Of a DNA stretch of 64,000 bases, positions 1 through 64,000 are shown piece by piece; within the stretch, counting starts at the first letter, position 1, and every line of letters begins with the position of its first letter. The notes below the pieces were generated by a model. The model worked only from the letters and a program-made list of their open reading frames with translations, was not told the DNA's origin and did not search any database. This DNA is from an uncultured bacterium. GTDB taxonomy: Bacteria > Babelota > Babeliae > Babelales > Babelaceae. The stretch spans positions 320,001 through 384,000 of the forward strand of contig OY970332.1 in the NCBI GenBank assembly GCA_963717435.1. Reading direction: 5' to 3'. The translations under genes and the position numbers were made by a program.

Positions 1-9999: not shown

Positions 10000-11220
10000 A
10001 TGGCACTATATTCTTACCAGGCATTTACGAAAGACGGGAAACGAGTCTCAGGAACAATTGATGCTGCAACGAACCAAGCTGCAAAAGAAGCTATTGTTAA
10101 AATGGGCCTACTACCAATAAAGATCGATGCAGCGGTAAGCGATTCGGCCGCAACAACATCGTGGTTTAAAAATATTTTTGCAAGAAGAGTTTCCATAAAA
10201 GACAAAATATTTTTCACAAAACAGCTTGCCGTACTTTTAAAATCTGGAATTCCGTTACTTCAAGCACTTGAACTTATGGTTGAGCAAACTGAGGGGCAAC
10301 TAAAAAATATTGTTATCTTTTTAAAAGATAATATTAAAGAGGGTAAATCACTTGCTGATGGACTTTCAAAATACCCAAAAGTTTTTGACAATATTTATAT
10401 CCAGCTTGTAAAAGCAGGAGAAGCCAGCGGCAAATTAGAAGTAATTTTGGAAAGATTAACAATATATTTAGAACGCAGACAGGCTATATCAAAAAAAGTA
10501 AGCAGTGCTTTAAGATACCCACTAATACAACTTGTTGTGGTTGTTATAGTTGTTATAGTTTTGTTAACCGGAGTTGTGCCACAAATTTCTGAAGTGTTCT
10601 CATCCAAGGGCGCAGCGCTTCCATTACCTACAAAAATATTACTCGCAATGTCAGGTTTTTTAACAGGACATTATATAATTTTGCTTGGAATAATTGTGAG
10701 TATTACTTCAGCTTTTTTATACTGGAAATCGACAGATTCTGGAAAAAGAACTTTGGACAAAATAAAATTAAAAATACCTGTTCTTAAGTATTTTGTTAAA
10801 ATGAGTGCGGTTGTACAATTTTCAAGAACATTGGGAATGCTAATAGAAGGCGGTGTAAATTTGGCTGAGGCTCTAAATATTGTAACTAAAATTGTGGACA
10901 ACAAAATTTTAGTGGACGCTTTAAACGAAGCAAAAGAAAATATTATAAAGCAGGGTAAGATATCGCAATATCTAAAGCAAACGAATATTTTCCCTCCTGT
11001 TGCGATTTATTTAATTAACACTGGCGAACAAAGCGGACATCTTGATACCATGTTGATAACTGTGGCAGAATATTATGAGGCTGAACTTAGCGAACTTGCT
11101 GATAGTCTTGCAGGATATATTAATCCAATAATGTTGCTGATAATGGCTGGCGTTGTTGGATTTATCGTTATGGCTATCGCGCTTCCGTTACAGCAACTTA
11201 CAACTGTTGTATCTCAGTAA
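10000..11220 (+). CDS. gspF: type II secretion/T4P inner membrane platform protein GspF/PilC
   Basis: FTKQLAVLLKSGIPL, AGEASGKL, ALRYP, TGEQSGHL. Confidence 0.93.
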   Translation: MALYSYQAFTKDGKRVSGTIDAATNQAAKEAIVKMGLLPIKIDAAVSDSAATTSWFKNIFARRVSIKDKIFFTKQLAVLLKSGIPLLQALELMVEQTEGQLKNIVIFLKDNIKEGKSLADGLSKYPKVFDNIYIQLVKAGEASGKLEVILERLTIYLERRQAISKKVSSALRYPLIQLVVVVIVVIVLLTGVVPQISEVFSSKGAALPLPTKILLAMSGFLTGHYIILLGIIVSITSAFLYWKSTDSGKRTLDKIKLKIPVLKYFVKMSAVVQFSRTLGMLIEGGVNLAEALNIVTKIVDNKILVDALNEAKENIIKQGKISQYLKQTNIFPPVAIYLINTGEQSGHLDTMLITVAEYYEAELSELADSLAGYINPIMLLIMAGVVGFIVMAIALPLQQLTTVVSQ

Positions 11221-11263
11221 TAGAACTAGAATAACTGTAAATAATAATATGAAAGGCGTATTT

Positions 11264-11707
11264 ATGACTCAAAGTCAAAATCTAGAAAACAGCAAACATT
11301 CAAAGCGCGGCTTCTCGCTAATGGAACTTATTATAGCTATAACCATAATAGCTATTTTAACTGCGGGAACAATAGGCGTTGCTGTGAACTATGTGGCCCG
11401 CGCAAGAAAAAGTAATACTTATTCGGCATTGCAAGCTGCTCAAACCGGAATTGATGGTTATTATATGGACACGAGCCAGTATCCAACAACATTGAACGAC
11501 TTGCTTCAGGCGCCGTCAGATGCAAAAGTCTCCAAGAAATGGGCCGGACCTTATTGGCCGAAAAAAAATGTGCCGCAAGATGGTTGGGGCAACGAATTGG
11601 TTTATAAAGTTACCAAAGGTGCGCACCCATATGAATTATATTCTTGGGGTCCTAACGGAGAAGGTAGCGATGCAAAGGAACATATAAGTGTTTGGGAACT
11701 CGAGTAG
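11264..11707 (+). CDS. gspG: major pseudopilin GspG
   Basis: G/FSLMEL prepilin motif, YPTTL, W-GPY, DGWGN, LYSWGPNG. Confidence 0.9.
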   Translation: MTQSQNLENSKHSKRGFSLMELIIAITIIAILTAGTIGVAVNYVARARKSNTYSALQAAQTGIDGYYMDTSQYPTTLNDLLQAPSDAKVSKKWAGPYWPKKNVPQDGWGNELVYKVTKGAHPYELYSWGPNGEGSDAKEHISVWELE

Positions 11708-12329
11708 ATTTACTAAAAAACTCGACACCCCGCTCGCCCCGAGTGTTCTTCGTAGCCTTGGCGAAGAAGAATGTATCGAGGGGTCGGCGTTGAGTGTACG
11801 GGGATTTTCTCTAATAGAATTAGTTGTTGCCATCATGCTTATTGCAATGATGGCAACACTGGTTGTTCCAAGATTTGGCGGCAGAACATATAGGGCCGAG
11901 CGGGATAAATTTGTAAATAAATTTAATACGATGGTACAGTTGGCTTATCAAAATGCTTTATCAACCGGCAAACTGCACAGAGTGTTAATTGATATAGATA
12001 AAAAAAAGATAAAGTTAGAAATCGAATCTGGCAAAGATTCCCAAAATAATTATCAATTCGCGACTATAAATATTCCGTATGTAAAATCGGAACTAAATTT
12101 TGAAGATTTCGAAATCATAAATTTATACTTAAAAAAAGATGATAAGTTAACAGGGCGTGCGCGAACCAGAGAAGCCTGGTTCTTTATTTCACCGGGTGGA
12201 ATGGCCCAAGAAGTTACGCTAAATATTAGATATTTAAAAAATCCTGAAAATATTAATACAGATTTTGCGCTTGTTTTAAACCCTTTTACTGTGCAATTTA
12301 AAACATATGATGAATTTCAAAAGCCATAA
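11688..12329 (+). CDS. gspH: minor pseudopilin GspH-like; leader contains a palindromic element
   Basis: G/FSLIEL motif, operon position. Confidence 0.75.
   Translation: MFGNSSRFTKKLDTPLAPSVLRSLGEEECIEGSALSVRGFSLIELVVAIMLIAMMATLVVPRFGGRTYRAERDKFVNKFNTMVQLAYQNALSTGKLHRVLIDIDKKKIKLEIESGKDSQNNYQFATINIPYVKSELNFEDFEIINLYLKKDDKLTGRARTREAWFFISPGGMAQEVTLNIRYLKNPENINTDFALVLNPFTVQFKTYDEFQKP
11730..11783 (+). repeat. palindromic element copy A (in gspH leader)
   Basis: CCGCTCGCCCCGAGTG-ttcttcgtagccttggcgaagaagaa-TGTATCGAGGGG. Confidence 0.9.
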
Positions 12330-12744
12330 GAACTCCGGATTTTCTTTTATCGAAGTTTTAATATCACTAACCATTGTGGGAATCATGGTAGGAAGTCTTA
12401 TTGGTCTTAATGGCGCAATATTTAGAACCACTCGTAGCGCACATGACACTATAGAAAATAGTATTTTATTAAAAAATTTTTTATTACAATCTCGGCAAGA
12501 TGCTAAAGAAATTAAAGCTGGTAAAAAAATAGAAAAACAAATTGAAAATACTAAAACAAAATTAAGCTACAATATAGAAAAAATTAAAGAAAATTCTGTG
12601 ATTTCAAAGCAAAAGATCCCAACACAAAACTTGTTCTTAGAAAAAACTGAAATAGAGTGGGAAGCTGGATTTGGGGTAAAAAGAAAAGAGAGTATTATTA
12701 CTTTTGTTTTCAAGCAAGAAGAACAAAAAAATGAAAAAGTTTAA
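12307..12744 (+). CDS. gspI: minor pseudopilin GspI-like
   Basis: G/FSFIEV motif, operon position. Confidence 0.7.
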   Translation: MMNFKSHKNSGFSFIEVLISLTIVGIMVGSLIGLNGAIFRTTRSAHDTIENSILLKNFLLQSRQDAKEIKAGKKIEKQIENTKTKLSYNIEKIKENSVISKQKIPTQNLFLEKTEIEWEAGFGVKRKESIITFVFKQEEQKNEKV

Positions 12745-13804
12745 GAATGCAAAAACGACCGACCCTTCGATACATTCTGCTTCGCCAAAGCTACGCAGAA
12801 CACTCAGGGCGAGCGGTCGCCTAAAATCACTTTTTGCAAAACCCGAGAATATTCTGAGTGATGCAAGTTTGGGCTTCACATTAATTGAAATAGTAATTGG
12901 AATCATGCTATCTTCGATTGTAAGTTTGGTGCTCTATAACATGCTAAATCAAACAACAAGAGTTGTTGAAAACGTAACTTCATACACAAATTTAGATAAC
13001 AAGATTGCCGTACTTTATAATCAAATTGATAAAACAATTTCTGCTGCCTTTTTGCCAAGAATAGAAGAAGTTAGAAGTACACTATCAACAGAAACTGTGA
13101 CAGTTATAAAGACAAATAAAACTGGAAAACCAGAAAACAAAGAAGAAAAAAAGCAGAAAGTCGAAAAAATATTTTATTCTGAAAACGACGGCGCAAATTT
13201 AAAGCTGCTTACATTTCTTTCAACAGGCGCAGTACGAGGCTACGATGAATCCGGTGGGAATATAACTCGCGTTGTTTATAGATTAGTAAAAGATGAACAA
13301 AATCCAGGTTTTTTTAAATTATTAATTCAGCAAAACTCTAAATTTTTAGATCTTGATATCTTAAAACCTGAAAATTCAAAAACGCGCAGCTATGAACTTG
13401 CAACAGGAATTAAATCTTTAAAAGCTGTATATTACGCAAGAGAAGAAAAACAAGAAGGCGAAAAAAATATAACAAGAACCAAGTTGCCCGACTGGGGTTC
13501 AAAAGAAATGCTAGAAAAATATAAACAAAAACTTCCAGAATTTGTTGACTTAAATGGAGTTATTTGGGACGACGTAAAAAAAAGAAATACTGAAATAAAG
13601 TTTAAATTTAATATTTATGGTTATGTAGCACCTGAGACTAATAAACCTAAAGAAGATAAAAACAAAGCGGTGCCTGCGGAACGTATACAACCATCTACCG
13701 GCAAGCAACCAGCAACACCAGCTCCTAAAATAACAGCCCAGCCTGACCCGAAGCTTGATGAAATTAAGAAAATCGCAGCAGATAATCCCAATATTTTTGG
13801 ATAA
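12731..13804 (+). CDS. gspJ: minor pseudopilin GspJ-like; leader contains a palindromic element
   Basis: G/FTLIEI motif, RVVYRL, operon position. Confidence 0.75.
   Translation: MKKFKNAKTTDPSIHSASPKLRRTLRASGRLKSLFAKPENILSDASLGFTLIEIVIGIMLSSIVSLVLYNMLNQTTRVVENVTSYTNLDNKIAVLYNQIDKTISAAFLPRIEEVRSTLSTETVTVIKTNKTGKPENKEEKKQKVEKIFYSENDGANLKLLTFLSTGAVRGYDESGGNITRVVYRLVKDEQNPGFFKLLIQQNSKFLDLDILKPENSKTRSYELATGIKSLKAVYYAREEKQEGEKNITRTKLPDWGSKEMLEKYKQKLPEFVDLNGVIWDDVKKRNTEIKFKFNIYGYVAPETNKPKEDKNKAVPAERIQPSTGKQPATPAPKITAQPDPKLDEIKKIAADNPNIFG
12763..12816 (-). repeat. palindromic element copy B (in gspJ leader)
   Basis: + strand CCCTTCGATACA-ttctgcttcgccaaagctacgcagaa-CACTCAGGGCGAGCGG. Confidence 0.9.
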
Positions 13805-13809
13805 AACTC

Positions 13810-14889
13810 ATGATCAAGAATAAAAACGGTTTTATATTGCTTTTAACATTAATGATCATATCGCTTTGCTCAGCAATGATACTTGCGGTGCTATCGCGAT
13901 CTGTTGCTCACAAAAGTTTGGCCACGATTTCACTTGAAAAAGAACAGGCCAAAATGGTTGCTCTTGGCGGAATTCAAATTGCGATAAGCGAACTTACTTA
14001 CACAGATACAACAAAAAGCGCTGAGAGTTCTGCTAAGCAACAAGCTGGCAGCAATATAATAAAGAGTCTAGTTGGTGGTGGGTCCGGCCAAGAAGATAAC
14101 AAGATGCTATTACAAATTTTTACGGTATTAAACACGTGGCAAACATTTGAATTTACAACAGGTTCTGACGGCTTTGATGCAAAGTTACAAATATATATAA
14201 GCTGTGAAAATGGGAAAATAGAACTTAACCAGTTTTTTGATTCTGAAAAAAAACTTTTTACAAAACTTCCTAATGGCGCAGAGAGCAGAAAAATATTGCA
14301 ATGGATCGAAGAAAAAACACAGCAGTTTGGAATAAAATCAGTTGCTGAGCCACTTGAGAGATTATTTAAAAAGCAGCAAATACCGTTTGTTGATGTAACA
14401 CAAATTATGGAAGAACCAGAATTTAAAAATCTAAATATTTTTCCCACACCACCGGATAAAGCAAATAAAAATTTAAAAAAGCAGATATATCTTGCTGATC
14501 TTTTTACGGTCGATTCAGATGGGATGGCGATTATGCCGTGGGCAATTTCAGACAGCTTGTTAAATCTTATGGGAGGGAAGCAATTACCCAAAGAAACCGA
14601 GTCCCAGAAGGCAGGACTGGCGGAAAAATTAAAAAGTAGTAAACTATCAATTGATCTTGAAAAAGAATGGAACAAATTGGTGACTCCAATTTACGGAATT
14701 GAATGGAACAACATCAATACAGATTTGAAGCAGTTGTTTTTAAGTAAGTTTGAACCGACTGCTTTTTCTGTTGTTTGTCAGGCAACTGTTGGGAGAACCA
14801 CTCAAAGACTCGTTGCGATAATCGCAAAAAATCGAGAATCTCGGGCAAAATCTGCTGGATTTACAACACGAAAGCTGTATTGGCTTTAA
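13810..14889 (+). CDS. gspK: minor pseudopilin GspK-like
   Basis: G/FILLLTL lacking Glu5, A-GGIQIA, CENGKIELN. Confidence 0.75.
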   Translation: MIKNKNGFILLLTLMIISLCSAMILAVLSRSVAHKSLATISLEKEQAKMVALGGIQIAISELTYTDTTKSAESSAKQQAGSNIIKSLVGGGSGQEDNKMLLQIFTVLNTWQTFEFTTGSDGFDAKLQIYISCENGKIELNQFFDSEKKLFTKLPNGAESRKILQWIEEKTQQFGIKSVAEPLERLFKKQQIPFVDVTQIMEEPEFKNLNIFPTPPDKANKNLKKQIYLADLFTVDSDGMAIMPWAISDSLLNLMGGKQLPKETESQKAGLAEKLKSSKLSIDLEKEWNKLVTPIYGIEWNNINTDLKQLFLSKFEPTAFSVVCQATVGRTTQRLVAIIAKNRESRAKSAGFTTRKLYWL

Positions 14890-14905
14890 CATCAAAGGGA
14901 TTAAT

Positions 14906-16405
14906 TTGCAGATTCGACAAGAGACCACTGTGGGTATCTTTATTTTAGCTGCAATTGGTGCGCTATTCATTTTAAGTACACATATAGGTTTTTTTAAGTT
15001 CGATAGAGCCAAGTACAATTCTTATTTTGTATATTTTAACGACGTTTCTGGTCTTTCAAAAAAGGCTGATGTCAAAATCGCGGGCGTTAAAGTTGGGTGG
15101 GTTGACCATGTCAATTTACAAAGCGAAAATCAGGTCAAAGTTCAAACCGCCGTCATGGTTCTCAAAGATTATAAACTCAAATCAGACGCATATGCCATAA
15201 TACGCCAAGAGGGAATCTTGGGTAACAAATATTTAGAAATAGTTCCCGGAACACCTACAGCAGCAGATTTAAAACCTGGCGATTCTATATCAAAACAAGC
15301 GCGCGAGCCTGTCATAATAGATGATATGATGTTCAAAGTTCAGGAAATAGCAAACAACGTCGAACAGGTTAGTAAGTCGCTAAAAGAAGTGTTTGCCGGT
15401 GATGACGGCATAGCGTTATTAAAAACATCTGTTCAAAATTTTAGTAGCGCGGCACAAAAAATTAACGATTTTTCCAATTCACTTGATAGAATTTTATGCT
15501 CAAACGAGCAAAATATTAATGGGATAGTTTCTGAAGTCAGAACTTTAGTTAAAGATCTTAAAGATCAGATTCCTAATACTATTAAGCACTTGGACCAGGA
15601 TATAAGCAAAGCTACCGGTCAAGTCTCAGAGATTGCTGAAAAAATAAATTCCGGTAAAGGGCTAATTGGAAAATTAATAAACGAAGACGAAACTTATAAA
15701 GACATTCAAAGCACTGTAAAAGGCGTAAAATCTTATTTTGATAAAGTTGGCAAGCTTTGTGTGATTTCTGATATCCATTCAGAGAGCATGACCGGTCTTG
15801 CTGAAAAATTCTGCTTTAGGGACAATAAGGGCATATTTAATTTAAGAATTCATCCCAACGAAGATTATTTTTATGTTGCGGGTATAACAACTTCACAAAA
15901 AGGCTATCTTGTCAGATCGGAATCAAATTCTGAATATTTTGATGAGAAAGGCAACCCAATTTTGCCGTCAGTAGAAAACCAAAGACCTCAAACGGCTACT
16001 ATTATGGTCGCTACAACAAAAACAAAAACTGAGATTTTAGACGACTGGAGATTTAACTTACAGTTCGGCAAAATTTTCAGCGATGTAGCTTTTAGAGTCG
16101 GTCTTTTTGAGGGCTTTGCGGGCCTTGCCGCTGACTACGAAGTTCCTATAGGATTTGATAATTTCAGATGGGTCACGACACTAGAGGCGTATGACTTTAG
16201 GGGCCGTAACCACTATTATAATGACGCCAGACCTCATTTAAAATGGCTCAACAGAATGTTTATCGGCAGAAATATATATGTTGTATTTGGAGCCGATGAC
16301 TTTGTTAGCAAATGGAACAAAAATGTATTCTTTGGTGCGGGTATCAGATTCGCTGACGATGACTTGAAATACTTCATGCCAGCGGGAGTATCCGTAATCG
16401 GTTAG
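14906..16405 (+). CDS. MCE/MlaD family protein with extended C-terminal beta-rich domain
   Basis: ETTVGIF, FNDVSGL...VKIAGVKVG, GILGNKYLEIVPG. Confidence 0.9.
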   Translation: MQIRQETTVGIFILAAIGALFILSTHIGFFKFDRAKYNSYFVYFNDVSGLSKKADVKIAGVKVGWVDHVNLQSENQVKVQTAVMVLKDYKLKSDAYAIIRQEGILGNKYLEIVPGTPTAADLKPGDSISKQAREPVIIDDMMFKVQEIANNVEQVSKSLKEVFAGDDGIALLKTSVQNFSSAAQKINDFSNSLDRILCSNEQNINGIVSEVRTLVKDLKDQIPNTIKHLDQDISKATGQVSEIAEKINSGKGLIGKLINEDETYKDIQSTVKGVKSYFDKVGKLCVISDIHSESMTGLAEKFCFRDNKGIFNLRIHPNEDYFYVAGITTSQKGYLVRSESNSEYFDEKGNPILPSVENQRPQTATIMVATTKTKTEILDDWRFNLQFGKIFSDVAFRVGLFEGFAGLAADYEVPIGFDNFRWVTTLEAYDFRGRNHYYNDARPHLKWLNRMFIGRNIYVVFGADDFVSKWNKNVFFGAGIRFADDDLKYFMPAGVSVIG

Positions 16406-17433
16406 GCAAAATTATTTCGGGCCATGCGCTCAGCACAGCTTTTTGCCATAAACTCGTTAACCAATTTTTCCATATAACTAAGTTTATTTAATCTTTCTTT
16501 AGAGCTTTCAACAATTTGGTTATCTACAGGAAACATAAAAGATATTCTCAAGAAAGCCAGCGCGGCGCAGATTTTTGTATAAGCTATAATCGCCGCCTTT
16601 TCAGCAGCGGCCTGCTGCATAAATTTTGTTAAAGCTATGGAACAGTTTTCATATGCCTCTGGTCCGGCAAATTTTGTGCATATAGTTTGAAGCAAATCTT
16701 TGGTAAGTTCAGGCGTAGATGTAGAAAATATGTCAGCTAAAGCTTTCCCAGACTGCCAACAGTTGGTCAAACACTGGCTGGACGCTAACGCAGATTTTAA
16801 TATTACAAGTTTATAGAATAACACTGCCACTATAATAATTATCGCTACAATTATAATTTTGTATCTGTGCCTATACAAAAAATTTCCAGTGGAATTTGAA
16901 TACTCTTTTAATAAATTATATAACTGCTGAACCAGAGTTATATGTATCTCGTTACTATTAGCAGCATTACTTTGACTTTGGCTCGTATTATTTAAATTAT
17001 GGCTGGAATTAACATTTATTGTAAAGTGTGGGGTCTGGCTAGAATTGGGAACCGGGCCAGCAAGATTAAGTGGGACAGCACTCGCCGCACCGCCAACATT
17101 ATTAGCTACCAAGCCAGTGCCCACATTATTTCTTGCAATATTATTAGAGCCATGGAACTCCGCCAGCTTGTTCGCCGCAATCTTTGCAGCAGAAGATAAC
17201 ACTTTCTTATTCGACAAAACTGTGGCCAATAAAGCCCTCTCATCGTTGGTTAGTTCTCCCAATCCAGCTTGAATATTAGAATCAATTTCAGGTTCGAAAC
17301 CGGAGCCATCAACATCCTGTCCCGTATTATTTGCCCCGTTAGTACTGTTCCCATCTGACTTGCTCCAACCCAATCCCGCATTAATATTGATATTATTACA
17401 CAAAATTAGCAGCAAAATTAAAACACGCTTCAT
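16402..17433 (-). CDS. hypothetical secreted/membrane protein, Asn/Gly/Ser-rich
   Basis: 343-aa ORF, signal peptide, internal TM helix, GGAG RBS. Confidence 0.7.
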   Translation of the reverse strand: MKRVLILLLILCNNININAGLGWSKSDGNSTNGANNTGQDVDGSGFEPEIDSNIQAGLGELTNDERALLATVLSNKKVLSSAAKIAANKLAEFHGSNNIARNNVGTGLVANNVGGAASAVPLNLAGPVPNSSQTPHFTINVNSSHNLNNTSQSQSNAANSNEIHITLVQQLYNLLKEYSNSTGNFLYRHRYKIIIVAIIIIVAVLFYKLVILKSALASSQCLTNCWQSGKALADIFSTSTPELTKDLLQTICTKFAGPEAYENCSIALTKFMQQAAAEKAAIIAYTKICAALAFLRISFMFPVDNQIVESSKERLNKLSYMEKLVNEFMAKSCAERMARNNFA

Positions 17434-17763
17434 AATTCAGTCTCCCCCAAGCTCCAACTCCCCTTAATATATTTCCCTTAGAAGATTATAGACCAATAAT
17501 CCCTTAAAATTAAAGAGATAATCCCCAAGTAATTTAATTCTATTATAAAAATCAGCTATTTATACCTGTATTTGGGCAATTTTGGGCGCTATGCTCTAAG
17601 GGCTCAGTTGAGATATAACAGAACCATGCTATAATGTTACTAATAGAAAATAACGAATTAAATCCAAATGACCCGGCTGAACTTAAAATTTTGCAAAATA
17701 GTTTAAGTTCTTCAAACTCAAGCAAGTAACAAATTAATAAAAAAATAATTACAGAAAATTATC

Positions 17764-18540
17764 GTGTATAAAAAAGCTAAAAACTCAGAATTACAGAATA
17801 AACTTGAACTAATAGAGTTTTTGTCTTCGCAACTCACGGATACAAGACTTCAAAAAATCAAAGATAATGCGCGGTTAAGAACAAAATATTTGACTGTTGT
17901 TCTTGAAGATGTGTTCCAGTCCCATAACATGAGCGCAGCTGTAAGGTCTTGTGAGGGTTTTGGAATCCAACAGGTCCATGTAATTGAAGATCGCAACAGG
18001 TACGTTGTTAACCAAAAAGTTGTTAAAGGTGCAGCTGATTGGGTTAATATTATTAAGCATGCTAATTATAGCTCTAATCACTCTAGTCACGACGCTAATT
18101 CAGGCGAAAATAATAACAGTAATATTAATAAAGAAAATTTTGAAAATACTCGTTCATGTTTTGAAAAACTACGTGCAGATGGCTACAGAATTGTGGCAAC
18201 TACTCCGCACGAAAAAGATAAATTAATTTATGATCTTGATCTAGAACCTGGCAAAATTGCTCTTGTTTTTGGAACAGAAGAAACGGGCTTGAGCAAATAT
18301 GCTATGGAAAACGCTGACGAATATGTCAAAATTCCAATGTACGGATTCACTGAAAGCTTTAATATTTCTGTTAGTGTTGCTATATGTCTTTATGAACTTA
18401 CAAAAAGATTGCGCGCGTCTGATATAAATTACAAATTAAGTGAATCAGAAATTATTGATCTTCAACTTGAATGGCTCCGAAAAAGTCTGCCCCATTCGAA
18501 TCTACTTGAAAAATATTTTCTAGAAAAAAAACAGCCATAA
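17764..18540 (+). CDS. trmH: TrmH/SpoU tRNA 2'-O-methyltransferase
   Basis: HNMSAAVRSCEGFG, VFGTEETG, IPMYGFTESFNISV. Confidence 0.88.
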   Translation: MYKKAKNSELQNKLELIEFLSSQLTDTRLQKIKDNARLRTKYLTVVLEDVFQSHNMSAAVRSCEGFGIQQVHVIEDRNRYVVNQKVVKGAADWVNIIKHANYSSNHSSHDANSGENNNSNINKENFENTRSCFEKLRADGYRIVATTPHEKDKLIYDLDLEPGKIALVFGTEETGLSKYAMENADEYVKIPMYGFTESFNISVSVAICLYELTKRLRASDINYKLSESEIIDLQLEWLRKSLPHSNLLEKYFLEKKQP

Positions 18541-18648
18541 AATTTATTCACAAATTTCTTGGTGCCAAATAAATAACCGCATGTTAGTATATAGTTAATT
18601 TTTTGAAAAAATTATAAAAAATTATTTTTAAAATTAACTGGAGCTGGC

Positions 18649-19386
18649 ATGGAAAAAGTTATAGAAATAGAACGTCTAGAATATTCAACAGAATCCCAAA
18701 CTTTAAAATTAGATCCGTTAGGTGACGGCATAAGTTCTGTCGAGCTTGTGCGTGTTTCTGGGTCAGATTTGGATGTTGTTAATGCAGCACGCGTAAGTTA
18801 TGGCAAAGTTAGTAATGAAATAACTGAACGTGATAAAAAGTTAATTAATTATTTAATTAAGCACGATCATACAAGTCCATTTGAGCATAACCAACTATCT
18901 TTTAGAATAAAATGCCCACTATTTGTTGCGCGCCAATGGATGCGTCACAGAATGAATTCTTATAACGAAATCAGTTATCGATACGTTGAGTCCCCACTTG
19001 AGTTTTATATTCCAGTAAAATGGCGCTATCAAGATGAAACAAACAGACAGTGTTCTACTGGTGAGTTTGAAGATGATATTGCTTTGATAGAATACAAAAA
19101 AGCTTTAGCAACTTCAGGAGACGTTTATTTAAAACTTTTGGAAAATGGTGTCGCGCGTGAAATTGCACGCGGCGTTTTGCCAATGTGCACTTATACAGAA
19201 TATGTATTTACTTGTAACTTACACTCGCTATTTAATTTCTTAAAACTCAGACTCGGGCCCGGGGCCCAATGGGAAATCAGAAAATACGCCGAGTGCCTAT
19301 TTAAATTGGCGCAGCCACATTTTCCTGCTTCTTTTGAGGGCTGGCAAAAGAAGAACGCAGAATTTGAATTTTTAAAGAATATTTAA
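18649..19386 (+). CDS. thyX: FAD-dependent thymidylate synthase
   Basis: AARVSY, HTSPFEH, RQWMRHR...SYNEISYRY, AQWEIR. Confidence 0.96.
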   Translation: MEKVIEIERLEYSTESQTLKLDPLGDGISSVELVRVSGSDLDVVNAARVSYGKVSNEITERDKKLINYLIKHDHTSPFEHNQLSFRIKCPLFVARQWMRHRMNSYNEISYRYVESPLEFYIPVKWRYQDETNRQCSTGEFEDDIALIEYKKALATSGDVYLKLLENGVAREIARGVLPMCTYTEYVFTCNLHSLFNFLKLRLGPGAQWEIRKYAECLFKLAQPHFPASFEGWQKKNAEFEFLKNI

Positions 19387-19417
19387 TTTTAATTATTTTT
19401 AATTATCGGGAGATAAC

Positions 19418-20224
19418 ATGAAACAACAAACAATTATAAAAACTGGATTATTACTATTTTCAGTTTTTGTGCTGGGAGCGTTTACGAGAAATTATCTATG
19501 TTTATGTGGTACATGGAAAGAGACGGGGAAAAACATGGCAAAATATTTTTTCTGGAACAAAAAATCAGATACAAAATCTAACTGCTGCCAAACAAATTGC
19601 TCAAAAAAATCTGACTCAGAATCCTCCAGAAGAAACCTGGAGATGGCTGAGAAAACGAGAACAACAGAATACCCTATTTTGGACATAATAAAAAATAGAT
19701 GGTCACCAAGGGCCATGTCTGGTGAAACTATAACAAAAACTGAGCTATTTACGCTGTTTGAAGCAGCAAGATGGGCCGCTTCTTCTTATAATAATCAACC
19801 TGAAAGATTTATTTACGCAACCAGAGACAGTAAAAACTGGGAAAGGTTCTTGAATCTATTGGTACCATTTAACCAAATGTGGGCAAAAAATGCTGGGGCT
19901 CTAATAGTTGTTGTCTCAAAAAACAGCTTCGATCATAGCGGCGAATTTATGCCAACCCACTCTTTTGATACAGGCGCGGCTTGTGCAAATATGGCCCTAC
20001 AGGGTTCAGAAATGGGGCTTGTGGTTCATGGCATGGGCGGGTTTGATTATAACAGGGCTAAAACAGAGCTTAATATACCTGAGGGATACGCTGTCGAAGC
20101 TATGTTTGCCATTGGCAAACCTGGAAACGCAGATATGCTTCCTGAGCAACTACGTGGCGGCGAAACCCCATCCGGGAGAAAGGCATTTGCCCAAATCGCA
20201 TGCGAAGATAAGTTTAACTTTTAG
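19418..20224 (+). CDS. nitroreductase family protein with N-terminal hydrophobic, Cys-containing extension
   Basis: RWSPRAM, AARWAASSYNNQP, FDTGAA, HGMGGF. Confidence 0.88.
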   Translation: MKQQTIIKTGLLLFSVFVLGAFTRNYLCLCGTWKETGKNMAKYFFWNKKSDTKSNCCQTNCSKKSDSESSRRNLEMAEKTRTTEYPILDIIKNRWSPRAMSGETITKTELFTLFEAARWAASSYNNQPERFIYATRDSKNWERFLNLLVPFNQMWAKNAGALIVVVSKNSFDHSGEFMPTHSFDTGAACANMALQGSEMGLVVHGMGGFDYNRAKTELNIPEGYAVEAMFAIGKPGNADMLPEQLRGGETPSGRKAFAQIACEDKFNF

Positions 20225-20267
20225 TTAAAGCGGGGGTATAATTACCCCCCTTGAAATAAGATAATTT

Positions 20268-20296
20268 TTGACATTTCGAGAGATTTTGGGCATAAT
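20268..20296 (+). promoter_or_regulatory. sigma70-like promoter for rpmA-secF
   Basis: TTGACA-17 bp-CATAAT. Confidence 0.65.
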
Positions 20297-20381
20297 AAAC
20301 CTTGAACATGAAAAATGAATATAAAAATCTTATCTGTAAATCAAATTTCTTTAAATTTTTAAGCACAAATAAAGGATTTCA

Positions 20382-20630
20382 ATGGCAACGAGTAAATCTG
20401 GCGGTTCTACCCAGAATGGTCGTGACAGTCAAAGCAAACGTTTAGGCGTAAAGCTATACGACGGCGAACAAGTAACAGGTGGCGAAATAATAGTTCGTCA
20501 AAGAGGTACACAATTTCACCCTGGAAAGAATGTGGGCTTGGGTTCTGACTACACAATTTTTGCAGTTGGACAAGGTTCAGTTAAGTTCCATTGGGGCAGA
20601 AAAGGCAGAAAATACGTTTCTGTTGTCTAA
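20382..20630 (+). CDS. rpmA: 50S ribosomal protein L27
   Basis: [25 protein letters not shown]. Confidence 0.98.
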
Positions 20631-20685
20631 GCTACCATTTTCCCAGTTTTAGTAAGTAATTTATTTCTTTCAGTCGGAGAGTGAA

Positions 20686-21570
20686 ATGATTGATTTTCTG
20701 AAGTATAGAACAGCATGCCTGATATTTTCAGTGTTGATATTTGTGACTTTTATAGGCGCATGTGTTTATAAGTACCAAACAACCGGAAGAATTTTTAACT
20801 ACAGCGTTGATTTTACCGGAGGAACCCAGGTTCTATTTGGTTTCTCAAAGCCAGTAGTGTCGTCTGAAATATCAAGTATATTAAATAAAAATGGATGGAC
20901 GGGAGCAACAATCAGAGAATTCTCTCAGACAGAGTTACTTGTCAGAACAAAGGAAGTAGCTGAAGATGTCAGCGGCCTAGCAGAGAAAATGCGCTCTGAC
21001 TTACAACAGGCTCTTCCTGAAAACACCGTTGAAATAAAACAAACTGACAGCGTCGGGGCTGGTATCGGGGCTTCTTTGAGATTGAAATCTTTGCAGGCTA
21101 TACTTGCAGGACTTGTCTTGATGTTGCTATTTATAGCATTCAGATTCTGGTCATTTGCCTACGGGATGGGAGCGTTGGTCTCATTATTTCATGATGCTAT
21201 TGTAATCTTGGCCGTGTTCTTGTTATTGGACAAAGAGATATCGATAAATATTATCGGCGCAATTATGACAATATTGGGTTATTCGATTAACGACACAATT
21301 GTTATATTTTCAAGAATCAGAGAAAACGTTAAAAAGTTGCATAATAAATCGATGTACGAAATAGTTAATATAAGTATTAACGAAACACTTAGAAGAACAT
21401 TACTTTTAACTACAGCGACATTGCTTGTTGTTATATCATTGTTCTTATTTGGTGGCGAAGTACTAAGAGACTTCTCTCTTGCATTGCTGGTTGGTATGAT
21501 TTTTGGTACATACTCTTCAGTTTATATAGCAAACCCTGTAATGTTGTTTTTGTTAAAGGGTAAAAAGTAG
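20686..21570 (+). CDS. secF: protein translocase subunit SecF
   Basis: DFTGGT, FHD, GYSINDTIVIFSRIRE, GTYSS. Confidence 0.95.
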   Translation: MIDFLKYRTACLIFSVLIFVTFIGACVYKYQTTGRIFNYSVDFTGGTQVLFGFSKPVVSSEISSILNKNGWTGATIREFSQTELLVRTKEVAEDVSGLAEKMRSDLQQALPENTVEIKQTDSVGAGIGASLRLKSLQAILAGLVLMLLFIAFRFWSFAYGMGALVSLFHDAIVILAVFLLLDKEISINIIGAIMTILGYSINDTIVIFSRIRENVKKLHNKSMYEIVNISINETLRRTLLLTTATLLVVISLFLFGGEVLRDFSLALLVGMIFGTYSSVYIANPVMLFLLKGKK

Positions 21571-21820
21571 ATTAAATTAATTTTATATTCTAAGTTATAA
21601 ACCAAAGTTAGAAATCAAACTGCGGCCCATAATAATAAAAAAGTGATATGGGCCGCACAATCAAAAGAAAAAAAAGAGTAGTTTCTATATAATTACAAAT
21701 CCAAAAGATCTTTGTCGTCAAGCAGAAAAACAAATTAGCAGTTAAATTTGCATAATAAAATTTATATAAAAATAATAAATCGCGGGGGAAAAATAATATG
21801 TTTTTACAGGAGATTCATGC

Positions 21821-23131
21821 ATGAGAGCTCAAGAATTAAAAGAGATGAGCCTTAATGATCTACACATTCTGGCAAAAAAGCTAGGAATAGTTGGAGCAAC
21901 TTTATTATCAAAAGCTGATTTGATCAGTAAAATTATCGAATTTGAAACAAATCCTGACAAAGAACCCGAAGTTGAAGGTGTTCTTGAAAAGCTTCCCGAT
22001 GGATTTGGTTTTCTACGTTCAGCACGATTTGATTATGTTTCTGGACCAGACGACATATATGTCTCACCATCCCAAATTAGAAGATTTAACTTAAGAACAG
22101 GGGATATGGTTTCTGGTGTAATCAGAAAACCAAAAGATAATGAAAAATATTTTGCATTATTAAAAATCAATAAAGTAAATCAACAGGATCCTGCACTATT
22201 ATCTGACAGGCCCATGTTTGACAGACTTACTCCATTACATCCAAATCAAAAATTTAATCTGGAATACGATCCTAACTATATTTCAACACGTGTTATGGAT
22301 CTTTTCACGCCAATTGGTAAAGGACAGCGTGGTCTGATTGTTGCACCCCCAAAAGCGGGTAAAACTGTTTTGTTAAAAGAGATTGCAAAGACTATAGTCG
22401 CAAATCACCCTGAGGTTTATCTTATTGTTCTTCTAATTGACGAACGCCCTGAAGAAGTCTCTGATATGCGCCGAATTATTAAAGGCAATAACGCCGAAGT
22501 TATAAGCTCGACGTTTGATGAGGCTGCTGAAAGACACGTTCAGGTTGCTGAAATAATTTTGGAAAAAGCTAAAAGATTCGTAGAATCAGGACAACATGTT
22601 GTAATCTTGCTTGATGCAATCACAAGACTTGCTCGTGCATACAACACAATCGCTCCGTCATCAGGAAAAATTCTTACTGGTGGTATCGACGCCAACGCGT
22701 TACAACATCCAAAGAGATTTTTTGGTGCCGCAAGAAACACAGAAGAAGGCGGCTCCCTTACAATTATTGCAACAGCTTTAATTGAAACAGGTTCTCGTAT
22801 GGACGAAGTTATTTACGAAGAGTTTAAGGGTACTGGTAACATGGAAATTCACCTGAGCCGTAAACTTGCTAATCGTAGAACGTTCCCTGCGTTTGATCTG
22901 CTTCTATCTGGTACAAGACGTGAAGAGTTGCTTCTTTCTGAAGCTGATTTAAACAAAGTTTGGATCTTGAGAAAGTTCTTATCAACCATGAACACTGTTG
23001 AGGGAATGGAATTCTTAATCGAAAGAATTAAGAAATACAAGACAAACGAAGAGTTTATCGACGCTATGAATAAGAAAAATGGTTCTGCCTTGCCTACAGG
23101 CAGTTCAAATGGCAGTAACGGCAATATCTAA
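21821..23131 (+). CDS. rho: transcription termination factor Rho
   Basis: [32 protein letters not shown]. Confidence 0.98.
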
Positions 23132-23138
23132 TTAATTT

Positions 23139-23194
23139 TGGCCCTTAAGTATGCGTGTATTTTTAAAGCACAAATCTTAAGGGCCTATTTGTTT
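23139..23194 (+). terminator. hairpin/terminator after rho
   Basis: GGCCCTTAAG...CTTAAGGGCC followed by T-rich tract. Confidence 0.55.
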
Positions 23195-23267
23195 TAAAAA
23201 AATTCAGAATATAATACAGTGACTTAGAAGTATTAAATTATTTTTAATAATTTTTCTGGATTAGCCC

Positions 23268-23612
23268 ATGAAAAAGTTTATTTTTATCGTGTTTTTGCTT
23301 TTAGGAATAAATTATATTCAGGCTCTTAAAGTCACGTTGCCAAGCGCAACTGTTTTAATTTCAAGATTCTTGTCGACACGTGAAAAAACAAATCATGCAC
23401 TATACGATTATCTGATAAATCAAACAGAATTAGTGATAAAATTGGAATATAAAACAATAGAAACTTATGAAATCAGAGCTATATTAGACAGAGTTATAGA
23501 AACTATGCTCGATCCTGAAATTGAAGAAAAAGCGATGCAAAAAAGACGAGAAATATTATTAATTATTTTGCGAGATTCTTATGAAGCAGCAAAAGAACAA
23601 GAGCTTTTATAA
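23268..23612 (+). CDS. small secreted hypothetical protein (paralog of 24276..24656)
   Basis: signal peptide; visible similarity to downstream ORF. Confidence 0.7.
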   Translation: MKKFIFIVFLLLGINYIQALKVTLPSATVLISRFLSTREKTNHALYDYLINQTELVIKLEYKTIETYEIRAILDRVIETMLDPEIEEKAMQKRREILLIILRDSYEAAKEQELL

Positions 23613-23644
23613 ACATAAAATTAAAATATTAAAAGAAAAAAACT

Positions 23645-24286
23645 ATGACAATTATCAAAACAAAAAAAATCACTCTCAAAATTCTTAAAGCAAGTTTTAT
23701 TGCATTTTGTTTTAATTCACTAGCCATGGAAAGATCTGACAGATCTGACAGATCCCAAGAATACTCACGCTCTTACGGCAGTTATGGTTCATATGGCTCA
23801 TGCGGCTCATACGCCTCCATCCCATCATTTCAAGAAGTATTTCAAGAGAATTCAAAAGAATATGCGGAGGCAAAAGCAAAATTTGAAACTGAATTTATAG
23901 ACCGTAAGCCAGAACATCTGCGCCTAAGTACAGCTTTTGGATTTTTGTTTAATAGCCAAAGCGCGCACGCAGAACTTATTGGTTGGCTGAAAGCAAATAT
24001 AGAAAAATATAAAGATTATATTAACGACAAAATTTACCACAAAATTAATAACGAATTTACTGAAAGTGACGCAACTCCGCTTAATCTTGCAATAAATTAT
24101 AATTCTCCAGAAATCGTAAGAATATTATTGGCTAACGGGGCAATTATTAACTACAGACCCGACAAACAAGATAAACATGGCAAAAAATTAGTAAGTTTAT
24201 TGGAAATCGCAAGAAGACTTAAAAACAAAGAGATTGTGGCGATATTAGAAGAACATGAAAAAAAGATAAAAAAACATGAAAAATAG
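23645..24286 (+). CDS. ankyrin-repeat protein with signal peptide
   Basis: TPLNLAINYNSPEIVRILLANGA, SLLEIA...EIVAIL. Confidence 0.8.
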   Translation: MTIIKTKKITLKILKASFIAFCFNSLAMERSDRSDRSQEYSRSYGSYGSYGSCGSYASIPSFQEVFQENSKEYAEAKAKFETEFIDRKPEHLRLSTAFGFLFNSQSAHAELIGWLKANIEKYKDYINDKIYHKINNEFTESDATPLNLAINYNSPEIVRILLANGAIINYRPDKQDKHGKKLVSLLEIARRLKNKEIVAILEEHEKKIKKHEK

Positions 24287-24656
24287 GTTATATATGAAAA
24301 AATTACTTTTTGGCGCTTTATTATTAAATATAATCTTGTTCACAAGTGCTCACACTTTAAAAGCTGTAATATCAACTTTGCCCTGTGCCAAAGTTCTCGA
24401 TTGTCGTTTGAGAACTAACGGATTTGGTTATTTTTTGGATAATACACAACTTATTGCTCAATTAGCAAATAAGAATTTAGATACTATGAAAGTTATATTA
24501 ATATTGGGCCAAGCTATAAGAGAGTATAGAAATTGCGCCCAAGACGACGCGCCCAACATGCTTTCGAGTAGATTTCAAATACTTTCTCTTATTTTACACG
24601 GTTCCCAGCCAGCTATTGATGAGCTTAATTTACTTAGAGAAGTTTTAAGCTTTTAA
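24276..24656 (+). CDS. small secreted hypothetical protein (paralog of 23268..23612)
   Basis: signal peptide; TLPCAKVL vs TLPSATVL etc. Confidence 0.7.
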   Translation: MKNRLYMKKLLFGALLLNIILFTSAHTLKAVISTLPCAKVLDCRLRTNGFGYFLDNTQLIAQLANKNLDTMKVILILGQAIREYRNCAQDDAPNMLSSRFQILSLILHGSQPAIDELNLLREVLSF

Positions 24657-24674
24657 AATTATTATTATTTAAAC

Positions 24675-25700
24675 TTAAGAAAGTTTAATGTCTAAGTAAT
24701 AATCATCAAACTTGTTTTGCTGAGCAAGATAATGTCCTACAAAAGCTATCATGGCAGCATTATCTGTGCAAAATTTAGGTGATGGGGAATAAAAACTTAG
24801 GTTATTATTTTGGGCAAATTCTACAAATCTGTTTTTAATATACTTGTTACAAGCAACACCGCCAACAAAAGTAATCGCGCGCACTTCAGGATATTTTTTC
24901 AAAGCTAACTGCAAGCGCTTTTGAAATATATCAGCCACGCAAACTAAGAGCGAACTGGAGACATCAACCATTAATTCTTTGTCGTCAGGTTTTAAAAATT
25001 TCTTAGATTTTATGTCATAAGCACCGAGCTCGACAAGATTATATAAAACCGCAGTTTTTAAACCAGAAAAGCTAAAATCTAAATTATTGTGAGTTAATCT
25101 TGGGTATTTATAAATATCCTGAAAGCCGTTTTCGGCAGCAAGTTTTTCAATTATTGGCCCGCCAGGGTAACCAAGATCCATGAGTTTGGAAATTTTATCG
25201 AACGCCTCGCCTGAAGCATCATCAAGCGTCTGCCCTATGAGTTCTATTTCACCATAATTTTTTACTAAATACATAGATGTGTGACCGCCAGAAGCCGTAA
25301 GACAAATATGGGGGAACTCTGGTGTGTTTTCCAAGAAACTTGAAAAGACATGCCCCTCTAGGTGATTAACACCTATAATTTTTTTAGATTTTGCCCAAGC
25401 CATACTTTTGGCAAAATTTAACCCGATTAATAGAGAACCTGGTAACCCCGGCCTGTTAGTAACAGCAAAAACGTCTATATCATCAAGGTTTTTGCCAGAT
25501 TTTGTCAAAGCTTCTTGAACTATATAATTTATTTTTTCTATGTGGGACCTAGATGCTATTTCGGGAACAACACCGCCATACTTTTTGTGCAGCTCAATCT
25601 GGGAATATAACTCACTTGAGAGTACGCGCTTATCTGTTTCATAAACGGCGGCGGCTGTTTCGTCGCAAGATGTTTCGATTCCTAATACAGTCAAATTCAT
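24675..25700 (-). CDS. tsaD: tRNA t6A threonylcarbamoyltransferase TsaD
   Basis: GIETSCDET, GGVVPEIASRSH, HLEGH, SGGHT, DNAAMI. Confidence 0.97.
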   Translation of the reverse strand: MNLTVLGIETSCDETAAAVYETDKRVLSSELYSQIELHKKYGGVVPEIASRSHIEKINYIVQEALTKSGKNLDDIDVFAVTNRPGLPGSLLIGLNFAKSMAWAKSKKIIGVNHLEGHVFSSFLENTPEFPHICLTASGGHTSMYLVKNYGEIELIGQTLDDASGEAFDKISKLMDLGYPGGPIIEKLAAENGFQDIYKYPRLTHNNLDFSFSGLKTAVLYNLVELGAYDIKSKKFLKPDDKELMVDVSSSLLVCVADIFQKRLQLALKKYPEVRAITFVGGVACNKYIKNRFVEFAQNNNLSFYSPSPKFCTDNAAMIAFVGHYLAQQNKFDDYYLDIKLS

Positions 25701-26536
25701 GAATTTACTTTCGTACTCACAGACATAACCGTTGATGGGACCGAAATATCAATTTTTTTTGCTAATAATTTATTGCTTTCAACATGTATAGGCTTTTGAT
25801 CTATTGCAGCGATAAGAGCATGATCAAAAGATTCTTGAAAAGATTTAATATCTTTTGTGTCATTATTTTTTAACTTCAAAATCAAAACTGGAAGTCGAAT
25901 GATCACAGCTTTGCCATTAACTTCAAGATTTTTTTGATTATCAAGAACCCTAAAGTCATCTACATATTCAGGATCAAGTAAAATTACGATCGCATTATCT
26001 GGCAATTTTTTCGGCATTTCTTTGAGATTAGTTTCTTTTTCTATGTGCCATTCGATATCGTAATCGGCTGAATTTTCTGATTTTGAGGCTTTTTCTACTT
26101 GGTTCACGTAAAAAATCTTACAGGGCAAATTCTCTTTTCTTTCAAGACAGTAGACATTTTTGTCTTCGGCTTTTCTTGAAATATCAGGGGTGACAATTAT
26201 CGTAAACGAACTCGTTTTTAAGTCTTCATGGATTATGCAAAAATTGGAATCAAAATTTAGCTGCTCACCTTTATAATATCCCAAAATTGTCGGTATATCC
26301 CTGACAACAGCTTTTGGCATTTTTACCGTGAAAATATAAGATGCACCAAAATTCTCAACTTTTTCAGGAGATTGCCCGAAATTATAGTTGCGCCCAGTTG
26401 GGGCAACACCAAATACCAAATCTGCAAAATTGTCTGAAAAGTTTATATTTTCACAGATAGTATCACTTCTATTTTCTGCCCTGATCAGACTTGGTCCGGC
26501 TAACAACAAGTTTAAGAGAAAAACAGATAAAAACAT
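25697..26536 (-). CDS. hypothetical secreted protein
   Basis: 279-aa ORF with signal peptide, overlaps tsaD start. Confidence 0.7.
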   Translation of the reverse strand: MFLSVFLLNLLLAGPSLIRAENRSDTICENINFSDNFADLVFGVAPTGRNYNFGQSPEKVENFGASYIFTVKMPKAVVRDIPTILGYYKGEQLNFDSNFCIIHEDLKTSSFTIIVTPDISRKAEDKNVYCLERKENLPCKIFYVNQVEKASKSENSADYDIEWHIEKETNLKEMPKKLPDNAIVILLDPEYVDDFRVLDNQKNLEVNGKAVIIRLPVLILKLKNNDTKDIKSFQESFDHALIAAIDQKPIHVESNKLLAKKIDISVPSTVMSVSTKVNS

Positions 26537-26638
26537 AAAAACCCTTTGAAATAAACCTAAATATAGCTTACCAACTCAATTAATAGTATATTAAAAATTG
26601 TAAGTTGTTCAAAAAACCTAACTTTTTGGCCAAATCTC

Positions 26639-27121
26639 ATGAAACAAAAAATTAAAAATTTAATTCTTAAAGTTATACTCCAAGAACCAAGCCCTCACAA
26701 ATTGGCCCTTGCTGTTTCTTTGGGGATCTCCATAGCCGTATCGCCATTTATTGGGCTACACACGCTAATAGGCATAGCTTCAAGTTTAATATTAGGCTTA
26801 AATTTGCCATTAACTGTTTCAGTCATATACATAATAAGCAACCCATGGTCCATGGTCCCTCTATTAATCACAGATTACGTTTTTGGACACTGGCTATTTT
26901 CAAAGATTTTAAAACTAGATTTATCTCAGTATGACCCTCATTTTATGAATTATATAAATAAACAGCTAGAATATTATCTTGGAAAATATGAATTTATTGG
27001 CAAACTAAGCCTATGTGAGTTTATACTTGGGGGAACAATCTTAGCCATAATCTCAGGTTTGATCGCCTACCCAATAACAAAAAATTTAATAAAAAAATAT
27101 GAAAATTATAACTCAAAATAA
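26639..27121 (+). CDS. DUF2062-like membrane protein
   Basis: SPHKLALAVSLG...PFIGLHT...ISNP pattern. Confidence 0.75.
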   Translation: MKQKIKNLILKVILQEPSPHKLALAVSLGISIAVSPFIGLHTLIGIASSLILGLNLPLTVSVIYIISNPWSMVPLLITDYVFGHWLFSKILKLDLSQYDPHFMNYINKQLEYYLGKYEFIGKLSLCEFILGGTILAIISGLIAYPITKNLIKKYENYNSK

Positions 27122-27560
27122 AAAAGCATTTTTCGATTACGAAGTTTTGGACTCAATCGAGACTGGAATTGTTCTTACCGGAGACGAAGTAAAGTCTCTA
27201 AGAGCGGGCCACGTTTCCCTACCCGGTTCATTCGGGAACATACATAATGGCGAACTGTTTATCATAAACTGCCATATTGCCCCATACTCCCATTCATATT
27301 CAAAAGCGGACGAACAGGCTGCACGAAGAAGCAGAAAACTTCTGGTGCACAAAAAAGAATTAAATAGAATTATTGGGGAAGTTTCGCAAAAAGGGGTTAC
27401 TCTTGTCCCCTTAAAGCTTTACTTTAACAATAAAGGCAAAGTTAAAGTAGATCTGGGAATTTGCAAACATAAAAAAGCAAGGGTCCAAAAAGAAGAGATC
27501 AAAGAACGGGACATCAAACGCCAGACCCGTCGTGAACTTAAAGACGTTTATAAATATTAA
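27099..27560 (+). CDS. smpB: SsrA-binding protein
   Basis: NKKAFFDY, GIVLTGDEVKSLR, RKLLVHKKE, LVPLKLY. Confidence 0.97.
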   Translation: MKIITQNKKAFFDYEVLDSIETGIVLTGDEVKSLRAGHVSLPGSFGNIHNGELFIINCHIAPYSHSYSKADEQAARRSRKLLVHKKELNRIIGEVSQKGVTLVPLKLYFNNKGKVKVDLGICKHKKARVQKEEIKERDIKRQTRRELKDVYKY

Positions 27561-27601
27561 ATAAACCCCCATATTTTTTTGCATATTTATGATTTTATTG
27601 C

Positions 27602-27646
27602 CCGCTCGCCCTGAGTGAAATTTCGTAGAAATTTAGTATCGAAGGG
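27602..27646 (+). repeat. palindromic element copy C (supplies methyltransferase stop codon)
   Basis: CCGCTCGCCCTGAGTG-aaatttcgtagaaattt-AGTATCGAAGGG. Confidence 0.88.
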
Positions 27647-28406
27647 TCGGGCCATGGGTCAACCTCGCCTGAAGTACTCTTGACGGGCCACTTGCCCTGA
27701 AAGTCTCGTCATAAATTTTAACTATTTTTAGCCCGGCCCGAGAAAATAAGTCTTCAAGTTCTGCTTCTCTATACCAAGTGACAGTTATTAGTTCGCTTTC
27801 CCGTTCAATAACTTGGCCGTCAACTATAAGCTCATAGTTACAAAAACCGTCAGCAAGTTTATTTTCAAAATCATAAACATATCTTGTAGTTAACTTAATT
27901 ACCGTATGATTATCTATCCGAGCTACTCTTTCACTTCTGCTTTCATCATCAAAACCGGGGACGAAAAAATCGATCAAGAAATTGCCATTGGGCCCCATAT
28001 GGCGAGCCAAATTTTTAAGAACTTTTAAGGCACTCTCTGGGCCACAAATTAACTGGAAAGACCCTACAGCTATAGTTATGGTCGAATATTTATGTGGCAG
28101 GTTTAAATCTTCTAAATTTTGCTTATAAATACCGTAAATTTCTGGGGAGATATTTAACTCTTTAAATCTTGCATGACAACGCGCGAGCATGCTTTCAGAA
28201 TTATCCACCCCATCAACAATATAACCACGCTGAATTAACGGGATCTGCAACCTGCCTGAACCGGACATAGCCTCAAGAACCCTGCCAGGATTTTCTTCGA
28301 TAAATCGTGAATAAAAATCTACTTCTGCCTTGGGGGCATAAGCTTTAGTTGCATCATAAAATATACTACAAAGTTTACCGTATGCAGTTGATTGATCGCT
28401 ATTCAT
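27633..28406 (-). CDS. class I SAM-dependent methyltransferase
   Basis: VLEAMSGSGR, VDGVDNSESML. Confidence 0.85.
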   Translation of the reverse strand: MNSDQSTAYGKLCSIFYDATKAYAPKAEVDFYSRFIEENPGRVLEAMSGSGRLQIPLIQRGYIVDGVDNSESMLARCHARFKELNISPEIYGIYKQNLEDLNLPHKYSTITIAVGSFQLICGPESALKVLKNLARHMGPNGNFLIDFFVPGFDDESRSERVARIDNHTVIKLTTRYVYDFENKLADGFCNYELIVDGQVIERESELITVTWYREAELEDLFSRAGLKIVKIYDETFRASGPSRVLQARLTHGPTLRY

Positions 28407-28452
28407 AATAATTTTTCTCTAGAAGTTAAAACAAACCCAAAATACAAATAAC

Positions 28453-28617
28453 CTAGATGCCCAATTTTTTGGCAAGTTCATCGGCTTCTTTTCCAGTTAC
28501 TAATCCCTTGCGATTTTTTGCATCTTTAATTGCTTTAATTGTTGTTTCATTGGGGTAGTGATTGCAATTCGAACATTCTCCAATAAAGTCTGTAAGTTCT
28601 ATAATAACTTTGCTCAC
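28453..28617 (-). CDS. 54-aa DinJ/RelB C-terminal-like small protein (not in ORF track)
   Basis: GTG start behind AGGGA; MSKVIIELTDFIGECSNCNHYPNETTIKAIKDAKNRKGLVTGKEADELAKKLGI. Confidence 0.6.
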   Translation of the reverse strand: MSKVIIELTDFIGECSNCNHYPNETTIKAIKDAKNRKGLVTGKEADELAKKLGI

Positions 28618-28697
28618 AATTTTATCCCTAAATATATGATTTTTAATAATTATGCCACAAAGCGAAAACTATTTAAAATTTTAGTAATTTTATACGA

Positions 28698-28726
28698 TTG
28701 ACAATAAGCTCCCAAACCTGTATTAT
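28698..28726 (+). promoter_or_regulatory. sigma70 promoter of ssrA
   Basis: TTGACA-17 bp-TATTAT. Confidence 0.7.
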
Positions 28727-28795
28727 TACATATAGAAAATATTAAATAATATCTATATTTATTTATATTTTACCAAACTATTCTTTGAAACTTTC

Positions 28796-29172
28796 GGGGG
28801 CGTAAAGGTCTCGACGTGGTAAAAATGTCGACCAGAGCATGTCGAGCTTTGTTTAAGTGCTCGTTAAAAAAATAAACAAAACAATAAGTGCAACTGCACA
28901 ACCTGTTTACTTAGCGTAAGCTAGTAAGCTTTGTTTATTTGCTTAGGCAAATAACACTTGCTAATTTAATTTGCCTATAAATTTTTTTAGCTCGTATTAC
29001 CCAAATAGGACCTTCAAGCAAGATTTACCGGATTTGTGGCTTGATTGTATACTAAGCCGGCTTGCCTGCTTACCCTGTTCTTGGGGTTGAAGACAAGTAT
29101 AAACAAGAAATAAGCATGTAGTGCTTGTCCACTGCTTTATTGCGGACATGGGTTCGATTCCCATCGCCTCCA
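28796..29172 (+). ncRNA. ssrA: tmRNA; tag (A)ATAQPVYLA at 28890..28919
   Basis: 5' GGGGGCG...TCGAC; 3' GGAC-ATGGGTTCGATTCCCAT-CGCCTCCA; G.U alanine acceptor stem; ATAAGT-GCA resume context; smpB nearby. Confidence 0.95.
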
Positions 29173-29302
29173 CATTTCGTTCTCCGAACGAAATGTGCCC
29201 TGCGAAGTTTGCCAAGCCGGAAGGCCTGGATAAACGTAGCATGGGCTATTTTTAATCAAAAATAAACCTCTTGCACATATTTGCTTCGTTCTGCGAACTA
29301 CG
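29171..29302. repeat. hairpin cluster after ssrA related to the inner module of the palindromic elements
   Basis: CACATTTCGTTC/GAACGAAATGTG perfect stem; GCGAAG...CGTAGC stem; CTTCGTTC-tgc-GAACTACG. Confidence 0.6.
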
Positions 29303-29313
29303 CGCGGCGCAGC

Positions 29314-29396
29314 CACTCTCTTTCCATCATATATTCCCCTTTAACTGCCCAAACCCCCAATTTTAGGGTATTTTACCCCCCTTCTGAATCTGTTTT
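29314..29396 (+). repeat. ~82-bp direct repeat, copy 1
   Basis: near-identical to 31684..31765; 45 bp identical (29336..29380 = 31706..31750). Confidence 0.92.
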
Positions 29397-29446
29397 AGGA
29401 GTACGCCCCACCTCAGTTCCCCTTTTTTAAGACTAATAGGGGGCTT

Positions 29447-30568
29447 TGACCTAGTTCATATACATGTGAGACTAAAATAAACTAAAATGGATCTCCAAGA
29501 AACAGTTCAATTTTTCTAAGGAGATCCATCATGATACAAACAAGTATCATTAGTAAACGATATTATCACATAAATAATATTGATGAAACTGAATATTCTA
29601 AGATTGTTTGGGAACGCAAAGAAAAGCTTGAGAAATACGAGCTACTGAGGTCAGAATGCGTTTTGGATGAGACAATATTTGATGTTTTAAATGTTTCCAG
29701 ATCAACTCTATTTCGTTGGAAAAAACAGTATAAATTACATGGTCTTGAGGGTTTAGAGAATCAAAGCAAACGGCCAAATAATGTTCGCAAGTCTACCTGG
29801 ACAAAAGAACAGGAGCAAAGAATCTATGTATTGCGTAAAAAATACAAGTTATGGGGAAAAGCAAAAATAGCTGTAATGTATGAACGCGTGTATGAAAAAA
29901 AGTTATCAGTAAGCACTGTAGGCCGAATTATCCAGAAACTGGTAAGACAAAATAGAATCAAGCCCGTAAACTTCTTGTGTAACAAAAAAATATCAAAAAA
30001 TAGAATATTCAATGGCCATGCAAAACGTTGGAAGTTAGGCATGAAATCAGGTTCTCCTGGTGAGCTAGTTCAGTTTGATCACATGACAATTAATGTTCCG
30101 GGAATAGGCTATTTAAAGCAATTTAGCGCTATTTGCCCTACAACTAAAATTGCTGTGGAAAAAGTTTATAAAGAAGCCAATAGTCGCAATGGGGCTGACT
30201 TCCTTCAGTTTGCAATAAAAGAATTCCCATTCCCAATTAAATCTGCCCAGGTTGATGGTGGAGGTGAATTTATGGCGGACTTCGAGGCTTTATGCCAAAA
30301 ACTTAACATCCCTTTATGGGTTCTTCCCCCTAAATCTCCCGAATATAATGGAAACGTTGAACGTGGCAATGGAACCTTTAAATACGAGTTTTATAGCCAG
30401 TACGACGGTCCGCCAAACCTGGAAAACCTACAAGCTTCACTTCAAGATTTTGTTGGATTCTACAACAGAATTCGGCCACATCAGGGGGTGGGGTATTTGA
30501 CCCCAAACGAGTGTTTTGAGAAACTTAAAGACAGGGAGATCTAGTCTCATATGTATTGAACCAGGACA
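29447..30568 (+). mobile_element. IS481-like insertion sequence
   Basis: imperfect 27-28 bp terminal IRs (TGACCTAGTTCATATACATGTGAGACTA / TAGTCTCATATGTATTGAACCAGGACA); GGCTT duplicated at 29442..29446 and 30569..30573. Confidence 0.9.
29531..30544 (+). CDS. DDE transposase (HTH + integrase core), IS481-like
   Basis: PGELVQFD, QVDGGGEF, NGNVER, YNRIRPHQG...LTP. Confidence 0.93.
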   Translation: MIQTSIISKRYYHINNIDETEYSKIVWERKEKLEKYELLRSECVLDETIFDVLNVSRSTLFRWKKQYKLHGLEGLENQSKRPNNVRKSTWTKEQEQRIYVLRKKYKLWGKAKIAVMYERVYEKKLSVSTVGRIIQKLVRQNRIKPVNFLCNKKISKNRIFNGHAKRWKLGMKSGSPGELVQFDHMTINVPGIGYLKQFSAICPTTKIAVEKVYKEANSRNGADFLQFAIKEFPFPIKSAQVDGGGEFMADFEALCQKLNIPLWVLPPKSPEYNGNVERGNGTFKYEFYSQYDGPPNLENLQASLQDFVGFYNRIRPHQGVGYLTPNECFEKLKDREI

Positions 30569-30622
30569 GGCTTTTGACATATAATATCTGATATTTAAAC
30601 TAGTTAATATGGAGGCTTTAAT

Positions 30623-31534
30623 ATGTTTAAATTCAAATATTTTTCACTATTTTTTATTTTAAGTTTATCAATGCAATGTCATGCAGGCTTAATTGAAAAC
30701 TTTGACAAACTGATGTCTATTACTCATTGGGGATTATTATTATCTCCAGGTTTATTATTATCAGGCTCACTACTTGAACAAGCAACTATAATTGACAGAA
30801 ACTATCCCGATGCATCTCCTGAGTTAGAAAAGTTTCTTAAAAATGAATTAAGAAAGAATAATACATCAGAAGAGCTACTAAACAGCATAAAATTTAAAAT
30901 TCATAATAGACTAGCAGCAATTGCCTCAACAGAAACAGATCAACCTCATATTATTACAATAACTAGCGCTATCCAGAAAGCATTTAATGAGGGATTATTT
31001 GGAAATTCTGAATCAAAAAATGATCAAAATGATCGAGAAGAAAAATTTTTAAATGCCAGTATTAGACATGAAGTTGCACATATTGAGCATAAAGATTTAT
31101 ATAAAAATATGACAGCGTTAGTTTTATTTCCACTTGCAGCTCATTATATATTTAAAGTTTCAACTTACCATATTCATAATGCAGTTAGCCCTCACCTAAA
31201 TTCCTTTATAAAATCTATATTAAAAATTCCTTCCGTCGTGGTTAAATTATATATAGCACGTGCTTTGTTTGTTATTTACTCCAAGCATAAAGAATATAGA
31301 GCAGACAAAAAAGCCGCTGAATCTATTACAGATAAAGAAACGTTAAATATATTTAGCAATAAATGCCTTGAAGGATATAACGAATATGAAAGAAAACATA
31401 AATTAAATCCAAAATATAGAAATAATTTATTGCGTTTTATATATGATGAAATTTATACACCAGATCTTTATCATCCAAATTATTTGCTTAGATCTGAAGT
31501 ATTTAACAATGCCGCAGAAAAAATTGTTTCTTGA
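30623..31534 (+). CDS. M48-like zinc metallopeptidase
   Basis: HEVAH, EYRAD, HP...R, hydrophobic helices. Confidence 0.7.
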   Translation: MFKFKYFSLFFILSLSMQCHAGLIENFDKLMSITHWGLLLSPGLLLSGSLLEQATIIDRNYPDASPELEKFLKNELRKNNTSEELLNSIKFKIHNRLAAIASTETDQPHIITITSAIQKAFNEGLFGNSESKNDQNDREEKFLNASIRHEVAHIEHKDLYKNMTALVLFPLAAHYIFKVSTYHIHNAVSPHLNSFIKSILKIPSVVVKLYIARALFVIYSKHKEYRADKKAAESITDKETLNIFSNKCLEGYNEYERKHKLNPKYRNNLLRFIYDEIYTPDLYHPNYLLRSEVFNNAAEKIVS

Positions 31535-31683
31535 TTTTTATAAACATTGATCTAATTTTTCTTTAAAATTACTCCACCTAAAAGTTCGACCGTGTCCACC
31601 ATAGTTCTTCTTGAACGACAGCTGAAAGTGCGACAATCTCGACCACCAGTCATTTCCCTCAGAAATACCTGGCAGGCCACTTT

Positions 31684-31765
31684 CACTCTCTTTCCATCAT
31701 ATTCCCCCCTTTAACTGCCCAAACCCCCAATTTTAGGGTATTTTACCCCCGTCTGAACCTGTTTT
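31684..31765 (+). repeat. ~82-bp direct repeat, copy 2
   Basis: matches 29314..29396. Confidence 0.92.
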
Positions 31766-31873
31766 TTATAGGCACCCCCACCCTTTGACTATCTGTAATT
31801 ATCTAGTAAAATTAAATATACGATCAAATGGGTAAATAAATGGAAAAAATAAGCATTCTTTAAGGCAAAAATC

Positions 31874-32593
31874 ATGGGAATTAATCTAAAAAAATTAGCG
31901 CTTATGTGCATCTTAGCGGCACCGAGCCTACCGGCTAATAATGTTGATATTAAAGATTTAGCGTCAACAGTTAAAAAGATTGAAGAGGCGTTGGCTAAAA
32001 ATAGCATAACGCAAGAGGATAAGGCTGCTCTTTTAAAAGAGTTGGATGTTTTAGAATCAAAAGCAATTTCGGTTTTGAATGCAAAGTGGTATTTGCAAGT
32101 CGGCGCGGGAGTCATATCTGCTGCTGCAACCGCTTGGTCACTTAATAAGCTTTATAATATTCATTATAAAAATCCTCAAAAAATTCATAATATATTTTTT
32201 TCAAATGGCGATAACCCTATACATGAAAATTATTCTAATTATGGTGGTACATTTATATATTATTATGGAAAGAGAAACGATCAAACAGTAAACAATGCGC
32301 TTCTTAAATCAAAAGTTCAGACAATTTTAGACAGCCTAAAGGAAATGGGGGTAAGCGCAAAAAAAGAATCGGATCTTTATGATCCAGAAAAATATTCTTA
32401 TTATCACAAATTATCCTACAGAAATATTTCTATTAAAGCTTTAACAATACCTATAGCATTAATAGCTGCTGGGTTAAAGTATAAAAGCCAGATATCTTCC
32501 GCTGTAAAAAATATTTTTGGTGGTGGATATAAAAAAGACTTAGAAAAAATTAAGCAAATTCGAGAGCTGCTTAAAGCTCTAAAAACAGTTTAA
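31874..32593 (+). CDS. hypothetical secreted/membrane protein
   Basis: 239-aa ORF with signal peptide; TTGACT-16-TAAAAT upstream. Confidence 0.7.
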   Translation: MGINLKKLALMCILAAPSLPANNVDIKDLASTVKKIEEALAKNSITQEDKAALLKELDVLESKAISVLNAKWYLQVGAGVISAAATAWSLNKLYNIHYKNPQKIHNIFFSNGDNPIHENYSNYGGTFIYYYGKRNDQTVNNALLKSKVQTILDSLKEMGVSAKKESDLYDPEKYSYYHKLSYRNISIKALTIPIALIAAGLKYKSQISSAVKNIFGGGYKKDLEKIKQIRELLKALKTV

Positions 32594-32626
32594 TTATTTT
32601 TCAAAATTCACATTTGAAGAGCAATA

Positions 32627-32669
32627 AGAAGGCGATATTATGAATTATAATATCGCCTTCTGTCTTTTA
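32627..32669 (+). terminator. intrinsic terminator
   Basis: AGAAGGCGATATTAT...ATAATATCGCCTTCT then gtctttt. Confidence 0.7.
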
Positions 32670-32773
32670 TCTAAGATTATTTCATATACGGGCATTTTCC
32701 CCTAGAGATATCTAGTCTTATAGGCATTGTACTTGGTTCCCACTAAGTTAAAATTTCGTAGAACAGGCACCTT

Positions 32774-32802
32774 TTGACAAAAATGCTTTAAGTTTATAAA
32801 AT
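32774..32802 (+). promoter_or_regulatory. sigma70-like promoter
   Basis: TTGACA-17 bp-TAAAAT. Confidence 0.65.
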
Positions 32803-32848
32803 AAATACAATCTGAATATAATAGATATAATAACTTGGGGGCGCTTTT

Positions 32849-33280
32849 ATGAAAAAATTACTTTTGTCTATTCTAGCCATTATGGCTCTTATCCCTGCTT
32901 GTGGCGGGCACAAAAAGTCCGCTGTCAAAATGTTGTCTCTTCAAAAGAATATGTCCATGGGTCAGGTACGCGCTCATATGGGTGAACCCGATAAAGTAGC
33001 CGCTTCTTCAGTTGATCACAGAGGGAATCAAATTGATGTATGGGAATACAATCTCGGCATTTTTGATGAAGATAAGAATAGCACCAAAGTTATGTTTCAA
33101 GTTGGCGGTTGGTTAGCCTTCTGGCCATTATTGTGCTTTCCACAGGCGTGGAGATCGTCATGGACTTTTGACACGTATTTCTTTAAATTTGTAAATAAAG
33201 CACTTTTAAAGTGGGGAAGAAAAATCGATATCATCGATGTTTCAAATGAATACACACAGGCAAATTTATCAACTTACTAG
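32849..33280 (+). CDS. lipoprotein, SmpA/BamE-like domain
   Basis: lipobox IPA-C; LQKNMSMGQVRAHMGEPD...WEY. Confidence 0.7.
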   Translation: MKKLLLSILAIMALIPACGGHKKSAVKMLSLQKNMSMGQVRAHMGEPDKVAASSVDHRGNQIDVWEYNLGIFDEDKNSTKVMFQVGGWLAFWPLLCFPQAWRSSWTFDTYFFKFVNKALLKWGRKIDIIDVSNEYTQANLSTY

Positions 33281-33285
33281 AAGAT

Positions 33286-34215
33286 ATGTTTATGAATAAA
33301 AAACTGTTAATATCTCTGTCTTTTATTTCTTTCGCGTTACCTGTAGCTTCTCAAGCATACGGCGCTGCGACTCTTATACTTTATGCTATTGATTATTATG
33401 TAAGCAAAGAAAAAGTGGGTTTTAATCAAGATCTTACCCAAAGAGCAATTAGAGAACATATTACTTTTGAAGATGTAATAGGCGCACAAAAGGCAAAAGA
33501 TGCTCTTATGGATATTGTTAATGCGCTAAAGAATAAGAGAATATATGACACTATTGGGGCCAAACTTCCAAAAGGGGTGCTTCTTGAGGGCAATCCTGGT
33601 AATGGTAAAACATTGCTAGCCAAGGCACTTGCTGGTGAAGCCGGGGTCAATTTTATCTCTATAAATGGTGCAGATTTTGCCGACAAATGGGTAGGCGAAG
33701 GCGTTAAGAAAGTTAAAGAGCTTTTTACACAAGCACGAGCAGAATCTCCATGTATTATTTTTATAGATGAGATAGATGCAATCGGAACCCGTGGTCAGGA
33801 ATTTGGTGGTGGTGCGCAAACAGAAACCAATAGAATAATCACTGAAATTTTGACAAACCTTGATGGTATGAGCACTGATAATAGCAAGCCTATTATTGTA
33901 ATTGGCGCAACAAATAGCAAAGACAGACTTGATCCAGCGCTACTGCGTTCAGGACGTTTTGACGTAGCCGTACGTGTTGAAGATCCAACGCTTCAAGAGC
34001 GCATAGAGCTTTTCAAATTTTATAGCAAAAAAGTAAAAATATCAGGTTCTATCGATTTTGCTGCGCTTGCCGCTCGAACCAATGGTTTTTCTTGCGCTGA
34101 CTGTGCAAACTTGGTTAATCAGGCTGCATTAGGCGCGGTACGCAGAAAGTCTACCTACGTCGAACAACGTGATTTTATAGAAGTGCTTGAAACGCGCGAT
34201 ATTCAAAAACGCTAA
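33286..34215 (+). CDS. FtsH-like AAA+ ATPase lacking the protease domain
   Basis: TFEDVIG, GNPGNGKT, IIFIDEID, LDPALLRSGRFD; stops before any HExxH. Confidence 0.88.
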   Translation: MFMNKKLLISLSFISFALPVASQAYGAATLILYAIDYYVSKEKVGFNQDLTQRAIREHITFEDVIGAQKAKDALMDIVNALKNKRIYDTIGAKLPKGVLLEGNPGNGKTLLAKALAGEAGVNFISINGADFADKWVGEGVKKVKELFTQARAESPCIIFIDEIDAIGTRGQEFGGGAQTETNRIITEILTNLDGMSTDNSKPIIVIGATNSKDRLDPALLRSGRFDVAVRVEDPTLQERIELFKFYSKKVKISGSIDFAALAARTNGFSCADCANLVNQAALGAVRRKSTYVEQRDFIEVLETRDIQKR

Positions 34216-34256
34216 CTCTCTAAAATCTGGAATTTTTACAACAAAATAAGCCATAT

Positions 34257-34754
34257 ATGAATCCAGAAGAAACTAGTCGAAAAAAAGTTTTCGAAAACAC
34301 AATTTATTATCTTGAAAACTATCTTAATCCAGATATAAATTGGGATAGAAATGTTACTCCTAAACAGAGAATTAATCAGATAAGATATGCTGATGTAAAC
34401 TGGAAAACAGTGTATGTTCATATCAAAGCTATGGACTACTATGAGTTTTTAAAAACACCCTACTGGAAAGCAATTTCCGCCCATGCCAAATATAAAGCTG
34501 GATACAGGTGTCAGCTATGTAACAACTCTTATTATTTGGTTACACATCATAGAAATTACGCTATACACGGCCGCGAACATGATTACATGAATGAATTAAT
34601 AGTGCTTTGCCGTATTTGTCATAATAAATTTCATGAGCAAATTCCCAAATTCAAACGCGAGACTAGAGAATCATCTGAACCCCAGATGGGAATAGCATTA
34701 ATGCTATTATCTGCTTTTTTTATATTTTATATGTTTTTACTGTTCGTGAGTTAA
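34257..34754 (+). CDS. HNH endonuclease-like protein with C-terminal TM helix
   Basis: YRCQLC...THHRNY...LIVLCRICHNKFH. Confidence 0.75.
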   Translation: MNPEETSRKKVFENTIYYLENYLNPDINWDRNVTPKQRINQIRYADVNWKTVYVHIKAMDYYEFLKTPYWKAISAHAKYKAGYRCQLCNNSYYLVTHHRNYAIHGREHDYMNELIVLCRICHNKFHEQIPKFKRETRESSEPQMGIALMLLSAFFIFYMFLLFVS

Positions 34755-34884
34755 ATTTCCCCCGTCTCCTAAAAAGACTTCGTTTTTTGATTATTTTATT
34801 TAAAAGTCTCAATTCAAAACCCTAGCTATTTAATTTTCAAGATTCGTATACTTTATCTCGAAATAAAAATCGGGAGAAACAATC

Positions 34885-36108
34885 TTGAGAAAACAAACTC
34901 TGAAAATATTAGCAATAATTTTAATTTTAAATTTTTATAAAGATTTAATCGGGCATGGTTCGGGAGAGCACCGAGAATGGGGCGTGCTGTTTTATATTAA
35001 GTCGGGTTTATCATCCAATGTCTTGGTACAAGAAAAGCTTGCTCAAATCGAAAATGGAGCAAATGACAACTGTTTTATTTCAATAACAGTTGATCAGGAA
35101 ATAGATTCTGAAAAACAAAGTCGAATAATAACAGGCTATGAAATCGAATCTGATAAATTAATAAAAAAATCTGAAAAGCTATTAACTCATGAAACGAGAG
35201 TTGAATCTATTACTAGCTCTCTGTGTTGGGATGAGCATAAACCTGCCAAATATTTTTTATTGGTCCTAGTAGATCTTGATCAAAATAATCTCAAAAAAAG
35301 CACGGGTATTGAAATTGGCATATTTAATCATAACAAAGCTGACTTGTGTCTGACTGATGAAGATCTTCAAAAAATTACAGAAATATTACATAAAAAACTT
35401 AAAAAACAACTGGATATAATATTCTTAGATTCTGATGCATCGGGAAATATTGATCTAGCTTTTGCAGCAAGAGAAAATGCAAAATTATTAATATCGTTTC
35501 AGGAAAGATATAGCCCTAAAGTGGTTAATTATTCAAAAATATTAAATTTAACAAAATCTGGGCATATTAGCCCCAAAGAGTTTGGCAAAAATATTGTAAA
35601 ATCAATTGGCGAAAAAGGCTCAAAAGAAAACAAATATTCTGTAAGTTTATTAAATCTTTCAGAAATAAATTTAAGTTTTTTGGATGCATTTAATCAAATA
35701 TTTTCGAGCTTGGCATTAATTGTGAGCAAAAGAAGCTGCTTTCTTGAATATATAATACAAGCAAGAAAAGATTCGGTTGGACTTAAAAATAAAATATTTA
35801 TTGATTTTATTCTGTTTCTTTTAAAACTAATAGATAAAATTAGAGCGATAGACTGCAGCTATGATTATACTTTAGATATATTAGAAAATAATCTAAAATC
35901 TGCGTATAAACTCACAGAAAGTTTAATTATTTTTCATAAAGCCAATTTTGATACGCGTGGTATTTCTATATACTTTCCAGAATCGGGCTTATCTTACACA
36001 AACTATGACTATAATACATCTTGGGCTAGGGCCACGCACTGGCCCGATTTTTTACTGCACTTGGGAAATGCGTTAAAAACAGCTTTAAATTTTGAGAGGG
36101 GAACATGA
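34885..36108 (+). CDS. clostripain (C11)-like protein, catalytic residues absent
   Basis: collinear with the next ORF (REW, LTDEDL, LDIIFLD, GISIYFP) but lacks HG and DAC. Confidence 0.7.
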   Translation: MRKQTLKILAIILILNFYKDLIGHGSGEHREWGVLFYIKSGLSSNVLVQEKLAQIENGANDNCFISITVDQEIDSEKQSRIITGYEIESDKLIKKSEKLLTHETRVESITSSLCWDEHKPAKYFLLVLVDLDQNNLKKSTGIEIGIFNHNKADLCLTDEDLQKITEILHKKLKKQLDIIFLDSDASGNIDLAFAARENAKLLISFQERYSPKVVNYSKILNLTKSGHISPKEFGKNIVKSIGEKGSKENKYSVSLLNLSEINLSFLDAFNQIFSSLALIVSKRSCFLEYIIQARKDSVGLKNKIFIDFILFLLKLIDKIRAIDCSYDYTLDILENNLKSAYKLTESLIIFHKANFDTRGISIYFPESGLSYTNYDYNTSWARATHWPDFLLHLGNALKTALNFERGT

Positions 36109-37382
36109 ACAAAAACCAAAATCTTTTAATATTATTTTCACTAATATTCTTAAACTACTTAGTTCTAAAAACAGATACACAAATTGACTCTAATATCGAG
36201 TTAGCAGAAGAATTTACAGAGATCTTAAAAAATCCTGACGAAATTAAAAAAGATACGCGAGATTGGCTCATTTTTGTATATATCGCTGCAAATAATAATT
36301 TAAAAAATGCGGCACTTAAAGATATAGAAAGATTAAGACTCGGCTCCAATGATAAGGCACATGTTCTTGTCTCACTTCACACCAAAAGAGATGGCAAAAG
36401 AGTCTCTGAACGAATGGTTATACAAAATAAAAAAATTAACTTTGACGGAAAAATCCCCGTAGTAGATAGTGGTCGCCCAGAAACATTGGAAGCTGAATTA
36501 AAATGGGCATTAGGATATCAAGCAAAAAATATTATGGTCGTGTTATGGGGGCATGGAACCGGAGCTTTAAACAAAAGTGAATACAACCCCTTAAGAGCAG
36601 TATGTGGTGATGATGATACCGGAAATAAATTAACTGATGCTGATATAAAAAAGACATTTGAATCTGTCTTAAAGTTATATAATAAAAAAATAGATTTACT
36701 CGCATTCGATGCATGTCTCATGGCCGGTGTGGAAGTGGGTTATGCAGTCAGAAACTGTGCCAATTTTATGATAGCTGCTGAAACTTCACTGCCCGGAGAG
36801 GCCATCAGCTACACCGAGATCCTAAAATTAATTGAAACAGAGAAACTAACACCTTTAAATCTTGCCAGATCGATAATTAAAATCTATAGAAAAAATTTTA
36901 ATGAAAATACAAAGTTTTATTCTGTGTCTGCTATAGATTTATCCAAAATGTGGGATCTTTCAAAAAATGTATCTATGTCTTGCAATATGCTAAAACTTCT
37001 AGAAGAAAAAAGTACAGAAAATGTCTCCACAATAAAAAAGGTTGCCCGCGAGAGCTTGCGGTTTGGCGACAGCGACTACGTGGATCTGGGGGACTTTTAT
37101 ACGAATCTGCAAAACAGTCTTTATTATAATCAATCTTTAAAGCCCAATCAGAAAGATATATTAGACGCTTTGATGGAAGAAGTGCAAAATGTATTACAAA
37201 AAGCCGTGATCGAATCTGCGTTAAGTGCAACTTATAAAAAAGCTTCTGGACTAACTATATACTTCCCACTTTCACGGCCGTATCACGATTCTTATGATGA
37301 TTCTGTCTGGGCAAAGGAAAATCTCTGGCCATATTTTCTCAAACATCATATTACTTTATCGACCACGCCGTATATAATATAA
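36105..37382 (+). CDS. clostripain family (C11) cysteine peptidase
   Basis: YIAANNNL, WGHGTG, FDACLMA, GLTIYFP. Confidence 0.9.
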   Translation: MNKNQNLLILFSLIFLNYLVLKTDTQIDSNIELAEEFTEILKNPDEIKKDTRDWLIFVYIAANNNLKNAALKDIERLRLGSNDKAHVLVSLHTKRDGKRVSERMVIQNKKINFDGKIPVVDSGRPETLEAELKWALGYQAKNIMVVLWGHGTGALNKSEYNPLRAVCGDDDTGNKLTDADIKKTFESVLKLYNKKIDLLAFDACLMAGVEVGYAVRNCANFMIAAETSLPGEAISYTEILKLIETEKLTPLNLARSIIKIYRKNFNENTKFYSVSAIDLSKMWDLSKNVSMSCNMLKLLEEKSTENVSTIKKVARESLRFGDSDYVDLGDFYTNLQNSLYYNQSLKPNQKDILDALMEEVQNVLQKAVIESALSATYKKASGLTIYFPLSRPYHDSYDDSVWAKENLWPYFLKHHITLSTTPYII

Positions 37383-37464
37383 ATAATTAAATTTTGTTAT
37401 AATATTACGTGATAAATTTGGTTAAAAACTTACAAAACAAATTAAAATAAAAAGTAAATAAATT

Positions 37465-38544
37465 ATGCACAAAACAAAACTAAGCACAATATTTTTTAGC
37501 CTAATTTTATGCAAAATATCAGTAATGGGTATGGAGCCTGAAGAAAATCCGGATAAAAAAGTAGAAAATGTTGAGAAAAATTATAATTTCAACTTCGTCA
37601 ATTCAATTTCGACAGGCGATGAAAATATTTCTATTGGAGGATTTGCAACAGCTGGAAGAAGGCCTCAAATGGAAGATGTATCCCAATACATCACAGAATT
37701 TGGTCCAAAAGGAGATTGCATGCTTTTTGCAATCTTTGATGGCCATGCCGGCAAAGAAGTAGCTAAGCATTGCGCAAATTGGCTTTATAAAATAATACAA
37801 ACACATCCAGAATTTGAGACAAACACCGAAAAAGCACTTATAGATTCTTTTGAAAATTTTAATAAATCAGAAATAATACAGAAGACACAGCCCATTAATT
37901 GCGGGAGCTGTGCAATAGTTGTAATAATAAAAAACAACAAAATTTATTCTGCAAATTTGGGTGATTCAAAAGCTATTTTGTGCAAAAATGGCAAAGCTAT
38001 TAAATTGTCAAACGACCACTCTGTTAATTCAGAAAGCGAATGCGAAAGAGTCATAAAAGCGGGAGGCTATATTAAGACAATTATTAAAGAAAAAAATATT
38101 GTAAAGCGATTCGTAGTGGACAATCCAACTGCTTTCCTTGATATAATAATGCCATCTAGAAGATTTTGTAGGCTGGGAAAATATGCAGGGATTATTTCAA
38201 CCCCAGAGATTATGGTAGAAAATTTGGATTCCAATACTGAGTTTTTAATCTTGGGCTGTGATGGAATTTTTGAAGAGAATATGACCGAACAAGATGCTGT
38301 TGATATTGTAAGAAAAGTTTTATTAGAGGATTTAGCAGGCAAATTGATGAACTCAACTCTAGCGGCAAAAAAGCTTGTAGAAAAAGCCTATGACAGACAA
38401 AGCGGTGATAACTTAAGCGCTATTGTTGTCGGATTTAATAAGCCAAAAACAAAGGCTTTGGCTAGACTACTGGTAGAAAATAACGATTCTGAGGATGTTG
38501 CTATGGCAGAAACATCTAAATTTCAAAAAACTGAAGATAATTAA
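37465..38544 (+). CDS. eukaryote-like PP2C/PPM phosphatase with signal peptide
   Basis: GRRPQMED, FDGHAG, ANLGDS, LSNDH, LGCDG, GDN. Confidence 0.9.
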   Translation: MHKTKLSTIFFSLILCKISVMGMEPEENPDKKVENVEKNYNFNFVNSISTGDENISIGGFATAGRRPQMEDVSQYITEFGPKGDCMLFAIFDGHAGKEVAKHCANWLYKIIQTHPEFETNTEKALIDSFENFNKSEIIQKTQPINCGSCAIVVIIKNNKIYSANLGDSKAILCKNGKAIKLSNDHSVNSESECERVIKAGGYIKTIIKEKNIVKRFVVDNPTAFLDIIMPSRRFCRLGKYAGIISTPEIMVENLDSNTEFLILGCDGIFEENMTEQDAVDIVRKVLLEDLAGKLMNSTLAAKKLVEKAYDRQSGDNLSAIVVGFNKPKTKALARLLVENNDSEDVAMAETSKFQKTEDN

Positions 38545-39425
38545 ATTTTGGGCAGCTTTTGTTTGATCTTAAAAAACTTTGCCCAGGGGTCCGCGATGCG
38601 CGAGATTCTTTTAAAGATATTTTTTATATTATATTTTTGCGCATTTAATTTTGGATCATCAAGCTCTTTCCAAGAAAGAGGCGTTGCAACCGGAGCGCCT
38701 GGTTTAGCTCGTACTCCATAAGGTGCAACGCCCGTTTGAGCAAATGCATTTCGTAAAAAATCTATAAAAATTTTATTGCCCCGTTTCTCTTTTCGCATTT
38801 CAAGAGTAAAAAGATCAGGATGTAATTTTAAAAGTTGTTCACTAAGAGTTCTTGCAAAATCTTTAACTTGATCATAATCAGAAGATCTATCAAGCGGGAT
38901 AACTACGTGAAGGCCCTTAGAGCCGGTTGTCATGACAAAAGACTCTAACTTTAATTTATCTAAGATATTTTTTAAAATTTTTGCTGCTTTGCAAACTTTT
39001 TCAAATTGGGGCTCTTCTGAATCGAAATCAAATATTAATCTATCTGGGTAGTTTAATTTATCGATCTTACTTAGCCAGATATGGGGCTCTATCATGGCAA
39101 GATTTGCAAGATATACTAAAGTTTCAGGATTATCACATACAACGTAAGATGTACTGCCACCAGATTTTTTTGCTATTTTTTTTATATGCAACCAGCTTGG
39201 AACGTTACCCTTAATGTCTTTTTGGAAAAATCCCATAGAGTCTATGCCATTTGGAAATCTGCGCAAATTTAGCGGACGATCAGAAAGATACGGGAGCATT
39301 ATGGGGCTAATTTTATTGTAATATTCTATTAGGTCGCCCTTAGTGATATTATCTTCGGGGAACAGAACTTTATCTAGATTTGTAACTTCGATATCTGTTT
39401 TTCCCGCTCTTATTATTTTATCCAA
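38541..39425 (-). CDS. stand-alone LigD polymerase (Prim-Pol) domain
   Basis: RRFPNG, FFQK, FDFD, TTGSKGLH, IDFLRN, APYGVRA. Confidence 0.92.
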   Translation of the reverse strand: MDKIIRAGKTDIEVTNLDKVLFPEDNITKGDLIEYYNKISPIMLPYLSDRPLNLRRFPNGIDSMGFFQKDIKGNVPSWLHIKKIAKKSGGSTSYVVCDNPETLVYLANLAMIEPHIWLSKIDKLNYPDRLIFDFDSEEPQFEKVCKAAKILKNILDKLKLESFVMTTGSKGLHVVIPLDRSSDYDQVKDFARTLSEQLLKLHPDLFTLEMRKEKRGNKIFIDFLRNAFAQTGVAPYGVRAKPGAPVATPLSWKELDDPKLNAQKYNIKNIFKRISRIADPWAKFFKIKQKLPKI

Positions 39426-39455
39426 AATAGTTTACCCAGTTTATAATTTTGTTTA

Positions 39456-39878
39456 TTAATCTTTTTTGATTTTAAATAGCAGCCAGTTCTCGTTTTTTCC
39501 ATCGCCAAGCTTAGTTTTTACAAGAGCGTAACTGCTATCAAGTTTTTTTCCGGAAAATTTAACTTCAATTGCGCCGCTTTCAAAGCATTGTTGCATATCT
39601 TGAGTTTTTAGATTTTTATAGGACCCTGAATCCCATTTTTCTACAGTTCCTGCGCCATACTGACCCTCGGGGATCACACCTTCAAATTTTGCCCAATTTA
39701 TATCGTGATCGGGTTGCAAAATAGCAAGACGCTTTTCACCAAATTTAAGCGGCGGCCCTTTTGGAACTGCCCAAGATTTCAAAACGCCACCTATTTCGAG
39801 CCTCACGTCATAATGCAAATGTGATGCATCATGTTTTTGGACAACAAATATGGGTTCTTTTTTGGGATTTGTAGACAT
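39456..39878 (-). CDS. stand-alone LigD 3'-phosphoesterase domain
   Basis: FVVQKHDASHLHYDVRLE, SWAVPKGP, FEGVIPEGQYGAG; start reassigned to ATG 39878. Confidence 0.9.
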   Translation of the reverse strand: MSTNPKKEPIFVVQKHDASHLHYDVRLEIGGVLKSWAVPKGPPLKFGEKRLAILQPDHDINWAKFEGVIPEGQYGAGTVEKWDSGSYKNLKTQDMQQCFESGAIEVKFSGKKLDSSYALVKTKLGDGKNENWLLFKIKKD

Positions 39879-39886
39879 ATTTTTAT

Positions 39887-40042
39887 CTAAAACCCCAGGA
39901 AAAAAGCTATCACGAATATTGACAGGAACAGCAAGAAGAATATTTTCGCGACATTGGTTAAGCTTTTTTCCAGACCAGAAAAACCCAAAACACCTGCTAA
40001 TAACCCCATAACTAGAAACGCTAGCGACCATCTTAAAAACAT
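39887..40042 (-). CDS. DUF1328/UPF0391 (YtjA-like) small membrane protein (not in ORF track)
   Basis: GAGGG RBS; MFLRWSLAFLVMGLLAGVLGFSGLEKSLTNVAKIFFLLFLSIFVIAFFLGF. Confidence 0.85.
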   Translation of the reverse strand: MFLRWSLAFLVMGLLAGVLGFSGLEKSLTNVAKIFFLLFLSIFVIAFFLGF

Positions 40043-40261
40043 AATGAACCCTCAAATTTAAAGCTTTAAGTTTTATAAAAAACTTTCTTTGAACTTTATT
40101 AAAACAAAAATATTTATTCGATTTCAAGCTTCCTGAAAAGTTATCCAAAAAATCTTATAAATAAGGGCTAATTTTGAAACAATTGTACCACTTGACAAGA
40201 TAAATTTTGTGCCCAAAATAATCTAGATTATAATATTTTTAGGGAACATTTAGGTAATATT

Positions 40262-41362
40262 ATGAAACACATGAAAAACATCAAACTCAAATTTCTGATC
40301 TTAGGGGCGTTATTAAGTTCAAAGTCTGCTCTACTCTCCATGGCTGACGTCGAGCATGATATGCAAATTGATGCTACATCCATTGAGTACAGCGACCCCG
40401 ACGTTAAAGCACTTCTTTCTATGCATGATGTCGAGCAGGATGACTCGTTAATGGCTACTATGCCTACAGAAGACACTGATAGTCTTATTGATCCTAAACT
40501 ACAAAAATTCTTAAAAGCCAAGGACCTAAATACCTTTAGTGAAGCCGAAAAAACAGAAGTTGCAGAAAATTTGAGGTCCGAGTTGAAGGCATTTTTTTTC
40601 CAAGAATTTTTGCACAGATATGATTCTTTTAACTATGGCGGATACACGGATTACTGCGAAAAACTGGCGCTTGCGGCAGTATATTCTGATTCACCGTTTC
40701 ATAAGCCATCGTTAAACCTAAGATTAGCATTTAGACAGGATAGAGAGATGGCTCGCGAGCTATTATCTGAAATTATAGAAAACAATGGAAAAGCTTCTTG
40801 GATTTCTATTGCTGCTCGATTTGAACTAACCATGCTTGCGACAGAGCTGAATCATAAAGATGAATATACTGATTCCAGCAAATTGGCGGCAGCAAAATCT
40901 ATAATTACACTCTCTAAGCAAGATATAAACAAAAAAACAAAAATTGATGCCTCCAGACTGCTTGTAAGATGTTGGCTATATAAAAACCAGTATCTCCATG
41001 GAACAATCTCTGATATAAACGATGCGATTGTTGGTCTTTTGGACGATTTGGCACAACTGAATTCTTATAAATATATGCTTCACTTGGCCAAATATGGGTA
41101 TGGGCCAGTAAATAAATATATTACAGAATATATAGAAAAAGAGATTGCTGCTATGGAATCGCTTAAACAACTAGGATATGGTTTAGTTCCCACGCAAAAA
41201 TCCCCGAATAGGCCTGAAGCAAGACCAAAAAAAATTGTCGAAGAATTTGCAAATGAGCAAAAATATATTTTTGCGTCTGAAATGGTCCCGCAAGAAATTA
41301 CCAGGCAGCCTAAAAAGCAGCTTAAAAGGGCTGGGAAAAGAAAAAAAGGATGGAAAAGTTGA
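40262..41362 (+). CDS. secreted hypothetical protein with basic C-terminal tail
   Basis: signal peptide; duplicated ALLSMxDVExD; ends PKKQLKRAGKRKKGWKS. Confidence 0.7.
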   Translation: MKHMKNIKLKFLILGALLSSKSALLSMADVEHDMQIDATSIEYSDPDVKALLSMHDVEQDDSLMATMPTEDTDSLIDPKLQKFLKAKDLNTFSEAEKTEVAENLRSELKAFFFQEFLHRYDSFNYGGYTDYCEKLALAAVYSDSPFHKPSLNLRLAFRQDREMARELLSEIIENNGKASWISIAARFELTMLATELNHKDEYTDSSKLAAAKSIITLSKQDINKKTKIDASRLLVRCWLYKNQYLHGTISDINDAIVGLLDDLAQLNSYKYMLHLAKYGYGPVNKYITEYIEKEIAAMESLKQLGYGLVPTQKSPNRPEARPKKIVEEFANEQKYIFASEMVPQEITRQPKKQLKRAGKRKKGWKS

Positions 41363-41458
41363 TTAGCTCTTCTCTTTTGTTTATGTGAAAAAGCTGTATA
41401 ATAGAAACATATTTTTGTTTAAACTTTTAAAAAACATTATTAAATCGGGACTTTTCCC

Positions 41459-42709
41459 ATGAATAAAACCAAAAATCCAAATATATTAACCATAGTTACG
41501 GGCTTTGCGATTTTCACGATGCTATTCGGTGCCGGGGACTTTATGATACCTCCTACACTCGGTATTCTAGCTGGACAAAAATCCCTTTTCGCTTCACTTG
41601 TATTTAACTTCACGGCTGTCGTGCTGCCAATATTGGGTCTAATCGCGTCATTTTTATTTGAAGGTAATTATAGAGAATTCTTTTTAAGATTGGGTAAAAT
41701 TCCTGGGTCAGCTTTGATAGCCATATGCATGTTTATAATTGGACCCGGATTGGTTCTTCCAAGAATAGTTACACTATGCTATAGCATGATTAACCCATAT
41801 GTTCCTGTATTAAATTTACTTGTATTTGCAATACTATTTTCTACCGTAACATTCTTGTTAACTTACAGACCAACAAAGTTTATAGATGTTCTTGGATATT
41901 TAATTACGCCAATCAAATTAGCTTTTGTTGGCTTTATGATAGTCTTAGGACTGTTAACAGCAAAAGAGCCCATATATTCAACAATTAGCAGTAAAGAACT
42001 TTTGGGAACTAGCCTACTTTACGGATACGGCACACTTGGCCTTTTGGGAACGATATTTTTCGGATCTGTAATTTTTGAAATATTTAAGAAAAATTTTGGG
42101 CCAGAAAAATCTAAAGACACAAGAAATATAATCAAACAGGGACTTATATCTTCTGTTATTGGCGGCACAATCTTGTCGCTTGTGTATGTTGGCATGACCT
42201 TCTTGGGCGCGTTCCATGGTGCCGGATTAGAAGGCATGGACGAGGGCAGCATACTTAGCGCCGTATCAATACGCATTATCGGAAACACTGGTGGATTCTT
42301 TGCAGCGCTTGCGATAATGGTCGCGTGTTTGGCAACAATGATAGCGCTTTCTACCGTTATATCTGAATATATCCAAAAAGAGATCACAAAAAACAGATTA
42401 AATTTTGTTTATAGCTTGTTATTGGTTTTGGGTACAACAATAATTTTGTCGCTGTTGGGTTTAAAGCAGCTAATGAACATTTCAAGAGATCTTGCATTTG
42501 TTCTATACCCAGTGTTAATTGCCCTAACAGTTTGCAATATGGCTTATAAGTTATTTAATTTCAAGCCGGTAAAAACGCCTGTTCTTGCGGTATTGTTATT
42601 CTCTGTGTTTATCAAATTTGGCGGTATTGATTTCTGCCAAGACTGTTATATAAAATACTGTTCGCCAGAAATCTGCATAGAAAAAGTGACAGAAAAAACT
42701 ATTTCTTAA
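41459..42709 (+). CDS. brnQ: branched-chain amino acid transporter (LIVCS)
   Basis: GFAIFTMLFGAG..IPP, IGP...PR, ACLAT, LYP. Confidence 0.9.
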   Translation: MNKTKNPNILTIVTGFAIFTMLFGAGDFMIPPTLGILAGQKSLFASLVFNFTAVVLPILGLIASFLFEGNYREFFLRLGKIPGSALIAICMFIIGPGLVLPRIVTLCYSMINPYVPVLNLLVFAILFSTVTFLLTYRPTKFIDVLGYLITPIKLAFVGFMIVLGLLTAKEPIYSTISSKELLGTSLLYGYGTLGLLGTIFFGSVIFEIFKKNFGPEKSKDTRNIIKQGLISSVIGGTILSLVYVGMTFLGAFHGAGLEGMDEGSILSAVSIRIIGNTGGFFAALAIMVACLATMIALSTVISEYIQKEITKNRLNFVYSLLLVLGTTIILSLLGLKQLMNISRDLAFVLYPVLIALTVCNMAYKLFNFKPVKTPVLAVLLFSVFIKFGGIDFCQDCYIKYCSPEICIEKVTEKTIS

Positions 42710-42882
42710 AGTATATAACTCAAGTTATATCACGTTATATTTAACTATATAATCTATATTATATTGACAATAACTTTGATTAGTAATATAAATTTAACAG
42801 ACTTTTTGTTCACAGAGCTGTTTGATTGACAGCTCTGTGAGATTAAAACAATACAAATTTACATTACAAAAGAAGTTGTCAC

Positions 42883-44250
42883 ATGAAGCCAAAAAAACAA
42901 TTCTGCATTTTATTATTATCTTTATTATTTTTTAATTCCCACTCAGACAAATTAGAGCAAACAGACCAAATAGTTCCAGTAGAAACTAGTGAACAAGCAG
43001 AATCAATAGAGTCTGCAAATCCCGAATCTTGCAAACCCAAGAGGGACTGGTGCGTAGTAAATGCAGTCAGCCCAAAAATTGATTGGTCCGGATACGTTCA
43101 GTTTTACCCTTATTGGGATACAAGACAGGTTTTTGGATTTAGAAACGGACACGAACTGTTGTATCCGCTACAATATCTTCCTGATGTTAACTGCAAAGAT
43201 ATAAACGCACGCGGGCAGTATTGGATATCGCCCATACAGTCACGATTAAAAGTATCAGGACATGGAGTTGAGGTCTTAGGAGCAAATGCAGTTACCGTTA
43301 TTGAAGGTGATTTTTTTGGAGCAATAGATAGCCAAAACGAAAATTTCAGATTACGTTACGCACTTATTACTTTGGATTGGGAAGAACAACAAACTTCTTT
43401 ACTTCTGGGTCAATATTGGCTCCCATTATGTCCTGAAGATCATTTCCCACGAACAGTTGATTTTAACGGTGGTGCACCGATGGCGATAGCATTGCGGGGT
43501 CCGCATGCAAAAATAACAAAAAGATGGAACGACACAGAATTAATGGGGGCGCTTGTTGCACAAATTGACAGCCCAAGCAACGGACCTCTTGGTCAAAATG
43601 TTATTTATTCACGTAATGCAATTGTTCCAGCAATCGATGGACACATAAGACATTATTATGGAGAAAATAGTTTCGTTGCGGCAGCTTTTGAATATAAAAG
43701 ACTGACACCTCAACTTGTAACTGGTGATAATTATAAAACAACCGAAACAACTTACGGCTTCATAGCCATGGCGTTTACGAGATTTGTTCACCGTAATTTT
43801 ATTCTGAATTCATCACTGGCTTATCTTGAAAACGGCTGCTGCCCATACTTCTTCGGCGGCTACGCTGTATCCACGCAAGATCCCATTACCAAGTGTCAAA
43901 CTTACACCCCGTTTAAAGATGTCGCTTGGTGGCTCGATATGTACCATGCAAACAACTGTTTAACCGTTGGGTTATTTTTGGGTGCGATAAAAGATCTTGG
44001 TAGCACGAAACCACTTTATAACAATAACGGCTCTCCAATTCTTTACATGTTCCCAACATCAGAAAATATAGATTATGTTTGGCGCGTTGCTCCCAGAGTG
44101 CTTTGGGATTTCAAGCCTATGCAGTTCTGCCTAGAACTTGAAGTAACTGGGGCAGCGTATGGAACAAGAGATTTTGCAACGGGTAAAGTTGTAAATGCAA
44201 AAAATGTTACTGACGTAAGATTCTTGGGCGCAATTTATTATTACTTTTAA
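42883..44250 (+). CDS. outer membrane beta-barrel/porin (DcaP-like)
   Basis: signal peptide, QSRL, IEGDF, FRLRYA, LLGQYW, terminal YYF. Confidence 0.75.
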   Translation: MKPKKQFCILLLSLLFFNSHSDKLEQTDQIVPVETSEQAESIESANPESCKPKRDWCVVNAVSPKIDWSGYVQFYPYWDTRQVFGFRNGHELLYPLQYLPDVNCKDINARGQYWISPIQSRLKVSGHGVEVLGANAVTVIEGDFFGAIDSQNENFRLRYALITLDWEEQQTSLLLGQYWLPLCPEDHFPRTVDFNGGAPMAIALRGPHAKITKRWNDTELMGALVAQIDSPSNGPLGQNVIYSRNAIVPAIDGHIRHYYGENSFVAAAFEYKRLTPQLVTGDNYKTTETTYGFIAMAFTRFVHRNFILNSSLAYLENGCCPYFFGGYAVSTQDPITKCQTYTPFKDVAWWLDMYHANNCLTVGLFLGAIKDLGSTKPLYNNNGSPILYMFPTSENIDYVWRVAPRVLWDFKPMQFCLELEVTGAAYGTRDFATGKVVNAKNVTDVRFLGAIYYYF

Positions 44251-44361
44251 AAAATTTTTAAAAGTAATTTTTAAAAGTAATATATACTCTTGCTTTGCCA
44301 AAAAATCTAGTATTACTATTTACTTGTAATTTTTTAATTCACAATTAAATAGGGCAAAATT

Positions 44362-44991
44362 ATGACATTTGTTGAAAAAGTAGAAAATGCAAAAAAGTTG
44401 ATCAAAGAGTCGATTGAAAAATATCCCAAAATAGTCTGTGCGTCTTCTTTTGGTAAAGACTCGATGGTCATGTTACATTTGTGCATATCAATAAAAAAAG
44501 ATATCCCAGTTTTTTCTGTTGTCTCAGATACAGAATTTCCCGAAACTTATCAATTTATTAAAGATGTAGTTAAAAAATACAATCTTAATTACACCGAATA
44601 TAAATTCAAACAAGAGGGCGGAATAGAACAGTGCTGTGGTGAACCAAAAGTTGCTGCAACAAAGAAAGCTCTTGCAAATTACGATGCATGGTTCTCGGGT
44701 GTCAGAATGGACGAAGGAGCAACGCGTAAAAACTTTAAGCTTGTTGAAACCAACGGGAACTTAACAAAAATAAACCCAATTTTGTATTTTACAGAACTGG
44801 ATACATGGCGATATCTTGCCCTATATAACGTACCTGTTAATCCAAAATATAGAGAGGGCTATAGAAGTCTTGGCTGCAGCAGATGTTCTTCTCCAGAACG
44901 GGATGAGCTCGAGCTTGAACGCGCAGGCAGATGGCGCGGCACTCCAAAAGCCGGCGGCGAATGCGGAATCCATCTTGAAAGACTAAAGTAG
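44362..44991 (+). CDS. cysH: APS/PAPS reductase family protein
   Basis: SSFGKDS, DT, CC, GYRSLGCSRC, RAGRW, ECGIH. Confidence 0.8.
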   Translation: MTFVEKVENAKKLIKESIEKYPKIVCASSFGKDSMVMLHLCISIKKDIPVFSVVSDTEFPETYQFIKDVVKKYNLNYTEYKFKQEGGIEQCCGEPKVAATKKALANYDAWFSGVRMDEGATRKNFKLVETNGNLTKINPILYFTELDTWRYLALYNVPVNPKYREGYRSLGCSRCSSPERDELELERAGRWRGTPKAGGECGIHLERLK

Positions 44992-45012
44992 AATTTCCTG
45001 ATCCAAATTTTA

Positions 45013-46521
45013 TTATTTTTTTGATGCCCTGACGGCTTCAATAAATTTTTCGTCGGGTTCCCAATATTTTGCTACTTCTCTAGCGCAATCCAATGGGATT
45101 TCAGAACCGCCACGCGATAAAATACCTGCAACATATTCGCGCAGTACATGCTTCTGGATATCGAGTTTTAATACTGGGCAATATAAAATTTTGTTTTCTT
45201 TACAAAGCTTCTTAAGTAATTCTTTGCCCGCTGGCGATTTTAAAAATATTTTCAAAATATTATTATAATCTTCTAGGCATTCTTTTAAATTATCTTTTTG
45301 CTCATGCGATAGTACAAAAAAATATTTAAATACGTTTTTAAGAAATCTAAATTCAGGTTTACAGTTTTCTTCTATCATATCCTGAGAATTTATAATATTT
45401 CTTGCCAATATTATTAAATTGCCTGCAACAATCTGAGGGTCAAATTTATATGCACCATGTCTTAATTCATTAAATACATACTCAATAACCAATTTTCTAA
45501 ATAATTTATAATCTTTCCAAGATTTAAACACTTCACTAATTCTGGCTCCATCTTTATAGTTCCAAACGATTAAAAATGAATATACAGTAGCTAAAGAATC
45601 CAAATCCAAATATTTTTCTTTATATTTATTTTTTTCACAGGGTTGAATTTTAATGGAATTTTTACCTAATAAAATGCTTATATGAATCGATTTGTCATAA
45701 ACGCTGTAAACCGTTCCCATCCGAATAATTTCATTATCAATTTTAGTCAAATCTGAGCATGTGCCTATTTCAAAACGCGGAATATCAAATTCAATCTGAG
45801 CCTGCATTATTTGATCCTGAAATTTTGAAATCTCAGAACGTGCCCTTTCAATCTCCATTTTTGCAGCTTGTTTATCCTGTTCTGAATCGCCGCTATATTC
45901 AATTAACCTTTCAATTGTATTAATGTCTGTATATCTGGCCGCATATTCCATCGGCGTTAAATTGCAAGTATCTTCGCCTGCAAAAAAGTTGTTGACCATA
46001 ACCACTTTTGCATTATTAAGGGGTTGTTCCATAAACTCCTTAAGCGTACATATTTTGCCATTATTTTGTAGAGAAAAAATAGCGCTATTCTCTAAGTAAT
46101 CTATAGAATCAACAGAAGCGCCCTTTTGCAATGCTTTCAAAGCATCTGATTGATAGCCCATTCGACATCCCAAAAGCAGCCTATAATCTAATGCCTTTTT
46201 TACAAATTCGGGATCATAAACATCGTTATACGTTTTTACATCCGGGTCACCTATAATTGGTGAAAAATATACATTTTCATCTAAAACGACCTGCATAAAT
46301 AAAAGAGTGTAAACTATATTGGGGTTACGTGATTGATCTAACAATTTAAGTTGCAGCAATGGGTATTTATACATAGCACTTTGTATTTCGTACTCATTAA
46401 GTTCTTTACGAAGCTTGTAATGCTTTATTGATTTTGGGTGCTCTTCTGCAAGAGAAGAAAAAATATTAGAAAAATTTATAACTAAAACTATAAACAGAAA
46501 TCTGTTTAACTTTTTAAACAT
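45013..46521 (-). CDS. secreted protein with degenerate ankyrin-like repeats
   Basis: signal peptide; LQKGASVD, TPMEYAARY. Confidence 0.6.
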   Translation of the reverse strand: MFKKLNRFLFIVLVINFSNIFSSLAEEHPKSIKHYKLRKELNEYEIQSAMYKYPLLQLKLLDQSRNPNIVYTLLFMQVVLDENVYFSPIIGDPDVKTYNDVYDPEFVKKALDYRLLLGCRMGYQSDALKALQKGASVDSIDYLENSAIFSLQNNGKICTLKEFMEQPLNNAKVVMVNNFFAGEDTCNLTPMEYAARYTDINTIERLIEYSGDSEQDKQAAKMEIERARSEISKFQDQIMQAQIEFDIPRFEIGTCSDLTKIDNEIIRMGTVYSVYDKSIHISILLGKNSIKIQPCEKNKYKEKYLDLDSLATVYSFLIVWNYKDGARISEVFKSWKDYKLFRKLVIEYVFNELRHGAYKFDPQIVAGNLIILARNIINSQDMIEENCKPEFRFLKNVFKYFFVLSHEQKDNLKECLEDYNNILKIFLKSPAGKELLKKLCKENKILYCPVLKLDIQKHVLREYVAGILSRGGSEIPLDCAREVAKYWEPDEKFIEAVRASKK

Positions 46522-46622
46522 AACGTCCCTTAAACTATTTTAAACTATATGTTGTTTAAACAATTTTAATTTAAAATAGCAAAGAAGCCAATTTTGGCCC
46601 TGAAGAACAAGCAAAAAGGCTA

Positions 46623-47738
46623 CTATTTCTCGTCTGCAACCAAATCTTTAGGTGTATAATATTTATCTTGAAACTTTTTCAGATAAATATCAGTGACGTC
46701 ATTATCAGTTAAAAAATCCATGGCACTTAACGCTGCTTTTATGCAATCACCAGAAGAAACTGCCGCCTGGGTCCAACGCCCCTCGCAGCATGAACCACCC
46801 GCAAAAATACCGCAAACCGAACAATCTTGTGTTCTGCCACAAAGCTCAATATAGCCATTTTTATCCAAAGATATTTGTGATTTAAAAATTTCAGTATTTG
46901 GAATTTGTCCAATACCAACAAATACTCCCGAAACAGCATAATCTTTTGTGGATTTGTCAGATTCGTTTAGAATTTGGGTCCCGGTAACTTGGGTCTTATC
47001 GCCAGTAATTTTTGTAACACGAGAATTATAAATAACTTCAACGTTTTTGTGATCAAGCAATCTTTCCTGCATGCAAGCAGTTGCGCGCAATTTTGGCCCA
47101 GCAACAACAAGCGTAACTTTTTTTGCATTCACGGCTAAAAGCATAGCTTCTTGAATGGCTGCGTCTCCGCCACCAACAACGATAACTTCTTTGTCTTTAT
47201 ATAAAGCTGCGTCACATATTCCACAGACTGCGACGCCCTTGCCCAAATATTCATCTTCGCCCGGTATTCCAAGTTTTTTCATAAGACCGCCGGTTGCTAT
47301 AATCACTGAAAGTGCATTAACTTTATCGCCCGATTCAGTTTCCAAAACAAACGGCCAAGTCGAGAAATCAACTTTTGTCACGGTGTCGTTTGCGATTAGT
47401 GCCCCAAATTTTTCAGCCTGTTTTCTTACGACTTTCATGATCTCTGTGCCGTTTGTATGTTCTGTGCCCGGCCAGTTTTCCACAAATAAGGTTCTTGTAA
47501 GCTGCCCCCCAAGATCGGGCCCTGAAAAGACTACTGTTCTAAAACAACCTCGAGAGGTATAAAGCGCTGCACTGAGCCCAGCTGGTCCGCCACCGATAAT
47601 TGCAATCGGTATAATATTATTTTTATTATCAAGATTTTTTAAATTTAAATTGGTGCATTTGTGATGATAAGACTTATAAGCCCATACTCCCAATCCCAAG
47701 ATAATCCCCAATACCAAAATTAAAACTTTAGTAGCCAT
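46623..47738 (-). CDS. trxB: thioredoxin reductase-like protein with N-terminal TM anchor
   Basis: IIGGGPAG, GGQL, VENWPG, IATG, CGICD, VGGGD. Confidence 0.88.
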   Translation of the reverse strand: MATKVLILVLGIILGLGVWAYKSYHHKCTNLNLKNLDNKNNIIPIAIIGGGPAGLSAALYTSRGCFRTVVFSGPDLGGQLTRTLFVENWPGTEHTNGTEIMKVVRKQAEKFGALIANDTVTKVDFSTWPFVLETESGDKVNALSVIIATGGLMKKLGIPGEDEYLGKGVAVCGICDAALYKDKEVIVVGGGDAAIQEAMLLAVNAKKVTLVVAGPKLRATACMQERLLDHKNVEVIYNSRVTKITGDKTQVTGTQILNESDKSTKDYAVSGVFVGIGQIPNTEIFKSQISLDKNGYIELCGRTQDCSVCGIFAGGSCCEGRWTQAAVSSGDCIKAALSAMDFLTDNDVTDIYLKKFQDKYYTPKDLVADEK

Positions 47739-47879
47739 AGATCCCCCTAAAAAAAATAAATTTATCTTATGTTTAAGTTACTAACTTAATTTACTAACAT
47801 GGCTTGCCCAAATGCAATAATTGCCAAAAAACTCTGAATATTATAATCTCTGCCGATAACAACAAAATTTTAAAATAAT

Positions 47880-49529
47880 TTGGAGATACTCGTGAATTCA
47901 AAGATTAAGAAATATTTTTATGACGCACCCAATTTTAAAAAATTTTTTATATTATTTCTGGTAACTTTTTTAATTAGAGGCTCTGTGTTTTATTTTTATA
48001 TACAACATGAAGAGAGATACCACCAAGCTGATAGCATGGACTACCATGCCGGGGCACTTTTTATAGCTCTAGGTCATGGCATGTATAACCCACAGGCTGA
48101 TAGGCCCATATTTTGGCGCACCCCGGGATATCCAGCTTATTTAGCAGCTTTTTATAATTTTTTTGGAATCACTGACGCAAATTTTGAGGGCAACGCAAAA
48201 GCCCAGAAAGCTTCGATTTGGGTCCAGATAATTCTAAGCTCTTTTTTGCCAATTTTAATATTTTATCTCGCGCTTATTCTTTTAGACTCTTTATTTATCG
48301 CTTGGGCTTCTGCTTGGATCTCAGTTTTTCATATTGGTTTTATACTTTCTAGCACTTATATATTAACTGAGGGTCTTGCTACTATATTTTTTGTTGCTTA
48401 TTTAATCTGTTTTTTTAGCGCGTTACGCACATCGCACCCTTCGATACTTTCTTTTTCGCTCTTTCAGAGCTCCAAAGAACACTCAGGGCGAGCGATAAAA
48501 GAACAAAATCATGGGCACGATCCCGCTCGTACTGAGTGCACGTCGCAGCCATATGGCAAGACGGGTGTATCGAAGTATAGCGGGACAAATAACTTACGTT
48601 GCCTAATTAGCGCAGCGATAGTTCTTGCGATATATACCTGGATAAGACCCATGGGACAAACACTCGCGATAGTATCTATTGTTTTATTATTGTTTTCAGC
48701 GGGTAATACCGGAAAATTAAAAAACAGCTGGAAAAAGAGAGTCTCTAATTCTGCAATATTTTTTACAATATTTTTTTTACTAATATCCCCATGGTATATT
48801 CGAAATCACAACTTAACGGGCCAATATTTCTTTTTCCCAGTATTCGGACCATACCTAACATGCTTTTGCGCCCCAAAAATACATGCAAAAGTAAATAACT
48901 TAGAACTAGCAGAAAGTCATAAAATACTAACAAGGCTTGGTGGCCATTTTACGTATCAAGCTATGTTAGAAAATCAAAATTCTAATTCACCATATTATAT
49001 TTGCCCGGAGATAGCGTGCCTGCCGGCTGCTATGCCATTAATCAAAGAGCACCCATTTTTATTTGCACGCGACTGGATAGTTGAAGTTTGCAAAACCACT
49101 TTTGATTTATATTCAAGCCAACTTGTTGCATTTGCAACAAACTGCTACAAATTCGATGCGCTTATAGAGTATCTTGATGAAAAAATTAAAGCGTGCATAT
49201 ACTCCCAGCCTCTGCCAATTTGGATGAGGATAATAGCCTGGCTAGAACTAATTTTTTCGATATTACTCTGGATCGGCATATTTTTTGGTATATTATTATT
49301 TATGCTCGTGCCACTATTTACAGGCAAACTAAAAAAGCCTGAAAATTGGGACACTGCAACTATCTGGCTCCAAACTGGGATAATATTTATAGCAAGCGTA
49401 ATAGTCACAGGTGGATTTGGATATGCGCGACTAAGATTGCCAGTAGAACCACTTATAATAATTATGTCGCTAAGTTTTTGGAGATATATTTATAGTAAAT
49501 TACAAAATCGAAAATTAATTAAATCATGA
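47880..49529 (+). CDS. GT-C (ArnT/PMT-like) membrane glycosyltransferase with palindromic-element insertion
   Basis: DSMDY, RTPGYP, ILTE, IRP, PWYIRN, RLRLP; multiple TM helices. Confidence 0.82.
   Translation: MEILVNSKIKKYFYDAPNFKKFFILFLVTFLIRGSVFYFYIQHEERYHQADSMDYHAGALFIALGHGMYNPQADRPIFWRTPGYPAYLAAFYNFFGITDANFEGNAKAQKASIWVQIILSSFLPILIFYLALILLDSLFIAWASAWISVFHIGFILSSTYILTEGLATIFFVAYLICFFSALRTSHPSILSFSLFQSSKEHSGRAIKEQNHGHDPARTECTSQPYGKTGVSKYSGTNNLRCLISAAIVLAIYTWIRPMGQTLAIVSIVLLLFSAGNTGKLKNSWKKRVSNSAIFFTIFFLLISPWYIRNHNLTGQYFFFPVFGPYLTCFCAPKIHAKVNNLELAESHKILTRLGGHFTYQAMLENQNSNSPYYICPEIACLPAAMPLIKEHPFLFARDWIVEVCKTTFDLYSSQLVAFATNCYKFDALIEYLDEKIKACIYSQPLPIWMRIIAWLELIFSILLWIGIFFGILLFMLVPLFTGKLKKPENWDTATIWLQTGIIFIASVIVTGGFGYARLRLPVEPLIIIMSLSFWRYIYSKLQNRKLIKS
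48437..48494 (-). repeat. palindromic element copy D (in-frame)
   Basis: + strand CCCTTCGATACT-ttctttttcgctctttcagagctccaaagaa-CACTCAGGGCGAGCG. Confidence 0.88.
48523..48577 (+). repeat. palindromic element copy E (in-frame)
   Basis: CCGCTCGTACTGAGTG-cacgtcgcagccatatggcaagacggg-TGTATCGAAGTA. Confidence 0.88.
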
Positions 49530-50038
49530 ATCTACTATACGCGCCCTGGCGGCAAAATTATATAAAATCCGAAACAAATAATAATAAAAATACTGGCCAA
49601 AATAATTCTTGCGTATTTTGTGACCAGATTTCACAAAATAAAGACGAGCAAAATTATGTATTAAAAAGATTCAAATATAATTTTGCAATCATGAATCGCT
49701 ACCCATACAATGCTGGACACCTGTTAATTATCCCTTATGAGCATAAAAACAAACTGTGTGATATAAAAACAGAAACGCAAATAGAGCATATAAAAATTGT
49801 AGCAGCAAGCTGCAAAATTTTGGAAGAGAGCTTTAAATGCGACGGCATTAACGTTGGTCTTAATATGGGTAAAGCAGCAGGCGGAACGGTCCCTGAACAT
49901 CTTCACACACATGCGCTGCCCCGTTGGGTTGGCGATACAAATTTTTTGGCAGCTATTGCCAATACCAAACCAATATCTTTTAATTTGCAAGATATTTACG
50001 CACGCTTAAAGCCGGGATTTGATAATCTTGAGATCTAA
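49526..50038 (+). CDS. HIT family hydrolase
   Basis: APWR, CVFC, NRYPYNAGH, HLHTH, PRWVGD. Confidence 0.92.
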   Translation: MNLLYAPWRQNYIKSETNNNKNTGQNNSCVFCDQISQNKDEQNYVLKRFKYNFAIMNRYPYNAGHLLIIPYEHKNKLCDIKTETQIEHIKIVAASCKILEESFKCDGINVGLNMGKAAGGTVPEHLHTHALPRWVGDTNFLAAIANTKPISFNLQDIYARLKPGFDNLEI

Positions 50039-50454
50039 ATTTGGGGCAAATTTTGTAGCATTTCTAAAAGTTCTTTTATCTGTTCATCAGAAATTTTACC
50101 GTCTGGCCCGCCAAGCGTGCCTGTAGATAAAAACTGCGACAAACCACTTTCTTTCAAAAACTGTATTAGTTCTTCTTCATCTATATCTATATCGTCAAAA
50201 TCACTTTCTCCGTCAGCGTTATCTACTAAATCTTGAGAGTTATCACAAAGTTCACTAGAATCAACACGCCGCTCGTCCCGAGTGCCCGGCGTAGACGGGT
50301 GTATCGAGGGATCGAGATTTTTTATGCAACTGAACCCTGCTATATCTTTAATATTATTATTATTATCAGGTGTCTTATGGGTATTTAAGCCTGAAACAGA
50401 TAATATCAATAATAAAAAAAACAGTTTTTTATAGTCAAAAATAGTTATATTCAT
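50035..50454 (-). CDS. small secreted acidic hypothetical protein containing a palindromic element
   Basis: AGGAG RBS, signal peptide. Confidence 0.6.
   Translation of the reverse strand: MNITIFDYKKLFFLLLILSVSGLNTHKTPDNNNNIKDIAGFSCIKNLDPSIHPSTPGTRDERRVDSSELCDNSQDLVDNADGESDFDDIDIDEEELIQFLKESGLSQFLSTGTLGGPDGKISDEQIKELLEMLQNLPQI
50269..50311 (+). repeat. palindromic element copy F (in-frame)
   Basis: CCGCTCGTCCCGAGTG-cccggcgtagacggg-TGTATCGAGGGA. Confidence 0.88.
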
Positions 50455-50478
50455 AATGCTCCTAGCTTCTCCTAAAAT

Positions 50479-51015
50479 TTATTTAAAGTAATCTAAAATC
50501 TGCTGCGCATGTAAATTAACATCGAAATTTTCCAGAATCTTTATAATTTTTCCAGTTTCATCTATCAAAAAAGTAACACGTTTTGATACTATATTTCCCA
50601 TTGGGCCAGCAGCACCATAAGCTTCAGCAACCCGCTTATTTTCATCGCTTAATAAAGTAAACGGCAGATGATATTTTTCTTGAAATTTTTTATGGGATTC
50701 TGGTGAATCGTAACTTATACCCAGAACATTTATACCCTTTTCTTGGTAAGAACCTTGGGCGTCCCGAAGCCCTTCTGCTTCGATTGTGCAACTCGGGGTG
50801 TCATCTTTGGGGTAAAAATATATAACCAGTTTTTTGCCTGCATAATCGGATAGCCGCACAACTTGGTTATCTTGGTTTTTTAGGCTAAAATCTGGCGCTT
50901 TCATGCCTACACTTAGCTTGGGATTAAGCTTTTGGCGCTTATATATAGTATATAGTTTTATGAGCAAGAATATTAACAAAAAAGCAAATGCTATAAATAT
51001 CACTAAGAACTTCAT
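50479..51015 (-). CDS. bcp: peroxiredoxin Bcp/PrxQ with N-terminal TM anchor
   Basis: APDF, YFYPKDDTPSCTIEA, LPFTLLSD, RVTFLID. Confidence 0.9.
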   Translation of the reverse strand: MKFLVIFIAFAFLLIFLLIKLYTIYKRQKLNPKLSVGMKAPDFSLKNQDNQVVRLSDYAGKKLVIYFYPKDDTPSCTIEAEGLRDAQGSYQEKGINVLGISYDSPESHKKFQEKYHLPFTLLSDENKRVAEAYGAAGPMGNIVSKRVTFLIDETGKIIKILENFDVNLHAQQILDYFK

Positions 51016-51169
51016 AGTTGGCCCTTTTTAATAAATTTGGATAAAAATCTCTATAATAATTTATCGGCCACAATAATTTACCCCATGAAAAAAACATGCG
51101 CAATAGATAAATTTTATATTTTTGGATATTATGAGAATAACTTTATTATCCCATTTACAGTTACCTCCA

Positions 51170-51257
51170 TCCCTGCGCCGACGCCAAGGCTATGACGCAC
51201 GCGGTCGATACACTCGGCCTGCCCGGCGGAGCTTTAGCGAAGCCTGGGGACGAGCGG
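51170..51257 (-). repeat. palindromic element copy G (empty centre, two hairpins inserted in the arms)
   Basis: + strand TCCC-[hairpin]-TCGATACACTCGG-[hairpin]-GGACGAGCGG. Confidence 0.8.
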
Positions 51258-51323
51258 GGCTCTTTGTAAAAAGCATGCGCTTATAAGAGGGTGTAACGTT
51301 TTTATAACTTTTAGGATATAACT

Positions 51324-53933
51324 ATGACGTCTTACGATATTAGAAAAAAATTCTTCGATTTTTTCATTAAAAATGGACACACCAAAGTTGAAAGCTCTTC
51401 ACTGATTCCAGCTCAGGATCCGACATTACTGTTTACAAACGCCGGCATGAACCAGTTCAAAGATGTTTTCTTGGGCAAAGAAAAACGCAGCTATAAACGG
51501 GCTGTTTCTATCCAAAAATGCATACGCGCAGGGGGCAAGCATAACGATTTGGATGCAGTCGGCTTTACGGCGCGCCACCTGACTTTTTTTGAGATGATGG
51601 GGAACTTCTCTTTTGGGGATTACTTCAAAAAAGAAGCTATAAGATTCGCTTGGGATTTTCTAACCAAAGAACTTAAACTTACCCCTGAAAAGTTATATAT
51701 AACAGTTTTTACAAATGACCAAGAAGCCTACGACATCTGGAACAAAGAGATAGGCGTACCTGAATCGAGAATTTCAAAACTTGGAGCAAAAGATAATTTT
51801 TGGCAAATGGGGGATACCGGTCCATGTGGGCCATGCACAGAGATCTATGTTGACCGTGGTGCTGATATAGGCTGCAAGACAAAGGCGTGCGCGCCCGGAT
51901 GCTCATGCGACAGATTCATGGAAATCTGGAACAACGTCTTTATGCAATTTGATAGACAACCCAACGGTCAAGATAAGACATTAACTCAAACCGGCGTTGA
52001 TACTGGCATGGGGCTTGAACGCATCACGATGATCATGCAAGATAAAAACTCTGTTTATGACACAGATCTTTTTAGTTTTATAATTAAAGAAACAGAAAAA
52101 ATTACTGGGAAAAATTATGAAACCAGCGAAGCTGAAATTCAGGCGGCATTTAGGGTTCTTGCCGATCATATAAGATCTTCAAGTTTGGCAATCTCTGACG
52201 GTTGCAGCCCATCTAACGAGGGGCGCGGCTACGTTTTAAGAAAAATAATCAGACGTGCTGCTCTGTTTGCGCAAAAACTTAGCGACAAGAGTTTCTTCCC
52301 CGAACTTTCTGATTCTGTTGTAAAGCAACTTGGTGGAATTTACCCAGAATTAGAAATTAACAAAAACTTAATTAAATCTGTGCTTAAGAGCGAGACAGAA
52401 AAGTTTGAAGCTAATTTGATTTCTGGCCAACAGATATTAAAAAAATATTTTGAAGCTAATAAACAGTCAAAAAATATATCTGGAGATCAGGCGTTCAAGC
52501 TTTATGACACATACGGATTCCCATTAGAGCTTACAATTTTGATTGCACAAGAAAATGGCTTTAATGTTGACTCTGCGGGTTTTGAAGTTGAGATGGAAAA
52601 GCAACGTGAACAGTCTGGCAAAAAAACAGAAGTTAAAGAAAAAGTAGAAATTTCACCAGAGATAAAAACAATATTTACCGGATATCAAGAGACAGAATCG
52701 ACAGGCAAAGTTTTGGCGATAATAAAATATGACCAACTTGTTAAAGCTGCATCTAAAGATGAAATTGTAGAACTAATTTTGGACAAATCGCCATTTTATG
52801 TAGAATGCGGCGGGCAAATTAGCGACCAAGGTGAAATTGAGATTAAGGGCAAAACAGCTCAAATTCTATCACTTAAAAAAATTAACGGCGCAATTGCTAT
52901 CGAAGTTAAACTGCCTGAAACTGTTAATATTTCTGATTCTGTAAAACAGGTTGTTGATAAAGAGTTCAGAACAAATACCATGAAGAATCATACAGCAACC
53001 CATTTACTACAAGCTGCGCTTGTTCAGGTTCTTGGCAAAACTGTAAAGCAATCAGGGTCGGTTGTAACCCCAGATTATTTGAGATTCGATTTTACGTATC
53101 ATGAGAATCTAACTCAAGATCAAATTACAAAAGTAGAAAACATAGTTAACGCTAAAATCACAGAAAATATTGCAACTAACATAACTGAGACAACTTATAA
53201 AGCTGCAATAGACAAGGGCGTAATCGCTTTCTTTGGTGATAAATATAACCCTGAAAGTGTGAGGGTTGTCGAAGTTCCAGGATTCTCTGCAGAACTTTGC
53301 GGCGGAACACACGTAAGAGCAACTGGCGATATCGGTGCGTTTAAGATTACAGAAGTAAGCGCACTTTCTGCTGGAAATAGAAGACTTGTTGCAGTAACTG
53401 GACCTAAAGCGATAGAACTTTTTCAACAAGATTTTAATATCATTAAAAGTTTGTCTCAAGAATTTAAAGTTCAAACAGAGCAAGTTCTTGATGCTGTTAA
53501 TAAACAAAAAGATCTTTTAAAAACAGCACAGGCGCAAGTTAAGCAACTTAAAAAGCAGTTACTAGCAAAAGAGATCCCAGCATGGCTGTCTAAGATTCAA
53601 GAAGTTAATAAACTACCGTTCTTATTTTTAAAACTTGATAGTTTTGATAAGTACGACATCTCTGAACTTCGTGATATAGCACAAGAACTTACAAACAAAA
53701 AATCTGGCTTATATTTTATTGTTAGTTTAGTAGACAATAAACCAGTCTTTGTAAGCGCGATTCATAAAGATCTAAAAAATATATTTAATATGAAGAACTT
53801 TGCTGCTTGGTTAAAAGAGCATGCGGGAATTAACGGCGGCGGAAGCGACGTGAGCTTCCAAGGTTCTGCTTCAAGTTTAGATAATAACCTTGAAGATAAG
53901 ATTAAAAAATACTTACAAGAAACCCCAAAATAA
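51324..53933 (+). CDS. alaS: alanine--tRNA ligase
   Basis: FTNAGMNQFK, FFEMMGNFSFGDYFK, HTATH, ELCGGTH. Confidence 0.98.
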   Translation: MTSYDIRKKFFDFFIKNGHTKVESSSLIPAQDPTLLFTNAGMNQFKDVFLGKEKRSYKRAVSIQKCIRAGGKHNDLDAVGFTARHLTFFEMMGNFSFGDYFKKEAIRFAWDFLTKELKLTPEKLYITVFTNDQEAYDIWNKEIGVPESRISKLGAKDNFWQMGDTGPCGPCTEIYVDRGADIGCKTKACAPGCSCDRFMEIWNNVFMQFDRQPNGQDKTLTQTGVDTGMGLERITMIMQDKNSVYDTDLFSFIIKETEKITGKNYETSEAEIQAAFRVLADHIRSSSLAISDGCSPSNEGRGYVLRKIIRRAALFAQKLSDKSFFPELSDSVVKQLGGIYPELEINKNLIKSVLKSETEKFEANLISGQQILKKYFEANKQSKNISGDQAFKLYDTYGFPLELTILIAQENGFNVDSAGFEVEMEKQREQSGKKTEVKEKVEISPEIKTIFTGYQETESTGKVLAIIKYDQLVKAASKDEIVELILDKSPFYVECGGQISDQGEIEIKGKTAQILSLKKINGAIAIEVKLPETVNISDSVKQVVDKEFRTNTMKNHTATHLLQAALVQVLGKTVKQSGSVVTPDYLRFDFTYHENLTQDQITKVENIVNAKITENIATNITETTYKAAIDKGVIAFFGDKYNPESVRVVEVPGFSAELCGGTHVRATGDIGAFKITEVSALSAGNRRLVAVTGPKAIELFQQDFNIIKSLSQEFKVQTEQVLDAVNKQKDLLKTAQAQVKQLKKQLLAKEIPAWLSKIQEVNKLPFLFLKLDSFDKYDISELRDIAQELTNKKSGLYFIVSLVDNKPVFVSAIHKDLKNIFNMKNFAAWLKEHAGINGGGSDVSFQGSASSLDNNLEDKIKKYLQETPK

Positions 53934-53937
53934 CTTA

Positions 53938-53970
53938 TAATGGCTCGATAAATTCGGGCCATTACTTTTT
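53938..53970 (+). terminator. intrinsic terminator after alaS
   Basis: TAATGGCTCGA-taaat-TCGGGCCATTA-CTTTTT. Confidence 0.75.
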
Positions 53971-53982
53971 GAAAGAACTCTC

Positions 53983-54798
53983 ATGAATCACAAAATCAAT
54001 TTATTATTTTTTATATTTTCTTTCGGCGCACTAAGTTGCATGGAAGACAAGCCAGAACAAGCTAATAAGAAAAAATTGCGTGTTATCCTGCTCCCTAATA
54101 AGCATGCAGCTGAAGATCTTCTTCGCATACGCCAAGAAGACATTCAAAAAAAACTTGCTCGAAATGATTTTGAATTTTCAGAGATTTATAATTCGAATTT
54201 CTTATATCGGGATGTTGATTTTTTAGCTCTACAAAGTGGTGCTCTTTATAATGAGCTACAAAAAATTTCCAAGAACCCAGTTCCTGAAAAATTACTTATT
54301 TATGCAAGGTGGAATGGCGGGACCACTGCCCTAACTTATATTCAAAATAATGCGATCCCAAATTTAAGGGGGATGGTGTTAGAATCGCCAATTGAATATA
54401 CAAAAGAACTAATACAATTCGATAAATTACATATCTTAAAATCCACCCCTATTATTCTTTTAGAGCCTGCCGTACGCAAAAAAAATGCGGGAAAATATTA
54501 TGCTACTTCTTTGTATAATAAACTTAAGGAAAATGGTTACAACGCCCATTTGATAGAGATAATTATTGATTCAGACGATGATGATGAAGATGAAATTAAA
54601 ATGGGAGAAATGCGTAAAATTTTAAATACTGCTATAGAAGAAAGACAAGATTATATCGAAGAAGTTCAACAGGTTCCTGAGCAAGTTAGAGAACAAAGAC
54701 ATGAAATAATTGGTAACGTAATTATTGTTGTTTGTGCAGTTGGTGTAATGGTTGCCTATACATGTTTTATAACATACGCATACAGCAATATGGCTTGA
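53983..54798 (+). CDS. secreted hypothetical protein, degenerate alpha/beta-hydrolase-like, C-terminal TM
   Basis: LIYARWNGGTTAL...GMVLESP resembles a nucleophile elbow without Ser. Confidence 0.55.
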   Translation: MNHKINLLFFIFSFGALSCMEDKPEQANKKKLRVILLPNKHAAEDLLRIRQEDIQKKLARNDFEFSEIYNSNFLYRDVDFLALQSGALYNELQKISKNPVPEKLLIYARWNGGTTALTYIQNNAIPNLRGMVLESPIEYTKELIQFDKLHILKSTPIILLEPAVRKKNAGKYYATSLYNKLKENGYNAHLIEIIIDSDDDDEDEIKMGEMRKILNTAIEERQDYIEEVQQVPEQVREQRHEIIGNVIIVVCAVGVMVAYTCFITYAYSNMA

Positions 54799-54831
54799 AA
54801 ACCATTTACATAAGTTTTTAAAGTAAATTAT

Positions 54832-54861
54832 GATGGCCCGTAGAAATATGGGCCATTTTTT
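54832..54861 (+). terminator. intrinsic terminator
   Basis: ATGGCCCGTA-gaaa-TATGGGCCAT followed by T tract. Confidence 0.7.
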
Positions 54862-54875
54862 ATGGGGAGAATATA

Positions 54876-55079
54876 GTGAAAAATAAGTTTTTACTTTTTC
54901 TGTTTATAATTATCTCAAGCAATTCGCTTATCTGTTTCCCGCCTAATAATCCACAAAATTCTGGAAATCAAAACTATATCGATCCACAGGATCCACCAGG
55001 ATCTATAACGCGCAAGCAAATATTTAAAGCATTTGCGCTGCCAGCAGATAGAGATGCCAAAGTTGCGGGAAAGAAGTGA
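54876..55079 (+). CDS. short secreted peptide or truncated gene
   Basis: GGGGAG RBS, GTG start, signal peptide, 67 aa. Confidence 0.5.
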   Translation: MKNKFLLFLFIIISSNSLICFPPNNPQNSGNQNYIDPQDPPGSITRKQIFKAFALPADRDAKVAGKK

Positions 55080-55081
55080 AT

Positions 55082-55597
55082 TTATATTTTTTGTTTTATC
55101 AGCTCAACAGCTTGATCAATTAAGTTTTGGATTTCAGATTCTGGTTCTCTAAATTTTTGTAAGACATAATCAGGAACCAAATTTCTATCTTCTGGTCTTG
55201 AAATTCCAAATCTGAGCCGCCAAAATTTATCACCAATAACAGATATTATAGATTTGAGCCCATTGTGCCCCTTGGCACTTCCTGAATCTTTTAACGCAAG
55301 TTTGCCAAATGGCAGCTCAAGCTCATCATGAACAACCAAAATCTCTTCTGGCTTTATCCCCTGTTTGATTAAAAATGGGATAACTCTTCCGGAACTGTTC
55401 ATAAAAGTTTGCGGCTTAATTAAATATACTTGCCCTGAATCTGAATTAAACTTTGCCAGTTCCATTTCATCTTTAGAACTAAAATTTAGATTTAAATTTT
55501 CAGCCAAACTATCTAAAACTCTAAAGCCTATATTATGGCGGGTATATAAATATTTATCTCCCGGATTTCCAAGCCCTATAATCGCTCTTATTTTCAT
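55082..55597 (-). CDS. pth: peptidyl-tRNA hydrolase
   Basis: GLGNPG, TRHNIGF, KPQTFMNSSG, HDEL, GHNGLKSI. Confidence 0.97.
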   Translation of the reverse strand: MKIRAIIGLGNPGDKYLYTRHNIGFRVLDSLAENLNLNFSSKDEMELAKFNSDSGQVYLIKPQTFMNSSGRVIPFLIKQGIKPEEILVVHDELELPFGKLALKDSGSAKGHNGLKSIISVIGDKFWRLRFGISRPEDRNLVPDYVLQKFREPESEIQNLIDQAVELIKQKI

Positions 55598-55696
55598 GTA
55601 TTATCTCAAATTAAAATTTTATTAATAAAAATAGATTCTATTGAGTTTATAAATTTACATAAACCCATATATATGCAAGAAAAAAATTATTTTTTC

Positions 55697-55750
55697 CCGC
55701 TCGTCCCGAGTGATCACCGTAACGCTAGTGAAGGTGATTGTATCGAGGGA
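55697..55750 (+). repeat. palindromic element copy H (intergenic)
   Basis: CCGCTCGTCCCGAGTG-atcaccgtaacgctagtgaaggtgat-TGTATCGAGGGA. Confidence 0.9.
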
Positions 55751-55804
55751 TGAGCATATACGCGATATATAAAATTTTTTGTTTTTGCTTGGTCATTACC
55801 GCCA

Positions 55805-55858
55805 TCCCTCGATACACCCGTCTACGCTAAAGCTACGTCGGGCACTCGGGACGAGCGG
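55805..55858 (-). repeat. palindromic element copy I (intergenic, inverted partner of H)
   Basis: + strand TCCCTCGATACA-cccgtctacgctaaagctacgtcggg-CACTCGGGACGAGCGG. Confidence 0.9.
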
Positions 55859-55913
55859 GTTAGACTGTAAAACGTAACTGAGTCTAATTTAACACATAAG
55901 ATATAATCTTCAC

Positions 55914-55944
55914 AAAAAAAAGGGGCCGGATAAATTCCAGCCCC
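55914..55944 (-). terminator. intrinsic terminator after skp
   Basis: GGGGCCGGA-taaat-TCCAGCCCC preceded by an A run on + strand. Confidence 0.75.
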
Positions 55945-55970
55945 AAATAAACTTTAAAGTAATTTATATA

Positions 55971-56570
55971 TTACTTTTTAGCTGCAGCTTTTTTAGCCTC
56001 TTCAGCCTTCTTAGCTTTTGCATAATCTGCATCAAGTTCAGTTTTAATTCTGTCGGTAATATCAAATTGTTTGTCTGTTACAACTTCCATACCACCATAG
56101 TTAATAATTACTGAATCCCAACCATCAGCTTTGCGAATCTTTTCAACAATAGCTTTTGCTTTATTTTTTAGATCTTCAAAAGCAGCTTGCATTGTTTTTT
56201 GATAATATTCTTGTCCAGCTCTGATTGCCATTTCACGCTCTTGTTGCTTCTTCATCAACTCTTCGCTTCTTTTCTTCATGGCATCTTCTGAACCAATTCC
56301 AGATTTTTTCATATTCTCTAAAGCTTCGATTCCCTTGCGTAAATCTTGCTCAAGCTTCATAACGTCAGCTTCTTTCTTTTGCAATTCTTCTTGCAACTTA
56401 GAAACTTTCTCATTAAATTCTTGCAAATTATTAACCGTATTTTCCAAACTCATAAACATATTAAAGTTAGCAAACGCGATTTTATTTGCTGTAGCCCTTG
56501 GAGCGTCAGCTTGAAGTGATGATAATGATGTAAACATAGCGCACAAAGCTAAGCCTTTCTTGTTCAACAT
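55971..56570 (-). CDS. skp: OmpH/Skp family periplasmic chaperone
   Basis: signal peptide, KIAFAN, long coiled coil, DITDRI. Confidence 0.75.
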   Translation of the reverse strand: MLNKKGLALCAMFTSLSSLQADAPRATANKIAFANFNMFMSLENTVNNLQEFNEKVSKLQEELQKKEADVMKLEQDLRKGIEALENMKKSGIGSEDAMKKRSEELMKKQQEREMAIRAGQEYYQKTMQAAFEDLKNKAKAIVEKIRKADGWDSVIINYGGMEVVTDKQFDITDRIKTELDADYAKAKKAEEAKKAAAKK

Positions 56571-56724
56571 GATTTGACCCTTATTTAGATTTTTTTATAA
56601 CTTCTTAACACAGGTTAAAATAACTTTTTTAAAATAAATCGTCAAATAGCTCTGCTTGCTTTTTTGCATAAACTTGAGAATAATTTAACTAGAAAAAAGA
56701 GTCCCCCAAAAAAGAGTCACTGAG

Positions 56725-57669
56725 ATGAAAAATATGAAAACAAATTTTATTTCAATAATTTTTTTAATATTTTTTTCAATAAATTTATCTGCTTTGGAAA
56801 TGGGTTCTGATCAAGAATATCCTGAAAATCAAGAAGAAACGGCAAAAGCTATAGCAACAAAAATAAGTTTGTTTGCCACTTTATCTTGCCATACCCTGCC
56901 TGAATGGGAATCACTAGTAAATAATATAGAAAAAACTTGGCTTGTTTTGCTGCACAATAAACAAATAAAACTAGAAGATAATCTAAAAAAAATTAATATA
57001 AAAACTATAAAAAAACTTAAACAAAAAATAATTAATCTAATAAAAATTATTAACTCAGAATTTTTAGAAGCTATAGATAAATCGCGTGAATTCAAGGGGG
57101 ATCTAACTGACGAGCATCACGAACAATTTTGGCAATTTATAGCTGATAAAAAAGTTAATGGAGTAACTGTTTTTGATTATTACGATATGTTGCATGATGT
57201 TAAAGAAAAAGAAGATTTTTCTGAATCTCTATTAAGCAAAAATAAATTAGAACAAAAAAATTTAATCGATCTATATATTTACTCAAAAAACTTGGAAAAA
57301 CTTGTGCAAAGCCGTTGGGCCGAAACGGTAGCTGAAGCTGGATGCTATCTCTTGATGGGCCTGACCATATATTTGCTTTATGAGGCCCACAAAAATTTCA
57401 GCCAAGCAAACATCGGGCTTGCAATGTTTTTCTTTTCCTCTGCGGCAACCACAGCTTTCTTGAATTTTATATTTTTAAATCGATATAGGGCCAGCAGCGC
57501 AAGATACGATAATAAATTTGAAAAAACCAAATGGTTCAACCCATTTGAATTGGAACTTACGTTGTTTAAAGATCTTCCACTAATGGACCGAGTAAGAAGA
57601 TATATTCTTGCCGATAGAGTGTATTATTTAGAGTTTTTTGAAAATCACGTACGCGAAATTTTAAATTAA
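56725..57669 (+). CDS. hypothetical secreted protein with two C-terminal TM helices
   Basis: 314-aa ORF. Confidence 0.65.
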   Translation: MKNMKTNFISIIFLIFFSINLSALEMGSDQEYPENQEETAKAIATKISLFATLSCHTLPEWESLVNNIEKTWLVLLHNKQIKLEDNLKKINIKTIKKLKQKIINLIKIINSEFLEAIDKSREFKGDLTDEHHEQFWQFIADKKVNGVTVFDYYDMLHDVKEKEDFSESLLSKNKLEQKNLIDLYIYSKNLEKLVQSRWAETVAEAGCYLLMGLTIYLLYEAHKNFSQANIGLAMFFFSSAATTAFLNFIFLNRYRASSARYDNKFEKTKWFNPFELELTLFKDLPLMDRVRRYILADRVYYLEFFENHVREILN

Positions 57670-57681
57670 CCTAGGAGTTTT

Positions 57682-58548
57682 ATGAAATTAATTTTATTGT
57701 TTGTTATTTTGTTTTCAAATATTAGCGGCATGGAAGACGCAAATCAAAGCCTGTTGGGCGACGTTGAAATGGGGCTAACAAATCAAAATGTTATGTCACC
57801 TCAACCACCACCTGGCCTTGCCCCTTGGGAAATTAAAAAAGCAAAAAAATTGGCTATTCAAATGGTGAACGAAGCATTAAAAACATCAAAAAAATTTCCG
57901 CTTGAGTCAAACAAAGAGGCTCGTGAACATTTTATTAGCATAATTGGAAATAATAAAGAGCTTAATAGATTAATTAATAAATTTATTGAAAAAATTAATA
58001 AAGATTTTAATAATTTTATCGATGAACATAATGCTATTTCAAAAAAGTCTAATCGTGTAACAAAGAAGCGCCTTTATAAAGAATTCTGGAAAAAAATTAG
58101 AGAAGATATTTGCAAATCTTTAAATATAAAATATGACGAGAAATTTGAGACACTCACAAAACAACTTCCAGAATTTACAATAACTGATTTACAAAAACTA
58201 CAACTCAAAGCTACGCAAGCCAAAGTTCTTAGTTATAGTGCTGCAAAAATATATTGCCGTCTAATTGGAGCTTATATAATTCCATTAGTACTTGGAAATA
58301 TAGCGATACTTGCATCGTCAAGTGATGAACCCGCTAGATACATATGGCCTTCCGTAGGCTCACTACAGATTATTGCATGCATATGTTTTTTAATTTATGC
58401 AATACGAAATCTTGATCTTGAAAACACATCAGATATTGATGCGCTTATTGAAAACGTTGGTGAGGCGATAAGAAATTATATCGATACAGATATAATCTCA
58501 GATGATGTTGACGATGACAATGCTGGAAAAATAACTGAGATAGCTTAA
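57682..58548 (+). CDS. hypothetical secreted protein with two C-terminal TM helices
   Basis: 288-aa ORF, AGGAG RBS. Confidence 0.65.
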   Translation: MKLILLFVILFSNISGMEDANQSLLGDVEMGLTNQNVMSPQPPPGLAPWEIKKAKKLAIQMVNEALKTSKKFPLESNKEAREHFISIIGNNKELNRLINKFIEKINKDFNNFIDEHNAISKKSNRVTKKRLYKEFWKKIREDICKSLNIKYDEKFETLTKQLPEFTITDLQKLQLKATQAKVLSYSAAKIYCRLIGAYIIPLVLGNIAILASSSDEPARYIWPSVGSLQIIACICFLIYAIRNLDLENTSDIDALIENVGEAIRNYIDTDIISDDVDDDNAGKITEIA

Positions 58549-58557
58549 GTAATTATT

Positions 58558-58588
58558 AATGGGCCCGTAAATGGGCCCAATTAATTTT
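58558..58588. terminator. hairpin terminator between convergent genes
   Basis: TGGGCCC-gtaaat-GGGCCCA. Confidence 0.6.
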
Positions 58589-61256
58589 AAAAATTATTAT
58601 AAACTTTTCGCACGATAAGTTTTCGTATCTCCTCAAAAATTAAAATAGAAGAAGAGACGCACAGAATCTGTACCCATGCAAATAAACTTAATGGCACGGT
58701 TTTAAATATGTATTGCAAGAATGGCACAGTTGTAACCAGAACTTGTAAAATCAAAACAAAGCCGGTTGCAAGAACCAACCAGAAATTTGAAAACAAACCA
58801 ATTTGAAATAGTGATAAATTTTCTGAGCGACAGTTCCACGCATTGAACCACTGGAACATTGCCATACAGACAAGTGTCATAGTACGAGCAGCAGCCATAT
58901 CGACGCAACAGTATTGGTCAAATAAATAAATTGAGCCTACCGCCATTGGAATCGACATATAGGCAACTTTTAGCATTAGCATAGGATCGATCAAACCCTT
59001 TTTTAAAGACTCGCGAAGCCAAGATTTTTCTAGCAGCCCTGGTTCAACTGGTTCAGCAGCAAGTGCCAAATCCAGAAAGCCGTCAGTTACTAAATTTAGC
59101 CATAGAATTTGCGCAGCTAAGATTGGGACATCAAGTTTTAATAAGAACGCAAGTAACACGACCAAAACTTCGCCAAAATTTGTGGCAAAAAAGTATAATA
59201 CAACGCGTCTTAGAGTGTAAAAAATATGGCGCCCCTGTTCGATAGCACTCAAAACAGTTGAAAGTTTATCATCAAGAAGTATTAAATCTGAAGCTTGTTT
59301 TGCAACTTCTGTGCCAATTTGCCCCATCGCAATACCCAAATCAGCAGCAACCAACGGCGGTGCATCATTTACACCATCACCGATCATGGCAACCGTTTTT
59401 CCGGAACATTTTAAGAGTTCTATAATTTTAAGTTTTTGAGCAGGCGTTACTCGCGCAAACACTTTTATGTTATTTATTTTTTTGAAAAATTCTTGATCCG
59501 AAAATTTTTCAAACTGTTCTCCAGTTATCACTTCTTGGCCAGGTTTTAATATTCCAACAGATTGCGCAACGAATCTTGCAGTCTCTTGATGATCTCCTGT
59601 GATCATAACAAAATCTACGCCCGCTTTATTTGCTTTTGAAATTACACTTGCTACATCTTCTCTGATTGCATCTTGCAGGCCAATTAGTGCATCAAATTCA
59701 AAATTGCCAAAACTTTCACGAATAATTTTATCCCAGTTAAGATCGACACCAGGCGTGCTTACTTGCGCACATGCGACAACACGCAGGCCACTTTGTAAAT
59801 AATTTTCTAAGTTAGCTTGAATTAACTCTTTAGAATTATTTTTATTATTAACAATATTTAGTATCGCCTCAGGAGCGCCAAGAGCAAATATTTTATAACT
59901 CAAATCGGGAAGTTGAAAAACAGATATGTGTAATCGAGTTTGTGTGTTAAATGGTATATCAAAAACTTTTTTGTAATTATTTAAATTATTTTTATCGGCA
60001 ATTTTTTTCGCAAAGACGCCAATCGATACTTCTATCGGGTCACCCTTAACATGATAGTTTTTAGTTTTTGGGTCCTGCCAAATCTCAGACGAATTCATTA
60101 AATCTAAATAATCTTTAATTTCATAAAGTTTTTTATGCGTAGAATAATCTGTAACTTTTTTATCATCAAACAAAATGTCGCCGTTTTCAGAATAGCCGTA
60201 ACCAGTTACTACGTAATTTTTGTTATCAGCAAAAACTGCATGAACCATCATTTCGTTTCTTGTTAGAGTACCGGTTTTATCAACGACAATTATTTCAGTG
60301 CGCCCTAATGCTTCAACCGCCTGCAAGCGCTTTACAAGAACATTTTCTTTGGCCATTTTATATGCACCGGAAACCAAGATAACAGTAAACACTACAGGCA
60401 GCCCTTCTGGGACAACACAAATAAACAGTGCTGTTAACATGACTAATAAATCACTAAAAGTTTTGCCCTGCAATAAACCAATAATTAATAAACCAAAACA
60501 GATTACTATTATAGATATCAAAACCCAATGCGAAAGCTTATCAAGCTCTCGTTTAAGTGGCATATCGGTTTCTATTGATTCTGATATTTGTTGAATTTTG
60601 CCGATCTCACAGTTTTTTCCTGTAGCGGTCACGAGCATCTTGGCATTACCGTTTAGTATATATGTCCCCTTAAAGGCCATATTATCTTGATCAAGAATAG
60701 ATTGTTCTTGCAAAGTTTGCGATGCAACAGATTTTTTTTCAACACCGATAGATTCGCCCGTCAAAATAGATTGATCAACAATAAGTCTATAAACTTCGAC
60801 GATTCTGCCGTCTGCTGGAATCTGCTCCCCCTCTTTTAAGATTACTATATCGCCAGGAACCAACTCAGAAGTATTAATTATAATTTTTTCTGAATTTCTT
60901 ATAACCGTGCTGGTTTCGGGCACAAAGTTTTTTAAACTTTCTAAGATTTTTCTTGTGCGCCCCTCTTGAAATGTGCCAACTATTGCGTTAAAAGTTAAAA
61001 CACCAGAGATTATAAATGCATCGAGCCGCTCGCCCATAAAAAAAATTATTGCTGCTGCAGTAAGTAGTATATAAATAAGTGGATTGGCGAACTGATTTAG
61101 AAAAATAATATAAAACGGCTCAGGACATTCTTGTTCTATTTTATTACAACCAAACTTATTTACACGCGACTGAACTTCTTGGTCAGTTAATCCGGTAATA
61201 ATATTTGTATTAAATTTTTTTTCCAACTCTTCTACAGTTTGGTTATATGGCTTCAT
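58587..61256 (-). CDS. cation-transporting P-type ATPase (type IIA, Ca2+-like)
   Basis: LTGES, VPEGL, DKTGTLT, TGD, GDGVND, WLNLVTDG. Confidence 0.95.
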   Translation of the reverse strand: MKPYNQTVEELEKKFNTNIITGLTDQEVQSRVNKFGCNKIEQECPEPFYIIFLNQFANPLIYILLTAAAIIFFMGERLDAFIISGVLTFNAIVGTFQEGRTRKILESLKNFVPETSTVIRNSEKIIINTSELVPGDIVILKEGEQIPADGRIVEVYRLIVDQSILTGESIGVEKKSVASQTLQEQSILDQDNMAFKGTYILNGNAKMLVTATGKNCEIGKIQQISESIETDMPLKRELDKLSHWVLISIIVICFGLLIIGLLQGKTFSDLLVMLTALFICVVPEGLPVVFTVILVSGAYKMAKENVLVKRLQAVEALGRTEIIVVDKTGTLTRNEMMVHAVFADNKNYVVTGYGYSENGDILFDDKKVTDYSTHKKLYEIKDYLDLMNSSEIWQDPKTKNYHVKGDPIEVSIGVFAKKIADKNNLNNYKKVFDIPFNTQTRLHISVFQLPDLSYKIFALGAPEAILNIVNNKNNSKELIQANLENYLQSGLRVVACAQVSTPGVDLNWDKIIRESFGNFEFDALIGLQDAIREDVASVISKANKAGVDFVMITGDHQETARFVAQSVGILKPGQEVITGEQFEKFSDQEFFKKINNIKVFARVTPAQKLKIIELLKCSGKTVAMIGDGVNDAPPLVAADLGIAMGQIGTEVAKQASDLILLDDKLSTVLSAIEQGRHIFYTLRRVVLYFFATNFGEVLVVLLAFLLKLDVPILAAQILWLNLVTDGFLDLALAAEPVEPGLLEKSWLRESLKKGLIDPMLMLKVAYMSIPMAVGSIYLFDQYCCVDMAAARTMTLVCMAMFQWFNAWNCRSENLSLFQIGLFSNFWLVLATGFVLILQVLVTTVPFLQYIFKTVPLSLFAWVQILCVSSSILIFEEIRKLIVRKVYNNF

Positions 61257-61289
61257 ATAAATAGAATCCCAATTTAAATTAATTTTTTA

Positions 61290-61772
61290 TTATTTCGAAT
61301 CTGTTTTTTTATAACCCATAGGCTTAAATTTAGCGTACAGTCCTGGATCTGTACCCACAAACATCGTTATTAGTTTATGAAACAGCGTGCGCTGTTCTTT
61401 ATTTGCTGAATTATGATTATGACACTCGACTAGATATTGCAAAAGCTTTTTGTTATTTACAACAAAATTTGTGTCAGCCCCAGACACTACCAATAAGTCT
61501 ATTGTTTTAACATCTTCAGGAAAAATATTTTTTTCTTTATGAACCTGCATAATTTTGCAAGCAAGAGGGGTAAGATCGCAGTTTAGCTCTTGATCAAAAA
61601 TACGTGCATTTATATTGTTTCTGTCTAATTTATCATCAAGTTCGTCATAATTTTTTTTTACTAAATCAAAAAGTTTTTTTGATTCAGAATTCTCCATGCA
61701 AGCTATATAACTGGAAAAACTTAACAACATAAACGACAAAAAATATAATTTTTTATTTAATTTTTTATTCAT
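61290..61772 (-). CDS. secreted protein with degenerate ankyrin-like motif
   Basis: signal peptide; INAR...TPL...LLVVSGADTN. Confidence 0.6.
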   Translation of the reverse strand: MNKKLNKKLYFLSFMLLSFSSYIACMENSESKKLFDLVKKNYDELDDKLDRNNINARIFDQELNCDLTPLACKIMQVHKEKNIFPEDVKTIDLLVVSGADTNFVVNNKKLLQYLVECHNHNSANKEQRTLFHKLITMFVGTDPGLYAKFKPMGYKKTDSK

Positions 61773-61845
61773 GATAATTTTTAGATAAATTCAGGGTTTA
61801 ATTACTTTTAAATAATTTTGCCAAAAGTTTAGATTTATAGCCACA

Positions 61846-61880
61846 AAAAAATAGTGGGCAGATTTACTGCCCACTATTTT
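61846..61880 (-). terminator. intrinsic terminator after rpsA-ndk
   Basis: AAAATAGTGGGCAG-attta-CTGCCCACTATTTT. Confidence 0.85.
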
Positions 61881-61902
61881 AAATTTCACTCAAACGCTGT
61901 AA

Positions 61903-62307
61903 TTACAGTGATTGAAAAAAACTAATTTCTTGTTTAGCTGTATCTTGAGCATCAGAGCCGTGAAAGCCATTAATGCCCATAGATTGTCCAAACATTTTTC
62001 TCAAAGTTCCAATAGCAGCTTTGGCAGGATTGGTGGCTCCGATAAGATCGCGCCATTCTTGAACAGCGTTTTCTTTTTCAAGAACCATAACAACCACAGG
62101 ACCAGAAGTCATGTATTCAACTAACTCACCAAAAAATGGCTTGTCTTTGTGAATGGCATAAAATTCTTGCGCCTGTTTTTGCGTAAGTTGCAACTTAGAA
62201 ATCTTAGAAATATTAAACTTATTAAGTTCAATAAGCTCTACAACTGAACCGGTTCTGCCAGCAGTTACCAAGTCAGGCTTAATTATAGCTAGTGTTTTTT
62301 CTAACAT
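61903..62307 (-). CDS. ndk: nucleoside diphosphate kinase
   Basis: TLAIIKPD, MTSGP, GATNP, NGFHGSD. Confidence 0.97.
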   Translation of the reverse strand: MLEKTLAIIKPDLVTAGRTGSVVELIELNKFNISKISKLQLTQKQAQEFYAIHKDKPFFGELVEYMTSGPVVVMVLEKENAVQEWRDLIGATNPAKAAIGTLRKMFGQSMGINGFHGSDAQDTAKQEISFFQSL

Positions 62308-62309
62308 AA

Positions 62310-64000
62310 TTATTCACCTTCCCCAGACTTCTTTGCAGCAGCATGTTTTTCCAATGCCAATTGCAACTGTGACTTACCCTTAGAAGAAGAACTTGTTTGT
62401 TGAACTTGTTGTTGCTCTTCACGTTTTTCTTTGCGAGGAGCTGCAGTTTTTTCCAACAACTGAACTTTTTTGGTTGGACGACCCTCTTTCTTTTCAGAAT
62501 GGGTTTCTTCAGTCTTCAAGCTTAAGCCAAGTTTATGATCTTCTTGGTTAACTTTGATAACTTTGAATGTCGCTTTTTGACCAACTTTGATAACGTCTTC
62601 AACTTTTTCTACGTTATTACCAGAAAGTTCTGATATATGAACAAGACCTTCGATTCCAGATGGAAGCTTAATGAACGCACCAAAATTTGTAATCTTGGAA
62701 ACTTCACCTTCAACCAATGAACCCAATGGATATTGTTTTTCAATATCTTCCCAAGGATTTTGTGAAAGCTGCTTGATGCCAAGAGATATTTTCTTGCTTT
62801 GTTTGTTAACACCAATAACAACAGCTTCAACCTCATCGCCCTTTTTGTATCTGTCAGCTGGATGCTCAACATGTTCTGTCCATGAAAGATCAGATATGTG
62901 GACCAAGCCGTCGATACCAGGAGCTAGTTGAACAAATATACCAAAGTCTGTGATATTGCTAATTTTGCCCTTGATTTTTGTTCCAACTGGGAATTGTTCT
63001 TCAATCGCATCCCAAGGATTCTTTTCAAGTTGCTTAACAGATAGTGACATTCTTCTGTTTTCTTTATCAAGAGAAACAACAACAACGTCTATCTTGTCGC
63101 CAACTTTGTAGAATTTATGCAGATCAGAGATTCTATCTGTCCAAGAAATTTCTGAGATATGAACAAGACCTTCAACACCTTTATCAACTTCAACAAATAG
63201 GCCGTAGTCAGTGATACTTGAAATAGTACCAGTGATTTTTGCGCCAACTTGAACTTCAGGACGCATAGCTTCCCAAGGATTTGATTCTAGTTGTTTTAAG
63301 CCTAGAGATATTTTCTCATTGTTCTTGTCAAAAGAAAGAACTTTGACTGCGATATTATCGCCAATTTTTACTAATTCACTAGGGTGTGAAATTCTACCCC
63401 ATGTCATGTCGGTGATATGCAACAAGCCGTCAACTCCACCGATGTCGATAAATACACCATAGTTGGTGATATTTTTAACGATACCCTGAATAACTTGACC
63501 AACTTGCAATACATCAAGAACTTTCTTACGAACTTCAGATTTTTGTTCGTTAAGATATTTACGACGTGAAATTATAACGTTGCCACGTTTTTGATTTACT
63601 TTAATAATATGAGCTGTAATGGTTTGACCAACAAATTGATCGAAATCCATAACTCTTTGTGTATCAACTTGAGAACCAGGCAAGAATGCAGGAATTCCAA
63701 TATCAACACTAAGGCCGCCCTTAACCTTATGGGTAACAACACCTTCAACAGGTTTGCCTTCTTTATGCAACTTCATGATTGCATCCCAAGCTTTTAGAGC
63801 CTTGGCTTTTTCATAAGATAGGGCTACTGTTCCATCAGCTGTTTCTAATTCATCAAGAATTACTTCAACTTCTGAACCTTTAAGTAGTTTTTTTAATTCA
63901 AATTCAGAAAACTCATAAAGTGGAATTAGTCCCTCAGATTTGAAATTAATGTCGACCAAAACACCTTCTGGTTGGACACTAATAACTTTACCTTGGATCA
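62310..64000 (-). CDS. rpsA: 30S ribosomal protein S1 (5' end outside window)
   Basis: repeated S1 domains (GLLHITDM, GLVHISE), AFLPGSQ; frame open to the window edge. Confidence 0.97.
   Translation of the reverse strand, partial: IQGKVISVQPEGVLVDINFKSEGLIPLYEFSEFELKKLLKGSEVEVILDELETADGTVALSYEKAKALKAWDAIMKLHKEGKPVEGVVTHKVKGGLSVDIGIPAFLPGSQVDTQRVMDFDQFVGQTITAHIIKVNQKRGNVIISRRKYLNEQKSEVRKKVLDVLQVGQVIQGIVKNITNYGVFIDIGGVDGLLHITDMTWGRISHPSELVKIGDNIAVKVLSFDKNNEKISLGLKQLESNPWEAMRPEVQVGAKITGTISSITDYGLFVEVDKGVEGLVHISEISWTDRISDLHKFYKVGDKIDVVVVSLDKENRRMSLSVKQLEKNPWDAIEEQFPVGTKIKGKISNITDFGIFVQLAPGIDGLVHISDLSWTEHVEHPADRYKKGDEVEAVVIGVNKQSKKISLGIKQLSQNPWEDIEKQYPLGSLVEGEVSKITNFGAFIKLPSGIEGLVHISELSGNNVEKVEDVIKVGQKATFKVIKVNQEDHKLGLSLKTEETHSEKKEGRPTKKVQLLEKTAAPRKEKREEQQQVQQTSSSSKGKSQLQLALEKHAAAKKSGEGE

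Follow-up and report, generated by a model that had tools for sequence, protein, structure and literature searches.

The window, the whole stretch of 64,000 nucleotides analysed here, belongs to a genome that consists of a single contig of 1,198,203 bp with 34.6% G+C, and homologues of its proteins assign this genome to Dependentiae/Babeliales. It carries nine copies, A to I, of a short hairpin element, whose head motif was observed nine times in the window against 0.20 expected and whose core word TGTATCGA was observed nine times against 1.12 expected. Eight of these copies, all of them matches to a covariance model, are listed here with their window coordinates; the ninth, copy G, is built differently and is listed further below. 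P2 denotes the variable hairpin of the element.

11730..11784, plus strand: copy A, a standard element with a 26-nt P2, between two pseudopilin genes
12762..12816, minus strand: copy B, a standard element in or just ahead of a pseudopilin leader
27602..27647, plus strand: copy C, a short form with a 17-nt P2, a GTA triloop and A as the junction base
48436..48495, minus strand: copy D, inserted in frame, together with E, in a gene for a PMT-like glycosyltransferase
48523..48578, plus strand: copy E, the inverted partner of D, within the same host gene
50269..50312, plus strand: copy F, a short form inside a 139-residue minus-strand open frame
55697..55751, plus strand: copy H, of the ATCACC-stem type, the first half of a tail-to-tail pair
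55804..55858, minus strand: copy I, the second half of the H/I pair

Copies A and B fall in 58-nt arms (11730-11787 and 12759-12816) that are 91% complementary and lie 971 nt apart; these arms enclose two pseudopilin genes, which gives a composite, transposon-like layout.

The covariance model was trained on copies A, B, H and I and returned 115 matches in this 1.2-Mb genome (E ≤ 0.01), and a regular expression for filled cores found 107-108. A standard member is GC-rich and about 55 nt long, in an AT-rich host genome, and its parts follow a fixed order. The outer stem (P0), to which flanking bases contribute, comes first, followed by the head GCTCG, which is unpaired, and by the stem P1 of 4 bp; next is a conserved, asymmetric internal loop in which GAGTG (5' side) faces YGTATCGA (3' side), and the last part is P2. 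The head is present in the 107 standard copies, and P1 is fully complementary in 95 of them, with seven pair types (TCCC/GGGA in 53, CCCT/AGGG in 24, TGGT/ACCA in 10, and four rarer ones). The lengths of P2 show modes at 17 nt (15 copies) and 26 nt (33 copies). Short forms are tipped by a GNA triloop, and long forms contain a GNA/GNA internal loop that bears a mini-hairpin of 2-5 bp. GNA triloops and GNA/GNA loops are motifs typical of stable DNA hairpins.

Within the window, the sequence observations of an earlier note on this DNA were borne out. It had described a hairpin between GAGTG and TGTATCGA in copies A, B, E, F, H and I, which was confirmed, and the four 16-nt words that it quoted for a shared inner motif in A, B, H and I are exact. 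Its description of F as I with 11 nt lost between two CGTAG words also holds, with one additional base difference. C and D carry AGTATCGA, with A instead of T before GTATCGA, and thus lack the TG repeat. The P2 of I varies among otherwise similar pairs elsewhere in the genome.

Elements occur in both orientations, and 16 of the 18 cases of close neighbours (≤150 nt) are inverted pairs. One pair type recurs as nine pair composites, which have an AT-rich spacer that is conserved and end in perfect inverted repeats of 16 nt; inspection of the flanks of these nine showed no visible target duplication. Long open frames contain 27 of the 107 copies, compared with 1293 of 2000 random windows, which indicates that the elements are depleted from genes yet tolerated there. 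The D and E pair is an example of such tolerance: it inserts about 46 residues in frame into its host gene, and this insertion is missing from five homologues, the closest of which is 78% identical.

Outside this genome the family pattern was found at at least 115 loci, mostly in Babeliales/Dependentiae assemblies, and some GC-rich genomes (L007, L048, L055, L080, L089, L090 and L109) also carry the element with its pairing intact. Among 41 relatives, the exact pattern occurred in seven, while a reversed-pattern control gave none; exact-pattern copies number 84 in this genome and 1-8 in the other carriers. A model search of 100 loci from other genomes gave 157 matches, and in an alignment of 134 distinct rows from these genomes 98.8% of the cells were paired. 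Double changes were found in 438 cells compared with 103 in shuffles, with none of 500 shuffles reaching 438, and both stems covary. Slid controls were far lower in every case. The alignment was fitted to the model and so favours the structure, but the margin is nonetheless large. Our search of the literature on palindromes, hairpins and repeats in Dependentiae/Babeliales found no account of these elements.

The GIY-YIG frames in this genome comprise four small ones, of which one contains a stop codon, and one of 433 residues. A single-domain GIY-YIG gene encoding 94 residues, at L131 1492-1776 and genome positions 1066108-1066389, is bracketed by two family elements, 1410-1463 (plus strand) and 1797-1851 (minus strand), with their heads outward and at about 20-30 nt from the start and stop of the gene. 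The protein matched PF01541 (E 1.3e-16) and the small GIY-YIG proteins of PDB entries 1ZG2 and 1YWL (E about 1e-14), and NCBIfam gave only a sub-threshold match, to a group I intron endonuclease model. In three element-rich genomes, model matches lay beside the genes of close homologues at five of seven loci, and no element was found at the other two. In seven further genomes they lay beside the gene at all eight loci and bracketed it on both sides at five, or at six counting one weak pair; divergent versions of the element bracket the nuclease gene in about nine other genomes. Since model matches occur in genomes that lack the strict pattern, the repeat appears to diverge along with the gene. 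Strict pattern and close homologue were poorly correlated across the 41 relatives (both in three genomes, protein only in six, pattern only in four), and in G005 and G033, which have 7-8 element copies each, no homologue was found with the 94-residue query.

Nucleases that act site-specifically on single-stranded DNA and have cognate hairpin repeats became known as late as 2025, as the Ssn enzymes and their NTS/SRM repeats (Chenal et al. 2025, PMC11893778). Ssn enzymes bind single-stranded DNA only, in a strand-specific manner, and cut it a few nt upstream of the hairpin. In the available portion of that paper, the Ssn system shares with the present one a single-domain GIY-YIG protein of about 94 residues, a gene bracketed by inverted hairpin repeats that exceed 100 per genome, oriented and non-palindromic flanks around the stem, and an enrichment in symbionts. 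Tyr7, Tyr17 and Glu64 of the 94-residue protein, counted by eye, adjoin the mutated positions that this portion gives for SsnA (Y6, Y17 and E64). The repeats differ from the Ssn repeats as presented there: the present repeat falls outside the published degenerate motif, adds a conserved asymmetric internal loop and a second, freely varying hairpin, often stands in frame in genes, and has a branched sub-type. The SRM search motif, in the degenerate form given in that portion of PMC11893778, occurred in none of the family elements and once in the whole genome, against 0-3 times in shuffles.

Our preferred reading, which we consider probable though well short of certain, is that the family consists of nuclease-linked single-stranded-DNA hairpin repeats of the Ssn kind with a new architecture, in which P2 is a variable tip and G a derived branched sub-type. 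By analogy with Ssn, a folded single DNA strand would be what the 94-residue nuclease recognises and nicks. The invariant unpaired words would serve as protein contacts, and P1 and P2 would need only to pair. In this divergent architecture the covariation is clear, and invariant unpaired words are cleanly split from freely varying stems, a split that predicts which bases the enzyme reads.

Two other explanations of the family as a whole were weighed against this reading. The element might be a structured RNA, cis-regulatory, protein-binding or ribozyme, with G as a topological variant of the fold; invariant unpaired words, strong covariation of both stems across phyla and intact pairing in a few GC-rich genomes are all what such an RNA would show. 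However, Rfam returned only the tmRNA from the whole window at gathering threshold, with no family for the elements, and in the H/I region, at E up to 10, nothing but chance-level microRNA and leader matches. Wobble pairs made up 14 of 1307 cells and were no commoner than mismatches (16). Orientation was unbiased with respect to transcription, with 18 sense and 20 antisense elements between co-directional genes and 18 intragenic elements on the same strand as the gene against 11 on the opposite strand. Moreover, copies within genes are translated in frame, the GNA triloops and GNA/GNA loops point to DNA hairpins, and RNA is not a substrate of Ssn enzymes according to the available portion of PMC11893778. 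From the wobble, orientation and in-frame data we read the family as acting at the DNA rather than the RNA level, and a structured RNA seems to us quite unlikely.

REP and BIME sequences are short imperfect palindromes with a conserved unpaired word, found mostly as inverted pairs and without target duplication, and they are thought to act as single-stranded hairpins with RAYT transposases. The present elements share the imperfect palindrome, the unpaired word, the inverted pairs and the lack of target duplication, and they could be REP/BIME-type repeats, or else MITEs, moved by a Y1/RAYT (IS200-like) or DDE transposase. The excess of inverted pairs among close neighbours, the 16-nt perfect terminal inverted repeats, the absence of visible target duplication, as with Y1 elements, and a miniature element beside a Y1 gene in one relative would suit such movement. 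But a search with PF01797 (Y1_Tnp) gave no match in this genome, and the domain was absent from three of five relatives and three of five element-rich records tested, being present in the other two of each; an element lay near only one of six Y1 loci, which leaves a Y1/RAYT partner unsupported. In addition, the sole multi-copy transposase-like ORF (three copies) has no apparent link to the elements, a quarter of the element copies are intragenic, unlike REP/BIME, and the partner gene encodes a GIY-YIG nuclease. Transposase-driven movement is very unlikely in our estimate.

Two observations concern transposase-like genes themselves. In relative G040 (L123 1974-2055), a Y1 transposase-like gene is preceded, at a distance of about 120 nt, by two miniature elements, in which the head, P1 and GAG...TCGA are retained and the loop is 4 nt; the Y1-like gene has, by eye, a phenylalanine at the usual position of the catalytic tyrosine. 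In the window, direct repeats of 67 nt, 96% alike, flank the 337-residue ORF at 29531-30544 (whole region 29314-31750); this ORF has three copies in the genome and looks by eye like an integrase-type transposase with a helix-turn-helix.

Copy G departs from the standard order. It comprises the following parts, again in window coordinates.

51167..51259, minus strand: copy G, a branched (G-type) element
51251..51255, minus strand: head word GCTCG
51247..51250, minus strand: 5' strand of P1, TCCC, which pairs with GGGA at 51170-51173
51222..51247, plus strand: left-arm hairpin
51216..51221, plus strand: left-arm prefix GGCCTG, identical to the prefix of hairpins that trail tRNA genes
51205..51215, minus strand: uninterrupted core GAGTGTATCGA
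51174..51204, minus strand: right arm, a degenerate hairpin of the kind seen in other G-type right arms

The order is thus head, P1, left hairpin, short stem, core without P2, right hairpin and P1', and the uninterrupted centre that the earlier note had reported for G is present on the minus strand as listed. That note had also placed the inner module twice in the arms; the left word is exact (plus strand, 51227-51242), whereas the right one (51181-51195) is only degenerate. The left-arm hairpin is inverted relative to its host element and matches, but for two positions, the P2 hairpin (27 nt) of the copy at genome position 438301. Folded alone, as RNA or DNA and on either strand, G was not more stable than its shuffles (z +0.5 to +1.1), and nearest-neighbour folds of the G-type copies were mutually inconsistent, so we relied on comparison of copies and not on energy. 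A promoter and terminator scan around G found no terminator, and two promoter-like sites, a number at the level expected from shuffles.

Public sequencing runs cover at most 0.14 of the window; contigs of four of these runs are short fragments, and none of them joins across F or G. A 175-nt contig of soil run X2 aligns to G (window 51174-51258) with 11 differences, which indicates a G-type copy or a relative of it in that sample.

The exact empty-core 11-mer occurs three times in the genome, and a pattern for the G layout found five copies. Three further degenerate copies, recognised by eye, have a slightly altered core and the same order of segments, and two G-type copies stand tail-to-tail with standard elements. 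The layout was absent from 260 other genomes of the phylum, where the lone match has no GC-rich hairpin, and a search of 101 genomes, this one included, gave no standard element whose P2 is only 0-8 nt long. Filled cores, by comparison, were found across the phylum and beyond. Because filled cores are general and the branched empty type occurs only in this genome among the 261 searched, the empty core is better read as derived than as an unused target. Deletion of the hairpin from TG to TG yields exactly the observed empty-core 11-mer. On these sequence comparisons G looks like a member of a branched, lineage-specific sub-type that numbers about eight copies and has a derived "empty centre". 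We infer that P2 may have been lost by slippage, as a deletion between its flanking TG words, and that two GGCCTGC-prefixed units of a second hairpin family would then have come to flank the core in inverted orientation, with prefixes that can pair.

This second family lies mainly behind tRNA genes. Under a strict definition, the genome has 69 GNA/GNA hairpins compared with 5-9 in shuffles, and 51 of the 69 are P2. The solitary GC-rich ones bear a GGCCYGC prefix and stand directly after tRNA genes; the stem of such a trailer hairpin starts in the encoded CCA of the tRNA and ends in TGG, followed by CRGGCC. The strict trailer word follows 11 of the 35 tRNA genes, and a hairpin of this kind follows about 18 of the 35 by eye. 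Examples in this genome, all outside the window, are the following.

L135, about 1327-1435: tRNA-trailer hairpin
L132, 1242-1345: tRNA-trailer hairpin
L133, 1419-1452: tRNA-trailer hairpin

Downstream of trailer hairpins, at a distance of 50-150 nt, are three small GIY-YIG frames that belong to a second type and span 79-82 residues; a stop codon interrupts one of the three, and frames of this type are found at L132 1501-1740 and L133 1501-1749. The arms of G are two trailer-type units in inverted arrangement, the left one with its GGCCTG prefix on the plus strand and the right one on the minus strand, and around the core of the remaining G-type copies 3-6 bp can form between the two prefixes, as judged by eye. 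As its arms are of the trailer type, G combines parts of both families.

The behaviour of P2 was followed across the genome. The 77 distinct P2 sequences have 113 placements, of which 109 lie between core words, two are register artefacts and two are left arms of G-type copies; none lies outside an element. The base that precedes GTATCGA is T in 94, A in 9 and C in 4 of the 107 copies in this genome, and T in 85, C in 37 and A in 9 of 131 copies in other genomes. This variable junction base fits a conserved G-Y pair that closes P2 better than a target duplication of TG, and the duplication that the earlier note had seen around the insert is not a universal feature of the junction. Whole elements are nested inside the P2 of other elements at five places. 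In one nested composite with four copies at unrelated loci, one copy differs only in the P2 of the inner element, and in the nine pair composites the P2 of the second element varies while the remainder is kept; such swaps have sharp borders in otherwise identical composites. The copy at genome position 780674 has a chimeric P2 whose halves are unable to pair. One hairpin, CCCGGC...GCCTGG, occurs once as P2, four times as a forward and twice as a reverse left arm, once as a right arm and twice in decayed contexts, and a 30-nt hairpin that resembles the right arm of two G-type copies is inserted at one shared point of P2 in two copies.

We propose that P2 is an integral, fast-changing tip of the element and not a separate transposon. 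Its diversity could arise by slippage between CGNAG repeats, which would turn long forms into short ones, by exchange between copies through recombination or template switching across the conserved core, and by palindrome-templated mutation. Recombination or template switching across the core would account for all these movements of units without a separate transposon.

The earlier note had offered another model, a two-tier system in which a mobile inner mini-hairpin inserts at the core TG and duplicates it, so that G would be an unfilled core with the module in its arms. Several facts speak in its favour: a single hairpin type serves as P2, as left arm (either way round) and as right arm; composites that are identical in all else differ by a sharply bordered replacement of P2; the 30-nt hairpin sits at the same P2 point in two copies and is like two G-type right arms; the 16-nt GNA/GNA word tips some tRNA-trailer hairpins that have quite different stems; and TG flanks P2 in 94 of 107 copies. 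Yet the genome count gives three empty cores, 107-108 filled cores and no solo P2, related hairpins standing alone mainly after tRNA genes. An empty standard core is absent from the 101 genomes, of 261 genomes searched only this one has the empty-core type, and 46 of the 131 copies in other genomes have C or A as the junction base. GNA-tipped P2 is present in the family across many genomes and is therefore ancestral, and deletion of a hairpin between flanking TG words produces an identical empty core. Hairpin units are nonetheless shuffled between positions and orientations, and nesting is real. We regard this model as unlikely; the observation in the earlier note is confirmed and its interpretation partly supported. 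Part of the idea survives in a different form in the mixed make-up of G. A one-off local rearrangement, by which G would have no wider meaning, is scarcely credible. Confinement of the G-type to this genome and the degenerate right arm of G would fit it, but it is refuted by the copy counts, with three exact empty cores and five more copies in the same segment order at unrelated loci, and with two G-type copies placed tail-to-tail with standard elements like ordinary family members. That G is more than a single accident is shown by five pattern matches and three degenerate copies, all in this genome.

Beyond our preferred reading of P2 as the tip of a nuclease-linked repeat, a more speculative extension, which we hold to be doubtful but worth stating, is that the genome uses two hairpin "alphabets", each tied to its own tiny GIY-YIG nuclease. 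The 94-residue enzyme would belong to the element with GCTCG, GAGTG and GTATCGA, and the enzymes of 79-82 residues to the GGCCTGC-prefixed hairpins at the CCA ends of about half the tRNA genes. Nicks in single-stranded DNA could then drive template switching that shuffles hairpin units between scaffolds and yields chimeras like G. If true, this would parallel, in a bacterium and with the enzymes identified, the way in which GC clusters of yeast mitochondria merge and are shuffled. Those clusters (Wu and Hao 2015, PMC4478555), in the available portion of the article, resemble the present elements: they are GC-rich hairpins within AT-rich DNA, their hairpin units merge and are shuffled, their copies recombine, and a dinucleotide stands at the junctions. 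They differ in belonging to an organelle, in their unrelated sequences and in that no associated nuclease gene is reported in that portion.

The palindromic elements of Rickettsia offer another parallel. As described in the available portion of PMC10969869, they are small palindromes in a reduced, AT-rich intracellular bacterium that insert in frame into unrelated protein genes without destroying them. The present elements are shorter (about 45-60 against about 100-150 nt), belong to another phylum and are linked to a nuclease. Here, too, repeats have spread in frame into essential genes of a reduced genome.

The genome bears on the role of Ssn-type systems outside Neisseria, and its short, long, nested and branched forms are natural variants that could reveal the tolerance of the enzyme. 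What seems to be an "empty target site" can be a form derived by deletion, which matters wherever junction repeats alone are taken to imply transposition. This work newly contributes the branched sub-type, counts relevant to the two-tier model and the tie between the arms of G and the tRNA-trailer hairpins. Elsewhere in the window, three tandem 54-nt repeats (7914-8075) are 72-76% alike and probably coding, and a one-piece tmRNA gene lies at 28796-29175 (149 bits).
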